Shown: piece after piece, positions 1 through 64,000 of the stretch
How the letters are laid out: every line of letters starts with the position of its first letter
Position numbering within the stretch: position 1 is the stretch's first letter
Origin: Pseudogymnoascus verrucosus
Lineage: Eukaryota
Assembly (NCBI GenBank): GCA_001662655.1
Contig: KV460233.1
Length of the DNA stretch: 64,000 bases
Strand: one strand, 5' to 3'
Program-made: the position numbers and the translations under genes
Notes under the pieces: generated by a model
Told to the model about the DNA's origin: nothing
Seen by the model: only the letters and a program-made list of their open reading frames with translations
The model's database searches: none

Positions 1-1526
1 AGGAACAGGAATAATCGGGAAGCCGGCGCCGTTGCGAACCATGGTTGACCCGAAGACCCTGACCCTCCCACCATGAACGAACGAACCTTCCTATGCGCAA
101 CTTTCTCATCGTTCGCCCGTCTATCCCTCGCTTGTCCCCCGTCCTCCGAAGGATCGCCATGTCAGTCTCCATTCCTGCGCGCACACACACACACACAACT
201 CCCCATCACAGCACAGACCACACCACACATCCAGAACCCATGCGCCAACCAGATCAACACAATCCGACCAGTTCTTCCGGCCCTAGTCCCCCCATCTCCC
301 TCCACTCGCCAGGATCACCAGTTCTGGCCATGCCACTCCCTCTCCCGGCCGTCCAATCACACCTCCCCACCCCTGACCTCGAAACACACACCCAACCCCA
401 CCGAGTAAAACCCCGCTACAGGGGCAGGGCTCAAAGACGGAGGATCTGATTGGTTGGACGAGGCGTTTGGGGGTTTCAGGTTCATGCGGTTTTAGTTGTT
501 TCGGCGGGAAGGGAGGGGGGAGCGGACCGGAGGAGGAGGAGGTTTATGCGGCCGCATGCAGGCGATACCGATGCTGTGATGGAGTGGGAAATGTGATCGT
601 TGCGATGGGTGATGATGCAGCTGTCAGGCAAGGAGTCAAGGCCGCGCTGTTGGGTGTTGGGCCGCGGCCTGTTGTGTTGGTTGGTGGGTGCGGTTTGGTG
701 TGGGCGGGCGGGGGGGACGTTGCTGTCAGGTTGGTATACCTGGCAGGAATCGCGCTGTTCCTGCATCCGCTGCGTTGGAGGGGGGAGTGAGTACTTAGGC
801 TGGCTGTATGGTTTGTTGGTTGTACAGGAGGGAGATGCAGTGTGAACTGTACTACGGGGTGTGCTTACTGGACAGGACTCTTTACTGGAGTATGTACTCT
901 ATGTGGTATGAAAGAAGGGTACATACAGCCGTTCGTCCAGCTGGCTGACCGAATCGTGGCTACACATGGCGCTACGCTCACAACTCACGCTCACACGGTC
1001 CGTCTTCGGTCACAACCCCCAATACCGGCGGTTCCCCGGTCACGGGACACCACTACGGTCGAAAATACACCACCACACTTAATAATAAGACCGTCACTCT
1101 CCCATACCCATCAAAAGGCGGTATATAATTCAACAAATATAATTCAACAACTAATACAACTACACCTCAACATCATGTAAGTCGTCAAGTGACAAAAAAA
1201 AAGATCAAACTATCATTCACCCCATCTGTGCCGTCCCGGGCCTGCAACCCGACGGCTGGGGGGCTATCTATTTCAGACGCTATACACATCACATCACTAT
1301 CCCGACCCTATATGGCGCGCACGCTCCGCCGAGGTGCTTTGACATATAGTACTCTACTCTAGGCACCCCGCACTTTTGAACGCGATCACCCGCACGACCC
1401 CGATGATGCGGGCAGGTAGACATGTGTCAACACCCCATCCCTCATCCCCGCGACACATCTTTGTCCTATCCCCCCCTTCCCCATCCTGCCACTGACTGCC
1501 GACGCCCATCACACCCGGCAGTCCCC

Positions 1527-3231
1527 TCAATCCTCATCCATGCTCTCCCACCCCTGCTCACCATCCTTCTTTCCCCCCTCCCCCTCCTCCTCCTCCTCAT
1601 CACTACTCTCCTCCTCATCCGCATTAACCCCCACCAACCTCTCCTTGACCTCCCCCTCCACCGGCGCCATACGATGCGCAAACGCCTTGCGCACCGCAGC
1701 ATTCGTGCTCGTATCCCAGATATGCACGCTCCCCTTGCTTCCCGCGACAGCGAGGCGGAACCCGACCTCCTCGTCCGGCGCGAAGACGGTGGAGAAGACT
1801 TTGCCGACTTCGAGGTTGCGACTCACTACCATGGTAGGGCCGGAGGCTTGGATGTTCCACAGTTTCACGGTGCGGTCTGTAGACCCTGTGGCCATGAAGC
1901 CGGGGATCACGGGGTTGATATCGAAAGCTGACACGGACTCGTCGTGTGCGTGCAGCGTCCAGACGGGCTTGGTTTTCGAGGGGTCCGTAGGCGCGGCCCG
2001 CACGTCGTGGTAGTGGATCACCCCCGCCTCGGTGGAGATGTAGAAGTAATTCCCATCATGAGGATCCCACCTCACGGTCTCGACATCGCTCTCTACGCCC
2101 CATCGAGGGACGGTCGCGTCGGGGGCTCGCATGTCTGCCGCTACGACGGTGCGGTCGTAGGATCCGGAGAGGAGGATGGTGGATTCCTTCGGGTGCCAGG
2201 CGAGTGTGCATACCTTGTCCGTGTGGTGCGCGTAGGACTTCGCGCAGGAGGTGGTGTACAGGTCCCATAGCTTGACTGTCTTGTCTGCGGAGGAGGAGGC
2301 GAGGAGGTTGCGGTGGTGACGGTTCGCGGCGAGGGAGAGGACGGCGTCGACATGGTAGTCTGCGTTGGGCTTGTTGGACTTCTTGCGCTTTTTCTTCTTC
2401 TGCGTGCCGTCGGCCGGAGGGGCGCCGGTGTCGTCGAGTCCGCCCTGCCCGAGGATCGCGTTGGGGTACATGCAATCCACCGTGTCGAGGTCCCAGATTT
2501 CAATGTCCGGCTCGAAAGTACCGACGGCGACGAAGTTGGCGCGGGCGTCGCGGGCGGCGGAGGTTTTGCCAACGGGGAGGTCGAGCCATTCGAGGCAGAG
2601 GGGGATGGCGGGGAGCATGATGTCGTGGTGGACGTAGAGGTTATCTGCTGAGTCTTCGTAGACGTATACCTCGAGGTGGGCGACCTCGTCTTCCACCTTG
2701 GCGGCGAGGACCATGTTGTCTGTGGCGAGGATCTGGAGCTCTTCGCGGTCTTCGTCGTCCTCGTCGTTCTCTTTCATTGTGATGTACGGGTCGTCGGCGT
2801 TGGATTCGTGGTAGGCGAGGGACTTGACGTTGCCGAACATGCCCATTCCCTCCCCTTCAGTGTCTTTGGCGACGTCGGAGTCGTAGTGCTCTAGGTCGTA
2901 TTCGGCGAGGTCATCGTCTTCGTCTCTGCGGATTGTTAGAATCCCTAATCCCGTATATTGTAAAACCACCCCACCACCAAATAACTCACCCCTTCGATTT
3001 CACCTTCGCGCCACCAGTCCCATCCTCAATATCCGAGTCCGAATCACTCTCTCCCTCACCCCCAGCCCTCGCGGCTTCCTCAGCCTCTTCTAAATCCTCC
3101 TGCGCGTCATCGAGCTGCAATTTCGCCAGCTTGGCGATCCTATCGAACTCCGCCTCGTCGAACTCGTATTTCGTGGGGAACGGCGCCGCGAAGCCCCGCG
3201 GCACCCACGCCGTCGCTGTGACCATAGACAT
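1527..3231 (-). CDS. PWP1: Periodic tryptophan protein 1 (WD40 ribosome biogenesis factor); exons 3231-2990 and 2925-1527
   Basis: N-term 'MVTATAWVPRGFAAPFP', acidic tract, 'LEVYVYED..NLYVHHDIMLPAIPLCLEWLD', several WD40 repeats; GTGAGT..CTAAC..CAG intron joins the two ORFs in frame. Confidence 0.93.
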
Positions 3232-3556
3232 CTTCGGTTATGCTAACGAAGTTGTCTTAAAGGTTGTTTGGGGGGGGGACAGCTGTTCGCTCGGTGAGTG
3301 AGGGGAACTTTTTTCTCACTGTTACGATTATTTGGAAATCTTATACGCTAGTGTTATCTAATCTTAGCGCGGATTTATTTTGCGGTTGGTCCGTGCGGGT
3401 GTCGTCCTGGTGGTGGAGACGACGACGCGACGGTATATTTTGACGGCTGGCCTTGCTGGATTTACACTCACGAAGCTCACCCTACGAGCTACGCAAGACA
3501 GCACCGCGCCTTCCACTCGTTTTCTTCCTTGCCTTGCCTTGCATAGTTACCCGATC

Positions 3557-6500
3557 ATGGCAGGAGAAGATGGCTTCCAAAGCCCCAAGAGGCGGAAGAT
3601 AGACTTCAACCCCCTCCGCAACGATGACCGCTTCGCCATCCCCTCCCGCCCAACCTCACGCTCCCAATCCCTCGCCCCTCCGCGCTCACAATCCCAAGCC
3701 CCCTCCCGCTCGCAAAGCCGCTTCGGCCCCTCCTCCTCCCGCGCCTCAACACCTCGCGGACAATCCCAATACCCTGGAACCCCAAAGCAGCATGAATTCG
3801 ACGGCCCCGAACCCGCCGTCGACATCGAGGACTCGAACGCCCTCGACCGCGACTGGTACGCCGGCGACGAGAGCGGCCACGTGTTCGGCGACGAAATGCA
3901 CAATCCCTTCGGCTCGTACGATACCTCGTGGGAGGAGCGACAGAAGGAGGCTGCGCTGGTGGAGAAGAAGACTGCGAAGCGGGTTACGGCGCGGGCGGCG
4001 CAGAAGCAGCGGGATGTGGATGCGTGGGAGACGAATCGGATGTTGACGTCTGGGGTGGCGCAGCGGAGGGATTTCGGGGACGATTTTGAGGACGATGAGG
4101 AGCAGACGAGGGTGCATTTGTTGATTCATGATCTCAGGCCGCCGTTTTTGGATGGGAGAACGGTGTTTACGAAGCAGGTTGATCCGGTGCCGGCGATTAG
4201 GGATAATCAGAGCGATATGGCGGTGTTTAGTAGGAAGGGGAGCAGGGTTGTCAAAGAGAGGAGACAGCAGAAGGAGAGGCAGAAGCAGGCGCAGGAGGCG
4301 ACGAATATGGCCGGCACGGCGTTGGGGAATCTGATGGGGGTTAAGGAGGATGAGGGGGATAGTGCGGCGCCGGTGCCTGGGGAGGAGGGGGGGGGGAAGG
4401 GGGATAGCAAGTTTGCGGAGCATATGGCGAAGAAGAGTGAGGGGGCGAGTAACTTTAGTCAGAGCAAGACGCTGAGGGAGCAGAGGGAGTATTTGCCAGC
4501 GTTTGCGGTGAGGGAGGATCTGCTGAGGGTTATTAGGGATAATCAGGTTGTTATTGTGGTGGGTGAGACGGGGTCGGGGAAGACGACGCAGTTGACTCAG
4601 TTCCTTTATGAGGATGGGTATGGGAAGAGGGGGATGATTGGGTGCACGCAGCCGCGGCGTGTGGCGGCGATGAGTGTGGCGAAGCGGGTGAGCGAGGAGA
4701 TGGAGTGTAAGCTTGGCAGCACGGTTGGGTATGCGATCCGTTTTGAGGATTGCACGAGCAAGGAGACGGTTATCAAGTATATGACGGACGGTGTCTTGCT
4801 GCGCGAGTCTCTCAATGAGCCGGATCTCGACAGGTATTCGTGCGTCATCATGGACGAGGCCCACGAGAGGGCTCTCAACACCGATGTGCTCATGGGCCTT
4901 TTCAAGAAGGTTCTGGCGCGCCGACGAGACTTGAAGTTGATCGTCACATCGGCTACTATGAACTCGAAGCGCTTCTCGGACTTTTATGGTGGAGCGCCGG
5001 AATTTTTCATCCCTGGCCGAACGTTTCCTGTGGATGTCATGTTCCATCGCTCTCCGGTCGAGGATTACGTCGACCAGGCTGTGCAACAAGTTCTCGCTAT
5101 CCATGTTTCTATGGGCGCAGGCGATATCTTGGTGTTCATGACTGGACAAGAGGATATCGAGTGCACCTGTGAACTTATCCAGGACCGTTTGAACGCGCTC
5201 AATGACCCTCCTAAGCTTAGCATTCTACCGATTTACAGTCAAATGCCGGCAGATCTGCAGGCCAAGATTTTCGACAGAGCAGCGCCAGGTGTGAGGAAGG
5301 TCATTGTTGCGACCAATATCGCCGAGACGAGTTTGACAGTCGACGGTATCATGTACGTGGTGGACGCTGGATATTCCAAGCTCAAAGTGTATAACCCGCG
5401 AATGGGCATGGATACCCTTCAGATCACGCCCATATCGCAAGCCAACGCATCTCAACGATCCGGGCGCGCAGGTCGTACTGGCCCAGGAAAGGCATTCCGC
5501 CTCTTCACCGAAGCCGCATACAAAGACGAGTTGTACATCCAGACCATTCCCGAAATCCAGCGCACGAACCTCAGTAACACCGTTCTCCTCCTCAAATCCC
5601 TCGGCGTCAAAGACTTGCTCGATTTCGACTTCATGGACCCGCCACCACAGGATACCATTACCACATCACTCTTCGACCTATGGGCCCTCGGCGCGCTGAA
5701 CAACATCGGCGACCTCACCGACGTCGGCCTAAAGATGACACCCTTCCCCATGGACCCCTCCCTCGCCAAACTCCTCATCACATCCGAAGAATACGGCTGC
5801 AGCGAAGAAATGCTCACCATAGTCTCCATGCTCTCCGTCCCCTCGATTTTCTACCGCCCCAAAGAGCGACAAGAAGAATCCGACGCCGCGCGCGAGAAGT
5901 TCTTCGTCCCCGAATCCGACCACCTCACCTACCTGCACGTGTACTCGCAGTGGAAGAGCAACGGCTACAGCGACGCGTGGTGCACGCGGCACTTCCTGCA
6001 TCCGAAGTCGCTGCGTCGCGCGAAGGAGATTAGGGAGCAGATCGGGGATATTATGAAGATGCAGAAGATGACGATGGTGAGCTGTGGCACGGATTGGGAT
6101 GTTATCCGCAAGTGTATTTGCTCGGGGTATTATCATCAGGCTGCGAAGGTGAAGGGGATTGGGGAGTATGTGAATTTGCGTACCAGTGTGGCGATTCAGT
6201 TGCATCCGACGAGCGCGCTGTATGGGCTGGGGTACTTGCCGGATTATGTGGTGTATCACGAGCTCATCTTGACGTCGAAGGAGTACATGTCTACCGTGAC
6301 GTCTGTGGATCCGAAGTGGCTGGCTGAGCTTGGGGGGGTCTTCTACAGCGTGAAGGAGAAGGGGTACTCGGCACGTGAGAAGAGGGTGACGGAGGTGGAG
6401 TTTAATCGCAAGATGGAGATTGAGACGCAGATGGCGGAGGATAAGAAGAATGAGGAGGAGAGGTTGGAGAGGGAGAAGGGGAGGGGCGAAGCGCAGAAGG

Positions 6501-6580
6501 AGGGGGTGGTGGTGAAGAAGGTTGCGCAGAGGGGGGCGGTGAGGAGGCCGGTGGTGAAGAGGAGTGGGAGGGGGTTCTAG
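3557..6580 (+). CDS. PRP16: Pre-mRNA splicing DEAH-box helicase Prp16, intronless, divergent from PWP1
   Basis: [35 protein letters not shown] motifs; N-terminal 'ALDRDWY','[10 protein letters not shown]','[11 protein letters not shown]' typical of Prp16; first ATG at 3557. Confidence 0.93.
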
Positions 6581-7430
6581 GGAGGGGAGCTGGGAGGACA
6601 GATGTACATAGTTGGGGATGGGGTTGTTAGAAAATTTACATCCCGCTTGCCTCATGCTTGTTTCGACCAGAAAGGGCAAGGCCGAGGAGTAAGCAATGTG
6701 AGTGGCTAAAAAGGCCATTGGCCGACCGGTAAGCAAGGGTGTTCGGTATTCGGCCTTAGGCAGCAGTGTCTGTCTGCTCTAGTAATAACATTTCAAATCT
6801 GAGAGACTTCCGTCGGACTGACATGTATAACAGTATGGCCAGAAATGGGATTGTTTAATGGGCGCCCTTGTTTTATTACTCGATTTGTTTGATTGCTTCA
6901 TATGATTCGTACCCCAGACAAGGTGCTAACGGTAGCGGTAACGGTAGTGCCTCGGGGCCGTGGATCTGCATAGCCCCGAATCAAGGTCCCAGAGATAATT
7001 CGTAGGTTCGCATTATCTGGGTTTCCGGGCAGGTGATGTGGCATGCATACATGTAACATTAGTAGATGCGCGATTCCAAAACAGGCATTGTTTACTATTG
7101 CTACCAGGTGCTCGGTTGGTTTTGTTGGGGTTATGACGCTCCCACAATCCCGTGCGTCTGGGTCGAAAAAGCCTTGTGCAAACACCTGCATGATAGGCGA
7201 CGACCTGTGCGCCTTCCGTCGTCTATCATTCCGCTCGGACGTTCCATTTCGCTCGGACGGCAGCATTTTCGAATGACTTAGCCGCTTGGGGTCTTGTCTT
7301 GGGCTGGACCCCGGCTTCCCAAGAGGCACGGAATACGATTGCCGCATTGCCTTTCGCACGATGCAGATATCCTGAGTCTATGTAGATTATTGTATCAAAT
7401 AGGTAGTAGCTGGACTAGGATTGACATCTA

Positions 7431-7710
7431 GTGCACGTACTGTAGGTCTGGCTCGTTGCGAACCACCGCGGTAAGTCAGTCACCGCCCACACGGCGGTCG
7501 TCGCGCCACACGGCGGTCGTCGCGCCACACGACGCATCTCACGATGAACCGTCGCTGGCAAGATCCATGCTGATCACAAACTGTGCACGTACTGTAGGTC
7601 TGGCTCGTTGCGAACCACCGCGGTAAGTCACCGCCCACACGGCGGTCGTCGCGCCACACGACGCATTCACGATGAACCGTCGCTGGCAAGATCCATGCTG
7701 ATCACAAACT
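7431..7710. repeat. Near-identical tandem duplication (152 bp + 128 bp) with nested 19-bp and 4-bp micro-duplications
   Basis: Units 7431-7582 and 7583-7710 both run GTGCACGTACTGTAGGTCTGG...GATCCATGCTGATCACAAACT. Confidence 0.9.
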
Positions 7711-7890
7711 GTACAGTCGCTCACACGATGATGCATGCTGGCCCTGCACCATTAACCAAGTAGTATATATATATATCTTTCCCTCCTTCTGCGTTTTAAT
7801 CAAGTACTCAAGCAATTCAAACACCTTACACTATAAGACTTGGGCATTCTGACAAACTTTGACCTGCTCTCATCTTTATCACGAACTACA

Positions 7891-8237
7891 ATGTCTTCGA
7901 CGGACGCTGTAAAAGGGTCTGACCCTCAGAATATCAGGTAGAACTTCGTTTCATTCGTTACTCTATCTCCCTTCCCAAATGTCCTACTATACAAGACAAG
8001 ATTCGTTGAACCTTTTACAGCATTGAATTTGCATAAACTAACGTCTACTTGGATAGTGCTCGACCATATGAGAGCAAATCAGCTATCGGCATCATGGTCG
8101 CCAACGGAAAATCGACAAAGGAAAAGACGCTGAAGACAAGCCAGGCCCGTCTTGAAGAGTGCCTGTCTTCGCCAGACCAGCCATTCTCTGGCTATACTAT
8201 GCGACCATACGTGGTGCCGCGTAATGATAAGAAATGA
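7891..8237 (+). CDS. 75-aa hypothetical microprotein, copy A (exons 7891-7937, 8057-8237)
   Basis: ATG, AG|GTAG donor, CTAAC..TAG acceptor give an open frame; gap-free alignment to the paralogue at 43740-43422 with identical exon lengths. Confidence 0.75.
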
Positions 8238-10791
8238 CATGCCAAGCAGCGCCAAGAAGGTGAGAACATAGCTTCCGCGGCTTTCTAACATTGCTAACAA
8301 AGGGCACAAGAGATATCCAGAGAACGAATACATGGAACACCCAACTCATTGCCGCATTTTTTAGAAACATTTTTAGAACTTAGAAATAAAACTGTATTTT
8401 TACTACGTACACGCTATCTCGGTGAGTAGCTTAGGGGTCGTATATGCTTTTCAAAAAACAAAAAAACTGCCACGTGAGTAAGTTCGGCGCCATGAGACCT
8501 GATTAAACCGTAAGCTTCGTTGCAAACATGAAGTGGACGAAGGGCGGGCGGGTGATACCCGCACCCCATATTCGAGGTAAACCAATAAAAAGCGTTTAAA
8601 TTCATGTCATATTAAAATCTTGCGAGGCACCAATAGATAAGTAGGATCTTATATGGATCCCTTGCTTACCGGTTTGCAAAATCTCTAGGTATAATGTACA
8701 AAGGTCTACTTGTGGCTTTCGCCGTCGTCTACTTAAAAGAGCTAGCATTTCTTTGAAGCCGTACTATACAAACGAAGCGGCAAGTCAGCAGGCGTACCAT
8801 CAAGTATACGGTACAACGAAACTCCCGATTAACTACTGCTGCGCCATATAAGGTCTAATTGCCTCACAATATTTTGCCGTGCTCCGGGATTGACACCTAC
8901 ATACAGTAGAAGCTTGAAATCTTATAAATAAAAGTTATTTTTATAAAACTAACAGCGCGATATTCAGCAATAGGTAATAGGCAGTAGGCAGTCCACGCCA
9001 TAAAGGCCCATAATTCCAGCTTTTTACTTCTAGTAATCTCCGTGAAAGACCTACATATGGCTAATGGGGTCCTACCAGCATCGCCCAGACATGGTGGTCA
9101 AACCAGTCACGACCGGAATAGGAAATGGGCATCTTACACCGCCGTTCATTACGGACAACCCCACAACACTCTCGGTGAGAGATTTCGGATGCCCATACGA
9201 TATATCAAAGCGCGTGAGCGTGACTGTCGCGGTCGTGGCGACGAGGTGTTGGGCGAATCAGTTGAGAAGTTGGGCCCGACGGCTCGAAGATTCCAACACT
9301 GCATATATCATTTTATCTCGCATGCACGTCCGGATGAGGGGTGACGATGGCAGAGCGTAGTAGCGGGGTTGGCGTTCTGGTAAGGAAGGAGATTGTGGAT
9401 CTCTGACGTAGGAATCCCTATTAGAAACGTTTAAAATATGGGCTCGAGGCTACCGAAAATGACAGCGAAGGCCTGTTAGAAAGCCTATCAGCCGTCGCCA
9501 AACAAGCGAGGAATATGCTAGGTTTCTCAGCCTTGTTCCCTAATGAGAACTGCCAATTACACCTCACAAATCCACACACGAAACAAGTGTTATCCGTTGG
9601 CCTTAGATTATTGGTGCGGTCGTATCTTATTCGACGTCGTTTAGATTACCCCCTTGTTGAATCAGCGAAGCAGGCAAAAGTGGAGCGCCTAACTTTGACA
9701 GGGCAAAGCTGGTCTATATTTTACAACACCCGTCCACACCGGCCAGTCGCTCGACACTTACAAGGTATCAGACGGGAAGAATTGCGATGCTGATAAGACA
9801 CAGATGCTTGGTTTCCATCACGCACCTCCGTAAACATTCGCCACCTCAACATTCATTCATTTATTCCTTCATTTATCGGATATACTCTCTAGAAGAAGCA
9901 AGGGCCAGCTGAAAAGCTGCATGGATGCCTTTCGAGAAGGTCACGCCAAATCTAAGACACGTCTACCGCCTCCAACGCCCACAGATCCGCAGAAATCACA
10001 ACTACAGCTCCTCCTAGAAAGAAGTGCCCTGCGCTATCGAACCCTCTCCCTACAACATCCCGATTTTGGGGGATTCATTCATCTCGGCATAAAAGGCGGC
10101 CTCGACAACCCATGTAAGGCACATTTATACCCTGCATCGTCCCATCATCCGTATCATCAACAAATGCGGGGCCGAAGAAAAACAGCCCCTCCTCTCTGAC
10201 CCGGTGCCATTCATCCCGACCTCGGAAGCGGTCTCACCCCAGCTAGCGCTATCCACGCCATTTCTTCGGCGAATTCAGAGGTACGGGACTGAAGATAAAA
10301 ATAATGGATGTGGCCCGCCTACGGAGTACTCAATTCCCACCCCCAGCTCCCCCTTATCCCCGTGCACAATCACCCCCTGAAAACTGAAAATACCCCACAC
10401 GGTTACGAAATGTACGCGCGAGAGCTAAAAAGCGGTGTGCCTACGACTCTTCTCTCCTCTCCTCTCCTCTCTAAGCAATTGCCATTCATCCCAGCTTCAG
10501 AGGTAGCTTGTAGTACAGAGTCCAGCCTAAGCCGTTTCGAAGACATTTCCGTATGCGCAAAACCCCGCGTTCCGGCGTCTGACATCACTCTGTAGTCGCA
10601 TAAATCTTCCCATGCCCCATAACCTAGTGATCTGGGCCCACGTTGTGGTCTGGTCTGGCAGTACAGCCACCACTAAAACGGGTCGGTGCCATTCCCGAAT
10701 GCCAATGCAGCTTTGAAGCTTCATTTCTAATTTCAGATTTTGTCTCCTAATCGTAGTCGGAAGCAGAGTGCGTCTGTGAGAACGGGTGGAA

Positions 10792-11281
10792 TGTTACGGC
10801 GGGTTTCCGCAACCCCTGCACCGACACATCGATTAATAGGGTAATCTAGGTTGTGGTGTTTTGAACGCGGATTACAGGGATATGGATTCGCTTGGAAGAA
10901 CGCTCCTGGGAGAAGTCTCCCAGAAGAGCTCTCCCAGAAGCGATAGGCTCCTAGAAGAGTTCTCCCAGAAGAGTTAGTCTTCTAGAAGAACTCTCCCAGG
11001 AGGGGAACTCTCCTAGAAGAGAATTCACGTGATGGATATATTGGATATATGGATATGTTATTATATCCATCGATATCCCTATACCCACTAGGCACGACGC
11101 CACTATATAAGTAGATAGTTAGTTCTTAGATAGGAGCTTCGTGCTCAACTCAATATAGTATTTGTTATATACTGTAACGTGTTTTACGAAAGCCTTTGTG
11201 TCTGATCCCCTGCCTCCCCTGTTAAGTAAACCAACGCAACGAAACCTCTGTAAGTCTTATAGTTTAAGACCCAGCGTTACA
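10792..11281. mobile_element. Solo LTR of an LTR retrotransposon (490 bp)
   Basis: TGTTACG...CGTTACA termini, 5-bp TSD TGGAA on both sides (10787-10791, 11282-11286), internal CTCCCAGAAG repeats and TATATAAG. Confidence 0.88.
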
Positions 11282-11414
11282 TGGAAGCGAAGTGCGTCTG
11301 CAACTACTAAATATTACAAGTGCCTTTACATAGTAAATTATACGCAACGAGACTTAAGGTTATAAAAATTCAAAAATGTAATTAAATTATTTTATTTAAA
11401 ATATATATAAACTA

Positions 11415-11694
11415 ACGTATTTCACATGCGAGTGGCCACCCTAAGCGAGTAGCCATAGAAAACGCAAAAACGTGTAGACTAAGAATAAACATATTATATT
11501 GCAACAATGCAAGCTTAAAGCGCTTTAAAAGAAGATAGAACACTTTTAGCTATCAAGGCTATTAAACAAGGCTACATTTAGAATGTTCAGAGTGCTGCAG
11601 AAACGTACGATATCCCTTAAACAACACTATAGCGACAAATTCAAGGAACGGCTTCTTAACGTGACTATACCCCTAACTTACGTAAGTTGACTCC
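11415..11694 (+). pseudogene. 5' fragment of a Fot1/pogo-type DNA transposon with stop-riddled HTH region
   Basis: TA|ACGT... terminus; from ATG 11507 translates MQA*SALKEDRTLLAIKAIKQGYI*NVQSAAETYDIP*TTL*RQIQGTAS*RDYTPNLRKLT, the Fot1-type N-terminal HTH pattern. Confidence 0.8.
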
Positions 11695-13290
11695 ACCGTC
11701 AAAGCTCCCGGTGGCAAAGGCACCTCTCCTACCTATTATAGGAAAATAAAACAACTACAATGCTTCTTCTATATTCTCTTTACACTACTATCGCTATATT
11801 TAGCTCTCTATTACTCACACATATTATCATGAACTATTTATCTCGATTTTTTAGGCGCTGGATATTGTAAGTACTTTAGGAAGAAACTATAGAGATTAAC
11901 TTCCACATCTTATTATAAGTTATAGCTAATCAAAAAACTTTAATCATAAGGAGAAATCCAATCGCATGCGAAAACGAGTCACAAATACAAAAAGAACCAG
12001 TGCAGCCGCCTGGATCATCTAGGCCTGCAAGAGTTGGTGACTTGAATTGGAAAGAAGCAAGTCACTACCTCGCGCAGTCTCAGGGATTTCATAAGATGAT
12101 ACAATGGAGTGAAGATGTAATTCTATTAGTTGATGCACAGGGGCTCACCTGTGGCTACGGCAACTTGCGCTGCAGGGCAAGGCGACAGACAGGATGAGAC
12201 AAGATAAGAAAGGCGAGAAGGACGAGATAGGACGACAAATATGACAAGACGTGGTCGGATGGTGGAGGAAGTGGGCTGTTTTGGTTCCATATAATCCCGG
12301 CTCCTCGTGTTGAGCTACGATCACACGACATTTCATATACACATTCATTACAATTGCTTACAATTTTGCAGGAAAGACATGGTTTCAAAGGACAATTGGC
12401 TGGCAGGGACAGGAGCAGATAGACTGGCGCCCATTGAGGAATTGGAATTTGCAATTAGTTAGCTGATTCAAAAGGTGGCAATGGGTTGGGCACTACAACA
12501 AATATAATACATGTTTCACTTAAAGAGCTTTCAGAAAAGCATACGCCATGCCGTCCAGAAGTATAAGGGGGGATGTGCATCCAGAAGTGCTTATAGAATC
12601 TGTATTGGAAGTAAATGCATTCAATCAGCAGGGTGAGTGAGGTGAACAAGCTGAGGTTGAGGGACGACTTGATTCTGTGGCTCCGAGATTCCGCTTGTAT
12701 GGTATGAACCACAACCCCTGGCCGTTCTTTAGCTTCGGATAAACAGCCATGTGGGGTGGCGCACGACCCTTCTTCCCCTTTTCGCCTGCAACCTTATTCT
12801 GTAACAACGCGGGGCAGCCACAATCCCCATTCCGCTATTCCCCGCGCAAATGATGAGAAGTCTATGGTGCCAGCTGCACCAGAAGCACTACGCCAAGGTC
12901 TAATAAATGTGCCAGCGCTGAGACCAACTCTATTTTGCACGATGTCTCTCTACCCCAGAAATGTGTATTCGGCCCGATCGGCATTTGACAAAATATCCTC
13001 GTTCGTGGGCATTCTTGTGCTCAGTCATCTTCAAATGATCGGCGAAAAACCTTCATCTCAAGGTAGGTGTCATAACTAGAAGAACCGAAATAGGCCCTAT
13101 TGTTTGTGGTCTTCTAAATGACCGAGATAGGTCATTCTGTTCAAGAAGCACGAAATATTTCCGAGTAGAGCTTGTCTGGATCCTGGTACGCTGCTCTATA
13201 TAAGGATGGCTGCTCATATGAGAATAATGGCCTTCGAAATCGGAGGTAGCCATCTCGCCTTGTCTATTGAGCTCTCCTGCTATTGCAAGC

Positions 13291-16200
13291 ATGTTCGGTT
13301 CTCTCCTGTTCCTCCTCGTCGCCTCTACGGCCGTCACGGTTGCCCTTCCGGCACCAAACCTTCCACATGGCAGCTCTGACGATGCTCTGTTCCACATCCT
13401 TAAGGGACGCGGTATATTAGGCCCTATCTCGACTGGATCACCCGCCGGTATTTCTGGCGGTCAGGTCGCCTCCGGAGCTCCCCCACTTAGCTCGTTCTTT
13501 GCTGGCCTCAAAGCTCCTGTACGTAGAGTGTCTGGCAATCAAAACAAGTCTGACTTATACATAGTACCCAACAAATACGTGGTGGGCCTCATATGCAGCC
13601 TCTCCTGGAAATGGTACTGCTGCTGGTCCATTCCCATACGAGTCCGCTCTACACAACAATGGTGTTGTGTATGGTATCAGCGGCAATCGGGAATTTGATG
13701 GAACGTCTATTAAGCAGCCAACGCAGATCGATTGGTGTACATCCTTCTCCGAGCACCAAGGTGACTTTGCAAACCACAAGGCGACTGGTTTTGATACCCA
13801 GGCCGTCACTGTCCAGTATTTCCAAGATGCTGCGACCATGACGGCATATCTTGTCCCTGGGTCACCGTACATGACATTCGAATATTTCGGTGCCACTCCA
13901 CTGTTGACGTCTATGAATGGTGGGATTAAGTCGTTTAACGGGCAGACGCTCGAAGTTGGTGGAAGTGGTATGTGTGACTCTATATCTTCCATGGCATGTC
14001 AGTGCTGATACAAGTATACAGCAAGTATCACTGACACAGAATTTTCTGTGCTTGATTCCGGCGGTTCCACATACCTGATCTATGCCCTGTCTTCGATCAC
14101 TCTAAAGGCCACTGCTGTCTCCTCGTCCTCCGGCACGATCCAGGCCAGTGGCGCTTTCTCTGGAGTCCTTCGCATCGTCAAGCTTGCCGATCCCAACCAC
14201 AAGGACCTTCTAGACCAGCATTATCAGGTCTACCCGACTGCTGTCACTCTTGACTATACACTGACCGACACATCTGGCACTCTAATTTTTGACTGGACAA
14301 CTGTCGGCGATGGCAGCAACCTGTTAATGCTCACATATCCCCACCACCGTATAAAGCTGCAGGACCCGAACTTCCCTGACACATCAGCACTTGGTTATCT
14401 CACAACAAAGGTTTCTCTTACCTTCTGCTTCCCATTCGCATTTACTAACAAGAGTAATAATAGGGGTGGATGTATCCCGCCGTTGGTAGCAAATGGAGCA
14501 TGCTCTACGACCTCACTTCGATAACTTGGGACGCGCCTCGCGCATTAGACTCTTCTTGCTCAGATGCTGTCCTTCAAGGCCTCGAGTACGAGGTTGGCCA
14601 GCTTGACGTTTCTAAGGCACCTATTCCCGGAGACTTTTATTACTGGGGTGGAACGCTCGCTGCCCAGGGGCGGCTAGCCCTCATCGCGTTCGTTCAAGCC
14701 CCTCCTCGATTAACAAATAGGTTAATCCGTTAACGTATATTTCCTCAACAGTGAGAACCTCGACCGCTCAGATCTCGTGACCCCAGTTATCGATTATCTC
14801 AAGGCTTCCTTTGCATACTGGTTTGATTCTTCGTCATCCACAGTACCTGCGTACGAGACCGCATGGGGCGGCGTAATCAACAAGGCCGGCGCCACGAATG
14901 TTTACGTCGACTTTGGGAATGGGTACTATAATGACCACCATTTCCACTACGGGTACTTCCTCTCAGTGGCGGCTATTATCGCCAAGTTTGATGGAAGCTG
15001 GTTAAACGAGCATAAAGAGTTCATCAACTGGTTCGCTCGGTAGGTATTCCTCTGCCAAGGTTGCTAAGAGAAGCGGTACTGATCATTCGCTGTTCCCAGG
15101 GATATCATCAACCCATCACCAGAAGACCCTTTCTTCCCAGTCACCCGCTGCCGTGATTGGTTTGCGGGCCACTCTTGGGCATCTGGAATCGCCAACGGGG
15201 CCGGCAGCCGCGACCAAGAGTCCACCGGCGAGGCAGTGAACGGATACTATGGCGCGCTCCTTTGGGCCTCTGTCGCACTGTCTACAGACTACATCAACTA
15301 TGCCAAGCTCCTCCTTGCTACTGAGCAACATGGCGCTCAGGTTTATTGGCATTTGTATCCGCAGGATGACCCAGCGGGCCGCGATAACCCATATCCTGAA
15401 GCGGATTTAAGAGCCCTGACCACGATAGGTAATGTAGAGGACTGGCAGTCTGGCGCGTGGTTGTTCTGGGGTGACCAGAAGACTGAGATCGCGGCTATTC
15501 AGATATTACCCGTGATTCCTGTTAATGAAGTAGGTCATTTCTTAGTTTCATATCAACCTGCAAGAGAGAGTAGAGACTAATGATATACGCAGGTCCTGTA
15601 TGATACCCAGTGGGTTGAGAACATGTGGTCATACACCATGCCCGAGCTGGTCGACCCAACCATTGGCGATGAATGGAAAGCCGTCATCATCAATGCATAT
15701 TCAAATGCACACCCGCAAGTCGCTGCCGAATGGAGTGCCAATCTCACGGCCTGGGGTATGTTTTCCCCCCTCTTCTTTTCAGTCTAGATGGGTACTCACT
15801 GATAGATAAATAGGTAGCGGGCAAACGTTCACAAACGAGCTCTACTTCATCGGAACCCGCCCAAACCCAAGCAATGCCCCGATTTGCGGATCTCTTCCAC
15901 AGAATCCATATGGCAGCTTCCAGATCCAGCTCGATTCTAATGGCAACTACGTTGCCGCTTCCAGCGTGGACACAAACTTGAAGGCCTCTGCCACCTCCAC
16001 CAGCTCTGCTGCGACATTTAGCAGCGCCTACGTCCCAAATTCTGGCACGCTCCAGCTTGTCAGTACGAGCCAGTTTGTGACAGCTGGCCAGACTGGGGAC
16101 GCTGCACTCGCTGCAGGCGCCGCAGTAGCATCAACTTGGGAGCGCTTTACGATCCGTCAAAAGAATGGCGCTGCGTCTGGGGTCTACTCAATTAAGGCAA

Positions 16201-16301
16201 CCAGTAATGGGTTGTACATCACTGTGGGCGCTGATGGTGCACTCATTAACAATGGTGCAAATGAGGCCTCAAGCGCAGGGTTCAAATTCGTTCCGGTGTA
16301 A
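13291..16301 (+). CDS. Secreted endo-1,3-beta-glucanase, GH81, multi-exon, with C-terminal beta-trefoil (fascin-like) module
   Basis: Signal peptide MFGSLLFLLVASTAVTVA; 'YPTNTWW', 'DFGNGYYNDHHFHYGYF', 'RDQESTGEAVNGYY' GH81 motifs; tail with 'STWERFTI..YSIKATSNGLYI'. Confidence 0.88.
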
Positions 16302-17164
16302 CTTGGCTATTAGTTGAGGCGAGTTGCGTTGTGAAAGCAAGGATACTTGTTGACAACTATGTACATAATGGTAGCTCGCAGAGAAAATTGTTACCAGATT
16401 GTAATCTACGTCGCAGTATGCATTGTAAGCTTGCGTATGGCAGAGCGGATGGGGTGCCCAATTCTCTGTCAGCCATGGTCGGCATATGTTGAGTAATAAA
16501 TTGTATGTATCGCTGTCTTCTCTAATTGATGCCTGAAATTACGGTAAGGGGAAGCTGAGATCACGCGACCATTTACAACAGCATATCCTCCGAGGTGGCA
16601 TTGCATCTCACGTGATTATAGTTTACACGTGACACTGCTCGTGACACTCCACTGTTCGAAAAAAACGCACTTCTATCTTCGATATTTAGACATGAACTCT
16701 ATTTACAAACTACTAATGACAAGGTACTTATAGAAGCATGCTTTAAAGTATCAACCTGCGCCTTTAATATGGCCGCCATATTGACTGAAAAGAGGGACAA
16801 GACGTGAATATAGATAGCGTTGGCAGGTTTGGTGGGTAACCGCTGAAAATTATGGGGAGAGGGTCATACAGGACCGAATTAGCGCCATGCCAGATAGGTT
16901 GGCTAGGATGTATCGCACAGAATCGTAATTAGTAGGAACACAGACCTCCGGAGGAAGGGCAGCGTTCGGCTGGCTGTCTAGAGATACAGTAAAGCCTCCT
17001 TAAGACGATACCCCTTAAGCTGATATCCTCGGTAGTGCGATTTTTTTTTCCGGAACTAAATAAATTCTCATATAACGTACGATATCCATGATATTAGTCC
17101 ATAACGTAGAAATATCCTGATCTAGCACGTACTTTGTCGCCGTTATTTGCAGAATATCTTACAG

Positions 17165-18052
17165 CACTCTCGGTGAGTGGTTTGGGGGTCGTATATGCCC
17201 TTTTAAAAATGCGATATGTGAGTAAACTTGGTCTGCGCCGAGGGCACAATCACCCCTTCCTGATACAGTACAGCCTTGTTGACCCACCCGAACACAGTGA
17301 AGCCTCGTTAACCCCACCCTAAATACAGTTCAGCCTTGTTAAAACCCCTTCCCGAATGCAATGCAGCTTTGAAGCTTCATTTCTAATTTCAGATTTTGTC
17401 TCCTACCTCTTTCCACCTTTGTCCCTGTAACATTCATATGCCCAATGGCAAAACAAAGGACGTGTTGCCGTTGACCCGACGTGACATGGCCCGGATGCGT
17501 CAATTCCCCTTTCCCATATAGATCCGTTCACAACACACACTGCTGCCTGCAGTACTAACATTCACATAATTCACAAGTACAGTCCTAAAAACGCATCCTG
17601 TGCCACCGACTCTCCTCACCATGTCCCCATTTCTCAGATCTCATTTGTCTTAGTATCCCATTAGCGAGTGTCTTATCTAGCATGCGTGACGGGGGACCGA
17701 CGGATTCAAACCGCCGGTCTGAAGATTTTCCAACCCGGAACGTGGCCTGGGTTAGAAAACCAGGCCGAACCGCCCAGGCCGGTGTGGTCCCCTAACGGTT
17801 TCTTGGCAGACCGTTGGGGGACCGTGGGTTTTTACTTTTAGACCAGACCGTGGACTGCGTTGAAGATTTGGAACCGGACCCCCCCATGGTCCGGTCTGGG
17901 GTCGGTCCCCCGATGGGTCGGTTCCCCGTCACGCAGGCTAGACTTATCCACCCATCTATGCAAGGCAGGCTTACAACCCGCATCATCTAAGTCATTCACT
18001 AAATTCACAAGTTACATAGCAGAAGAAAGCGGCTCACATGCTTAATTCCTAT
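17165..18052. repeat. Longest copy of a degenerate dispersed non-coding repeat also found at ~8416-8487, 10692-10749 and ~28299-28950
   Basis: Shared blocks such as GCAGCTTTGAAGCTTCATTTCTAATTTCAGATTTTGTCTCCTA, TAACATTCACATAATTCAC(A/C)AGTACAGTCC, CTCGGTGAGT...GGGGTCGTATATGC; all in direct orientation. Confidence 0.8.
17678..17940. mobile_element. hAT-type MITE (263 bp)
   Basis: 24-bp TIR TAGC(A/C)TGCGTGACGGGG(G/A)ACCGAC, 8-bp TSD GTCTTATC/GACTTATC; absent from the homologous site in the 28.8 kb repeat copy. Confidence 0.85.
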
Positions 18053-18291
18053 CCTACCCTAGCTTCCCTCTCATCCGCATATAACTCTCTTGCGGTGAGG
18101 TTGTAGTTGGGATCAGATTATATTCGTGAATCGTGCCTACTTTTCTCAACACGCGAGATCCTAACATTTATGCGCTACCATGCGTCCCCTAGACTCCTCC
18201 CTATGCGATACTTTCACATATGTAAGAGGCAGGAGGTCACCTTCCAAGATGCACAAAGAGAATTTGTGATGAATAATCCCCCCCAACAATA

Positions 18292-18475
18292 CAGTCGAAC
18301 CCCCGTTATAGCGATGATCCATTAGCCGATGTCGTTATAATTTCAAGGCCACGCGGGCTTTTTATTGGTCAATTTAATGGTTATGTAATCAAATATACTC
18401 CCATAAACCGATATTATCGTTATAACGATACAAATGTCTGGTCAAAATTACATCGTTATAACGGGGGTTCGACTG
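18292..18475. mobile_element. Tc1/mariner-type MITE (184 bp)
   Basis: 25-bp TIR CAGTCGAACCCCCGTTATA(G/A)CGATG flanked by TA on both sides. Confidence 0.9.
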
Positions 18476-19905
18476 TAGTCATACACGTGCCCGTGACAAG
18501 CACGGCCCGAACACCACGTGATGTAGTTTCAAATCTCCAGGCAACTATCTTGGCTCACCAGGGCTTACAGCGACTGGTTGGTGAAGTAGCCGCTGTCAAC
18601 TAAATTAGGCTAAGTGAGTATGGTAATCCCCCATTCACGTGCTGGCTGACCCCAAATCTACGCGGTTGATCCCCCCAGTAAACAGATTTCTGGGGGCTAT
18701 TTTTTCCGGCGGCGGTGGAAATTGGAACCTCTACTCTCGCATGAAGGAGATTCTTCAAGAAGCGCAGAACGACCCAGACATGGCGGATTAGATGCGCCAG
18801 GATTACTATAATACCAATCGCTCCTCAAATGGGTTCCGACTGCGGCTTAATGAATCTCAATAATTATTCCGGGCCTGTCTCAAATTCTTGTCGAGAAGGC
18901 ACCGCGAAGCTGGGGCTGACTGTGCCATGAAATCACGTGTTGAGTATTTTTCGGTTATTACATTACAGCACAATCTTAGAGATACCCTTAGTAGTTTAGC
19001 CAAAATCAAAAATCAATACCTCGCCGCCGACCTGCATTAGTGTGGCTAGAAGGGGCTGCCGAAGAAAACTAGTCAGGAACGAAGGATTGAATTCGAGACA
19101 ACCGAGGGAATTAAAGTCATCCTCTGCACGGATCTCATGCCAAATGTGTGTGTGCAGGCATCAGTGTCTCGCTTCTCGCCGCTGATTGGCAGTGTCAGTT
19201 AATTTTAACCTCTTTCTTCCCTGTTCAACAACAGCCACGCCAACCCCTTGCAATCTAGTGCTCACGTTGTCAGATCTCGCTCAGCCTTCATCCTGTTGGA
19301 CTTTCATGCCATTGGGCTTTCACCATCTTTAACTATCATCCTACTGGACAAACCCCTCGTCCTTCTACCCTCCGCCTGGTGCGGGAGATTACCACTCGGC
19401 CCTACTCTTTCCACGAATGTGCAAGCTCGACTTCAGTCCCTGAACCCCCAACCCCGCTACAGTATTAGCAGCGAATCTAGTGAGTCTAGAGGCCTAATGG
19501 GCTCTACTCTCATCCTCCTCCCTCTTTCGCCCTACTTCCGATATCCCCGCCATGCCAACATACACCTACCGCCCACACAACTACACCGGCACCACCATCC
19601 GCTCACCGACGCCAATGTGGCGTAGCAGTGACTCCATGCGCCCGTTTTATCGCCCTCGCCTGTGGCCCCTGTAAGTTGGTGCGCGATGCTTTTCTAATTC
19701 ATTTCATCCTCTCTCTATTTCTTTTCCTTTCCCTTCATCCCCATACTCCACAGCCTTTCCTTCCTGGCGTGGTATCGTCACCATAACTCGTTGCAGACTT
19801 TGATTTGCGTCCTTTCGTTGGCGATCGAGTCAACATCACATTCTTTTGAACCGGCCTAGGCCATACTACTATCTTTAAGCACCCTCGTTACTTCGCATCT
19901 TTATC

Positions 19906-22268
19906 ATGGGTTTCTCCAAGACTTTTGCAGCTGTCGCTGCCCTCGCAACCGTAGCGAGTGCGGCTAGTTCGGCAAGAAGCTCCGTGGCCGCGTACTGGGT
20001 AGAACTTCAAAATAATGGCGGCGAACGGAGTAGAAATGCTGACGATGAGATAGGGCCAATCTGGCGGCTCGCTTCGCGACTACTGTGATACAGCTGACAC
20101 GGATTACATTCCCATCGGCTTCATCAACTACTTTCCGGCACAGGCGAACGGGTGGCCAGGATCCAACTACGCAAGCTCATGTTGGGCGGAGTATTATAAT
20201 GCCCCCGGCTACCAAGGCGTCGACGATGACAGCAAGAACCTGCTCCTAAGTTATTGCCCCGGAATGGCCCAGGATATGCAGTACTGCCAGTCCAAGGGGA
20301 AGAAGATACTTCTGTCCCTTGGTGGCGGATACGACACTTATCATCTCTCCGGCAAGGTGGATGGAGAGGCCTTTGCTGATTTCTTGTGGGGAGCGTACGG
20401 TCCTAATACGACCGCGTGGGCTGGTCCGCGTCCCTTCGATCCTATCCCAGGATCCGTCGGTGACGGAATTGCGACGGTCGTCGATGGTTACGATTTTGAT
20501 ATTGAGTTCCCGGACACTGGTAAGAATCTTGTTTCCAAATGCAGAGACCGCCCCACTAATTGTCCTAGACAATTCTGTCGGGTACATTGCGATGATCAAC
20601 AAGCTTCGCGGCTACTTCCCTGCGGGAAGCAACTACCTCATCACCGGTGCCCCGCAGTGCGTCGTGAATGATGCAAACATGGACTTGATGATCCAAGGCG
20701 CGCAGTTCGATATCATCTGGGTCCAGTTCTACAACACATGGGGATGCTCCGTTCGCGACTGGGTTACCAATAACCCTAACTACGCTTCGACCGGCATTGA
20801 GAGCCCTGTTGACCCTAATAACAAACTCGGGGGTTTCTCCTTCGAGAAGTGGTACAACCGTCTCCAGGCACCTAACTCCAAGAGCAAGAACGCCAAACTC
20901 GCAATTGGTGTTCTTGGACAGGCCACCGAGACCGGAGTAGTAGACTTTCGAGTTTCTGCGGACCAGCTTAAGCCGCTAATCGACGCGTATTTCTGCCACG
21001 CGAACTTCGGTGGGTTCATGATCTGGGACCTCGTTGCTTCCAGTAACAACCTCAAGAATGGAGTTACTTTCCAGGCGCAAATCAAAAATCTCCTGAACGC
21101 CAAAGAGGCCAAGGGATGCCCTACTGTCACAACTACGAGCTCTGTACCCACGCCCACGACTACTCAGCCTCCGAACACTACAATCATTGACGGGACAGCG
21201 TACCCTAATCCTCCTGCTCCCACTGTTCTTGGGTCGACTCCGAAATGCAAGAAGTGGTATGTTGTTCAGAATGGAGATACCTGCGCGGCAATAGCATCTA
21301 AGAACGACATTACGAGAACGGACATCAACCTTTGGAATACCTACATCACCTCGACCTGCACTAATATCTGGGCTACCTATGCTATCTGCGTTTCTAGCCC
21401 CTTGGCAGAGGACTACTGGAGTTCAGTTGGCTGCTTAACTGATAGCCAAAGTGCTCGTGCATTAGCAAACAAAATAACGCTCACTGACGCGAAATCTATT
21501 ATGACACCGAAGGCTTGCAGCGATGCCTGCGCTGCGGCAGGATACCGCCTTTCCGGTCTCGAGTATGGGTTTGAATGTTACTGTGATAATGCTATCCGCA
21601 ACGGCCACGGCTTGACCCAGTCAGGCTGCACGACTCCCTGCCCCGGTGCACCATCAATTACGTGCGGCGGACCCGACAGGATCAATCTCTACCGCCTCGA
21701 TAAATACAAAGACCTCGGCTGCTACACCGACATCGCCACGTCGCGCACGCTAGAGAAGCAGATCATCATTACGAACCAGAATACTATTCTCACACGCGAG
21801 ATCTGTCAGACCGCCTGCGAAAAGGCGGGGTACATCTACTCGGGCGTCGAGTATGCACATCAGTGCTGGTGCGGCAACACCATCCGGGGTAGCCCGGCAT
21901 CGAGCGGGTGCTCGTCAGCGTGTCCAGGTAATACGGCCCAGACATGTGGAGGCTCGGATCGGATTAATGTGATGATGCGGCCGCAATCCAGATCTCTCGG
22001 GTGCTATTCCGATGATGTGAATAAGAGGACGCTCAGGTACCAGCTCACTATTACGAATGCGGCGACGTTGATGACAGTTGAGTTGTGTAGAACCACGTGT
22101 TTGACGAAGGGCTTCATTTATTCTGGGGTTGAGTATGGGCATCAGTGTTTCTGTGACGATGAGCTCTATGGTACTGGGGTGCCATCGACTGGGTGTGCAA
22201 TGGCTTGTCCAGGGGGTGGTTCTGCAGTTTGCGGTGGCAGCTCGAGGATTAATATCTATTCCTTGTAA
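19906..22268 (+). CDS. Secreted GH18 chitinase (class III/subgroup B-like) with one LysM and three WSC domains; exons 19906-19998, 20054-~20519, ~20570-22268
   Basis: Signal peptide; spliced 'AAYWGQ'; 'KILLSLGG', catalytic 'DGYDFDIE', 'ITGAPQC', 'WVQFYN'; LysM 'CKKWYVVQNGDTCAAIA..WN'; three 'GCY.D..R.L...C...C...GY.YSG.EY..QC.C' WSC units. Confidence 0.9.
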
Positions 22269-22575
22269 ATGGTGCAGTCACCTATATCTTCAAGAAGGAT
22301 CTATAACTTATATTTGTTCCGGCCGAACGGCGAATAAAAGGAGTAGCGGCGTATAATAAAATACAGTATCAATAATATGTTCGATATCACGGTATTCACT
22401 AGAAGTTACTAAAACCCACTCGGAATTGGTGTTGTTGCCCCTGTGAGGTAGCCGACGACTCTGCTGCGGAGGTCGTGGGCGAAGATGCGCTACTCTGGTA
22501 GCTTGCATGCGGCCACGAACTGGTCCACGGTGCAGGCAAAATCATGCATGACTGTCGTTCGGGTCAACCAAACCC

Positions 22576-22672
22576 GCCTGGGTAGCTCAATCGGTAGAGC
22601 GTGTGACTCTTACTTCCTATCTTAGGATATGAGATCATCTCAAGGTCGCGGGTTCGAGCCCCGCCTCGGGCT
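22576..22672 (+). tRNA. tRNA-Lys(CTT) with 24-nt intron (22613-22636)
   Basis: Acceptor GCCTGGG/CTCGGGC, D arm GCTC-AATCGGTA-GAGC, anticodon CTT at 22609-22611, T arm GCGGG-TTCGAGC-CCCGC, downstream T-runs. Confidence 0.9.
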
Positions 22673-23305
22673 CAAATCCCGAGTGCTCTCTTGAGGAGTC
22701 CTCTTTTATTTTTTATTTTTCGAAGGGTGGGTCAACTCCACCATCGAAGCTACTAGTGCCAACTTCTGCCTCACGGCAATCGAAGACAACTATAATGCTT
22801 CTTTGGGTCTTGGCGTCTTTGTCGATGGCGTCGAGCTCGCCGTCTATGGTTGCTGCTACGTTGTGTCTGGTGGGTGCGCTTTTACCTACGTTGAGACGAG
22901 GAGGAGATACAGTATTGATACTGTGCGTATGGTGCTGTGTTTTGGATGTGCGATTGCTGATAGATGGTGATTATGGCTCCTCGGGGCGTTTGTGAAGCTG
23001 GGCGCCTGTAACCGGGCGCTGGGGGGTAGAGGCCTCGATATCGGCCTAAACCTGCCCGTATTAAGCAAGAGGGGGTCCGGATAGGAATTAGAATTGCGTG
23101 TTTGACTGTAGGTACGGCCCTAGGGGTCCAGAGTGGAATGTTGTGGGCAGTTTGTCGATTTGTCGATCTGTAGAATGTGCGGGTTAATATGAGATTATAG
23201 CTTATGCACTAACTATAAGTTACTAGCACTCTGCCGCCAGAAATAAGTCTGTATTTCGAAACTATTACCTAGTTATCATCCTCTATTGATATTGGGGTTT
23301 CGAAG

Positions 23306-25258
23306 CTATGGCAAAGCCATATATAGTTTTAGCAACTTCTCAAAATTAGGCGTCCCAAGTCCAGTCACAGGATCCCACCCGATATCAGCATGAAATGCTT
23401 CAACATCACAGCCATAATTAAACCCTTCTACCACATCGTTAAATGCCCACTCATTTTCATAAAATACGGGATTCAAGAACCCGACCGATTTTTTTCCCGC
23501 ACTTAGTCTCCTATCATTGATTTTCGTAATAATGGAAGCAAGAACTGGTGTGGAGCAAGAAGTTCCATATGCTCCATATAAAAGCTGGTCGACTGCTATG
23601 ATATAATTTGCTGCATTGGCCGATACATCCGGGTAGCCTCTAGCAAAGCCAGACGAGTTGAAGAGATGACTGACATTATGAAGATGAGACTTTTGTCGAG
23701 AGAAATACCGGTCGATGTGGTGGGATTGATAACTAGGCCTTTGAAAAACATTGCTGAATCCGCCACCGGAAGTTACAACTTGGGCAAGAGTCGTATTTGG
23801 AAAACGGTGGTAGATAGCAACCTCATCGTCTGTCACTGTTCCATTGATTGGAAGTTGCGTACCACCGACTGACGTCACCCATGGACAGGTGGATGGGAAA
23901 GAAGGATTGAATAATCCGACCGTTTCGTTTGTAATATTGCCATTGTTTGGGTCGAGACAAACACCATCTTGCCCAGCAACTCCGTAGTCCCCGGAGGAAA
24001 AAATTATGGAAACGCCTTGTAATCCAAGTTTTAGGTACTCAAAGCATTGACGCTGGAGGTATGCCGGAGAATATGCTGCTTCGCGCCAGGCAAATGACAC
24101 GGAGATAACTTTCGTCGGACTATGGTTTCCGCAATCAGAGCTGTTGTAACCTCCAGGCCAGCCGGGAATTGGAGAAATAATTGGATCTGGGTAGATAGGG
24201 TCGTATGTTGAATCCAAAGCACCACAATAGGAGGCATCGAGAGCAGCGAGGAAGTTGTTCATATCCCCTTGCATCCAAAGATCGCCAACTGAATATAGCG
24301 TCACATTCTGAGGATGAACGAGCGCCATGCTGTACTCTAAATCAAGACTCACTTCTCCGTTAAAAGCAAATTGCTTTGAAAAGTTTTGCAAGAATCCTCC
24401 GTCGATAGATTCAAAGACCGGTTCCTTTCCAACCGCCTCGGGCATGAATAATTGAAAAAATGAATTTAAATCATCTTGGAAATATGATCCCCAGGCAAAC
24501 TCCACCAACCCAAGTGAATTATTGGAGTTAGATGTGTCGCCGGCGGGGATGTTGTATAGGGCGCGGACACACTCGGGCGTTGTCTGTTGAGCACAGGTTG
24601 TTATTGTCGATTTCAACGACGCAGCAAATGATGCAGCTTTTGAAAATTTAGATTGGTCATCTTTCAATGGGGCTATAGAGCGTGTGGCCCTTCTCTGTTG
24701 CTGAACTTGAAGTTCAAATTGTATTGTCGGCATTATAAAGTCAATATGGCGCTGAATGGATTTGGAAACGCTGTATTCGTCACAAGCTGCTCTAGATTCT
24801 CCTGTTCGTATATTCTGATAGATGTAATATCTTGCGTTTAGCAGCTTCTCTGCCTCTTGGACAGTGGCGTTTATTTGAAGCCAACCTCCGCAATGGGATC
24901 GAAATATCCTTGCTTCTGGAATGCCGGAATCTCTAACCCAAGCTGCCACGTCAGAAATCGCTTCTGGAGATGGAGCAAACATCCGTGCTACATCTTTTGG
25001 CGTCCAGTGCTGAGAGAAATTTGACGAAGCTGGATGTGAAATATTCAGGAGCAGATCTTCGGCTTTATCTAAGTTGCTCTGGGTCAAAGCTATTTTCAAT
25101 GGGAGGATTAGATCGAGGTCTAATGTCGATGATCTGGTCCACAACTCTGCATGTGGTACTCGCTTTTCGTGGATAGCAAATTCATTGTTGTGAGATCCTG
25201 TAGTAGCCAAAGCAAAAGCCATTTGGCATAATAACTCGAGGGAAATAAAAAGCTTCAT
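23306..25258 (-). CDS. Secreted sedolisin / tripeptidyl-peptidase (peptidase S53), intronless
   Basis: Signal peptide, prodomain 'LKIALTQSNL..ISHPASSNFSQHW', 'GEVSLDLEY', 'SSGDYG', 'GTSCSTP', Ca-site 'GWDPVTGLGTPNF'. Confidence 0.93.
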   Translation of the reverse strand: MKLFISLELLCQMAFALATTGSHNNEFAIHEKRVPHAELWTRSSTLDLDLILPLKIALTQSNLDKAEDLLLNISHPASSNFSQHWTPKDVARMFAPSPEAISDVAAWVRDSGIPEARIFRSHCGGWLQINATVQEAEKLLNARYYIYQNIRTGESRAACDEYSVSKSIQRHIDFIMPTIQFELQVQQQRRATRSIAPLKDDQSKFSKAASFAASLKSTITTCAQQTTPECVRALYNIPAGDTSNSNNSLGLVEFAWGSYFQDDLNSFFQLFMPEAVGKEPVFESIDGGFLQNFSKQFAFNGEVSLDLEYSMALVHPQNVTLYSVGDLWMQGDMNNFLAALDASYCGALDSTYDPIYPDPIISPIPGWPGGYNSSDCGNHSPTKVISVSFAWREAAYSPAYLQRQCFEYLKLGLQGVSIIFSSGDYGVAGQDGVCLDPNNGNITNETVGLFNPSFPSTCPWVTSVGGTQLPINGTVTDDEVAIYHRFPNTTLAQVVTSGGGFSNVFQRPSYQSHHIDRYFSRQKSHLHNVSHLFNSSGFARGYPDVSANAANYIIAVDQLLYGAYGTSCSTPVLASIITKINDRRLSAGKKSVGFLNPVFYENEWAFNDVVEGFNYGCDVEAFHADIGWDPVTGLGTPNFEKLLKLYMALP

Positions 25259-26135
25259 TGTGAACTGGAATTGGATCATGTAGTTTTAGAGCGGTGTCAA
25301 CGTGTGAGAGAGGGATTCACTCACCCCCATGTAATCTTCATATTATTCCAGATATACCCTCACGGCTATGTTGACACCATTGAAATGGTCAAGAGGATTT
25401 CTGGCTCTCGTATCTTCATGACCGAGGAGATATCTATCGCACTTTCTTACCTGCTGCTCGTTGATGTAGTGACACTGCATATGCGATGCAGTTGGACATC
25501 ATGCTGTTAGAAATCGTTTACCACTTACCATTTACCATGGAGGCAAAGCTTAGGCAAAGCTTAGGCTGCGCTCGGACACTAACATTTCAATTTATCCAAA
25601 TACACTCAGGGCCTATTAACGACGCCGGTTTGCGCATCTATTTGAAGGAGGCTCCACTAACTGCCCGAAATATTTAAAGGAAGTATTGATAACGGGCTTC
25701 TAGATTAGGGCGTGGGGTGGAATGCAGAATCCTTTGACAAATGGAGACCAACCAAGTTGCACGAATAAATTGTAAGACTGAGGCATTATCATGAGTTTTA
25801 AATTACATGGGTGGTAGTAGGATGGTCTTGCACGGATAAACCGGCAACGGTTATATTCCACGTACAAACGGTATTATACCGCCTCGATTGTTGAAAATTG
25901 AAGCTGACTTACAAGGCCTAAAGCTGGTCTACATACTTTTTCTTTGCGCAAGATCCATGACCAAAATCTATTCCATCTTAACAGCAGCTTGGAAGAAAAG
26001 AAGCTGAGTTGTAGTAGAAGTATAAAGTCTTTGTGAATGCGCCTACATCTATCTTCCTGTTACTCAAGCTCTCCTCTGACAACTTGATACTCACCTTGAA
26101 AAAGTTTTATATTGTTCACTACATAACGTACCAAG

Positions 26136-26563
26136 ATGGTTTTCGCACTCAAATCAATCGTGCTTGTCACAATGCTTGCAGCCGCCCAGGCTCTTCCCTC
26201 TCCTGCTCCTGCCTCCTCGGAATTGGAAAAACGAGTAAGTTAACCCTATCCTTCTAATATTGAACCGACAACCGACACTGATGATTATGTAGGCAGCCAT
26301 TGTAAGACCCTTTTTATACTGAGATTCGTTTTGTTATACTCGAGGTGTATTAATATGACTGTCTCTAGCCCGTGTGTCTTGCGGCTTGTACGCTCGCATG
26401 CTTGAGCCTACCACCTCCAGCAGACCTAGCGTGCGAGGTCTCTTGTCTGGCTTTCTGCCTCGGAAGTGTTGAAACCGGAGGAAGTATTGGGAGCGTCGAT
26501 TCCGCTAAAGGAGTCATTGTTGCTGGGAATGGAGATGTCATCTTCACAGCCAGCAGCACCTAA
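26136..26563 (+). CDS. ~100-aa secreted Cys-rich prepropeptide (exons 26136-26234, 26293-26301, 26369-26563)
   Basis: TATAAA at ~26021; signal/pro MVFALKSIVLVTMLAAAQALPSPAPASSELEKR ends at a GTAAGT donor; in-frame join to PVCLAACTLAC-X10-CEVSCLAFC. Confidence 0.8.
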
Positions 26564-27119
26564 GCGGACGCTATTTTGATGCGAGGCGAGCATCATATAG
26601 AGCGTTTAAGGTAGTGTGACTGGTGAAGTTTTGACAAAGTTGGTTGGTTTAGGATGGCAGAGTCATTCCACCTGCTGTGTCCGAGTCTATCTTTCTTTCA
26701 TCTTAGTAGCTAAAATACAATAAAACCCTTTGGCCAAGGAACCTATTCTACACTATACTCCGTTTCCTACTTAAATTGTAAATTGAACTTAATTCGAGTG
26801 AGTCCACTCAGAGCGAAAGGTGTAGGTAGCAGGTAGCTCTATGTAGTAGACTGCATAAAAAGTGTTAACTATATGTTCCTTTTCACTCATTTTATAAGTA
26901 AAGATACGTGCACTTTTCCCCCGTCTAAGGCGACCACCCCGCTTCTGGGTAAATTGCTTCCAACGTCTGGAAGGTGGTAAGCGAAGCGAATAGATAGATA
27001 GTCCAACATGTAAGCATTATAAAGCCCCTCATTCCATGATCTCCAAAACGCTCCTCACCTCCTTGCTTATCTCAACTTTGCAAACGATACCATCTTGCAA
27101 ACGATATCATCACTCCGAC

Positions 27120-27520
27120 ATGGCCGATCCACAAGCGCCAGCCGATTTTACCGTTGCCATGAACTATGTCAAAGAATTAAAGGTAAGTTACTTCAACTAT
27201 CCGAATGTTGCAGCCTAGTTTGGCTGGACGTTGATCCAACCCACCCCCCCCCACCGGCCTTCTCCCTACTACAGGCAAAAGAAACCCTTAAATCGCTAAT
27301 GTTGGATCTTCTTAAGGAACACCGTCCGGATCTATGGCCGCAGTTCGAGGAATACATCACCGAATATCGAACTCCACCTCGCGACCTCGACAGATTTCAT
27401 GCCCAAGTCAAGGAGCTCTTAAAAGATGAGCCGGACCTCTACGCTAGGTTCGAGGAATTTTTCCCCAAGAAGAGTGGTGGGCAGGAGACGGAAGGACAAG
27501 GAGAAAACAATGCCACTTGA
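27120..27520 (+). CDS. Small stand-alone PAH (Sin3-type paired amphipathic helix) protein; exon 27120-27182 joined to 27317 (or 27275)-27520
   Basis: 'AMNYVKELK|EHRPDLWPQFEEYITEY....FHAQVKELLKDEPDLYARFEEFFP' follows the PAH pattern A..YV..IK..P..Y..F...L..Y.....V..L....PDL...F..FLP; AAG|GTAAGT donor, both acceptors in frame. Confidence 0.72.
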
Positions 27521-27868
27521 AGTCTTTAACCTTGGAGAGGTTAGATGTAATACAGACTGGAGATGGGAATACTAGGGTTTTAATCAAAATGACGATGGGT
27601 TTGAGTTGAGAACTGTCTAGAGTTGGAACATCAGCTCTGAAGAAACTGGCATATCATCGTCTTAACCCTCGTCACCCTTCTATTTATTCATATGGTGATT
27701 TGAGCCTACCTACCCCCGACAAATAACGCCTTCCGTATTGTCGTTTGCCTCGTATACGTAGCACTGACAGCGCACTACGAACTGGGTAGATCGCCAGATG
27801 GTCCCGACTGCTGATCCTGATGATCCCCCGCCAGATATCCACTGTGCCATGCGGCCCGTGCTGCTTAG

Positions 27869-28020
27869 GGCCACTTAAACTCGGTCACATCACTAGCCTT
27901 CTCTCCGGACGGCAAGGTGTCGCATTAGGCTCAAGAGACAAGATTTGGGAAAGTGTTACAGGGGTGGTGCTACACAAGCTGGTCGCGTCAAGCTTAGACG
28001 ATAAGACAGTGGTCTGTAGC
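27869..28020 (+). pseudogene. Decayed HET-E-type WD40 repeat fragment
   Basis: Translates GHLNSVTSLAFSPDGK, then frameshifted VALGSRDKIWESVTGVVLHKLVASSLDDKTV. Confidence 0.65.
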
Positions 28021-29625
28021 CTGGTCTGGGAAGAGGTGATCAACGCAGCTCGGCGCATCTACGACAGCCTGCATCACCATTCCACATCAATCACACGATT
28101 GCCATTATCATTACAGCCCCAAAGGTGTATATATCGCTCCGTTAACCACACCTACCAGACTTGATGAGCCTCAAATTTTCCAACTTCCAATTTCCGTCTC
28201 TCACCCAACATATACATCTACCCCTATAACCTCCATCCACCTTCATCATTCACCACACCTAACATAGACGTGATGCTGACCCTCCGCGTCAAAAAGACGC
28301 AGCTTAGGTGCTTCATTTCTAATTTCCGAGTTATTTTCTCCTCTTAGCTCTACACATTTACCCTCATAACATGCATACATACACCCACATTATTCATGGC
28401 CAAAAAATGACATGTTGCCGCCGACCCCTCCCCGACGTGACGTGGCCTAGATGCTTCAATTCACCCTTACCCTTTTGACTCGCCGAGATACACATTTCCT
28501 CACTACATCATCCTGATATCCGCACTATCCTCACCATTCATCCACAGGTACCTACCAAAAAAAGGTAGGGTGTGCCGCCAACTTTCCCTAGCGAGTCCTC
28601 CCGCCTTATTTCCCCCCTTCCCTCAGCTACGCCTCATACTTATTTACCGCCTAGACACCACACACTACTCAGCTTCCAAAGCCGCCTCGCCCATCGACCC
28701 GCGCCACATCCGCCGCCTACGGCATTAACATTCACATAATTCACCAGTACAGTCCCAAATCCGCATCATGTGCCGTCAACTCTCACCGAGGCCCTACCTC
28801 CTAGGGTTCATTTGTCTCAGTACTCCATTAGACAGTGTCTCACCCGCCTGTCTATGCAAGGTAGGTTTACAAACCGCGTCATCCAAGGTATTCACTGAAT
28901 TTACAAGTTACACAGCAGCCGAAGAAAGCGGCTTAGACCTCAATTCCTATCTCCCTTTTCCTTTTTTACCAGTATGCACAATCAGGCCCCGAGAATATAC
29001 ACGCTCACGGGATGTACAGTACAGTCAACAGCCGAGCAGCGTTATGTCGTTGACATCTGTCCTCTCCGAGCCATTGTCATTTCATCTCGACTTCGGAAGC
29101 AGTTTCGACCAGCCTGCTAGGTGTTGAAGGTATATATGTATGGTGCCGTCGACTCCCCATGGGATGCGGTTCTCATCCCCCTCCTCCGAGCTACGCCCTA
29201 TACACATCTACTACCCCCAACACCCCATCATTTCACAGCATTCACATCACACAAGTGCAGTTAAACAAAAAGTATAGTGTGCCACAGGCTCCCCCCCGGA
29301 TTTTTCCCGAGAGGGTCCTCAAAAAAATGAGGGTATCCATTTCTATCTAAGACAACATCCCCTCCTTCCCCGCCCCTCCCCCTTCCAAAAAAATTACAGC
29401 CTCCTTGACGGGCTGACCAAATGGGTGCCAGCCAGACTGAACAATCAAAACAAATAAGTTATCCCAGATAACGCCTTCCTTTCCTTCCTTTCCTTCTGTA
29501 ACCCTTTTTTTCCGGTTTAACCCGGATGTGTGTGTGGGCTGGAATTGGTTTTGGTGTACACAGGCATGCTGTAGCAGTAGCTCAGTCGTGCCTTCCTCCT
29601 CCCCCCATGTTCATCCATCCCCCAT

Positions 29626-31170
29626 CTAAGCAGCCAACTCCCCATCCCCCCCCGTATTCCCCGGCACAATCAGCTCCTCCACCTGCCCACTCTCATCCAC
29701 AAACTTCCTCTCACTAACATGTTTCCCCTCCTCCCCCGCAACCCACACCTTATCCTCAAACTTCCCCCGTCTCTGCCCCTCCTCATGCCTAAACGCACAC
29801 TGCGGATTCAAGCACGGATTAAACTTACACATCGTCTTCACATGCGTAAACGTGCACCCCTCATCCTTGCAATCCGCACCATTCCTACACAACGGCGCCG
29901 TCGGATGTCTGAAGGGACAGCGCGCGTTCGTGCAGTTGGGGAAGAACTTGCAGTCCTGCTCCGCGTTATGTGCGACCTTCTGCGCGGGCGAGGGGTGGCG
30001 AGCAGTGCACTTGCGGTTCTTGCAGGCGGCTCCAAAAGCGCAGGTGTCGGTTATGTCGATGGCGGTCCCCGGGGGAGCAGCGGGGGATTGATGCGCGAAT
30101 TTGCAAGAGCTGTTGGTGCAGGAGAGGTTGAATTTGCAGGTTGTGTCGGGGGAGGCGGGTTCGTGGGCGGGGGTGAGGACCATGTCCATTGGGGAGATGG
30201 GGGAGGCTTGCTGTTGTTGTTGGTGTTGCTGGTGTTGTTGTTGTGGGTGTTGCTGGAATGGAGGGCGGTTATTGAATTGTTGCTGCCTTTGCCCTCGTCC
30301 AGGCTGCACGCGGTCGAATAGTGAGCGTCCGGTATTACGGCCTTGTTGCTGCTGCTGGTACGATGGCATGCCGCCCATAGGCATCTGGCCACCATTCCCT
30401 GCCATCATGGAGGCGTGCTGTTCGGGTGTGAACATCTGCTGCATCATGCGGAACATCTCCATCTGCTGCGCGGGGGTGATCATGTTCCCCCCCGCCGGTC
30501 CACCCTGCATGCCTCCTCCCATGGCGCCGAATCGGCCGCCTCGCTGCTGCATGTTCCCCCGCGGCCCGGTGGGGGCGCCGCGGCCGCCGATGCGCTCGTT
30601 TCCGCCGTGGGCGCGGACGCGGTGGAGCACGGAGTCTTTGCCGTCGAGGTTCTTTTGCAGTTGGCCTAGCATGCGCCTATCTCTTCCGCGGTTCATGCCG
30701 GCGCCGCCGGTGCGCATCGATTTGGGGCCTGTTGGTCTGGGTTCTGTTAGTTGAAGCTCTTGAAGCGAGTAGGGTAAGGTATGGTGCTGTACATACACAT
30801 TTGGATCTCCTGCTTCGGATGCATCTCCCATCACTTCGTCATTGCCACCTTCCGCCGCCTCAGCTTGAGGGGCGCCATTTTGGTGAACAGCACCGCCGCT
30901 CTGCTGCTGGGTAAGATGCGCCACCTGCTCAAACAGCCAGTGCGCAAACTCCTTCGCTCCCGGGTCGTCCGGGCCAAGGTTCAACAGGTCCCCCGATAAC
31001 TCAGCCGCAATCTGGTCTTGTGTCTTTCCATTTGCTAGCATGAGGATGATGTATTCCGCCAGCGCCGAGTCGTCGGTTCCGCCTGTGCTCCAGCCTATCT
31101 CGGCCAGCTTGGGTTGTATCGCGTCATTGAGAGCGGCTGTGATGGACTCGTTGAGGATGGCGACAGACAT
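29626..31170 (-). CDS. NAB2: Nuclear polyadenylated-RNA binding protein (Nab2/ZC3H14-like); probable intron 30796-30737
   Basis: N-terminal PWI-like 'LAEYIILMLANGKTQDQIAAELS', RGG and Gln-rich middle, tandem CCCH fingers (CKFNLSCTNSSCKFAH ... CKFNPCLNPQCAFRH). Confidence 0.85.
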   Translation of the reverse strand: MSVAILNESITAALNDAIQPKLAEIGWSTGGTDDSALAEYIILMLANGKTQDQIAAELSGDLLNLGPDDPGAKEFAHWLFEQVAHLTQQQSGGAVHQNGAPQAEAAEGGNDEVMGDASEAGDPNVYVQHHTLPYSLQELQLTEPRPTGPKSMRTGGAGMNRGRDRRMLGQLQKNLDGKDSVLHRVRAHGGNERIGGRGAPTGPRGNMQQRGGRFGAMGGGMQGGPAGGNMITPAQQMEMFRMMQQMFTPEQHASMMAGNGGQMPMGGMPSYQQQQQGRNTGRSLFDRVQPGRGQRQQQFNNRPPFQQHPQQQHQQHQQQQQASPISPMDMVLTPAHEPASPDTTCKFNLSCTNSSCKFAHQSPAAPPGTAIDITDTCAFGAACKNRKCTARHPSPAQKVAHNAEQDCKFFPNCTNARCPFRHPTAPLCRNGADCKDEGCTFTHVKTMCKFNPCLNPQCAFRHEEGQRRGKFEDKVWVAGEEGKHVSERKFVDESGQVEELIVPGNTGGDGELAA

Positions 31171-31684
31171 GGTGACGGCGGTGGTAGGGTGGCGCGGAGG
31201 GTGGTGAAGTTGGGCGCGCGCGTCGAGTCTCGAGAGAAACGGAGTCGGAGTCGATCGCGGGTGAATGGGTCGTCTCTCTGGGTCCTTGAGCGTGCTATGG
31301 TGACAATCGGTTGTATAGCTGCGCCGGTTGTGGGTTGGAAGCAAAGGAAGTTTGTGGAAGTTGGTTCTTCGACGCCTTCAATTATTCCCAGCTAAGGTAA
31401 CAAGAAAGGCTAGCGTGGTGGTGAGCACGTGACTACTTTGACGTTGGCTGGCTCGTGATGGCCAATGAGATCGTGCTGACTAAGAACAGATCTATCTAGA
31501 ACGTCGGTGAATGAAGTTGGATCTTGCTGATTCACCATCATCAGGTTCTGGACTCGCATCTTATGTAGGCAGTGGGTGGGCGTGAATATTCGTTTCAGCC
31601 TCGAGCATTTCGTTTTAATCATTCATTTGCCTTCATTCGTTTCATCTATTTCTAGTGAAATGACTTGATTTTCTGTACAAGTGA

Positions 31685-32100
31685 GAGGACTCGAAACGTC
31701 ATACAACTGTGTGAGTGTAAACTCTATAAAGAGTTCCTTTGCTCGGCAACAAGGAGGCTGTTGTATGGGTATTTGAGGACTGGAAACGTCACACGATGGT
31801 TAGAGTGTAATCACCTTCATAGGATTCCCTTCTTTATCGGCAACAAAGCTATCGTATGGGTATTGGAGGATTCGACCGACCATACGATGATCAGAGTGTA
31901 AACTCTTTCAGTGACTCCTTTACTCGGCAACAAAAGAAAGCCGCTCGATGCATATCGGAGGATTCTTAACCCCCGAATGTGAACTCTCTCGCAAAAGATG
32001 TTTCTTCAGGCCCACATCAACGGAGGAAAATTATGCCGCATTGGTGAGATGGACTCGGCCAGTGTGTAAACTGTCCACAGAGATCCCTTTGCTCGCGGAG
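31685..32100. repeat. Degenerate ~90-bp tandem repeat, 4-5 units
   Basis: GAGGA(C/T)T anchors at 31685, 31775, 31866, 31958; recurring GAGTGTAAACTC and CCTTT.CTCGGCAACAA. Confidence 0.7.
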
Positions 32101-34446
32101 CCTCATTCGTCATCAAGGGAATCAAAATCTACAAACAGCTCCTTTGGTCTTGGGCCTCATTCGTCATCAATGAACCTGGGATCTCTTCAACCTCCTCGGT
32201 ACCACCTAAAAGATCTCCCGCATCAAGGGTCTCGGAACCAGTTATACCGTGGAATGCCTCAGAGACCAATAGCCCCAAATATCAGGAACCAAAGTCATCC
32301 GCACGCTCCATCAGTCCACCACGAACCGCCCAACTCACCTCCACAATGCCTAAAGTGTAACATTCAATGCGCTGTCTCTTCATCACCGCACACATCGTCC
32401 CTAGTATGCACATACCATGCATCAGTCCACCATTAGACCACGGGAAATGTCCCTGTGAAAATCCAGCGCATGTACAGTCGTACTGTGCGCCGAGTGCATG
32501 CTGCAGGTAATGAAGATGTGTCGCCATTACATCCGCACATACGCACGCACGTACTGCTCCCCTGGCGCCTAATGTGCCACCACCAGGTGTGATGGGAACG
32601 ATGCGTCAACGGACGGGGGAGGTCGGTGTTAAAAATGCCCGACTGCCGATGCGCGCTTGTGGGTATGATGGGCGTCTAGCGTTAGAAAGGGGATGAGGTG
32701 GGAATGCGGGGGATGAGGGGGCTTAGTCATGGTGTTTGTGTGGTTGTCCCGTTGTCTGTCCCGTTTGTGCTGTCTGTCTATTGAAGTAAAGGGATGATGC
32801 CACGTGATTGTCATATGCTGGATATCTGCAGATAAAAGAGAGGGTTGCATTGGGCACGTAAAGTGAAACAAACACCTAGGCCGTGAGACAGGTATCTCAA
32901 CAGTATCAATATCTGACCAGTATCGCACTGTATATTGAAACAGTCTCATGCTGAAGGTGTCTGACTTCACATGTCAAGCCGGTAACACACATCCCATCCC
33001 ATGGCGTTTATGTACAGTCCTCTCTCACTCACTCTATATGAATCGATCGTAAAGAGTAATCAGGACTTGGCTTTTTCTCAACAGAAAGGGCGAAAAATAA
33101 AAATAAAACTCCGAAGCTTGCATTTGCATAGCGTTGAGGTGAGGGGAGAGAGAGGGTGACGATTATGAAAGGCCAAGCTTACCACACGTAAAAGGAAAAA
33201 AAAGAGAGAGAAACCCGACAGTAAGACACCCGACGCATCTCTAGTGAAGCAAATATGTAACTAAACACGCACAACTGACGCACCTGTCACCACGCACACA
33301 GCATAACCGTTGCATTGCCCTACTAGCCTAGCCGCCAAGCCTATTTTGACATCGCGAACACTGACGCAAGTAAATACCAGCAGATAGCAGATACCCCGCA
33401 GTGCCCGCCACAGCCGTAACAACCGAAGAGTACCTGGCTACTAAGGCTGTACTAAGCTACCAACACGTACCACATTTACCAAGGCTGCCGTTCCCCCGCC
33501 TTATCAGAGTGTATTGGACGAGTCAGAGCTAGCTATTTTTCCCAGGGTCCGGGAGTCGTAGCCTTACCAGCCCTTCACACACAATTTTGGACAGGCACAT
33601 GTGAAGGAGAGTGGAAATACCGAGGAGGAGTGGAGCAACATGTGAACCTCTCTAGAAGTCAACAGTATGCCATTGTTCACCCAATTAGACGGCGGTAATA
33701 ACATATTGCGCCCTGTTATAACCCAATAGAAGCCCAGTAACGCTCTTCTAGCTTGTTTTCCCCGGATTCCCATTCGTGGAGAGGGAGGACAGGAGGTACG
33801 TGTTCTACTGTCGCGCGTCGTACTTTTTTATACGAATACGTGCGTTTGCTTTGCCCGAATGTCCATATCACAGTACCACAGCATAACCGTTGGCCCTTGT
33901 TCTCTCTCTGTACGCTACTAATCTACAGCACTGTGCTGTGCTCTGGGAATCTGTGATGGGGAAGGGAAGTACTCTCCCATACAACCACAGCCCGTGCGCT
34001 ACTTCCACCTCCCCACAATCCCACACCCATCCCATCCCAACCGCCGCCAAACATCGCGTACCCACCAACCACCCCCCCCCCCTTCTCTCCCCCCTCCCCC
34101 GCCATTTCATCGGGACCGCGGAACATAAACTTTGCGTGCAGGTCCAACGTTGTCCCGACTCGGGTTATATATGTAGCGTCATTGTATGCAGACGACAGGT
34201 CGACCCTTCCGATAATAATACATACTGCGGCTTGAGTCACTCGAATGGAGTGAGCGCGATCGCGATTTTTCTTAACTGTTAAAGAGCGAAGCCATATACC
34301 ACCAACCACCACTACCACTACCACCATATATATCCTGTACATATTTGTACATACTATACTGTTTACTACATACAGTATTTCTCAAGTCTCGTGAAGAGAG
34401 AGACAGTTACACCAACCAACGCGTTATCAATCGAGAAACCGCGACC

Positions 34447-36243
34447 ATGATTGAAGATATTTTAAACGACCTCACCAAGACTAACATCGCGGTGGGTGTC
34501 TTCTGCCTCTGGGTGCTATGGAATATCGTCACGCGTATCGATGAGGAGAGGAGAATCGCTGCGTACGGAAAACATGCCCCCGCCGTCAGATGCTGGTTGC
34601 CATACAGTAAGTCTCGTCCCTATATCCCCAATGGCGGCGCGTCCATTGCACCCTCGCGCCGCTCAATACGGATCCAAGTATCTATCTTTCCTGTCTGAAC
34701 TCCACTAACCCCCCCCCCCAGACCTCGACATGGTGGTCCGAGCAATCTACAACTCCCTCCACGACAACAACTTCGAAGGCTGGCGCTCCCTCTTCGCCAA
34801 GAACGGCCGCGGCCGCTACACCGTCGAAGCCCGCCCCGCCAGCCAGCGCGTAATCCTCACCTCAGACCCCGAGAACATCAAAGCCATCCTCGCCACTCAA
34901 TTCAGCGATTTTGGCAAAGGCAAGCCCTTCCACAACGACTGGAAAGCCTTCTTGGGGGACAGCATCTTCACGACCGACGGGGACGCGTGGCACGCTTCTC
35001 GCCAGCTCATTCGCCCGCAGTTCATCAAGGATCGGGTCAGCGATTTGCATACGTTCGAGAAGCACGTGCAGACGCTTATGACGGCTATTGCGAATGGGGG
35101 CGTGGAGGGCATGCCGGGGGTGGCGACGGATGGGGTGGCGCAGGGGAGGGTGGTGGATGTAAGTGATTTGTTCTTCAGGTATACGCTGGATTCGTCGACG
35201 GATTTCTTGTTGGGGCATAGTGTGGATAGTTTGAGGACGCCGATTCAGGAGTTTGCGGAGGCGTTTGGGGAGGTGCAGAGGGTGCAGAGTATTATTGCTC
35301 GTGCTGGGTGAGTTTCCTTCGCCGTCACATACAAAGTGGCACCCACCCCTGAAAACTGAACTAGCAAACTAACCCCCCCACCCCAAGACTCCTCAACTGG
35401 CTCGTCCCCCGCCGCTCCTTCAACGCCGGCCTCAAAGTAATGAACACCTTCATCGACCAATACATCGACCGCACCCTCGCCTTCACCCCCGCCGAGCTCG
35501 ACTCCAAATCCACCTCCTCCTCCTACAACTTCCTCCACGCCCTCGGCGGGTTCACTCGCGACCGGAAAATGCTCCGCGACCAACTCACCGCTGTCCTCCT
35601 CGCCGGCCGCGACACCACCGCCTCCACCCTCTCCTGGACATTCTACGAGCTCGCGCGTCACCCCGCTGCGTTCAAGAAGCTGAGACAGGAGATCATCGAT
35701 GCGATTGGAGAGACGGATGCGCCGACTTATGAGGATTTGAAGAATATGAAGTATTTACAGCATACGATGAATGAGGTTCTCCGCCTTTACCCGGTCGTCC
35801 CGTTTAATATGCGCATGTCCCTCAAAGACACCACCCTCCCCTTCGGCGGCGGCCCCGACGGAAAATCCCCCATCGGCGTTCTCAAAGACACACCCATCGG
35901 CTACTCCACCCTCGTCATGCAGCGCCGCAAAGACCTCTACCCCATCAACGATGACCCGAACATGGGCGTAGAATTCTTCAACCCCGATCGCTGGTTCGGG
36001 TGGCAGCCGAAACCCTGGACGTATATCCCCTTCAATGGAGGACCGAGACTGTGTATCGGACAGCAGTTTGCGCTGACGAATATGGGGTATACGATTGTGA
36101 GGATGCTGCAGAGGTTTGATAGGGTGGATAGCTTTATGCCCGAGGGGCCGATGGGGGTGCCCGTTATGAAGGCGGATATTGTGTTGCAGCCTGGGGCGGG
36201 GGTGGCGACGGCGTTTTATGAGGCGGGGAGGGAGATGGTTTAA
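34447..36243 (+). CDS. Cytochrome P450 of the CYP52 clan (alkane/fatty-acid hydroxylase-like), 3 exons
   Basis: 'DPENIKAILATQF.DFGKG', 'LLAGRDTTA', 'EVLRLYP', 'FNPDRW', heme 'FNGGPRLCIG'; introns 34607-34721 and ~35308-35387. Confidence 0.92.
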
Positions 36244-37329
36244 GGGGTGGGTTGAGAGTGAGAGAGATACCTGTGGTGGGGGGAGGGGAAAGGGGAGGAA
36301 AGGAAGTGTGGTGTCTGGCGCGGAGGGTGGGGTTGTTATTTGGTCACGACTCGATGATGAGGTAAGAAGATGGCTTGACGAAATTGCGAGGGATGTGCAA
36401 ATTCCAAAAAGCAAAGATATTGTACTGAAAGGAAATGTTCTATACAAGTCTCTCTCTCCTCTCATGTTTTTTTTATCCTCGCGGATAGGTAGATGTAGTA
36501 GTCATTGGGAGAGAAAAGACAAATTTAAGCTCGAATTATTTCAAGATCTGGGGTTTGGTGTCTTGTGTGTGTGTTGTGTGTGTGTGTGAGAGAGGGGAGG
36601 TGAGGCTTTTGTTGCAGGGATGCAAGTTCTATAAATATTGTCAGTGGCGGCCACTACGAAGTTGTCACATCGCTAGCGCCAAAGCGGGTGGCCTAAGCTC
36701 CGTGCCGTGGGTGGGGTCCAAGCTTCTAATACGAGCCACCGTCGTATAGAATTATGGGTAAGAGATCGATGTACATGGCGAGCGTGGAGAAGCATGCGTT
36801 TGACACCGCTGGTGTGGTGCGTCCATTTTTGGGGGGTTTTTCTTGGGGGGAGGGACGGTTTGTGGGTTTTGCGGATGGGGTGTGGGGTTACTAGATGTTG
36901 GCGGTCAGTTGTGGTGGTTTGTTGGATTATCTAGGGTTTTGTTGTGATGAGTTGGTGAGATGTGAGATGTTTCGGTGTGTTTATAGGGGTTTTGTGATAT
37001 CTCTTTTCACTTATACTATAAAGCTTAATATGTAGCTTGTTATTATATAGTATATAGAGAAAATGCATTTAATTTTATATAAATACATAAAAAAAATGGT
37101 TGTTAGCTTAAGACCTAGGCAGAGCGATCTGGGGGAAAGTTCCTTTAAGACATGGGATTAAATATGCAATTATATCCTCTCATGGAGATTTCTTCCACTG
37201 GCTCTAGCACAGCTCAGCTTGGTGGTATCTTACTATCTCACAGATCCATGCGCCATATCGTCCTTACTCTCCCTCAACTCTCATTTCTCCCCAACTCAAT
37301 CAATTCTCCCCAACTCAATTCTCCCCAAC

Positions 37330-38385
37330 TCATTTCCCCCCAAACACCTTCCTCAACTCCGATTCCTCCCTCTCACTCATCCCAATCTCCACCGGCCCCT
37401 CGCCCACCCCCGGGCCCGGGCCCGCGACTGTACCCGCATCCAGTTCCCCCGGCACCTCCGTCCCGCCAATCTCCACACGCTGCGTATCCTCCAACTCCGC
37501 CCCGAAAACCTTCCCCTCATCGCCCTTGACTTTCTGATCATCCTTGACTTCCTCGTCACCCTTGGCTTCCCCATCCGCAACTTTCTCAGCCGGGCCTTCT
37601 TCGGTTTTATGACCATCACCGCCGCCACCACCTTCACCGCCACCACCGCCGCCGCTGCCACCTCCCAGCTTTCCGGCGCGGTAGAAGTAGAATACTACTG
37701 AGCCTATGAGTAAGATACCGATGACAGCGCAGCCGGCGCCGATGCCGGCTTTGGCGCCTGTGCTTAGGCCGCCTGATGAGTCGGAGGGGGGGTTTGGGTC
37801 GGAAGGGGGGGGTGAAGTCGGATCCGGGGTCGATGACGTATCAGAAGATGGTGTCGACGTCGGCGACGGCAGTACAGTCACGGGTGTGTAAGCAGTGCTG
37901 TCTAGAGTTCCGCATTTATCCTTGATAGAGGATACGCAGTCGATCTGGGGCGTGCTGGCGTTGTTTGAGTTCACCCCGATGCAGTCGGCGTAGTTTTGGG
38001 CGCATATCATGGACGGCAGCGAGTCCTTGTAGTATTCCAGGCCTGGCGCGGAGCTGTTCGATTTGCAGGTGCAGTCGAAATCGAGGGTGGTCTAGGGGCA
38101 GAGGGGCGTTAATTGAGTGGATTTGAAGAAAGTGCTAGGGGGGGGGGGCGTACGGAGTTGCAGAGGTTGCTGTTGGTTGCGAGGTCGCAGAGCCTTTCAC
38201 ACATGGAGTTTTGGTCTTTGCACAGTCCCGCTAGATCTCTGGGTTAATGGTTGGTGAAGCAGATGGGGGAGGGGGTTCTTACCACGTTCAGTGGAGGAAA
38301 ACGCGGTAGGGTCGACGGCATAGGGGTCGATCGTGGATTGGGCGGTAGAGAGGCCGAGGAGTGTGGCTATGAGAATAGCCTTCAT
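37330..38385 (-). CDS. Type I membrane protein: signal peptide, Cys-rich ectodomain, S/T/P stalk, single TM; 3 exons
   Basis: MKAILIATLLGLSTAQ; spliced C-K-D-Q..CERLC..NLC..FDCTC..APGLEYYKDSLPSMIC..DCI..C..CG; TM 'GLSTGAKAGIGAGCAVIGILLIGSVVFYF'. Confidence 0.8.
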
Positions 38386-39671
38386 GTTCCTGTGGTCCAT
38401 CATTGTTCTTGAACGATGGTGAGAGAGGGTTTGATCGTGTTAATAGGATTTCTTGCAAAAACACAGCCTGCAGCGGGACATTCCCAGACGTGAACTTGCG
38501 TTGAGATTTAGGTAGGAGGATTTTGAGCCAAAATCGCCTTCCCACCACACGTTCGACCACAGTCCTTAAGTATCAGCCCTTTACAACCTGTCCCTGCACA
38601 CGGGGGGGGGGGCGCGTTTGCCGCCCTGCCATTACCTAATCTCCCAATTCCCAAATATCCCAAATATAGCCCCTTTGGCACATCCTCGGTTGAAATTGCG
38701 GGTTTACATACAATATTGGAGAAGTAAGGATCCGAATGTCTAACATTTGTTAGGGGTTTGTGACGGACGTGGTCGCGGGGCCTATCACAGTGCGGCTGAG
38801 GTGCAGCTTGGCGGGCTCGGCTTCCACGTAAGGAGCCACACCATGATCGTTCACTGGATGGCGCTGAAGGATGAGATTGGAAACAGATCCTTCGGGAGGG
38901 TAATGCCTGTACGGGCCGCCTGTCAAGTGTATAGCGCCAAGCGCCAAGTGCATTCCCTCGCGATTAAGTGGAGATAAATGTGGTGGTGCGACCTCTTCTC
39001 CGCGGCTTGGGGGATATTGTCATACCTTTAAGTTTTGTGTATGTGCATACCGTAGTTTTCACAAAATAGTCTCGTTTATGCAGTAGAGGAATGTGATCTT
39101 TGTGAGTAAGGGGTTTGTGACCCATAATATAGGGATATGGAGGAAGCCTCAATTGTTGGGTCCACGTTTTCTCTAATATTATAACTTGCGAATCCCCATA
39201 GGATTAGACAATATATATTAATACGGAGGTCCATATTTCAACATAAAAAAGAAAAGAGACGCTGATGTGAATAGAGGATTGGGACATGTGAAAACAGGGA
39301 GTAGCTGCTTATAACGTTTTTTGCTTTAGCTTAATTAATACTTATAGTGTGTCGTAGCGTAGGGGACCCGTGGTCTCGAACCGCCGATTTGATATATTTA
39401 CAACTCAGACCACTATCTAGATCGGAAATACAGGGCATACCGCTCAGACTGACGTTGTCCTCCAATGATTTTATTTAGCAAACCGATCATGATTATAATT
39501 ATTCACGTGACACAGGTAACCATGTCACAGAAGGCATCGAGAGATACTAGCGCGTGACATTTAGGCAGAAGCCTGCGCATGTTTTCCCTTCAGCTGGCTG
39601 GTCTCTCCTCATGCTGGTTTTTTCTGCGACCTATCTAGGATGTTCAGCTGTTGCTACGGATCACGAAAGAA

Positions 39672-41093
39672 ATGATGAAGCGTAAAATGGAAGAATGTGA
39701 TTAATACCCCTTGTTGGCATATCTGGAAATCCATATGTAATTCTAACTGTCGTCGAGATGCCGATCGCAGTAACGATCAGTTACCTCAACGGTCCTCTAA
39801 AACGGCGGAACCTCAGCATGCAGGAGTAAATAACGGTAACATCACCTGTCTCCTCCCTTTACAACCTCTAACATCTCCATAGATGGAGCACCATGGACTC
39901 CCCAGCCCTCCCTCCTGCTCTCCCTTCCCCTCGAAATCCGACTCCAGATATGGAAGGAAGCGACCTACGCCCCCTCTTCCATCATACGTTTGATATATCC
40001 GTCATTCTCTGGCGTTAGAGAATCTCGTGTTCCCAAACTCCATCTCATCCCTCTCCCCATATCCCACCAAAACACTCCCTGCACCTCAGGCCACCGAGGC
40101 AGCCCCTTGACTCCCGGCACCTCCCACAACCCACGCGTCTGGCTCTTCACCTGCCGCCAGATCTACGCCGAAGCGCGTCCTCTCGTAAACATCCACCCGC
40201 CTGGCCTGCACTTCTGCTTTGCTACCTCGATGAATAAGTACCTCAATCGTGCTCTCTCTTCATCTCTTGGGAACCCCTCCATCCCGGATCCGCGGGAACT
40301 GCGCTCTCTGTCACTATGTCTGTTCGTCGGGGTTAAGCAGGCTAGTGTCGTAGGGAGCACGTCGGGCGGGCGTTATGCGCTTGCTATGAGTGACGATACG
40401 GGGTGGGAGGGTGGGCATGGAGATGAGTTTTGCGACAAGGGATGTATGTATTGTTCAGCTGTGAGGGGTATACCGACGGACCTAGGGACGTGTTTTCCGG
40501 AGTTGAGGACGCTGAAACTGAGTATAAGTTTTAAGTGCGTGGAGGAGAGGGTAATGAGGTGGGGGAGCTATAAGACTATGGAGGAGAATCGCATGGAGGA
40601 TAAGAGCATGTATGAGAATCGCATGTATGAGAAGAGTAAGGAGGAGGAGAGCATGGGGGAAGAGAGAATAGAGGAGAAGAGCATTGAGGAGAAGAGCACG
40701 GCGAAGAAAAGCATGAAAGAGCGATTATCAAAGAACCCGTTGCTTGGGCGAATATTAGGTAATACGTCGGCTGACGGGGTGAAGAAGAGTGCAGGAGAGT
40801 TTGTCGATGACGATGAGAGAGTAGAATGGATTGTGGAGTGGATTTGCAAGCAGCTGCCATTATGGGGGTTTGTGGGAAAGAGATTCGAGAGTGTAGAGGT
40901 GATATTTAAGGCAGGGATTGTGCATGATCTTACAAAGATGCTTCCGCCGGTCGATGGGTGTTGGTGTGCTGGAAGAGAGATCGATGAGGAGGACGAGATA
41001 AGGGGAAGGCTTAGCATGGCGATTAAAAGAACCTTGATGAAGGGGAAGCTCCGAGACGATCCGACGATTAAGCCCCAGGGCTACCCGTTCTGA
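39672..41093 (+). CDS. Hypothetical fungal protein with F-box-like 'LLSLPLEIRLQIW' motif; 5' exons uncertain
   Basis: Frame of ORF 39990-41093 stays open back to an acceptor at 39882 and includes SLLLSLPLEIRLQIWKE and LFTCRQIYAEA, a common fungal motif pair. Confidence 0.6.
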
Positions 41094-41579
41094 ATTGTTG
41101 GGTGATGGATCGAGCGGACGGCCACGGTTACCATCTGTATGTATGGATGTTTTGGGGATAAATGTATCGTGGATGAATGAACGAAACCGCCTCCGAAGTC
41201 GAGATGATTAACAATGGCTCGGAGACTCGTGAACGGCAAACTGTTTGTCGTCCGGCACTTGCTTGTCCTCGAGTGTATCCCATAAACGAATGAATAAATA
41301 TATAGGAAGCGAGTGCGTAGTGAGGTAGGTGAATGTCTAGGCCAATATGGAGAAGTGTGGGGAGGTGGGTGAATGTTGGAAAAGGTAGGTGAGGGAAGAA
41401 AACAGTTGGAAATCAACCATTCGAGTCACATTACGCCAGGCAGGACTCAACTGCACCAAATTCCCTTTCAGCCTGTGCTTGTGGACTCAGTGAATACCGT
41501 GGATGGCGGAGCCTGTAAATGTGTCTTAGGTAGGCGCCTGGAACGCCTCCGAGGCGTCGATGAATAACAACAGCTCACC

Positions 41580-42582
41580 TCAGAGAGGGGAGCCGCCAAC
41601 GGCACACCGCTTTTTGGCTTTTGCCTGTCTATTCCGTGAGCGACCAATGTTTTCATTGGAGTAATTGGGTATGAGAGTACGAAAGGAGCGGGAAACCGGA
41701 ATTAAGTATCTGAGTGAGCCATCGCGTGCAGGAGGAGTTGATATCGCCACATTCTTTGTTTTCTTTAGCCCCGCACTCGTTAATGATGCGGATGATGCGA
41801 TGATGCAGGTTGTAGATGTGTTTGGAATCGGATGGGTGAGGGAGCCTCTTTGTGCCAGGTACCTGAAAATGGAGCTCGGTGAGGACACGAGTCGGCGGAA
41901 GATCATACCTTTCTTGGCTCGTGATTGCAAATTTGGCTGTTGTGTGAATGCTAGTAACAAACGAAAATATGCAGCTGTGAGCGCGAACAGTATAGACGCG
42001 GGTACAGGTCTCAGATCAAAAAGAGGGAGGGCGCCACCTTTGGTTGAGGGAGTGGGTAATCCTGGGGGCGGGATCGGGATGTACCCCGAGAGACGTGCGC
42101 AGGGGTGAGCGAAGGGGTGAGCGAAGGGGGAGGGTTGGCTCTGAGACAGCCAACGCCACGCCCCCCTCCGGCTGAACGTTTGACTCAGAGGAAGTAGAAG
42201 GCGAAAGACGAGGAACATACCCACCCCGGCGCGTGCCGCCTGTCATGGTGGATCGTATAGCCTTACCTGATGAACGTGCCAACCTGGCACGGAGTGGCAA
42301 TATGTACGGATATGCAACCGTGAGCACGAACAGTATAGACGCGGGTACCAGTCTCAGGTCAAGAAGAGAGGGTGCGCCGCCCTTGGTCGTGGGTAATCCT
42401 AGGGGCGGGATCGGCTCCGTATGTTTCCATTTTTTTTTGGTTGACCTGGTCGTCGCCTCATCTCTAGCTGGTGTTACAGGGGAAATGCGCGTTAGGGAAT
42501 AACCCGAACGTTGTTCAGCTGAGTTCGACTTGCTGTAGCCCCTTGTCCTGACTCGAAAATTGCGGGTATTCAACGACGCCAT
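41580..42582 (-). other. Possible lineage-specific gene or relic containing an internal ~105-110 bp duplication
   Basis: Two overlapping minus-strand ORFs share IPP.GLPT..KGGA..L.DLR.VPASILF.LT.AY (41967-42077 vs 42310-42414); no recognisable domain. Confidence 0.3.
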
Positions 42583-43421
42583 TGCGGCTTAGAGCTCATG
42601 TCCAGAGCTGCCCAGAGCTGCCTTCCCGTTGGGAGCTATATAACGCTAATCCCAAGCAGGAGATACCTTTTTTTCTGTAAAAAAAGGTATCTCCTACTTA
42701 GGATTAGCTTAGGATTAGCTCTAAATTGACACCTTGGCTCGATCGCTCGAAAGCAACGAAGTTGCAACTGCAATTAATGGACCCTTACAATCCCCATTCT
42801 CGATAAGGCGTCGTAGCACATCATTGTTTATTCGTCGTGGCAGGCACGGCTCCTTCGTCCGACGTATGCTCGTCTTATGGTGTAGAACGACGTATCACCT
42901 GCTGGCGTTGATTCTTAGGCCTGCCACTGTCTATCCACTAGATTACGTTCCTGGTCGCCACGCGGGCGGATGCTGATGAGCAAGGAAAAAATCGTGGTGT
43001 TCGTGAAGTAAATGTCTTCGCTACCCGCTTCTTGATCGTCATATGTCAAGGGTGATCTATATGTCTTTGGTGATAATGGTATCTCTATATGACATAGGCC
43101 TTCTGAAGATACAACTGTCTACCTCGAGCCTACAGTAAGTGCAATGGTGCTACTGGGAGGGAATACGTCCCGAATCACTAGAAACTGAGAAATCTCGTAG
43201 ATTTTTACAGATTGTGGATGGTGAAACACGTTTTTATTTATGAGTTCTAAAAATCTATCTAAAACGCAGAAATAAGCCGAATTTTTTATATATAATTCTC
43301 TGTGTTCGTCCTGTAGCTTTTGTTAACATTATTTGAAAGTTGAGGATTGTGCTGCGATCGTACTTTCTCACCTTCTTTTTTAGATTCTCGCCTCCCCGCC
43401 TTCCCAACATCGTCTAGGATA

Positions 43422-43740
43422 TTATTTTGTGGTGGTGCTTCTCTCAATGTATGTTCGAGCAGTATAGCTAGCCAATGGGTGGTCTGGTGAAGAAAACCAT
43501 TCTTCGACTTGGGCTTGATATCTCTTCAACTTTTCGTCCTTGGTCGTGGTGTTGTTGGCGATGTTGATGCCGATGCCCGACGTGCTCTGGTATGGCCTAT
43601 CACTAGCCACGCAGATGTTAGCTGCCATGAACCCTGCTTTATATCGTAGAGCTTTCAGGAAAGGAGGGAAAAATGGATGAAACTGGGTCCTACCTAATAT
43701 ACCGCGTGCTAGACCCTTTAACGGCCTCTGTCGAAGACAT
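43422..43740 (-). CDS. 75-aa hypothetical microprotein, copy B (exons 43740-43694, 43602-43422)
   Basis: Same 47+181 nt exon structure and phase as 7891-8237; 39/75 identical residues by hand alignment. Confidence 0.75.
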
Positions 43741-44358
43741 TGCAGTGAGTGGTAATTGTAAAAGTAGTTGGGTTGAAGTTCGTCCAAGTCTCCCGCTGAA
43801 AGGTGCTTATGCCGATTGAATCCATGATCAAAAGGCGGGCGGGGAGAAAGATTTTATATTTGAAGGGAAAACTATGTGGGATGTGAGTATGCCACTCCGC
43901 CTCGTCTTAAACTATGTCTTCGTTACTACTGCCAACAAGTACCAGTGTCAATCCCATAGGTTAATGATGTACGCTAATGCTACACACGGCCATGTTATAC
44001 GGGTACTAATTAGTACTGTATGTATATACTCGTAATGGATAGGTCGGCAGGAAGTGGGTTGGACTAGGGGGCAGGAGTTGCAATAGAAATGTGGTTGATT
44101 TGGGCAGATTAGAGATAGTGGAGTTCAGTTGAAGAGCATGGGAACTATGCACTGGTTAATATGTATGGAGTAGTGTAGTATGTGGTGTGTTATGTGGTCA
44201 AGTAGGTGCTATTGTATGGTATTACCTTACTCTATTGGCTGTCCTGTTACTTACTTTTTATTTTGTTGGGTGAAGTTAAAGAGGCCGGGCTCAATCGTGC
44301 ACACTTCCCCATCCTGTACCCATATTAATGTGATACATTAAATTTGGAAGATACACGC

Positions 44359-44445
44359 GCATACACTATGATTTGCTACTGCATACATTATAATTTGCTA
44401 GTGCATACACTATGATTTGCTACTGCATACATTACGATTTGCTAC
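44359..44445. repeat. 22-bp minisatellite x4
   Basis: GCATACACTATGATTTGCTACT variants repeated head to tail. Confidence 0.85.
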
Positions 44446-46528
44446 CACACGTCCCCTTTGCCCTTACTGTGACTTCTTCTTGACCTTATCCCCCTGCTAG
44501 CGTATACGCCACAAATGGCCCAAACGGCCGGGCTAGTTGGACCGGTGAGCAAAACCCATGCGGCGGCGGTGGGGTTGTGTTTGGAATTTTTTATTGGAGG
44601 TTATTGCTGTAGGTGCCGCGGAAGGGAAGTAAGTGGCTTGTCGTCAGCGACATATGCGATGCGAGGCGGAATATGAGAATCGGTTGAAGCAAGCTATGTA
44701 AGTTAGCACTGTATTGTAATGGGGTGATGCGTGATGTTAGTGGGCAATGGATCATTGGATTAGATCCATGTAGCTGGGCCTCGAACAGGACTGCGCGCAA
44801 CTCGATGCTGTATCTCTCCTTGCTCGGTATATCCAATATGAGATCGATACATGCGTGCCATCTTGGAGCACGCATGTCCCATGTTTGATCTGGTACTACA
44901 GTAACCCAGCATAGTTAGAGAGTCCACTTTGGGCCAGGACCCTAGAAGAGGGGGTCCACGGATTATGCATACGGCAATGCCCAAGAACCACCGCATCCAT
45001 GACCGGTACTCCAAGGATAGCCACACACGCCACAGCCCACCATCAGGCTCTGTCTCATCCCAGCTCCCCAGCGAGTTCGAGGGCTCGCTTTAATACCAGT
45101 AGTTAGGTCATCCGTACTCGCGTGGAGAGCTAGCCCTGTGAACCTTTCTAAACATAATACTAATACTTCCCAAGGCTATGGTTGAGCTGATGCCTTTTAT
45201 CCGACATGTAGATCTGTATATATCTACGTCTGCAGCCGTATCAACTGAACTTAATTGCGAACCGTGCAATAGAATGCACGGAGTTGAAAGATAGCTGCGG
45301 TTGATGGGTCGTACCCTAGCCTTGTAGAGTATTTTGCGTCTCTTTTCCTTGCCACTGTTGACGGGCGCCTTACCACTCCCCATGTAATGCCGCGCAGCTA
45401 CTCAGCCTCCCCCAGGCCGCTAGGCCCACTTGCCAACACACCAGTATGTTCCTGCATTTTAAAAGGCGTGTAAGAGATTTGTTTGCATACCAAGGAACCA
45501 TTTGACTTACTGAGCAAATGTATTCCTCGTAGCTACTCCCTTCGCTCCCTGCTTTATTGCATATTCGGTTAGTAATGTGATTTAGTACTGGGCATTCATT
45601 TTCATCAATACTAGCGCTGGTACCACCTGAGTCTTCTAAGAAACCTACCAATTGTAACTCTAGTATGGAGCCTAAGCATATTACTATTCCCCCCACCCCT
45701 ATGTGACGGTACCTACCCGCTATTTTGACTGCCTCACCTCACGCTCACCGCACCTAAGTTATGTGGGTTGAGTTCAGTTTTGGTAAGCAAACCTGCGAAG
45801 GTCCGGTTATACAGCTATTACAGATCGTCGTCATGTGCACACAAGAGGCGGGGTTTTCAGCCATTCAGGGCGAGAAACATATACATGCAGGGTTTACAGA
45901 TGTGGTGCATGATCTGGTCAGATCACGGTGATGTGATTATCGCACCTGCGTACCTGCAAGGTGAACCACAGGCGGCTAGCCTTTGGACATCCATTTTTTT
46001 GGCCAATGCCACAGGCTTCTTGTGAGGACTGGACCTTTCGGGTGTGGTCCCCTATCCTGCAACTAGACACCACATCTCAAGTTCCTACATTGGAAGTTGG
46101 TCGCATCGCTGCTAATCGGTTCAGCTATTCTCAGTCAGACTGAGAATAGCTGAACCGAAAGAATCTATGACTGAGTCAGTCATAGATTTTTTCTTCGGTC
46201 GATCGCTTCTTGCTACGATTGCAGACGTCGTAGCTGCATGTGGTATTTTGTCACAGCATTGAATATTTCACTAATGAAGAAGCCATCAATGCGGTGTGTT
46301 TTCACACCCACTGTTATATGTTTTATTTTATTTCATTTTTGCCTCTTCTAACCCTTTTACCACCACTTACACCCCCGAAGCTGCCAGAGTGGAGCTTTGA
46401 AAGCGGATCTTCGGGATGTAGTGGTTGTCCGTGCACGACCCGATAAGCGAAAGTTGGGGATACAACCGCGTCTAACACTCCCCAGATTTTCTTGAGCGAC
46501 ACGCAACAATCCGCGTCCTACAGCGCCA

Positions 46529-48419
46529 ATGCTTCTCCACGCCCCCGAGGCACGGCTGGTGATGCTCCTCCGACAATGCTACAGGTCACCACGTTGTCTG
46601 TCCACCCGCCGCGGCAAGCGACTCTACACCACGATGCGGGTCCCGAGCACCTCCGCCCCCCGACCACGAGCTGGGCAGTCGAGCTGTAAGACCGGGAATT
46701 CAGCGCGCAGCTTGACGAGTACAACCGGTGGCGCACCGGAGCACGTTGCTGTCCTCGGCGGTGGCATCACCGGGCTCGTTGCAGCGGCCATGGCGGCCCG
46801 ATTAAACCCCGATACCAAAGTCACAGTATACGAATCCAGCGACCGGCTCGGGGGATACGTGCACAGCGAGATGGTGCAGAGTTCAGATGGGCCGGTTGTG
46901 TTTGAGCTGGGCCCGCGGTCGCTGAGGCCTGCCACGGCGAGGGGGTATCATGGGTTGTCCATGGCACAGAATTTGGGGCTGGAGGATAATATGGTGTTTA
47001 CGTCCAAGGATAGCCCGGCGGGGTCGAATCGGTTTATTTACTACCCTGATAAGTTGGTGAGGGTGCCGAGTCCAAATGATGGGCGGTTACGGGTGTTTTA
47101 TAAGCTTTTGACAGACCCATTGTTTGAGGGGGTCGCCGGAGCGCTGTGGGCGGAGTCACAGGTACCGAGGCGCCCTGATAGCCTTGTGGATGAGTCGATT
47201 GGAGGGTTTATAACGAGGCGTACTGGCGGGAACCCAAAACTCGTGGATAATATTTTTAGTGCGGTGATTCATGGCATATTCGCGGGTGATATAAACAAGT
47301 TGAGCGTGAGAAGTTTGATGCCTCGCTTGTGGGAGGCGGAAGGGCGATTCGGAAGCCTCTCGATGGGGATGGTTAGGAACAAGCCAGAGGGGTATGGGCC
47401 TAACGGGATATCTGATTTGCATAAGTGGGGAGATCAGGTATTATTTGGCCAGGCACTGGGTGAGAAAGCGCGACAGGCGAGTATATACACGTTTACGAAT
47501 GGGATGCAGACGCTACCGGATGCTTTGGGGAGGGTTATTAAGGAATCGAAGAATGCGAATATTAGGGGTGGGACGAGCGTTTCGGGGATTTCGAGCAGCT
47601 CAGACGGGAAAACCATACGAGTGAGCACCCCTTTTCCCCTTATTCAATGATCCTTCCACCAAGCTCATCAGCCCTCGCCTTTCTCCATTCCTCGCACACC
47701 TCCAAACCGTGTAAGCTAACACACCCCAGATCAAAACCTCCAACAACCAACCCGCCCAATCCTACAGCCACGTCATCTCCACGCTCCCCGCCCACAACCT
47801 TTGCCACCTCATCAACATCCCCGCCCTATCCCTCATACCCTACACCACCGTCATGGTCGTGAACCTCTACTACAAAAACCCCCACCTTGTCCCTCAACCC
47901 GGATTCGGCTACCTGATCCCGCAATCTGTTCCCTTCAAGCAGAATCCCGAGTTCGCACTCGGCGTCGTCTTCGATTCCCACGCTACTCCCCACATCGACG
48001 GCGCCCCGGGAACAAAACTCACCGTTATGCTAGGAGGTCACTACTGGGACGGGCGGTCGGCGGATGAGCTGCCAACGCCGGAGGAGGGGCAGCGGATGGC
48101 AGAGCTGGTGCTGGCGAGGCATTTGAAGATCACCGATAAGCCTGATCAGGTGCTGGCGACGCTGCATAAGAATTGCATCCCGCAGTACACGGTCGGGCAT
48201 AAGGAGCGCCTCCAGAGTGTTGATGCGGGGATTAGGAGGATGTTTGGGAATAGGTTGAGTGTGGGGGGAGCGTGGGTGGATGGGGTGGGTGTGAATGACT
48301 GTGTATTCAGTGGGGCGTTTCAGGGGCTTTCGGTGGGTAAGGGGTATACAGGGCTGGAGCTGGCGTTGGAGGATAAGGAGAAGCTGAGGACGATGATGCC
48401 GCCGGGGTTGACGCTGTAG
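46529..48419 (+). CDS. HEM14: Protoporphyrinogen oxidase; intron 47621-47729
   Basis: FAD motif 'VAVLGGGITG', 'YESSDRLGG', 'FELGPRSLR', 'GFGYLIP', 'CIPQYTVGH', 'GVGVNDC'; Arg/Ser-rich presequence. Confidence 0.92.
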
Positions 48420-48699
48420 AGGGGGTGGTGGATATAGAGGTATGGATGTTGCGTGAGGCGTGTGGTATTTTTTACCCTCCTGTATTTTTAGTACGTCGAA
48501 TAAATATAAATATAAATTATTTTCGTCTATAGGCGGTATTTTTAAAAATTCCTATGAGTATATGTTTATTATATTTTTACTCTCATCTTTCTCTCTCAAA
48601 ACTTTTTAACCAAGCGATAACAAGCTCGTCACGATGATCTTTTCACCCCAAGACTCCGTCAGTGCCAGTCCTCCGACACACCGCCACCGCCCTTCGAGA

Positions 48700-51290
48700 C
48701 AGTGTTCGGCACGGGTAGGTATATACCCAGCGTATCCGGGTATATACCCGGGTATATACCTACCCTTTTATATGAGAAAACTACCCGGGTATTTCGAGTA
48801 GGTAGGTATATACCCCGGGTATTTGCCAAGCTTTGCCAAGTAATTAGAATGTATGAATATAACCATATTGTGCTCGTAATATGCTTGTGATGTAGATGCC
48901 ATAACATATAATGAGCGACTCCTCATTATCAGATGTGCCTATTGGCCTCGACGACATTGGCCTCGATGAGGTTAATGAGCCAACCTTACCTACTCTTCTT
49001 CCATCGCTCTATCTCCAGCCACCTCGTACAATGCTTCCTCCAAGCTCTTCACCGCTGTTTGCTAAGAATCTATATATGCGTACGCTGTTAGACACTACAC
49101 CACTAACTATTCGGGTTACCTGTAGCTAGCCAGACTGCGGTTATTCACCGCAGCCATTAGTATTCTCAGATAAATCAACTGGTAACTTATAGAAGCACTA
49201 CACCCAAAAGCACCTGCAAATCTCATTTAGTATGAGAAAGAACGACTAGGCACAAGCAGCATTAAGTCCGTCAAGTAGCTCATCGTTCTTTGAGCTAAAG
49301 AAGACAACGGCTAAGCAGCCAGTTAATGCATCAAAGTATAGAGATTTACTGCTACAATTTGTAGTATCAAACAATCTGTCATTACGCCTTGTTGATAGTC
49401 TATCTTTTCGTCAAATTATTCAATTCTTAAGCCCTATTACTTTGTCAGTATCTGCTAGAACACTACATCGCGACCTTCAAAGGCGGTTCTCACTATGCTG
49501 TGCTTAGTTACAAGCAGAACTCCATTCTTATATTGCAAATGGAGGCCAGATATGCTTGACTACCGACTTATGGTCTGTACGCAACTACACTGAATACTCT
49601 GCAGTAACAGCACATTGGATAAATAGCAAGTGGCAGCAGAAGTCAAATCTGTTAGATGTGATTCATCTAAAAGAGCCAATTCACAGCGGTGAATATCTTG
49701 CAAGCCAATTATATGCCGTTACAGATGATATGGGGATTACTGATGCTATCTTTACATGTACACGAGATAATGCATTAGCTAACACTGTTATGCTTGCTGA
49801 GTATAAGCTCTTAGCTCGCAATCATTCAACTTCTATACAACAGCCCTAGACTTTTACTGTTAAAGAAGGCGATGTACGTTGTATTGCACATATTATTAAT
49901 ATTGCTGTTCAACACGCTTTAAAGACAATTAAAGCGGACCCTTTAGCAGAGGCGGAGACATATAGGTGTGAGCTAGGTGCTGTACGAATCCTACGTACTG
50001 TTGATTCTCATACAGAAGTTATAAATACACTTGCTAAACTTCGGAGACATATCTATGTGTTTCGGAATCGCCGGTTATAGAAGGACGCTCTATAGAAGCA
50101 AACAATGGTAGCTGGCCTTAAAGTACAGCAATTATCACTTAATATGCTAGTCTGCTGGAATTCAACATATAAGATGCTTGAATCCGTAATAAAGCTTTAA
50201 GTGCCAATTATAGCTATCTGTGCGTCGCAGCAGTGGGATATTAGCATGAGAGATATTGCTCTTAATGCTAATGACTGGTTAACGATTAAAGAGCTTAAGC
50301 TATTTTTCGTTATCTTCTTACGCCCTTCGCAGAAGCTACAAGCTAGCACATACCCTACTCTTAACTACGCCATTCCACAGTATTTAAAAATGATTAATAA
50401 GCTTAATCATATGCTAAAGGAAGTAGGTGAGCAGTCTACAATTGGAATTGTATGCAACGCAGCGCTTTACAAGCTAAATGAGTATTATACTCTTATAGTA
50501 AACTAGCAGTATAGCCACTTAAGTGTAGCTACAATTTGTGATCTAAGAATGAATCTTGAAGTCTTTACAAGCTTATGGCTAAGTAGTAGAGAGGCAAGTA
50601 AAAGGAATCGAGTAAGAGCTCACTTTTAAGATGTCTTTACACAGTATAAGACCCGTCAATATCATCTTGACACTAAGAGAATCGAGCAGCAGACAGAATT
50701 AGCTAATGCAGCAGTCCATGAGACTGATTCCGACGATGATCTATACGCTACAGAAGGAATCTCATTTCAAGAACCTAAGTGGAAGCGGTGGATACTTGAG
50801 CTACAGCCTGGCTAACAGACAGATATTCTAAAGTACTGGTTATCAAAGCAGTATATGTATCTAATTGTTGCGCAAATTGCAAGAGACTATCTTGCAATTC
50901 CAGCTACATCTGCTGCATCAGAGCGGGTATTTAGTAATGGCAGCGATATAATTACTAAGAAGCGGAACCAGTTGTCGCCTTCAACTGTAAGATATTTACT
51001 CTGCCTACGGGATTAGGGTGTACTTCCAAAAGGTGACGACAGCGAAGGCGATGGAGACGATGAGTGGGAGGAATAGGGGTTGCAACAGTATATTACATTA
51101 TTATATCACGACCTAACGTTATTATTATAGTTATTATTAACCTCAATTCTACTTTTCTGCATAGCAATTTTATAGCAGAGCCTCATATACCCGGGTATAT
51201 ACCCATACCTACCCGTGATATCCTACCTACCTACCTACTCTACCCGCGAAGCTCCGGGTATATACCCCAAGTGGTACCCGCCGAACACTG
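48700..51290 (+). mobile_element. Full-length hAT DNA transposon (2591 bp), inactivated
   Basis: TIR CAGTGTTCGGC/GCCGAACACTG, perfect 8-bp TSD CTTCGAGA (48692-48699, 51291-51298), subterminal TATACCCGGGTATA repeats. Confidence 0.95.
48911..51076 (+). pseudogene. hAT transposase pseudogene (722 codons in one frame, many premature stops)
   Basis: 'LTTDLWS..VTAHWI', 'TRDNALAN', 'VRCIAHIINIAV', C-terminal 'ARDYLAIPATSAASERVFS..KKRNQLS'; ORF fragments 48911, 49556, 50201 share one frame. Confidence 0.92.
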
Positions 51291-51346
51291 CTTCGAGACG
51301 ACAGCAGCACAACCCCCCAGGACGCCATACAACAACTTAATCGACC

Positions 51347-53002
51347 TTAATCGACCTTAATCCCCACCTTTCCAATCTTCCTCAAGCCAAACCCAATAAT
51401 CGCAAGCACCACCACATTAGCACCAAAGCACAGCCAAAAAGTCGCTCTATACCCATCCATCAGCATCTCCGCGACACTCTCATCCTTCCCTTTCTCCGAC
51501 AGCGTGACGCTCGACGCCACAACAGCCGTGATAGCCAGCCCGACTGAGTTCCCGATATTCGAGATGGTGTTGAAGACACCTCCTGCCAAGCCGTGTGTCT
51601 TGGGTGGGAACACAGAGGTAATGAGCAAATTGGCGACAGTGAAGAGGACGTCAGCGCAGATAGGGGCGCAGGCGGTGGCAAAGAAGGCATAGGTCCAGTA
51701 GGAAGAGGCGGGGTCGATGATGGCCATTAGGAGTGGAGATAAGGCGCTGATGCATGCGGATGCGAGGACGAGGATGTCTGCGCGGACGCGCTTGACGAGC
51801 CATCCTGTGAGGAAGTTTGTTCCCGTACCTGTGACTACCATGGGGAGAAAGCGGATGGAGGTCTGGATAGCGGAGAGGGACTGCACGGATTGGAAGAAGA
51901 GGGTTAGGAAGAACTGGACTGCGTTGAAGGTGCCCCAGATGATGAAGACAGTGATGCAGAGGGAGGCAAAGACGCGGTTGCTCCAGATGGAGGGGGGGAT
52001 GATCGCTTTGAGCCCCAGGCGCTCTTGGCGCTTGACGTAGAAGACGAAGGCGGGGATGAGGGCCGTGGCGATGGAGAAGAGGGTGATGGATACGGGGGCG
52101 AGGAAGTGCGATGCACCGCTTGCGAGGACGGAGAGGACGTAGGAGAAGAGCCCAAGGGAGGTGCTGAGGAGCATGCACCCGATCCAGTCGATTTCAGTGC
52201 CCATGCGGCGGAGGATGGTGCGGAGGGATTGAGACTCGGCAGCTTGGTCGACGGGGACGCCGAAGATGGAGATGACGAAGATAATGGCCGTGAGGATGGC
52301 GGCGATGTAGTATCCGTACCGCCAGCCGATCGCCTCGACGAAGACGCCGCCGATAACAAGCCCGACTGAGAACCCAACGGGCTGGCCGGCACCCAAACAC
52401 GAGAAGGCAATATTACGCCACGAACCGGTGGGAATATTGCTCGTGATCAGGATCACAGAAGAAGGGAGACATAGGGACAATGCCACGCCCTGCGCAGCAC
52501 GGAACAGTATCAACTGGATGCTGGTCTTGCAGACACCGCAAGCGACGGTGGTTACGGCCATGAGAAAGACGCCAAGGAGGTAAATTCGACGCCCTCCGGC
52601 GACATCTGCTATCGATCCCGAGAGGAGGAGGGTGCAACCGCACGCCAATGCGCTCACAGAAGCAGGCCAGAGCAGTAGATCTTGAGATAGGCCTAGTTCA
52701 GCTGCCATTGTGGGCAAACTGACGACTAGGATACCGGCCAACATGGAGTTGATCAGCGTGATACAGGCGACAGTGCCGACGATGACGGTGGCTCTCCATT
52801 TGGAAATCCCTGGTGCGTCTCCATTCGCATTCGTCAGGGGCTCGGTGATTTCTTCATCTGCTGGGACCTGCACAGCTTGAGCGTTAAGGCTTGCTTGACT
52901 AGTCTTTGGATCTTGGCCCAGGATGGGGTATCCCATCGGCTCCAGTTCAATGCCCCGATAGTTTTCCTCCCGAGTCTCGAGACTAGTGGTTGTTGCCGAC
53001 AT
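51347..53002 (-). CDS. MFS drug:H+ antiporter-like transporter (DHA2/Atr1-like, ~14 TM), intronless
   Basis: 'GSIADVAGGRRIY' motif A variant, 'FRAAQG', 'GFSVGLVIGG', 'IDWIG', many hydrophobic helices; first ATG at 53002. Confidence 0.88.
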   Translation of the reverse strand: MSATTTSLETREENYRGIELEPMGYPILGQDPKTSQASLNAQAVQVPADEEITEPLTNANGDAPGISKWRATVIVGTVACITLINSMLAGILVVSLPTMAAELGLSQDLLLWPASVSALACGCTLLLSGSIADVAGGRRIYLLGVFLMAVTTVACGVCKTSIQLILFRAAQGVALSLCLPSSVILITSNIPTGSWRNIAFSCLGAGQPVGFSVGLVIGGVFVEAIGWRYGYYIAAILTAIIFVISIFGVPVDQAAESQSLRTILRRMGTEIDWIGCMLLSTSLGLFSYVLSVLASGASHFLAPVSITLFSIATALIPAFVFYVKRQERLGLKAIIPPSIWSNRVFASLCITVFIIWGTFNAVQFFLTLFFQSVQSLSAIQTSIRFLPMVVTGTGTNFLTGWLVKRVRADILVLASACISALSPLLMAIIDPASSYWTYAFFATACAPICADVLFTVANLLITSVFPPKTHGLAGGVFNTISNIGNSVGLAITAVVASSVTLSEKGKDESVAEMLMDGYRATFWLCFGANVVVLAIIGFGLRKIGKVGIKVD

Positions 53003-54149
53003 CGTGATGGAGGCCACGGAACTGGCGTAAGAAATTGTATGGCAGGAGGGCAAAGTGCAAGATGTCAAGATCAGATCAATTCCACTCCGATAACGCCCAT
53101 ACTCAACTTCGAATAAAGGATAAATGATTACATCGGTGCTGGCAAAGAGTCATTAGCCCGTGACTAAGCAGCCGTCCATCGGCTTAAGAGACTCATCGGC
53201 TTAATACGGGGCAAAGAGGATCGATCGCTCGCCAATCAACAATCAGATTCCATCAAGGGTCAATTAATCTGCATCTTGAAGCCATCGCGAGATCAAGGTT
53301 CCTGCAGGGCCGATTCTGGGTTGACCAGTGGACCAGTCTGAGACAGCTGGGTTTATGCAAGGCAGACTGTAGCTAATAATAGTACGTAAGTACCTCTTTC
53401 CATAAATTTGTATATAAATGTACATTATCACATGATCTGTCATAAGGCTTAATATATTTGTAAGTTTACGCAAGATAAGTGTTAGCTTATACTTATTAAT
53501 AACTATCCAGAAGTTACTTCTAGTCGGGTAGAGCGTGATCCAACCCTGGATTAATAGAGTCGTCGCTGCGTATGCTGCATTGATGAGAAGGCGTACCGGA
53601 ACTGGATAAAACGATATAATAAATAATTGATCCTGTAAATGGTCCCGATTTCAGCTTTCTATTTTCTTTCGCATGTATGTGGAGAGTTTTGTACGGTTTC
53701 AAGCATTATACGGAATATTTCGATTCAATGCAAGCCTCCTGTCGCCGTTATGATCGACTGCCGTTATACGCGTATGCGCTCTATACGCGTATAACGGCAG
53801 TGGAGTAACGTCTGTGCGGGGCCCGTTAGGGCGGTTTGGGTTGGTTTGGGTTGGTTTTGGTGGTTTCTTTGGCTGTTGCCGGTTTTCTCATGGGATGGGT
53901 GTTCCCGTTCCCCACTAGGACGGCCCATGGCCTAGACTGGCACTGGCGAAGACGGCTGGTCTGTTTTTACCATCGATGACCACATATAAGGCTTACGTTC
54001 CATTGTACTAATCATGAAGTTGTTGTTGTAGTTATTATACCCGTACCGTTGCGTGGCAAACGTTTTTAGAGACTCGACCAAAGAAATTCGGCCAGCTCTC
54101 CCTTTCATTTAGCGGTAACACCTCTTGCTAGACCACTTCAAGATTGGTC

Positions 54150-57100
54150 ATGGCGAAGCAGATGGGCCTGGAAGACCAGGATGGAGCCCATGGTGAAGAT
54201 GATGCGCCTCCAGCTTACGAAGAGGTTGTAGAAGAGGTATTGGATGCCACGCAAGTGATAGGTATACTGCTTCTGGCTTCAACAATCAACTACAACAAGA
54301 CACGGTTTGAATTTACTAATTTTTATATAGACAATGGACGAATAGACGTTAAATTAAATTCGAGGCTCGCGAGAACACTCTCCAAGCTCATGGTCAAGAG
54401 CGAGGAGGTTTCTCATGCACCACCAACTTATTTGCCACAGCCAACGAAGGCTAGCGTCTCGCTGAATATCGTCATCCAGGTAGTTGGAAGTCGAGGGGAT
54501 GTTCAGCCGTTCGTTGCGCTAGGAAATGAGCTCCAGCGGAGTGGACACCGCGTACGACTCGCGACCCATGACACGTTCAAGTCCTTTGTGACCGAAGCTG
54601 ATTTAGAGTTCTTCCCAATCGGGGGAGATCCCGCAGCTTTGATGGCAGTAAGATATTCCAGCCCCGCAATACGTGCTATCTTAAGTTTGACTCTCTTGTA
54701 GTATATGGTTAGGAACCCTGGACTTTTACCGAGCATGGATGCTCTGCGCTCCGGAGAGATCCAGAAAAAGAGAGCAATGATGGAGGAAATGATGGAAGGA
54801 TGCTGGAAGGCATGCATTGAGCCAGACCAGGATTCCGGTAACCCTTTCGTGGCAGATGCAATCATTGCGAATCCGCCGAGTTTTGCCCATGTCCACTGTG
54901 CGGAAGCTCTAGGGATTCCGGTCCACATCATGTTCACTATGCCTTGGACGGCCACAGAAGCATTTACGCACCCTCTGGCAAATATAAAGACCACGAATTA
55001 TGATGAGAAGCTGACGAACCGCTTGTCGTATGCAATTGTAGACTGCATGATGTGGCAAGGGTGAGTACTAAAAGAACCTTTACCTGCTCAAGATTTACTA
55101 ATATGAGAATGTAGCCTGGGTGATATAGTGAACAGTTGGCGGTATAGACATCATTTAACGCCAGTGCCGTTTAGCGAAGGGCCATTTCTCTCAGACTTGC
55201 TTAAGATACCAACAACATATTGCTGGTCTCCTGCGTAAGTGATATTTATCGGGCCAGGGAGACGAGTGTCGAGGCACACGTTTGATTTTTTTTTCGGGAA
55301 CTTGCAGATGGCTACTTTATGATACTTGTTAGAAATGGCACGCTAACTCCTGGCATCTACAGATTAGTACCGAAGCCTTTAGATTGGCCAGATCACATTG
55401 GTGAGTTTTCATTGGTGTCAAAATTGAGACTATTGAGTTAACAAGATCAGATGTTTGCGGATTTTTCTTTCGCGATGCGCCTAAATATTCACCTCCGTCA
55501 GATATCGATGAATTTCTTCACGCTGGTCCTGCTCCGGTTTATATTGGGTTTGGAAGCATTGTCATTGATGATCCGGAAGCGTTTACAAATTTAATCCTAG
55601 AGGCAGTCGAGGCGGCTGGCGTTCGAGCGATTATATCAAAAGGGTGGAGCAAACTGGGAGATACAGTGACGAGAGTCCCAAAGGATGTTCTATTCATTGG
55701 AGACTGTCCACATGGTGAGCATGTATTGCCATTTCCGCTATCCACTTGCTGATTTTGCAGAATGGCTCTTCCAACATGTTGCTGCGGTTATACACCATGG
55801 CGGAGCCGGAACAACAGCATGCGGTCTAGCAAACGCGTGCCCAACAATGATCGTGCCATTTTTTGGCGAGTAAGTCCATCTCACCTTTTCAGCATTGACA
55901 TTCTGACACACGTTGAAGTCAACCATTTTGGGGAGCTATGGTTGCGACCGCTGGTGTGGGGCCTGATCCCATCCCACACAAGTTGCTCACAGCTGGAAAT
56001 TTGGGCCAGGGGATCAAATTTTGTCTATCAAAAGATGCAGTACATGCTGCAAAGGAAGTCTCAGCTCGAATGTATAACGAGTCGGGGGTCCGGACTGCAG
56101 TCGAGTCATTCCATCGTCATTTGCCAACGGAGGCTTTATCTTGCGATCTTTTACCTCAATATGCAGCAGTTTGGCAGACTAAGCTTGCCAACAAGTCGCT
56201 GAAGCTATCTAAGATTGCTGCTGAAATGTTAATCGCAGAGCATCTCATTTTAGCCAAAGACCTCAAAGTGTGAGTTTGACCATTCTCCAAAGAAAGTGGA
56301 AAGGGTAGAGATTATAAGATGCTAGCTAACACGACGTAGTTACCAATCGAAGCCAATACACATTGTTACTCGACGTTGGGATCCTATTACGGCTGGTTCG
56401 TCCTCAACTATTGGAGTATACACTGGTATGGTCTCTGGCGCCACTGGTATATTCTCAAAGCCATTCGATGAATACAAGCGTTCGCGTAAGGACGGTTCAT
56501 CATCCTCAGGTGCCAAAGTAGCTGGTAATATGGCCCTAGCATCGGCTAAAAGTGTTGGTCGCGTCAACTCGAGCCTGTTCAAGGGAACAATGATTGATGT
56601 GCCGCTTGCAATTACGGAAGGCTTACGGGCAACGCCTAAACTTTATGGGGAATCTGTGCCGGATCACGAGCCCATTACTGGTTGGAAAAGCGGCGCAAAG
56701 GTTGCGGGAAAGGTTTGCTATATCGATGTTTGCTGTTAATATAGCATAGCTGACTCCAGCGTTATTAGGAGTTTGTGGAAGGCGTCGGTGGAGGCCTTAG
56801 CGGCTTCTTCGTGAAACCTTACGAGGCGGCTAAAAAAGATGGTACAAAAGGCTTTTTTGTTGGATTGGGGAAGGGGACATTAGCGCTTCATACGAAACTA
56901 GGTTCATGTACGTCTTTCCTTCTCCGCGCCCTTGAACTTATTTTTCAAGTTTTACTTAGCTAACAATCTCAGCTGCTCTTGGTCTGTTTGCATATCCTAG
57001 CCAAGGCATCTACAAGTCAATTTATGCATCAACTCATGGTGGAACGAGCAAAAATATAGCGATAGCTCGCCGGGAAGAAGGCTCTTATTTACTTCCAAGG

Positions 57101-57169
57101 CATGAAATTGATTTGCGACGACTTTTAGAGGCGTGGGAGAGATGCGGTGGAAAGTACGCTGGCACCTAG
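54150..57169 (+). CDS. Sterol 3-beta-glucosyltransferase-like GT1 family protein, multi-exon
   Basis: '[16 protein letters not shown]', 'HRVRLATH', '[21 protein letters not shown]', 'YIGFGSIV', '[17 protein letters not shown]'. Confidence 0.88.
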
Positions 57170-57288
57170 GTTAGAGCATCAAACTCAAAATATTACCTGT
57201 ATATTAGTAGTGAGGAATAGGCACCGAACAAAATACCTATACAAGCGTTCAAATCCACACAAATATTATATTTGCGCATGGCTGGGTT

Positions 57289-58641
57289 CTATGGACTGTC
57301 CTGAGACTTCTTGTCTAAGAAGGCAAGAGCAGCAACACAGAGAGCATCAATACCAGTTTGCATCGTAGGGTGTATCGCCGGTGCGAATCTCGCCGTGTGA
57401 TTAGCGGGAATATCATCAATTCTTCCTTCCTTTAACCTCTGATCCCATAGTTCCTCCTCTACTCCTCCCCAATGCCAGAACGCACACGGACGGCCCTGCG
57501 ATGTTGCGAGCACCGAAAAATCCTCTGCAATGGTCGTAGTCGGTATATTAGCATCAAAGTTCTCCCCAAAATGCTCACTGAAGCCCTTTCCTAGCATTTT
57601 AATCATCGACTCATCATTCACCGTGTTTGGCAGGTGCCGAGTCATTCTGAAAACAGGCGCGATCGTCGAACCGCTTGCTTCGCACTCGGCCTTGACGATC
57701 CTCCGGATTGATGTCAGAAGCTGCTCGCGCGTTTGAGGGCTCACACTGCGTATATCGATGCCGATTTCCGCAGAGTCGGCGATGACGTTCTCGGTATGGC
57801 CGGCTTGCAAACTCCCAACTGTGAGAACGGCAATATCGCTTGGATTAATCTCTCTACTGGTGATGGTCTGCAGACGTACTACAACGTGAGCAGCCATGAC
57901 AGCAGGGTCAATAGTCCGATGCGGCTACATATGTCAGCTCTTGAATGTAATAGACACTCTGTAGCATCAACTTACCTGCGACCCATGCCCACCAATCCCA
58001 AACATCGTAATTTTCATACTATCCGCCCCCGCCATAATGGTCCCCATCCTCGACCCCACACTCCCTGCCCGCATCGCCATCACATGTTGCCCGAGCACAA
58101 AGTCAGGTACGGGGATCTTGTGCCTATCATACAGACCATCATCTACCATTGCCTTCGCGCCGCTTCCACGCTCCTCGGCAGGTTGGAAGAGAACTATTAA
58201 CGTGCCGCTCCACTGTTCCTTAAGCTTAACCAGCCTTTCTGCTGCGGCAAGGAGACATGTCATATGCATATCATGCCCGCACGCGTGCATCACCGGCCGC
58301 AAGACACCCTCAACGTCAGGCATATTTACTTTGCTGGCGTACGGAAGGCCGGTTGCTTCCGCGATTGGGAGGGCGTCCATGTCGGCGCGTAGAAGGATAG
58401 TTTTCCCAGGGCCATTTTTTAGCACGCCGACAACACCGTGGCCGCCAATGTTAGTGGTGATGGTAAAAGCCTGGAGACGCGAGAGTTCGCCTGCAACCGT
58501 TTTGGCAGTTTTTTCTTCAAGATTCGAGAGCTCGGGATGCTCATGAAAGTGCTTATAGAGAGCCTCGTATTTCTCGACATCTATAGGAGCGGTGAGGAGG
58601 AGGTCAGTCGGAGAGCCGGTGATCCGACGATTTGCGTCCAT
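57289..58641 (-). CDS. M20 family amidohydrolase (hippurate hydrolase-like); intron 57975-57925
   Basis: 'HEHPELS', 'LRADMDALP', 'MHACGHD', 'FQPAEE', 'GGHGSQ|PHRTIDP', 'AEDFS', 'NHTARF'. Confidence 0.92.
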
Positions 58642-59042
58642 AATTGCAGATGCAATGGTGTTTGCGTAGATGGTGATTACGGGCCCCTATACCAAGGCTC
58701 CTGATTATACTCTTTCGATAGGAGAATTCCAATTCTCAATTAGCTGCCTGTGCTCGCGCGAGCATGCCACGCTGGTAGTATCAAAGGTGGGTCTGCTATC
58801 ATCAGCCCCACTTTTACCCCGCGATCAGGGGGACGACGGTGGCGATGCGGGAATTGTCACAGCTTCAACCACCCCCAATAAATAAAACACTAAGCGCTTC
58901 TAAATATTCCAAAACTCAGTAGTGGCGATTGTCCGATATATGTACGAAATAATGTAACATCACTCTAATTTGATACCAAGTAAAGTCACGTGGAACAATT
59001 CAGCTCCCCGCCGTTAATCCAGTCTTCAAAGACCTTGCGGCA

Positions 59043-61300
59043 ATGAACTCTTACTCTTCGTCAGGTTCGGCCAATTATGACGGAGGCGTCGAGTCATCTT
59101 TCTCTAATGCTCTGACACTAGGGGGAAGTCCAGCAGGACGCTCAGACGAAAGCACGAAGATGGCCAATGCATGTGCACAGTGCCATAGGCAAAAGCAGAA
59201 GGTTCCCCTCAAACCCAAAATCCCGGCCTTCTGGACCAAACTAACGCAATATAGTGCAATAGAGAGCAGCCGTGTTCAAACTGCGTCCGGCGCAGTATTC
59301 CCCATCAATGCGTCTCGTATACGCGTCCAGAACGTCGCAAATCTCGCACTGCTCGACATGATCCGTATCAAGGTCAACCCGCAAGCTTGGCGGAATCAGC
59401 TTCGATATCATCTACTCCTGCACAGCAGCAAACCATCTCAGGCCATTTCAAATCAAGAACAGCCAAGATAGCAAAACGTCAGACTCTTGGTCGTCTCTTT
59501 AAGGCCAGAGGTGCTGCATCTTATCATGGCGATTTCTACTTTGGGCATCAATCTGCTGCTAGTATGGTAGAAGCAACGACACAGGAAGTACCAAGTGGCA
59601 TCTACGTTGGCCACTCGCGTGGCAGCCGTATCGGAGCCGCTCAACCTTTCCGGAACGAAAGAGGACCCTATGCTCAGCTCTGGGAACTTATTGGCAGTCT
59701 ACCCCGCCAGAAAGCAACAGTTGATCATCTGACCGCGCGATTCTTCAAGGAGCTCAACCCAACATTTGACAGTGTGCACGAAGGGACATTCATGACTTCT
59801 TATAACAAATTCTGGGATAGGAAAACCGGCTGTGATGATCTTACAAATGTCGATATTCGGTGGCTTGCGGTCTTGTTTATCATCCTAGCTTTTGGAGAGC
59901 TACTTGACTGCCCTCAGCCGTGTTCCGCAGAGGCTCAACGAGAGTCCGAAGACTCATCTCTACATTTCTATTGGGCTTCACGGAAGTCTCTTGTTATTGC
60001 ACCCTCCTTCTACGGAGAAAGCACAGATCTGACATGTGCTGGCATTCTCATCACTCGCTATCTAGTGTATGCGCGCAGGATCTCGGAGAGCTGGCTAACA
60101 ATAAGCTTTGCGATCCGTATGGCGCAAGCACAGGGAATGCATGTTGATGGCGACCAATTAGATCTCCCCCGCAAAGCCACCGAGACTCGCCGAAGATTGT
60201 GGAGCCAACTATACGATTTAGACAGATCGATTGCCTTGGCTCTCGGCAGACCATACGCCATTAATGACCGACATTGCTTTATGAAACAAGTCGAAAATGT
60301 ATGGGTTGATAACATGACAGACGAAGAAGCAGAGAACGCAACAGCGCTATCTCTTGATACGCCCACACTAAGTGTTCTGATACGTTTCCAGCACCAACTG
60401 GCCGTCATCATCGGCCAGATCCAAGAACAATCCTTCACCTTCTCTACCACACCACTTACCTCTTCCGCCTCCTATGACGAAGTCCTGAAATATGACGAAG
60501 CCCTCCTCACCTGGAAAGACAGTCTCCCGCCATACTTCCGCCTCGAGAATACCGACCTATCCCTCGACTTACTCCCCGCCTACAGCTTCATCCCCTGGCA
60601 CCGCCTATACCTACATACCGCCTTCCACTTTGCACGCATCACGCTGCACCGCTCGTACCTCCTACGGCCCTCCATCACTGATCGTTTCCAATACAGCCGC
60701 AACGCTTGCATGTCATCCGCGTGCGCAGACCTCAAGATCAAACTTTCGTTCCGTTATCCGGACATGGCTAGCCGGTTGAAATCTAACGTAGCCGCCCATC
60801 AACTCTTCAATAGCGCCTTGATACTTGGGGTCATTGTCGTGCGTGACCCGCAGGCACCCCAGACAGACGCGATCTTAGATGATCTCCAGGCGTATTGCGC
60901 GAAGCAGAACTCAGATCCATGGATCAACGAGATTGGCCTCGCGGAGATCAGGGTTGTGGAGCTGTGCATTTCGCGCGCAAGGCAGGCACGGAATGATACT
61001 GCTGCTGCATCGCCAGCGGAGAATGTCACGCCTGATTTTAATCCAGCTGTAACTTCCGAAGGTTATAATTCCTCAGCGGTTACAAACACGTCTCTATCAC
61101 AAGGGCTGCAGGGGAGTCATGAGTTGTCGGCGTCACAGCAAAATGCTATGGGAGAGACCTTTCCGTACGCGTTTCAGAACCCAACAGGGCTACAGGATCC
61201 ATGGTCAGATTTCTGGTCGAATCCAGCCTATTTCTTTCCCGAGGCTATGGATTATCAGATTTGGGAGGGGCTCGTGGATGATCTCGCGGCTGTAAATTAG
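59043..61300 (+). CDS. Zn(II)2Cys6 transcription factor with fungal-specific TF middle domain; intron inside the zinc cluster (~59202-59254)
   Basis: Spliced CAQCHRQKQK|CNREQPCSNCVRRSIPHQC; 'AIRMAQAQGMH', 'ETRRRLWSQLYDLDRSIALALGRP'. Confidence 0.9.
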
Positions 61301-61360
61301 ATTACTATTTTGAGCATAATTATATACCTATGGGATGACTTATAACTCTACTAGTCTATG

Positions 61361-62519
61361 CTAAACAATAGGATTTGTTAACGTCCCCAGCCCATGGCTA
61401 ATCCATATCTTCATAGTATCTCCCTCCTGTAGATAAACCGGGGGTTTATAGCTATGTCCAATCCCGCAGGGAGTTCCCGTCAATATGACTGTCCCCTTCT
61501 TCAGCGTTGTACCCTATACCTCTCGTTAGCATTCAGCACACCCCAACTCAATCACAGGGAGCAGGCACTTACCACCGAAAGATAAGCAACAATCTCCGCT
61601 ATGGTAAAAATCATGTTTCTCGCCCTGCCATCCTGCATCACCCTCTCATTCAACGTACTCCTCAACTCCAACACGCTCGGATCCGGCAGCACGCGCCTCG
61701 ACACCAGTACCGGGCCCACTGGGGCAAAGCCGTCAAACCCCTTGCAATACCCCCACTGCGAGCCCCGTTCCTGGATTGCCCGCGCCGTCACATCGTTCGC
61801 GGTCATATACCCCAACACGTACTGCATTGCGTCCGTAGCCGAGACGTCCTTAGCGTCTGCGCCGAGCACCACTGCGAGCTCGACTTCGAGATCGGCCGAG
61901 GAGGCGGCGAGGGCGGGGAGGTGGATGGGTGAAGAGGGCGCGTTCAGGCAAGTTGAGGGCTTGAAGAAGACTTCCGGGTTGGTTGGGAGGGCTAATTTCA
62001 TTTCAGCCTTGGGAGATGTTAGCTGACAGTGATGATATTAGGGCGCTGGGAGGATAAGTAGAACGTACGGCATGGTCGGTGTAGTTGAGGCCAATGCAGC
62101 GGATGGTGCCTGCTTCGGCAGGTGTTATGGGTGTGAGAATCTGTGAATGGGCGTTAGATCGGAAATATGCTAAAGGTAGAGTTATCTGGGTACCTCGCGA
62201 GCTCTGACAACTCGGCCGGTGAAGATAACATCGAAATCAAGTGCTGAGATGCCGTTGAGGAGTTTGACCATCACGGGCTCGTTTTGCTCCATTGCAAGGC
62301 CGACTGGATGTAAAACTTAGCAAGCTCTTATGGGTTCTAAAAACATTTATTTGGGCTTACCATCGAGCTCCGAGTCAACGGGCTCGCCGCAATATTCGTT
62401 TCCATCTTCACCAATGAAGCGGACGAAGCGATTCCAGATCTAGTTGTTATTGTCAGTCGAAATCTTCTATCTGGGAAACAATAACGAACTGGAAGATCGG
62501 GCGCTGTTGCGGAAGGCAT
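61361..62519 (-). CDS. Fumarylacetoacetate-hydrolase family protein, multi-exon
   Basis: 'IRCIGLNY', 'PEVFFKP', 'DLEVELAVV', 'ANDVTAR', 'KGFDGFAPVGP', 'GTVILTGTP.GIG'. Confidence 0.88.
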
Positions 62520-62869
62520 GTTTATGATTTTGGAATGTGATGATAGAATCAAAATCTTAAGACGACGCAGACAGACATCGTCGAAAGAAAGACTGTACTA
62601 TTTTCTACAACCTGTCACCTTAACCACCGGAACCATTTCCGCATTCCATTTCATTCCGAATACCAGGAAAGAATAAGATGATACGGCTAATCATCATTGT
62701 TTAACAAGACGTTTGTAATTTGGCACTTATCATCAGTAACAGCGGTGCCGATCAGGGGCGCCGATCTGCGGGGAAGGAGACTATCGGCCTCTCGGCCGTC
62801 TAGCATTCGGCGGTGTCGTCCGATGCTGGATTGCGCTTAGCCTAAACCAGCCATTGATAAGGGGAAAGG

Positions 62870-62970
62870 ACGCTACGGACAATGCTACGGACCACACTAC
62901 GGATAACGCTACGGACTAGTCCCTTACCACCATCGATTCGGACTACGCTACGGACACATACTACGTACGA
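62870..62970. repeat. ~12-bp direct repeats (ACGCTACGGAC core) in the divergent FAH/transporter promoter
   Basis: ACGCTACGGACA, ATGCTACGGACC, ACACTACGGATA, ACGCTACGGACT in tandem; further copies at ~62945 and ~63034. Confidence 0.8.
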
Positions 62971-63278
62971 CCTCACGAAGAAAACGTTGAGCGGGACGCG
63001 ATATGTCGAGCAATTCGCCACGGGGCAATTATGCGCTACGGACATTCACTCGGATTCCTATCTCTTGGGATTTCCCCAAAGAAGCGGACTCCAAGATCCC
63101 GAAGGTAACAGCAGGTCAGGAAGCGGGAACCAAACTGATAGCCGCCTGGGCTGGCATTGCAATATAGATATATATGCGTCTGGCCATGGAGTAACATATT
63201 GCACCATTATCAATTTCCTAGACAGAGGTTGCACATCCATCTACTTTCACATATTTTATGCATTGAGCTTCGTCCATC

Positions 63279-64000
63279 ATGGACGTTGAAAGCACCCCAA
63301 AACTGGCGGCCAAGGACCACGCACAGATCAACCAACTCGAGAAAGCCTCAATTGATGATGATGGCACAAGTCACGCGAGCACGATGTACATCGACCCGGT
63401 AGCGCAGCGTAAACTGCTGTTCAAGCTGGACATGTACTTGTCCCCGGTTATGACTCTGATTTTCCTCACGGCATACCTTGATCGTGCGAACATCGGAAAT
63501 GCGGCGTCGGCTGGGCTAATCACGGACTTGGGGCTGGTTGGAAACCAGTTTGGAAGTAAGTCCTGTTTCCACACACTCCAAAGACAGACATGAACGCGGA
63601 AATGCTAATGTGTGAAAACAGATGCCGTGACGCTTTTCTACGTCCTCTATGTCGCATTTGAACTCCCGTGCTCGCTGGTCCTGAAGAAATTCCATCCTCG
63701 TACGTCCTTCCCATCTTTAAGCAGAAACCCAACTAACAGGTATTAGGACGCATGATCCCCGCCCTCATGTTCTGCTGGGCCTGCGTCATCATCGGCAATG
63801 GCTTCGTGAAAAACGCCGGTCAACTATACGCCTGCCGCCTTCTCCTTGGCGCCTTTGAATCCGGCATGTTCCCCTGCCTATGCCTCTACCTCTCCACTTT
63901 CTACACGCCTGGCGAGCAAGCCGTCCGTATCTCTTATCTCTTCGTCGCGTCCGCTCTTTCCGGCGCTTTCGGCGGGCTCTTCGCGTTCGCGCTCCTGAAA
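63279..64000 (+). CDS. MFS anion:cation symporter (Tna1/Dal5-like), 5' part only, runs off the window
   Basis: 'RKLLFKLD', 'AYLDRANIGNA', 'FYVLYVAFELP', 'RLLLGAFESGMFP..YLSTFY...E...R'. Confidence 0.88.

What the first reader, a model, noticed from the sequence alone, without database searches (positions are those of the whole stretch)
7891..8237. Unannotated 75-aa microprotein family: two diverged paralogues 35 kb apart
Seen: splicing gives MSSTDAVKGSDPQNISARPYESKSAIGIMVANGKSTKEKTLKTSQARLEECLSSPDQPFSGYTMRPYVVPRNDKK here and MSSTEAVKGSSTRYISDRPYQSTSGIGINIANNTTTKDEKLKRYQAQVEEWFSSPDHPLASYTARTYIERSTTTK at 43740-43422 (minus). Both have 47+181 nt exons, the same intron phase, no gaps and 39/75 identities by hand, while the introns differ in length and sequence. 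Inference: purifying selection on a real small intracellular protein (RPY.S.S.IGI..AN, EE..SSPD.P...YT.R.Y). I recognise no family for it.
Basis: partly seen in the sequence, partly recalled or inferred. Interest (0 to 1): 0.75.

Follow-up and report, generated by a model that had tools for sequence, protein, structure and literature searches.

The report
Genus-restricted small protein gene family
Two real but uncharacterised 75-residue protein genes of a small family found only in the fungal genus Pseudogymnoascus; one copy is already annotated as a hypothetical protein, the other was missed by the genome annotation.

Summary
Both two-exon ORFs (47+181 nt, phase-2 intron, 75 aa) are present, with 39/75 identical residues and no indels.

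Selection on the reading frame:
- dN/dS between the copies is 0.32 (Fisher p 1.6e-4); the two other sense frames give 1.4 and 2.8.
- Random substitution at the observed divergence keeps the ORF open in only about 3% of trials.

What was wrong or incomplete in the finding:
- The family is not wholly unannotated. Copy B is letter for letter VE01_06511 of Pseudogymnoascus verrucosus.
- Copy A lies in an unannotated gap between VE01_06500 and VE01_06501. Its orthologue is annotated in another isolate.
- Palmer et al. 2018 already list the family as orthogroup orth7031, omega 0.335.
- The genome has at least four paralogues.

Family and protein:
- All 12 organisms named among the members are Pseudogymnoascus isolates.
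- No Pfam, PDB or Rfam match was found.
- The protein is hydrophilic and mostly disordered, with one amphipathic helix followed by a conserved [W/C][L/F]SSP[D/N]xP motif. Longer paralogues repeat this module.

Function is unknown. I infer an intracellular binding module. No RNA or protein evidence could be obtained.

The parts
7761..7890 (+). Copy A promoter-proximal region and 5'UTR (TATA-like run about 7766-7777), homologous to copy B
   Evidence: 79/119 aligned positions identical, z 11.3 against shuffles. Homology is lost further upstream, z -0.2.
7891..7937 (+). Copy A coding exon 1 (15 codons + 2 nt)
   Evidence: 36/47 nt identical to copy B with no gaps.
7938..8056 (+). Copy A intron 1, 119 nt, phase 2, GTAGAA...ACTAAC...TAG
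   Evidence: Aligns to the copy B intron at 64/91 with 28 gap positions. An unspliced reading hits TAG at once.
8057..8237 (+). Copy A coding exon 2 (1 nt + 59 codons + TGA)
   Evidence: 98% identical to KFZ20320.1 of another Pseudogymnoascus isolate. Not annotated in P. verrucosus.
8260..8310 (+). Copy A putative 3'UTR intron (GTGAGA...CTAAC...AG), 51 nt, starting 23 nt after the stop
   Evidence: Splice signals conserved in both copies. Inferred; there is no RNA evidence.
8311..8410 (+). Copy A distal 3'UTR with a conserved T-rich block and AATAAA (8385-8390); homology ends about 8410
43741..43870 (-). Copy B promoter-proximal region and 5'UTR
43694..43740 (-). Copy B coding exon 1
   Evidence: The spliced product equals P0002 = VE01_06511.
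43603..43693 (-). Copy B intron 1, 91 nt, phase 2, GTAGGA...GCTAAC...TAG. A second in-frame GT lies 9 nt upstream (GTATAT).
   Evidence: The 72-aa model of P0001 uses the equivalent upstream junction.
43422..43602 (-). Copy B coding exon 2 with TAA
43311..43371 (-). Copy B putative 3'UTR intron, 61 nt, starting 50 nt after the stop
   Evidence: Inferred.
43230..43310 (-). Copy B distal 3'UTR with the conserved block and AATAAA (43233-43238)

Best explanation
These are two intact paralogous genes of a small-protein family that, as far as the searched collections show, is confined to the genus Pseudogymnoascus (Leotiomycetes).

Shown:
- Each gene is a self-contained unit of about 650 bp: TATA-like element and 5'UTR, 47-nt exon, phase-2 intron, 181-nt exon, then a 3'UTR with conserved splice signals of a short intron and an AATAAA.
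- The family grew by duplication of this whole unit. There are three copies within about 100 kb of one scaffold and a fourth elsewhere.
- In some members the family also grew by repeating an internal module 2-3 times.
- The reading frame is under moderate purifying selection (omega about 0.3).
- The product is about 8 kDa, hydrophilic (GRAVY about -0.9), basic and rich in Ser, Thr and Lys. It has no hydrophobic leader and no conserved cysteines.
- It is predicted to be mostly disordered, apart from one amphipathic helix (residues about 37-53) followed by the conserved motif [W/C][L/F]SSP[D/N]xP.

Inferred (about 0.3 on its own):
- The helix-plus-SSP motif is the functional unit. The protein acts inside the cell as a small disordered adaptor or regulator that binds a partner through this module.
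- The Ser-Pro site is a candidate for phospho-regulation.

The biological process it serves is unknown.
For: Coding constraint:
- omega 0.32, p 1.6e-4, against 1.4 and 2.8 in the shifted frames.
- There is no indel in 225 coding nt, against 11 indel events in the aligned non-coding parts.
- The ORF survives neutral simulation in only about 3% of trials.
- Antisense frames over exon 2 carry stops in both copies.
- Palmer et al. 2018, supplementary file 3, list orth7031 (VE01_06478, VE01_06511, VE04_00544, VE00_05930) with M0 omega 0.335 and M1/M2 and M7/M8 p = 1 (one table row seen).

Family:
- A profile search of 1.84 billion representatives gave 10 proteins at E<=1e-3.
- A word-indexed search gave 19 at E<=0.01. 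All 10 NCBI-named ones are Pseudogymnoascus; 2 come from JGI and 7 from Logan without an organism name.
- With cluster members, 12 named isolates are represented.
- The tree has five groups. Copy A pairs with P0001 (82/96). Copy B sits in a 95/93 clade with eight others, so the A/B split predates divergence of several isolates (26 rows, P0016 left out).
- The N-terminal MSST.AVKGS, the PY, IGI.VAN, the motif and a C-terminal Lys (often DKK) recur across groups.
- The module is repeated in P0005, P0009, P0012, P0015, P0025 and P0026.

Protein:
- AF2 mean pLDDT is 57. Residues 1-32 are below 50, and helix 37-53 lies in blocks averaging 82 and 72.
- pI 9.0-9.4, GRAVY -0.85 to -0.96.
- The P. verrucosus gene model of copy B came from funannotate run with poly(A) RNA-seq support (passages seen).
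Against: - I could obtain no transcript, junction or peptide evidence.
- The non-coding parts of the unit are about as similar (66-70%) as the exons (68-77%). Nucleotide similarity alone therefore does not single out the ORF.
- The codon-position skew alone is weak: 21, 19 and 34 differences, chi-square about 5.4 by my arithmetic.
- The 5' splice site of copy A (GTAGAA) departs from the usual fungal GTAAGT/GTATGT (consensus recalled).
- Both structure models are low-confidence: pLDDT 57 and 51.
- The binding-module idea rests only on conservation and repetition of the motif.
- Copy A and its orthologues have Cys where the others have Trp.
- Gene models of some relatives run on into a further exon (...ELSWN...), so the true C-terminus may vary.
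Confidence: 0.75

Rival explanations
1. The units are duplicated non-coding transcripts or regulatory DNA, and the 75-codon frame is an accident preserved by recent duplication.
For: UTRs, promoter-proximal DNA and the intron are as similar between copies as the exons. No expression data could be obtained.
Against: - omega is 0.32 in this frame only.
- The coding part has no indels and the frame is open, against a neutral expectation of about 3%.
- The same ORF, with the same start and end, occurs in five diverged groups from 12 named isolates.
- There is no Rfam match.
Confidence: 0.05
2. The proteins are precursors of ribosomally made, processed peptides (RiPP-like), with the repeated module as the core.
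For: Small size, lineage restriction, and 2-3 repeats of the module in longer members.
Against: - There is no hydrophobic signal peptide and no Lys-Arg sites flanking the module (read).
- The repeats diverge in sequence and spacing.
- The three P. verrucosus copies with known neighbours share no neighbour type: PRP16 helicase and GH81; a hypothetical protein and protoporphyrinogen oxidase; a hypothetical protein and an ABC transporter.
- VE01_06511 and VE01_06478 do not occur in the paper's P. verrucosus secondary-metabolite cluster table (file 12, searched).
Confidence: 0.05
3. They are hydrophilin or LEA-like protective disordered proteins, expressed under cold or desiccation stress in this psychrotolerant genus.
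For: Strong hydrophilicity and predicted disorder. Cold tolerance of the genus is stated in the papers listed.
Against: - Gly is only 3 of 75 in copy B (read), below the >6% of the hydrophilin definition (recalled).
- Conservation is concentrated in a specific motif rather than in composition.
Confidence: 0.1
4. They are fragments of a transposon or of a longer known gene.
For: There are dispersed copies on one scaffold. Other short dispersed repeats and a MITE-like insertion lie in the same window.
Against: - Homology ends sharply at about 650 bp.
- The two units share no terminal inverted or long direct repeats.
- No Pfam domain matches.
- There is no conserved longer ORF: the open frame of copy B that runs back through its intron is not open in copy A.
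- There is no excess of transitions as RIP would leave: 35 transitions against 38 transversions.
Confidence: 0.03

Closest known systems
VE01_06511 / XP_018129427.1 (UniRef100_A0A1B8GIQ6), hypothetical protein of Pseudogymnoascus verrucosus; orthogroup orth7031 / orth2197 of Palmer et al. 2018 (PMC5750222)
   Same: Copy B is identical to it over all 75 residues, with the same two-exon model. Copy A is a 52%-identical paralogue.
   Different: Copy A has no gene model in that annotation. Nothing is known about function.
KFZ20320.1 (V501_00193), Pseudogymnoascus sp. VKM F-4519
   Same: Orthologue of copy A, 98% identical over the 59 residues of exon 2.
   Different: Its model has 72 aa with an exon-1 junction three codons earlier.
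Taxonomically restricted (orphan) small-protein genes of fungi in general
   Same: Short, disordered, no detectable homologues outside one genus, moderate purifying selection, inconsistent annotation.
   Different: This one has a conserved intron position, at least five diverged subgroups, and a module that is also repeated within proteins. It is therefore not a very young or species-specific ORF.
Pfam DUF2406 (PF10295) and the Ish1 repeat (PF10281)
   Same: DUF2406 was the nearest named cluster by language-model features, score 0.84. One three-module member touches the Ish1 profile over 11 residues.
   Different: Neither is significant. 0 of 24 members hit DUF2406 at E<=1, and 1 of 24 hits Ish1 at E 0.12 with no stretch passing.

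Membership tests
Pseudogymnoascus small-protein family (orth7031 / VE01_06511 group) | Significant sequence similarity to the annotated members | tested here: met
   Copy B is 100% identical to P0002. Copy A exon 2 scores E 3e-30 to P0001. The window ORFs score 1e-39 and 8e-41 against the family HMM.
Pseudogymnoascus small-protein family (orth7031 / VE01_06511 group) | Conserved motifs (N-terminal MSST.AVKGS, PY, IGI.VAN, [W/C][L/F]SSP[D/N]xP, C-terminal Lys) | tested here: met
   Alignments. Copy A has Cys in place of Trp.
Pseudogymnoascus small-protein family (orth7031 / VE01_06511 group) | Same exon-intron structure in relatives | not testable with these tools
   No fungal genome DNA other than the window was available. 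The metagenome scan gave only a spurious bacterial locus.
Pfam DUF2406 (PF10295) | Match to the family HMM at its gathering score | tested here: not met
   0 of 24 family proteins match at E<=1.
Ish1 repeat (PF10281) | Match to the family HMM at its gathering score (26.6 bits) | tested here: not met
   1 of 24 (P0026) at 13.2 bits, E 0.12, with no stretch passing.
Fungal RiPP precursors of the ustiloxin / dikaritin type (features recalled) | N-terminal signal peptide, and repeated cores flanked by Kex2 (Lys-Arg) sites | tested here: not met
   Hydrophilic N-terminus and no KR flanking the module in the sequences. This was by inspection; no predictor was run.
Fungal RiPP precursors of the ustiloxin / dikaritin type (features recalled) | Adjacent tailoring enzymes (DUF3328/UstYa, tyrosinase etc.) | tested here: not met
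   None appears among the Pfam hits of the 14 window ORFs of at least 200 aa that I scanned, of the 19 listed. None appears among the annotated neighbours. The genes are not in the published SM-cluster table.
Hydrophilins (definition recalled: Gly >6%, high hydrophilicity) | Glycine above 6% | tested here: not met
   3 Gly in the 75 residues of P0002 (read). GRAVY of -0.96 does meet the hydrophilicity part.

The most novel reading that the evidence does not exclude
The family is a genus-specific invention, possibly born de novo in the Pseudogymnoascus lineage. Its roughly 35-residue helix-[W/C][L/F]SSP[D/N]xP unit would be a new protein-interaction module. The module multiplies both by duplication of a compact 650-bp transcription unit and by internal repetition. 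Its 3'UTR intron would be a conserved regulatory feature. It might serve a lineage-specific trait such as growth in the cold.
Probability: 0.12. Interest if true: 0.55.

Novelty: new member of a known kind. Interest (0 to 1): 0.3.

Why it matters
The finding adds one missed gene (copy A) to the P. verrucosus annotation. It also shows that a set of scattered 'hypothetical proteins' forms one coherent, selected, genus-restricted family with a recognisable module. Such families are raw material for studying how new small proteins arise and persist. The genus includes the bat white-nose pathogen, for which no annotated member turned up in my searches; unannotated copies there are not excluded. No function is known, so the immediate value is modest.

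Tried and rejected
- Whole genome: none is held for this window.
- RNA evidence: the look-up of sequencing runs listed no RNA holder. It gave one run of uncertain kind holding 0.08 of the words. Laying it on 3000-12000 gave a single 154-nt contig at 8293-8446 and no joints. This says nothing on expression or splicing.
- Metagenome scan with the family profile: 38 pattern matches and 1 confirmed locus (L001). That locus is a bacterial sugar-nucleotidyltransferase-like ORF with a chance EEWFSSPDH, so it is spurious.
- Pfam: no hit for exon 2 of copy A. Only sub-threshold, mutually inconsistent hits occur for 24 family proteins.
- PDB sequence search with the profile: 4 hits, all SMAD5 MH1 chains at E 0.47-0.6, not significant.
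- Rfam on 7400-8800: 0 matches at E<=1.
- ESM Atlas: for P0002 the best named cluster is DUF2406 at 0.84, a lead only. Structure rows rest on a model with pLDDT 0.47 and are not usable. For P0026 there was no usable hit.
- AF2 of the three-module member: mean pLDDT 51, no fold to search. I therefore ran no fold search on either model.
- Literature:
  - Six locus tags gave 0 papers.
  - Pseudogymnoascus combined with orphan or microprotein terms: none of the 15 papers listed, of 1,089 holding at least two of the six terms, contains the genus name.
  - The cold-stress proteomics paper PMC10703952 shows none of the family's accessions or tags in its one held supplement or in its main-text tables. 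Small proteins are easily missed there.
- Earlier notes of this scan: nothing.
- Terminal repeats around the units: none shared.

Full report
**Observation.**
- Copy A is 7891-7937 + 8057-8237 on the + strand, with a 119-nt intron (GTAGAA...ACTAAC...TAG).
- Copy B is 43740-43694 + 43602-43422 on the - strand, with a 91-nt intron (GTAGGA...GCTAAC...TAG).
- Both give 75 residues. The intron follows the second base of codon 16 in both.
- 39 of 75 residues and 154 of 228 nt are identical. Identical positions number 55, 57 and 42 of 76 at codon positions 1, 2 and 3.
- tblastn with three family proteins and an HMM search over all six frames find only these two copies in the window.

**Is it more than chance?**
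- Nei-Gojobori counts give Sd 28 of 51 synonymous sites and Nd 45 of 174 non-synonymous sites. That is dS 0.99, dN 0.32 and omega 0.32, with Fisher p 1.6e-4.
- The same calculation in the two shifted sense frames gives omega 1.4 and 2.8.
- Antisense frames over exon 2 contain stops in both copies.
- I applied the observed 73 differences at random with the observed transition share, 20,000 trials per copy. The ATG and open frame survive in 3.3% and 2.7% of trials, and at least 39 identical residues occur in 0.7%.
- The coding part has no indel. The aligned 5' region, intron and 3' region contain 11 internal indel events in about 430 nt by my count. That makes zero events in 225 nt a 0.3% outcome.
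- Against this, the non-coding parts of the unit are about as similar as the exons: 66% in the 5' region, 70% in the intron and 69% in the 3' region, against 77% and 68% in the exons.
- The case for coding therefore rests on the pattern of change and not on its amount. The codon-position skew alone is weak.

**Extent of the duplicated unit.**
- Homology runs from about 130 nt before the ATG (a TATA-like run) to about 180 nt past the stop. It stops sharply on both sides, with z about 0 beyond.
- The 3' part holds conserved signals of a short second intron. In A this is GTGAGA...CTAAC...AG at 8260-8310, 23 nt after the stop. In B it is 43371-43311, 50 nt after the stop.
- It also holds a nearly identical T-rich block ending in AATAAA.
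- Each copy is thus a complete small transcription unit of about 650 bp.
- The units share no terminal repeats. The substitutions show no transition excess, 35 against 38. I see no sign of a transposon or of RIP.

**Identity.**
- Searching with exon 2 of copy B returns a 75-residue protein identical to the spliced product. It is VE01_06511 / XP_018129427.1 of Pseudogymnoascus verrucosus, a 'hypothetical protein'.
- Exon 2 of copy A returns one protein, V501_00193 of Pseudogymnoascus sp. VKM F-4519. It is 98% identical and has 72 aa, with an exon-1 junction three codons earlier.
- Copy B has a second in-frame GT at exactly that earlier place. Copy A does not.
- The supplementary gene table of Palmer et al. 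2018 (PMC5750222, file 22; single rows seen) places six genes at a constant offset from the window's ORFs: VE01_06499, 06500, 06502, 06504, 06511 and 06512.
- In that table nothing is annotated between VE01_06500 (PRP16-like helicase, ending at window 6580) and VE01_06501 (GH81, starting at window 13290).
- Copy A is therefore a missed gene in this genome, and copy B is annotated.
- File 3 of the same paper lists orth7031 = VE01_06478, VE01_06511, VE04_00544 and VE00_05930. M0 omega is 0.335, and there is no signal of positive selection, with both p = 1. This is an independent estimate that agrees with mine.

**The family.**
- A profile of four sequences searched against 1.84 billion representatives found 10 proteins at E<=1e-3.
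- A profile of eleven found 19 proteins at E<=0.01 among 540 candidates of 36-151 residues. Ten have NCBI names, all Pseudogymnoascus. Two are from JGI and seven from Logan, without organism names.
- With cluster members, the named sources are 12 isolates of this genus and nothing else.
- No member from P. destructans appears in these searches or in orth7031. Copy A shows that such genes are easily left unannotated, so absence there is not established.
- P. verrucosus has at least four members:
  - copy A;
  - copy B;
  - VE01_06478, on the same scaffold about 62 kb from copy A;
  - VE01_10681, a 185-residue model whose C-terminal part is the family sequence.
- A maximum-likelihood tree (26 rows, P0016 left out) shows five groups. 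Copy A pairs with its VKM F-4519 orthologue (82/96). Copy B lies in a 95/93 clade with eight proteins. The A/B duplication is therefore older than the divergence of several isolates, and both lineages have been kept.
- The neighbours of the three mapped P. verrucosus copies have nothing in common. The genes are not in the paper's secondary-metabolite cluster table.

**The protein.**
- No member reaches a Pfam cut-off.
- The profile finds nothing significant in the PDB, and Rfam finds nothing in the DNA.
- The products are about 8.2-8.5 kDa, with pI 9.0-9.4 and GRAVY -0.85 to -0.96. They are rich in Ser, Thr and Lys, and cysteines are not conserved.
- The N-terminus is hydrophilic.
- AlphaFold2 with the 11-sequence alignment gives mean pLDDT 57. 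Residues 1-32 are below 50. One helix at 37-53 lies in blocks averaging 82 and 72, and a weaker one lies at 58-73.
- Conserved across groups are MSST.AVKGS, a PY, IGI.VAN, the helix, then [W/C][L/F]SSP[D/N]xP, and a C-terminal Lys, often DKK.
- In six longer members the helix-plus-motif module occurs two or three times. The three-module form also folds with low confidence, pLDDT 51.

**How it probably works.**
- Shown: a selected, genus-restricted small protein with one conserved, reiterated module and otherwise predicted disorder.
- Inferred: the module is a binding element and the protein is a small intracellular adaptor or regulator. The invariant Ser-Pro is a possible phosphorylation switch. 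I put this at about 0.3.
- A protective hydrophilin-like role (0.1) and a processed-peptide precursor (0.05) are the main functional rivals.
- A non-coding or transposon origin is unlikely (0.05 and 0.03).

**What is open.**
- No RNA or peptide evidence could be had.
- No fungal genome other than the window could be searched. Intron conservation, the range outside the annotated proteins, and the origin of the family are therefore untested.
- Some relatives' gene models continue past the DKK end, or from the motif, into a further exon (...ELSWN...). In the window a stop precedes the conserved downstream intron in both copies, so here that exon would be 3'UTR.

**Verdict.** This is a true observation and a largely correct inference. 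The family is already in the databases as hypothetical proteins and as a published orthogroup. It counts as a new, unannotated member of a known kind, of modest interest.

Noticed in passing
window 17360-18060 and 28300-28950: Two intergenic stretches share patchy 70-82% homology in three blocks. One lies between the GH81 and GH18 genes, the other between the sedolisin and Nab2-like genes. This may be another small duplicated unit or a regulatory element.
   Followed up: partly
window about 17725-17960: An insertion of about 230 nt, present only in the 17-kb copy of the pair above. It is bounded by imperfect inverted repeats and G/C-rich palindromic segments, and looks like a MITE.
   Followed up: no
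window 7431-7715: A tandem duplication of about 152 nt (84% identity) lies directly upstream of the homology boundary of copy A.
   Followed up: no
window 10689-10749 / 17346-17405; 10120-10181 / 41820-41759; 29063-29107 / 41225-41182; 8417-8456 / 17168-17209: Short dispersed repeats (82-97%) sit in the gene-poor stretches next to both copies. Their nature is unknown.
   Followed up: no
window 8260-8310 and 43311-43371: Conserved splice signals of a short intron lie in the 3'UTR of both copies. In some relatives' gene models the equivalent intron joins the coding region to a further exon.
   Followed up: partly
window 7906-7919 and 8008-8021: A 14-nt stretch of exon 1 of copy A is 93% complementary to a stretch inside the part of the intron that only copy A has. 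It could pair across the 5' splice site. Copy B has no counterpart.
   Followed up: no
window 43628-43425 (-): In copy B the exon-2 frame stays open back through the intron and has an ATG there. This explains the unspliced 68-aa JGI model P0003. That ATG and open frame are absent in copy A.
   Followed up: yes
window 8400-13290: About 5 kb has no annotated gene and no ORF over 122 codons (stop to stop), downstream of copy A. GC drops to 0.355 at 11001-12000.
   Followed up: no
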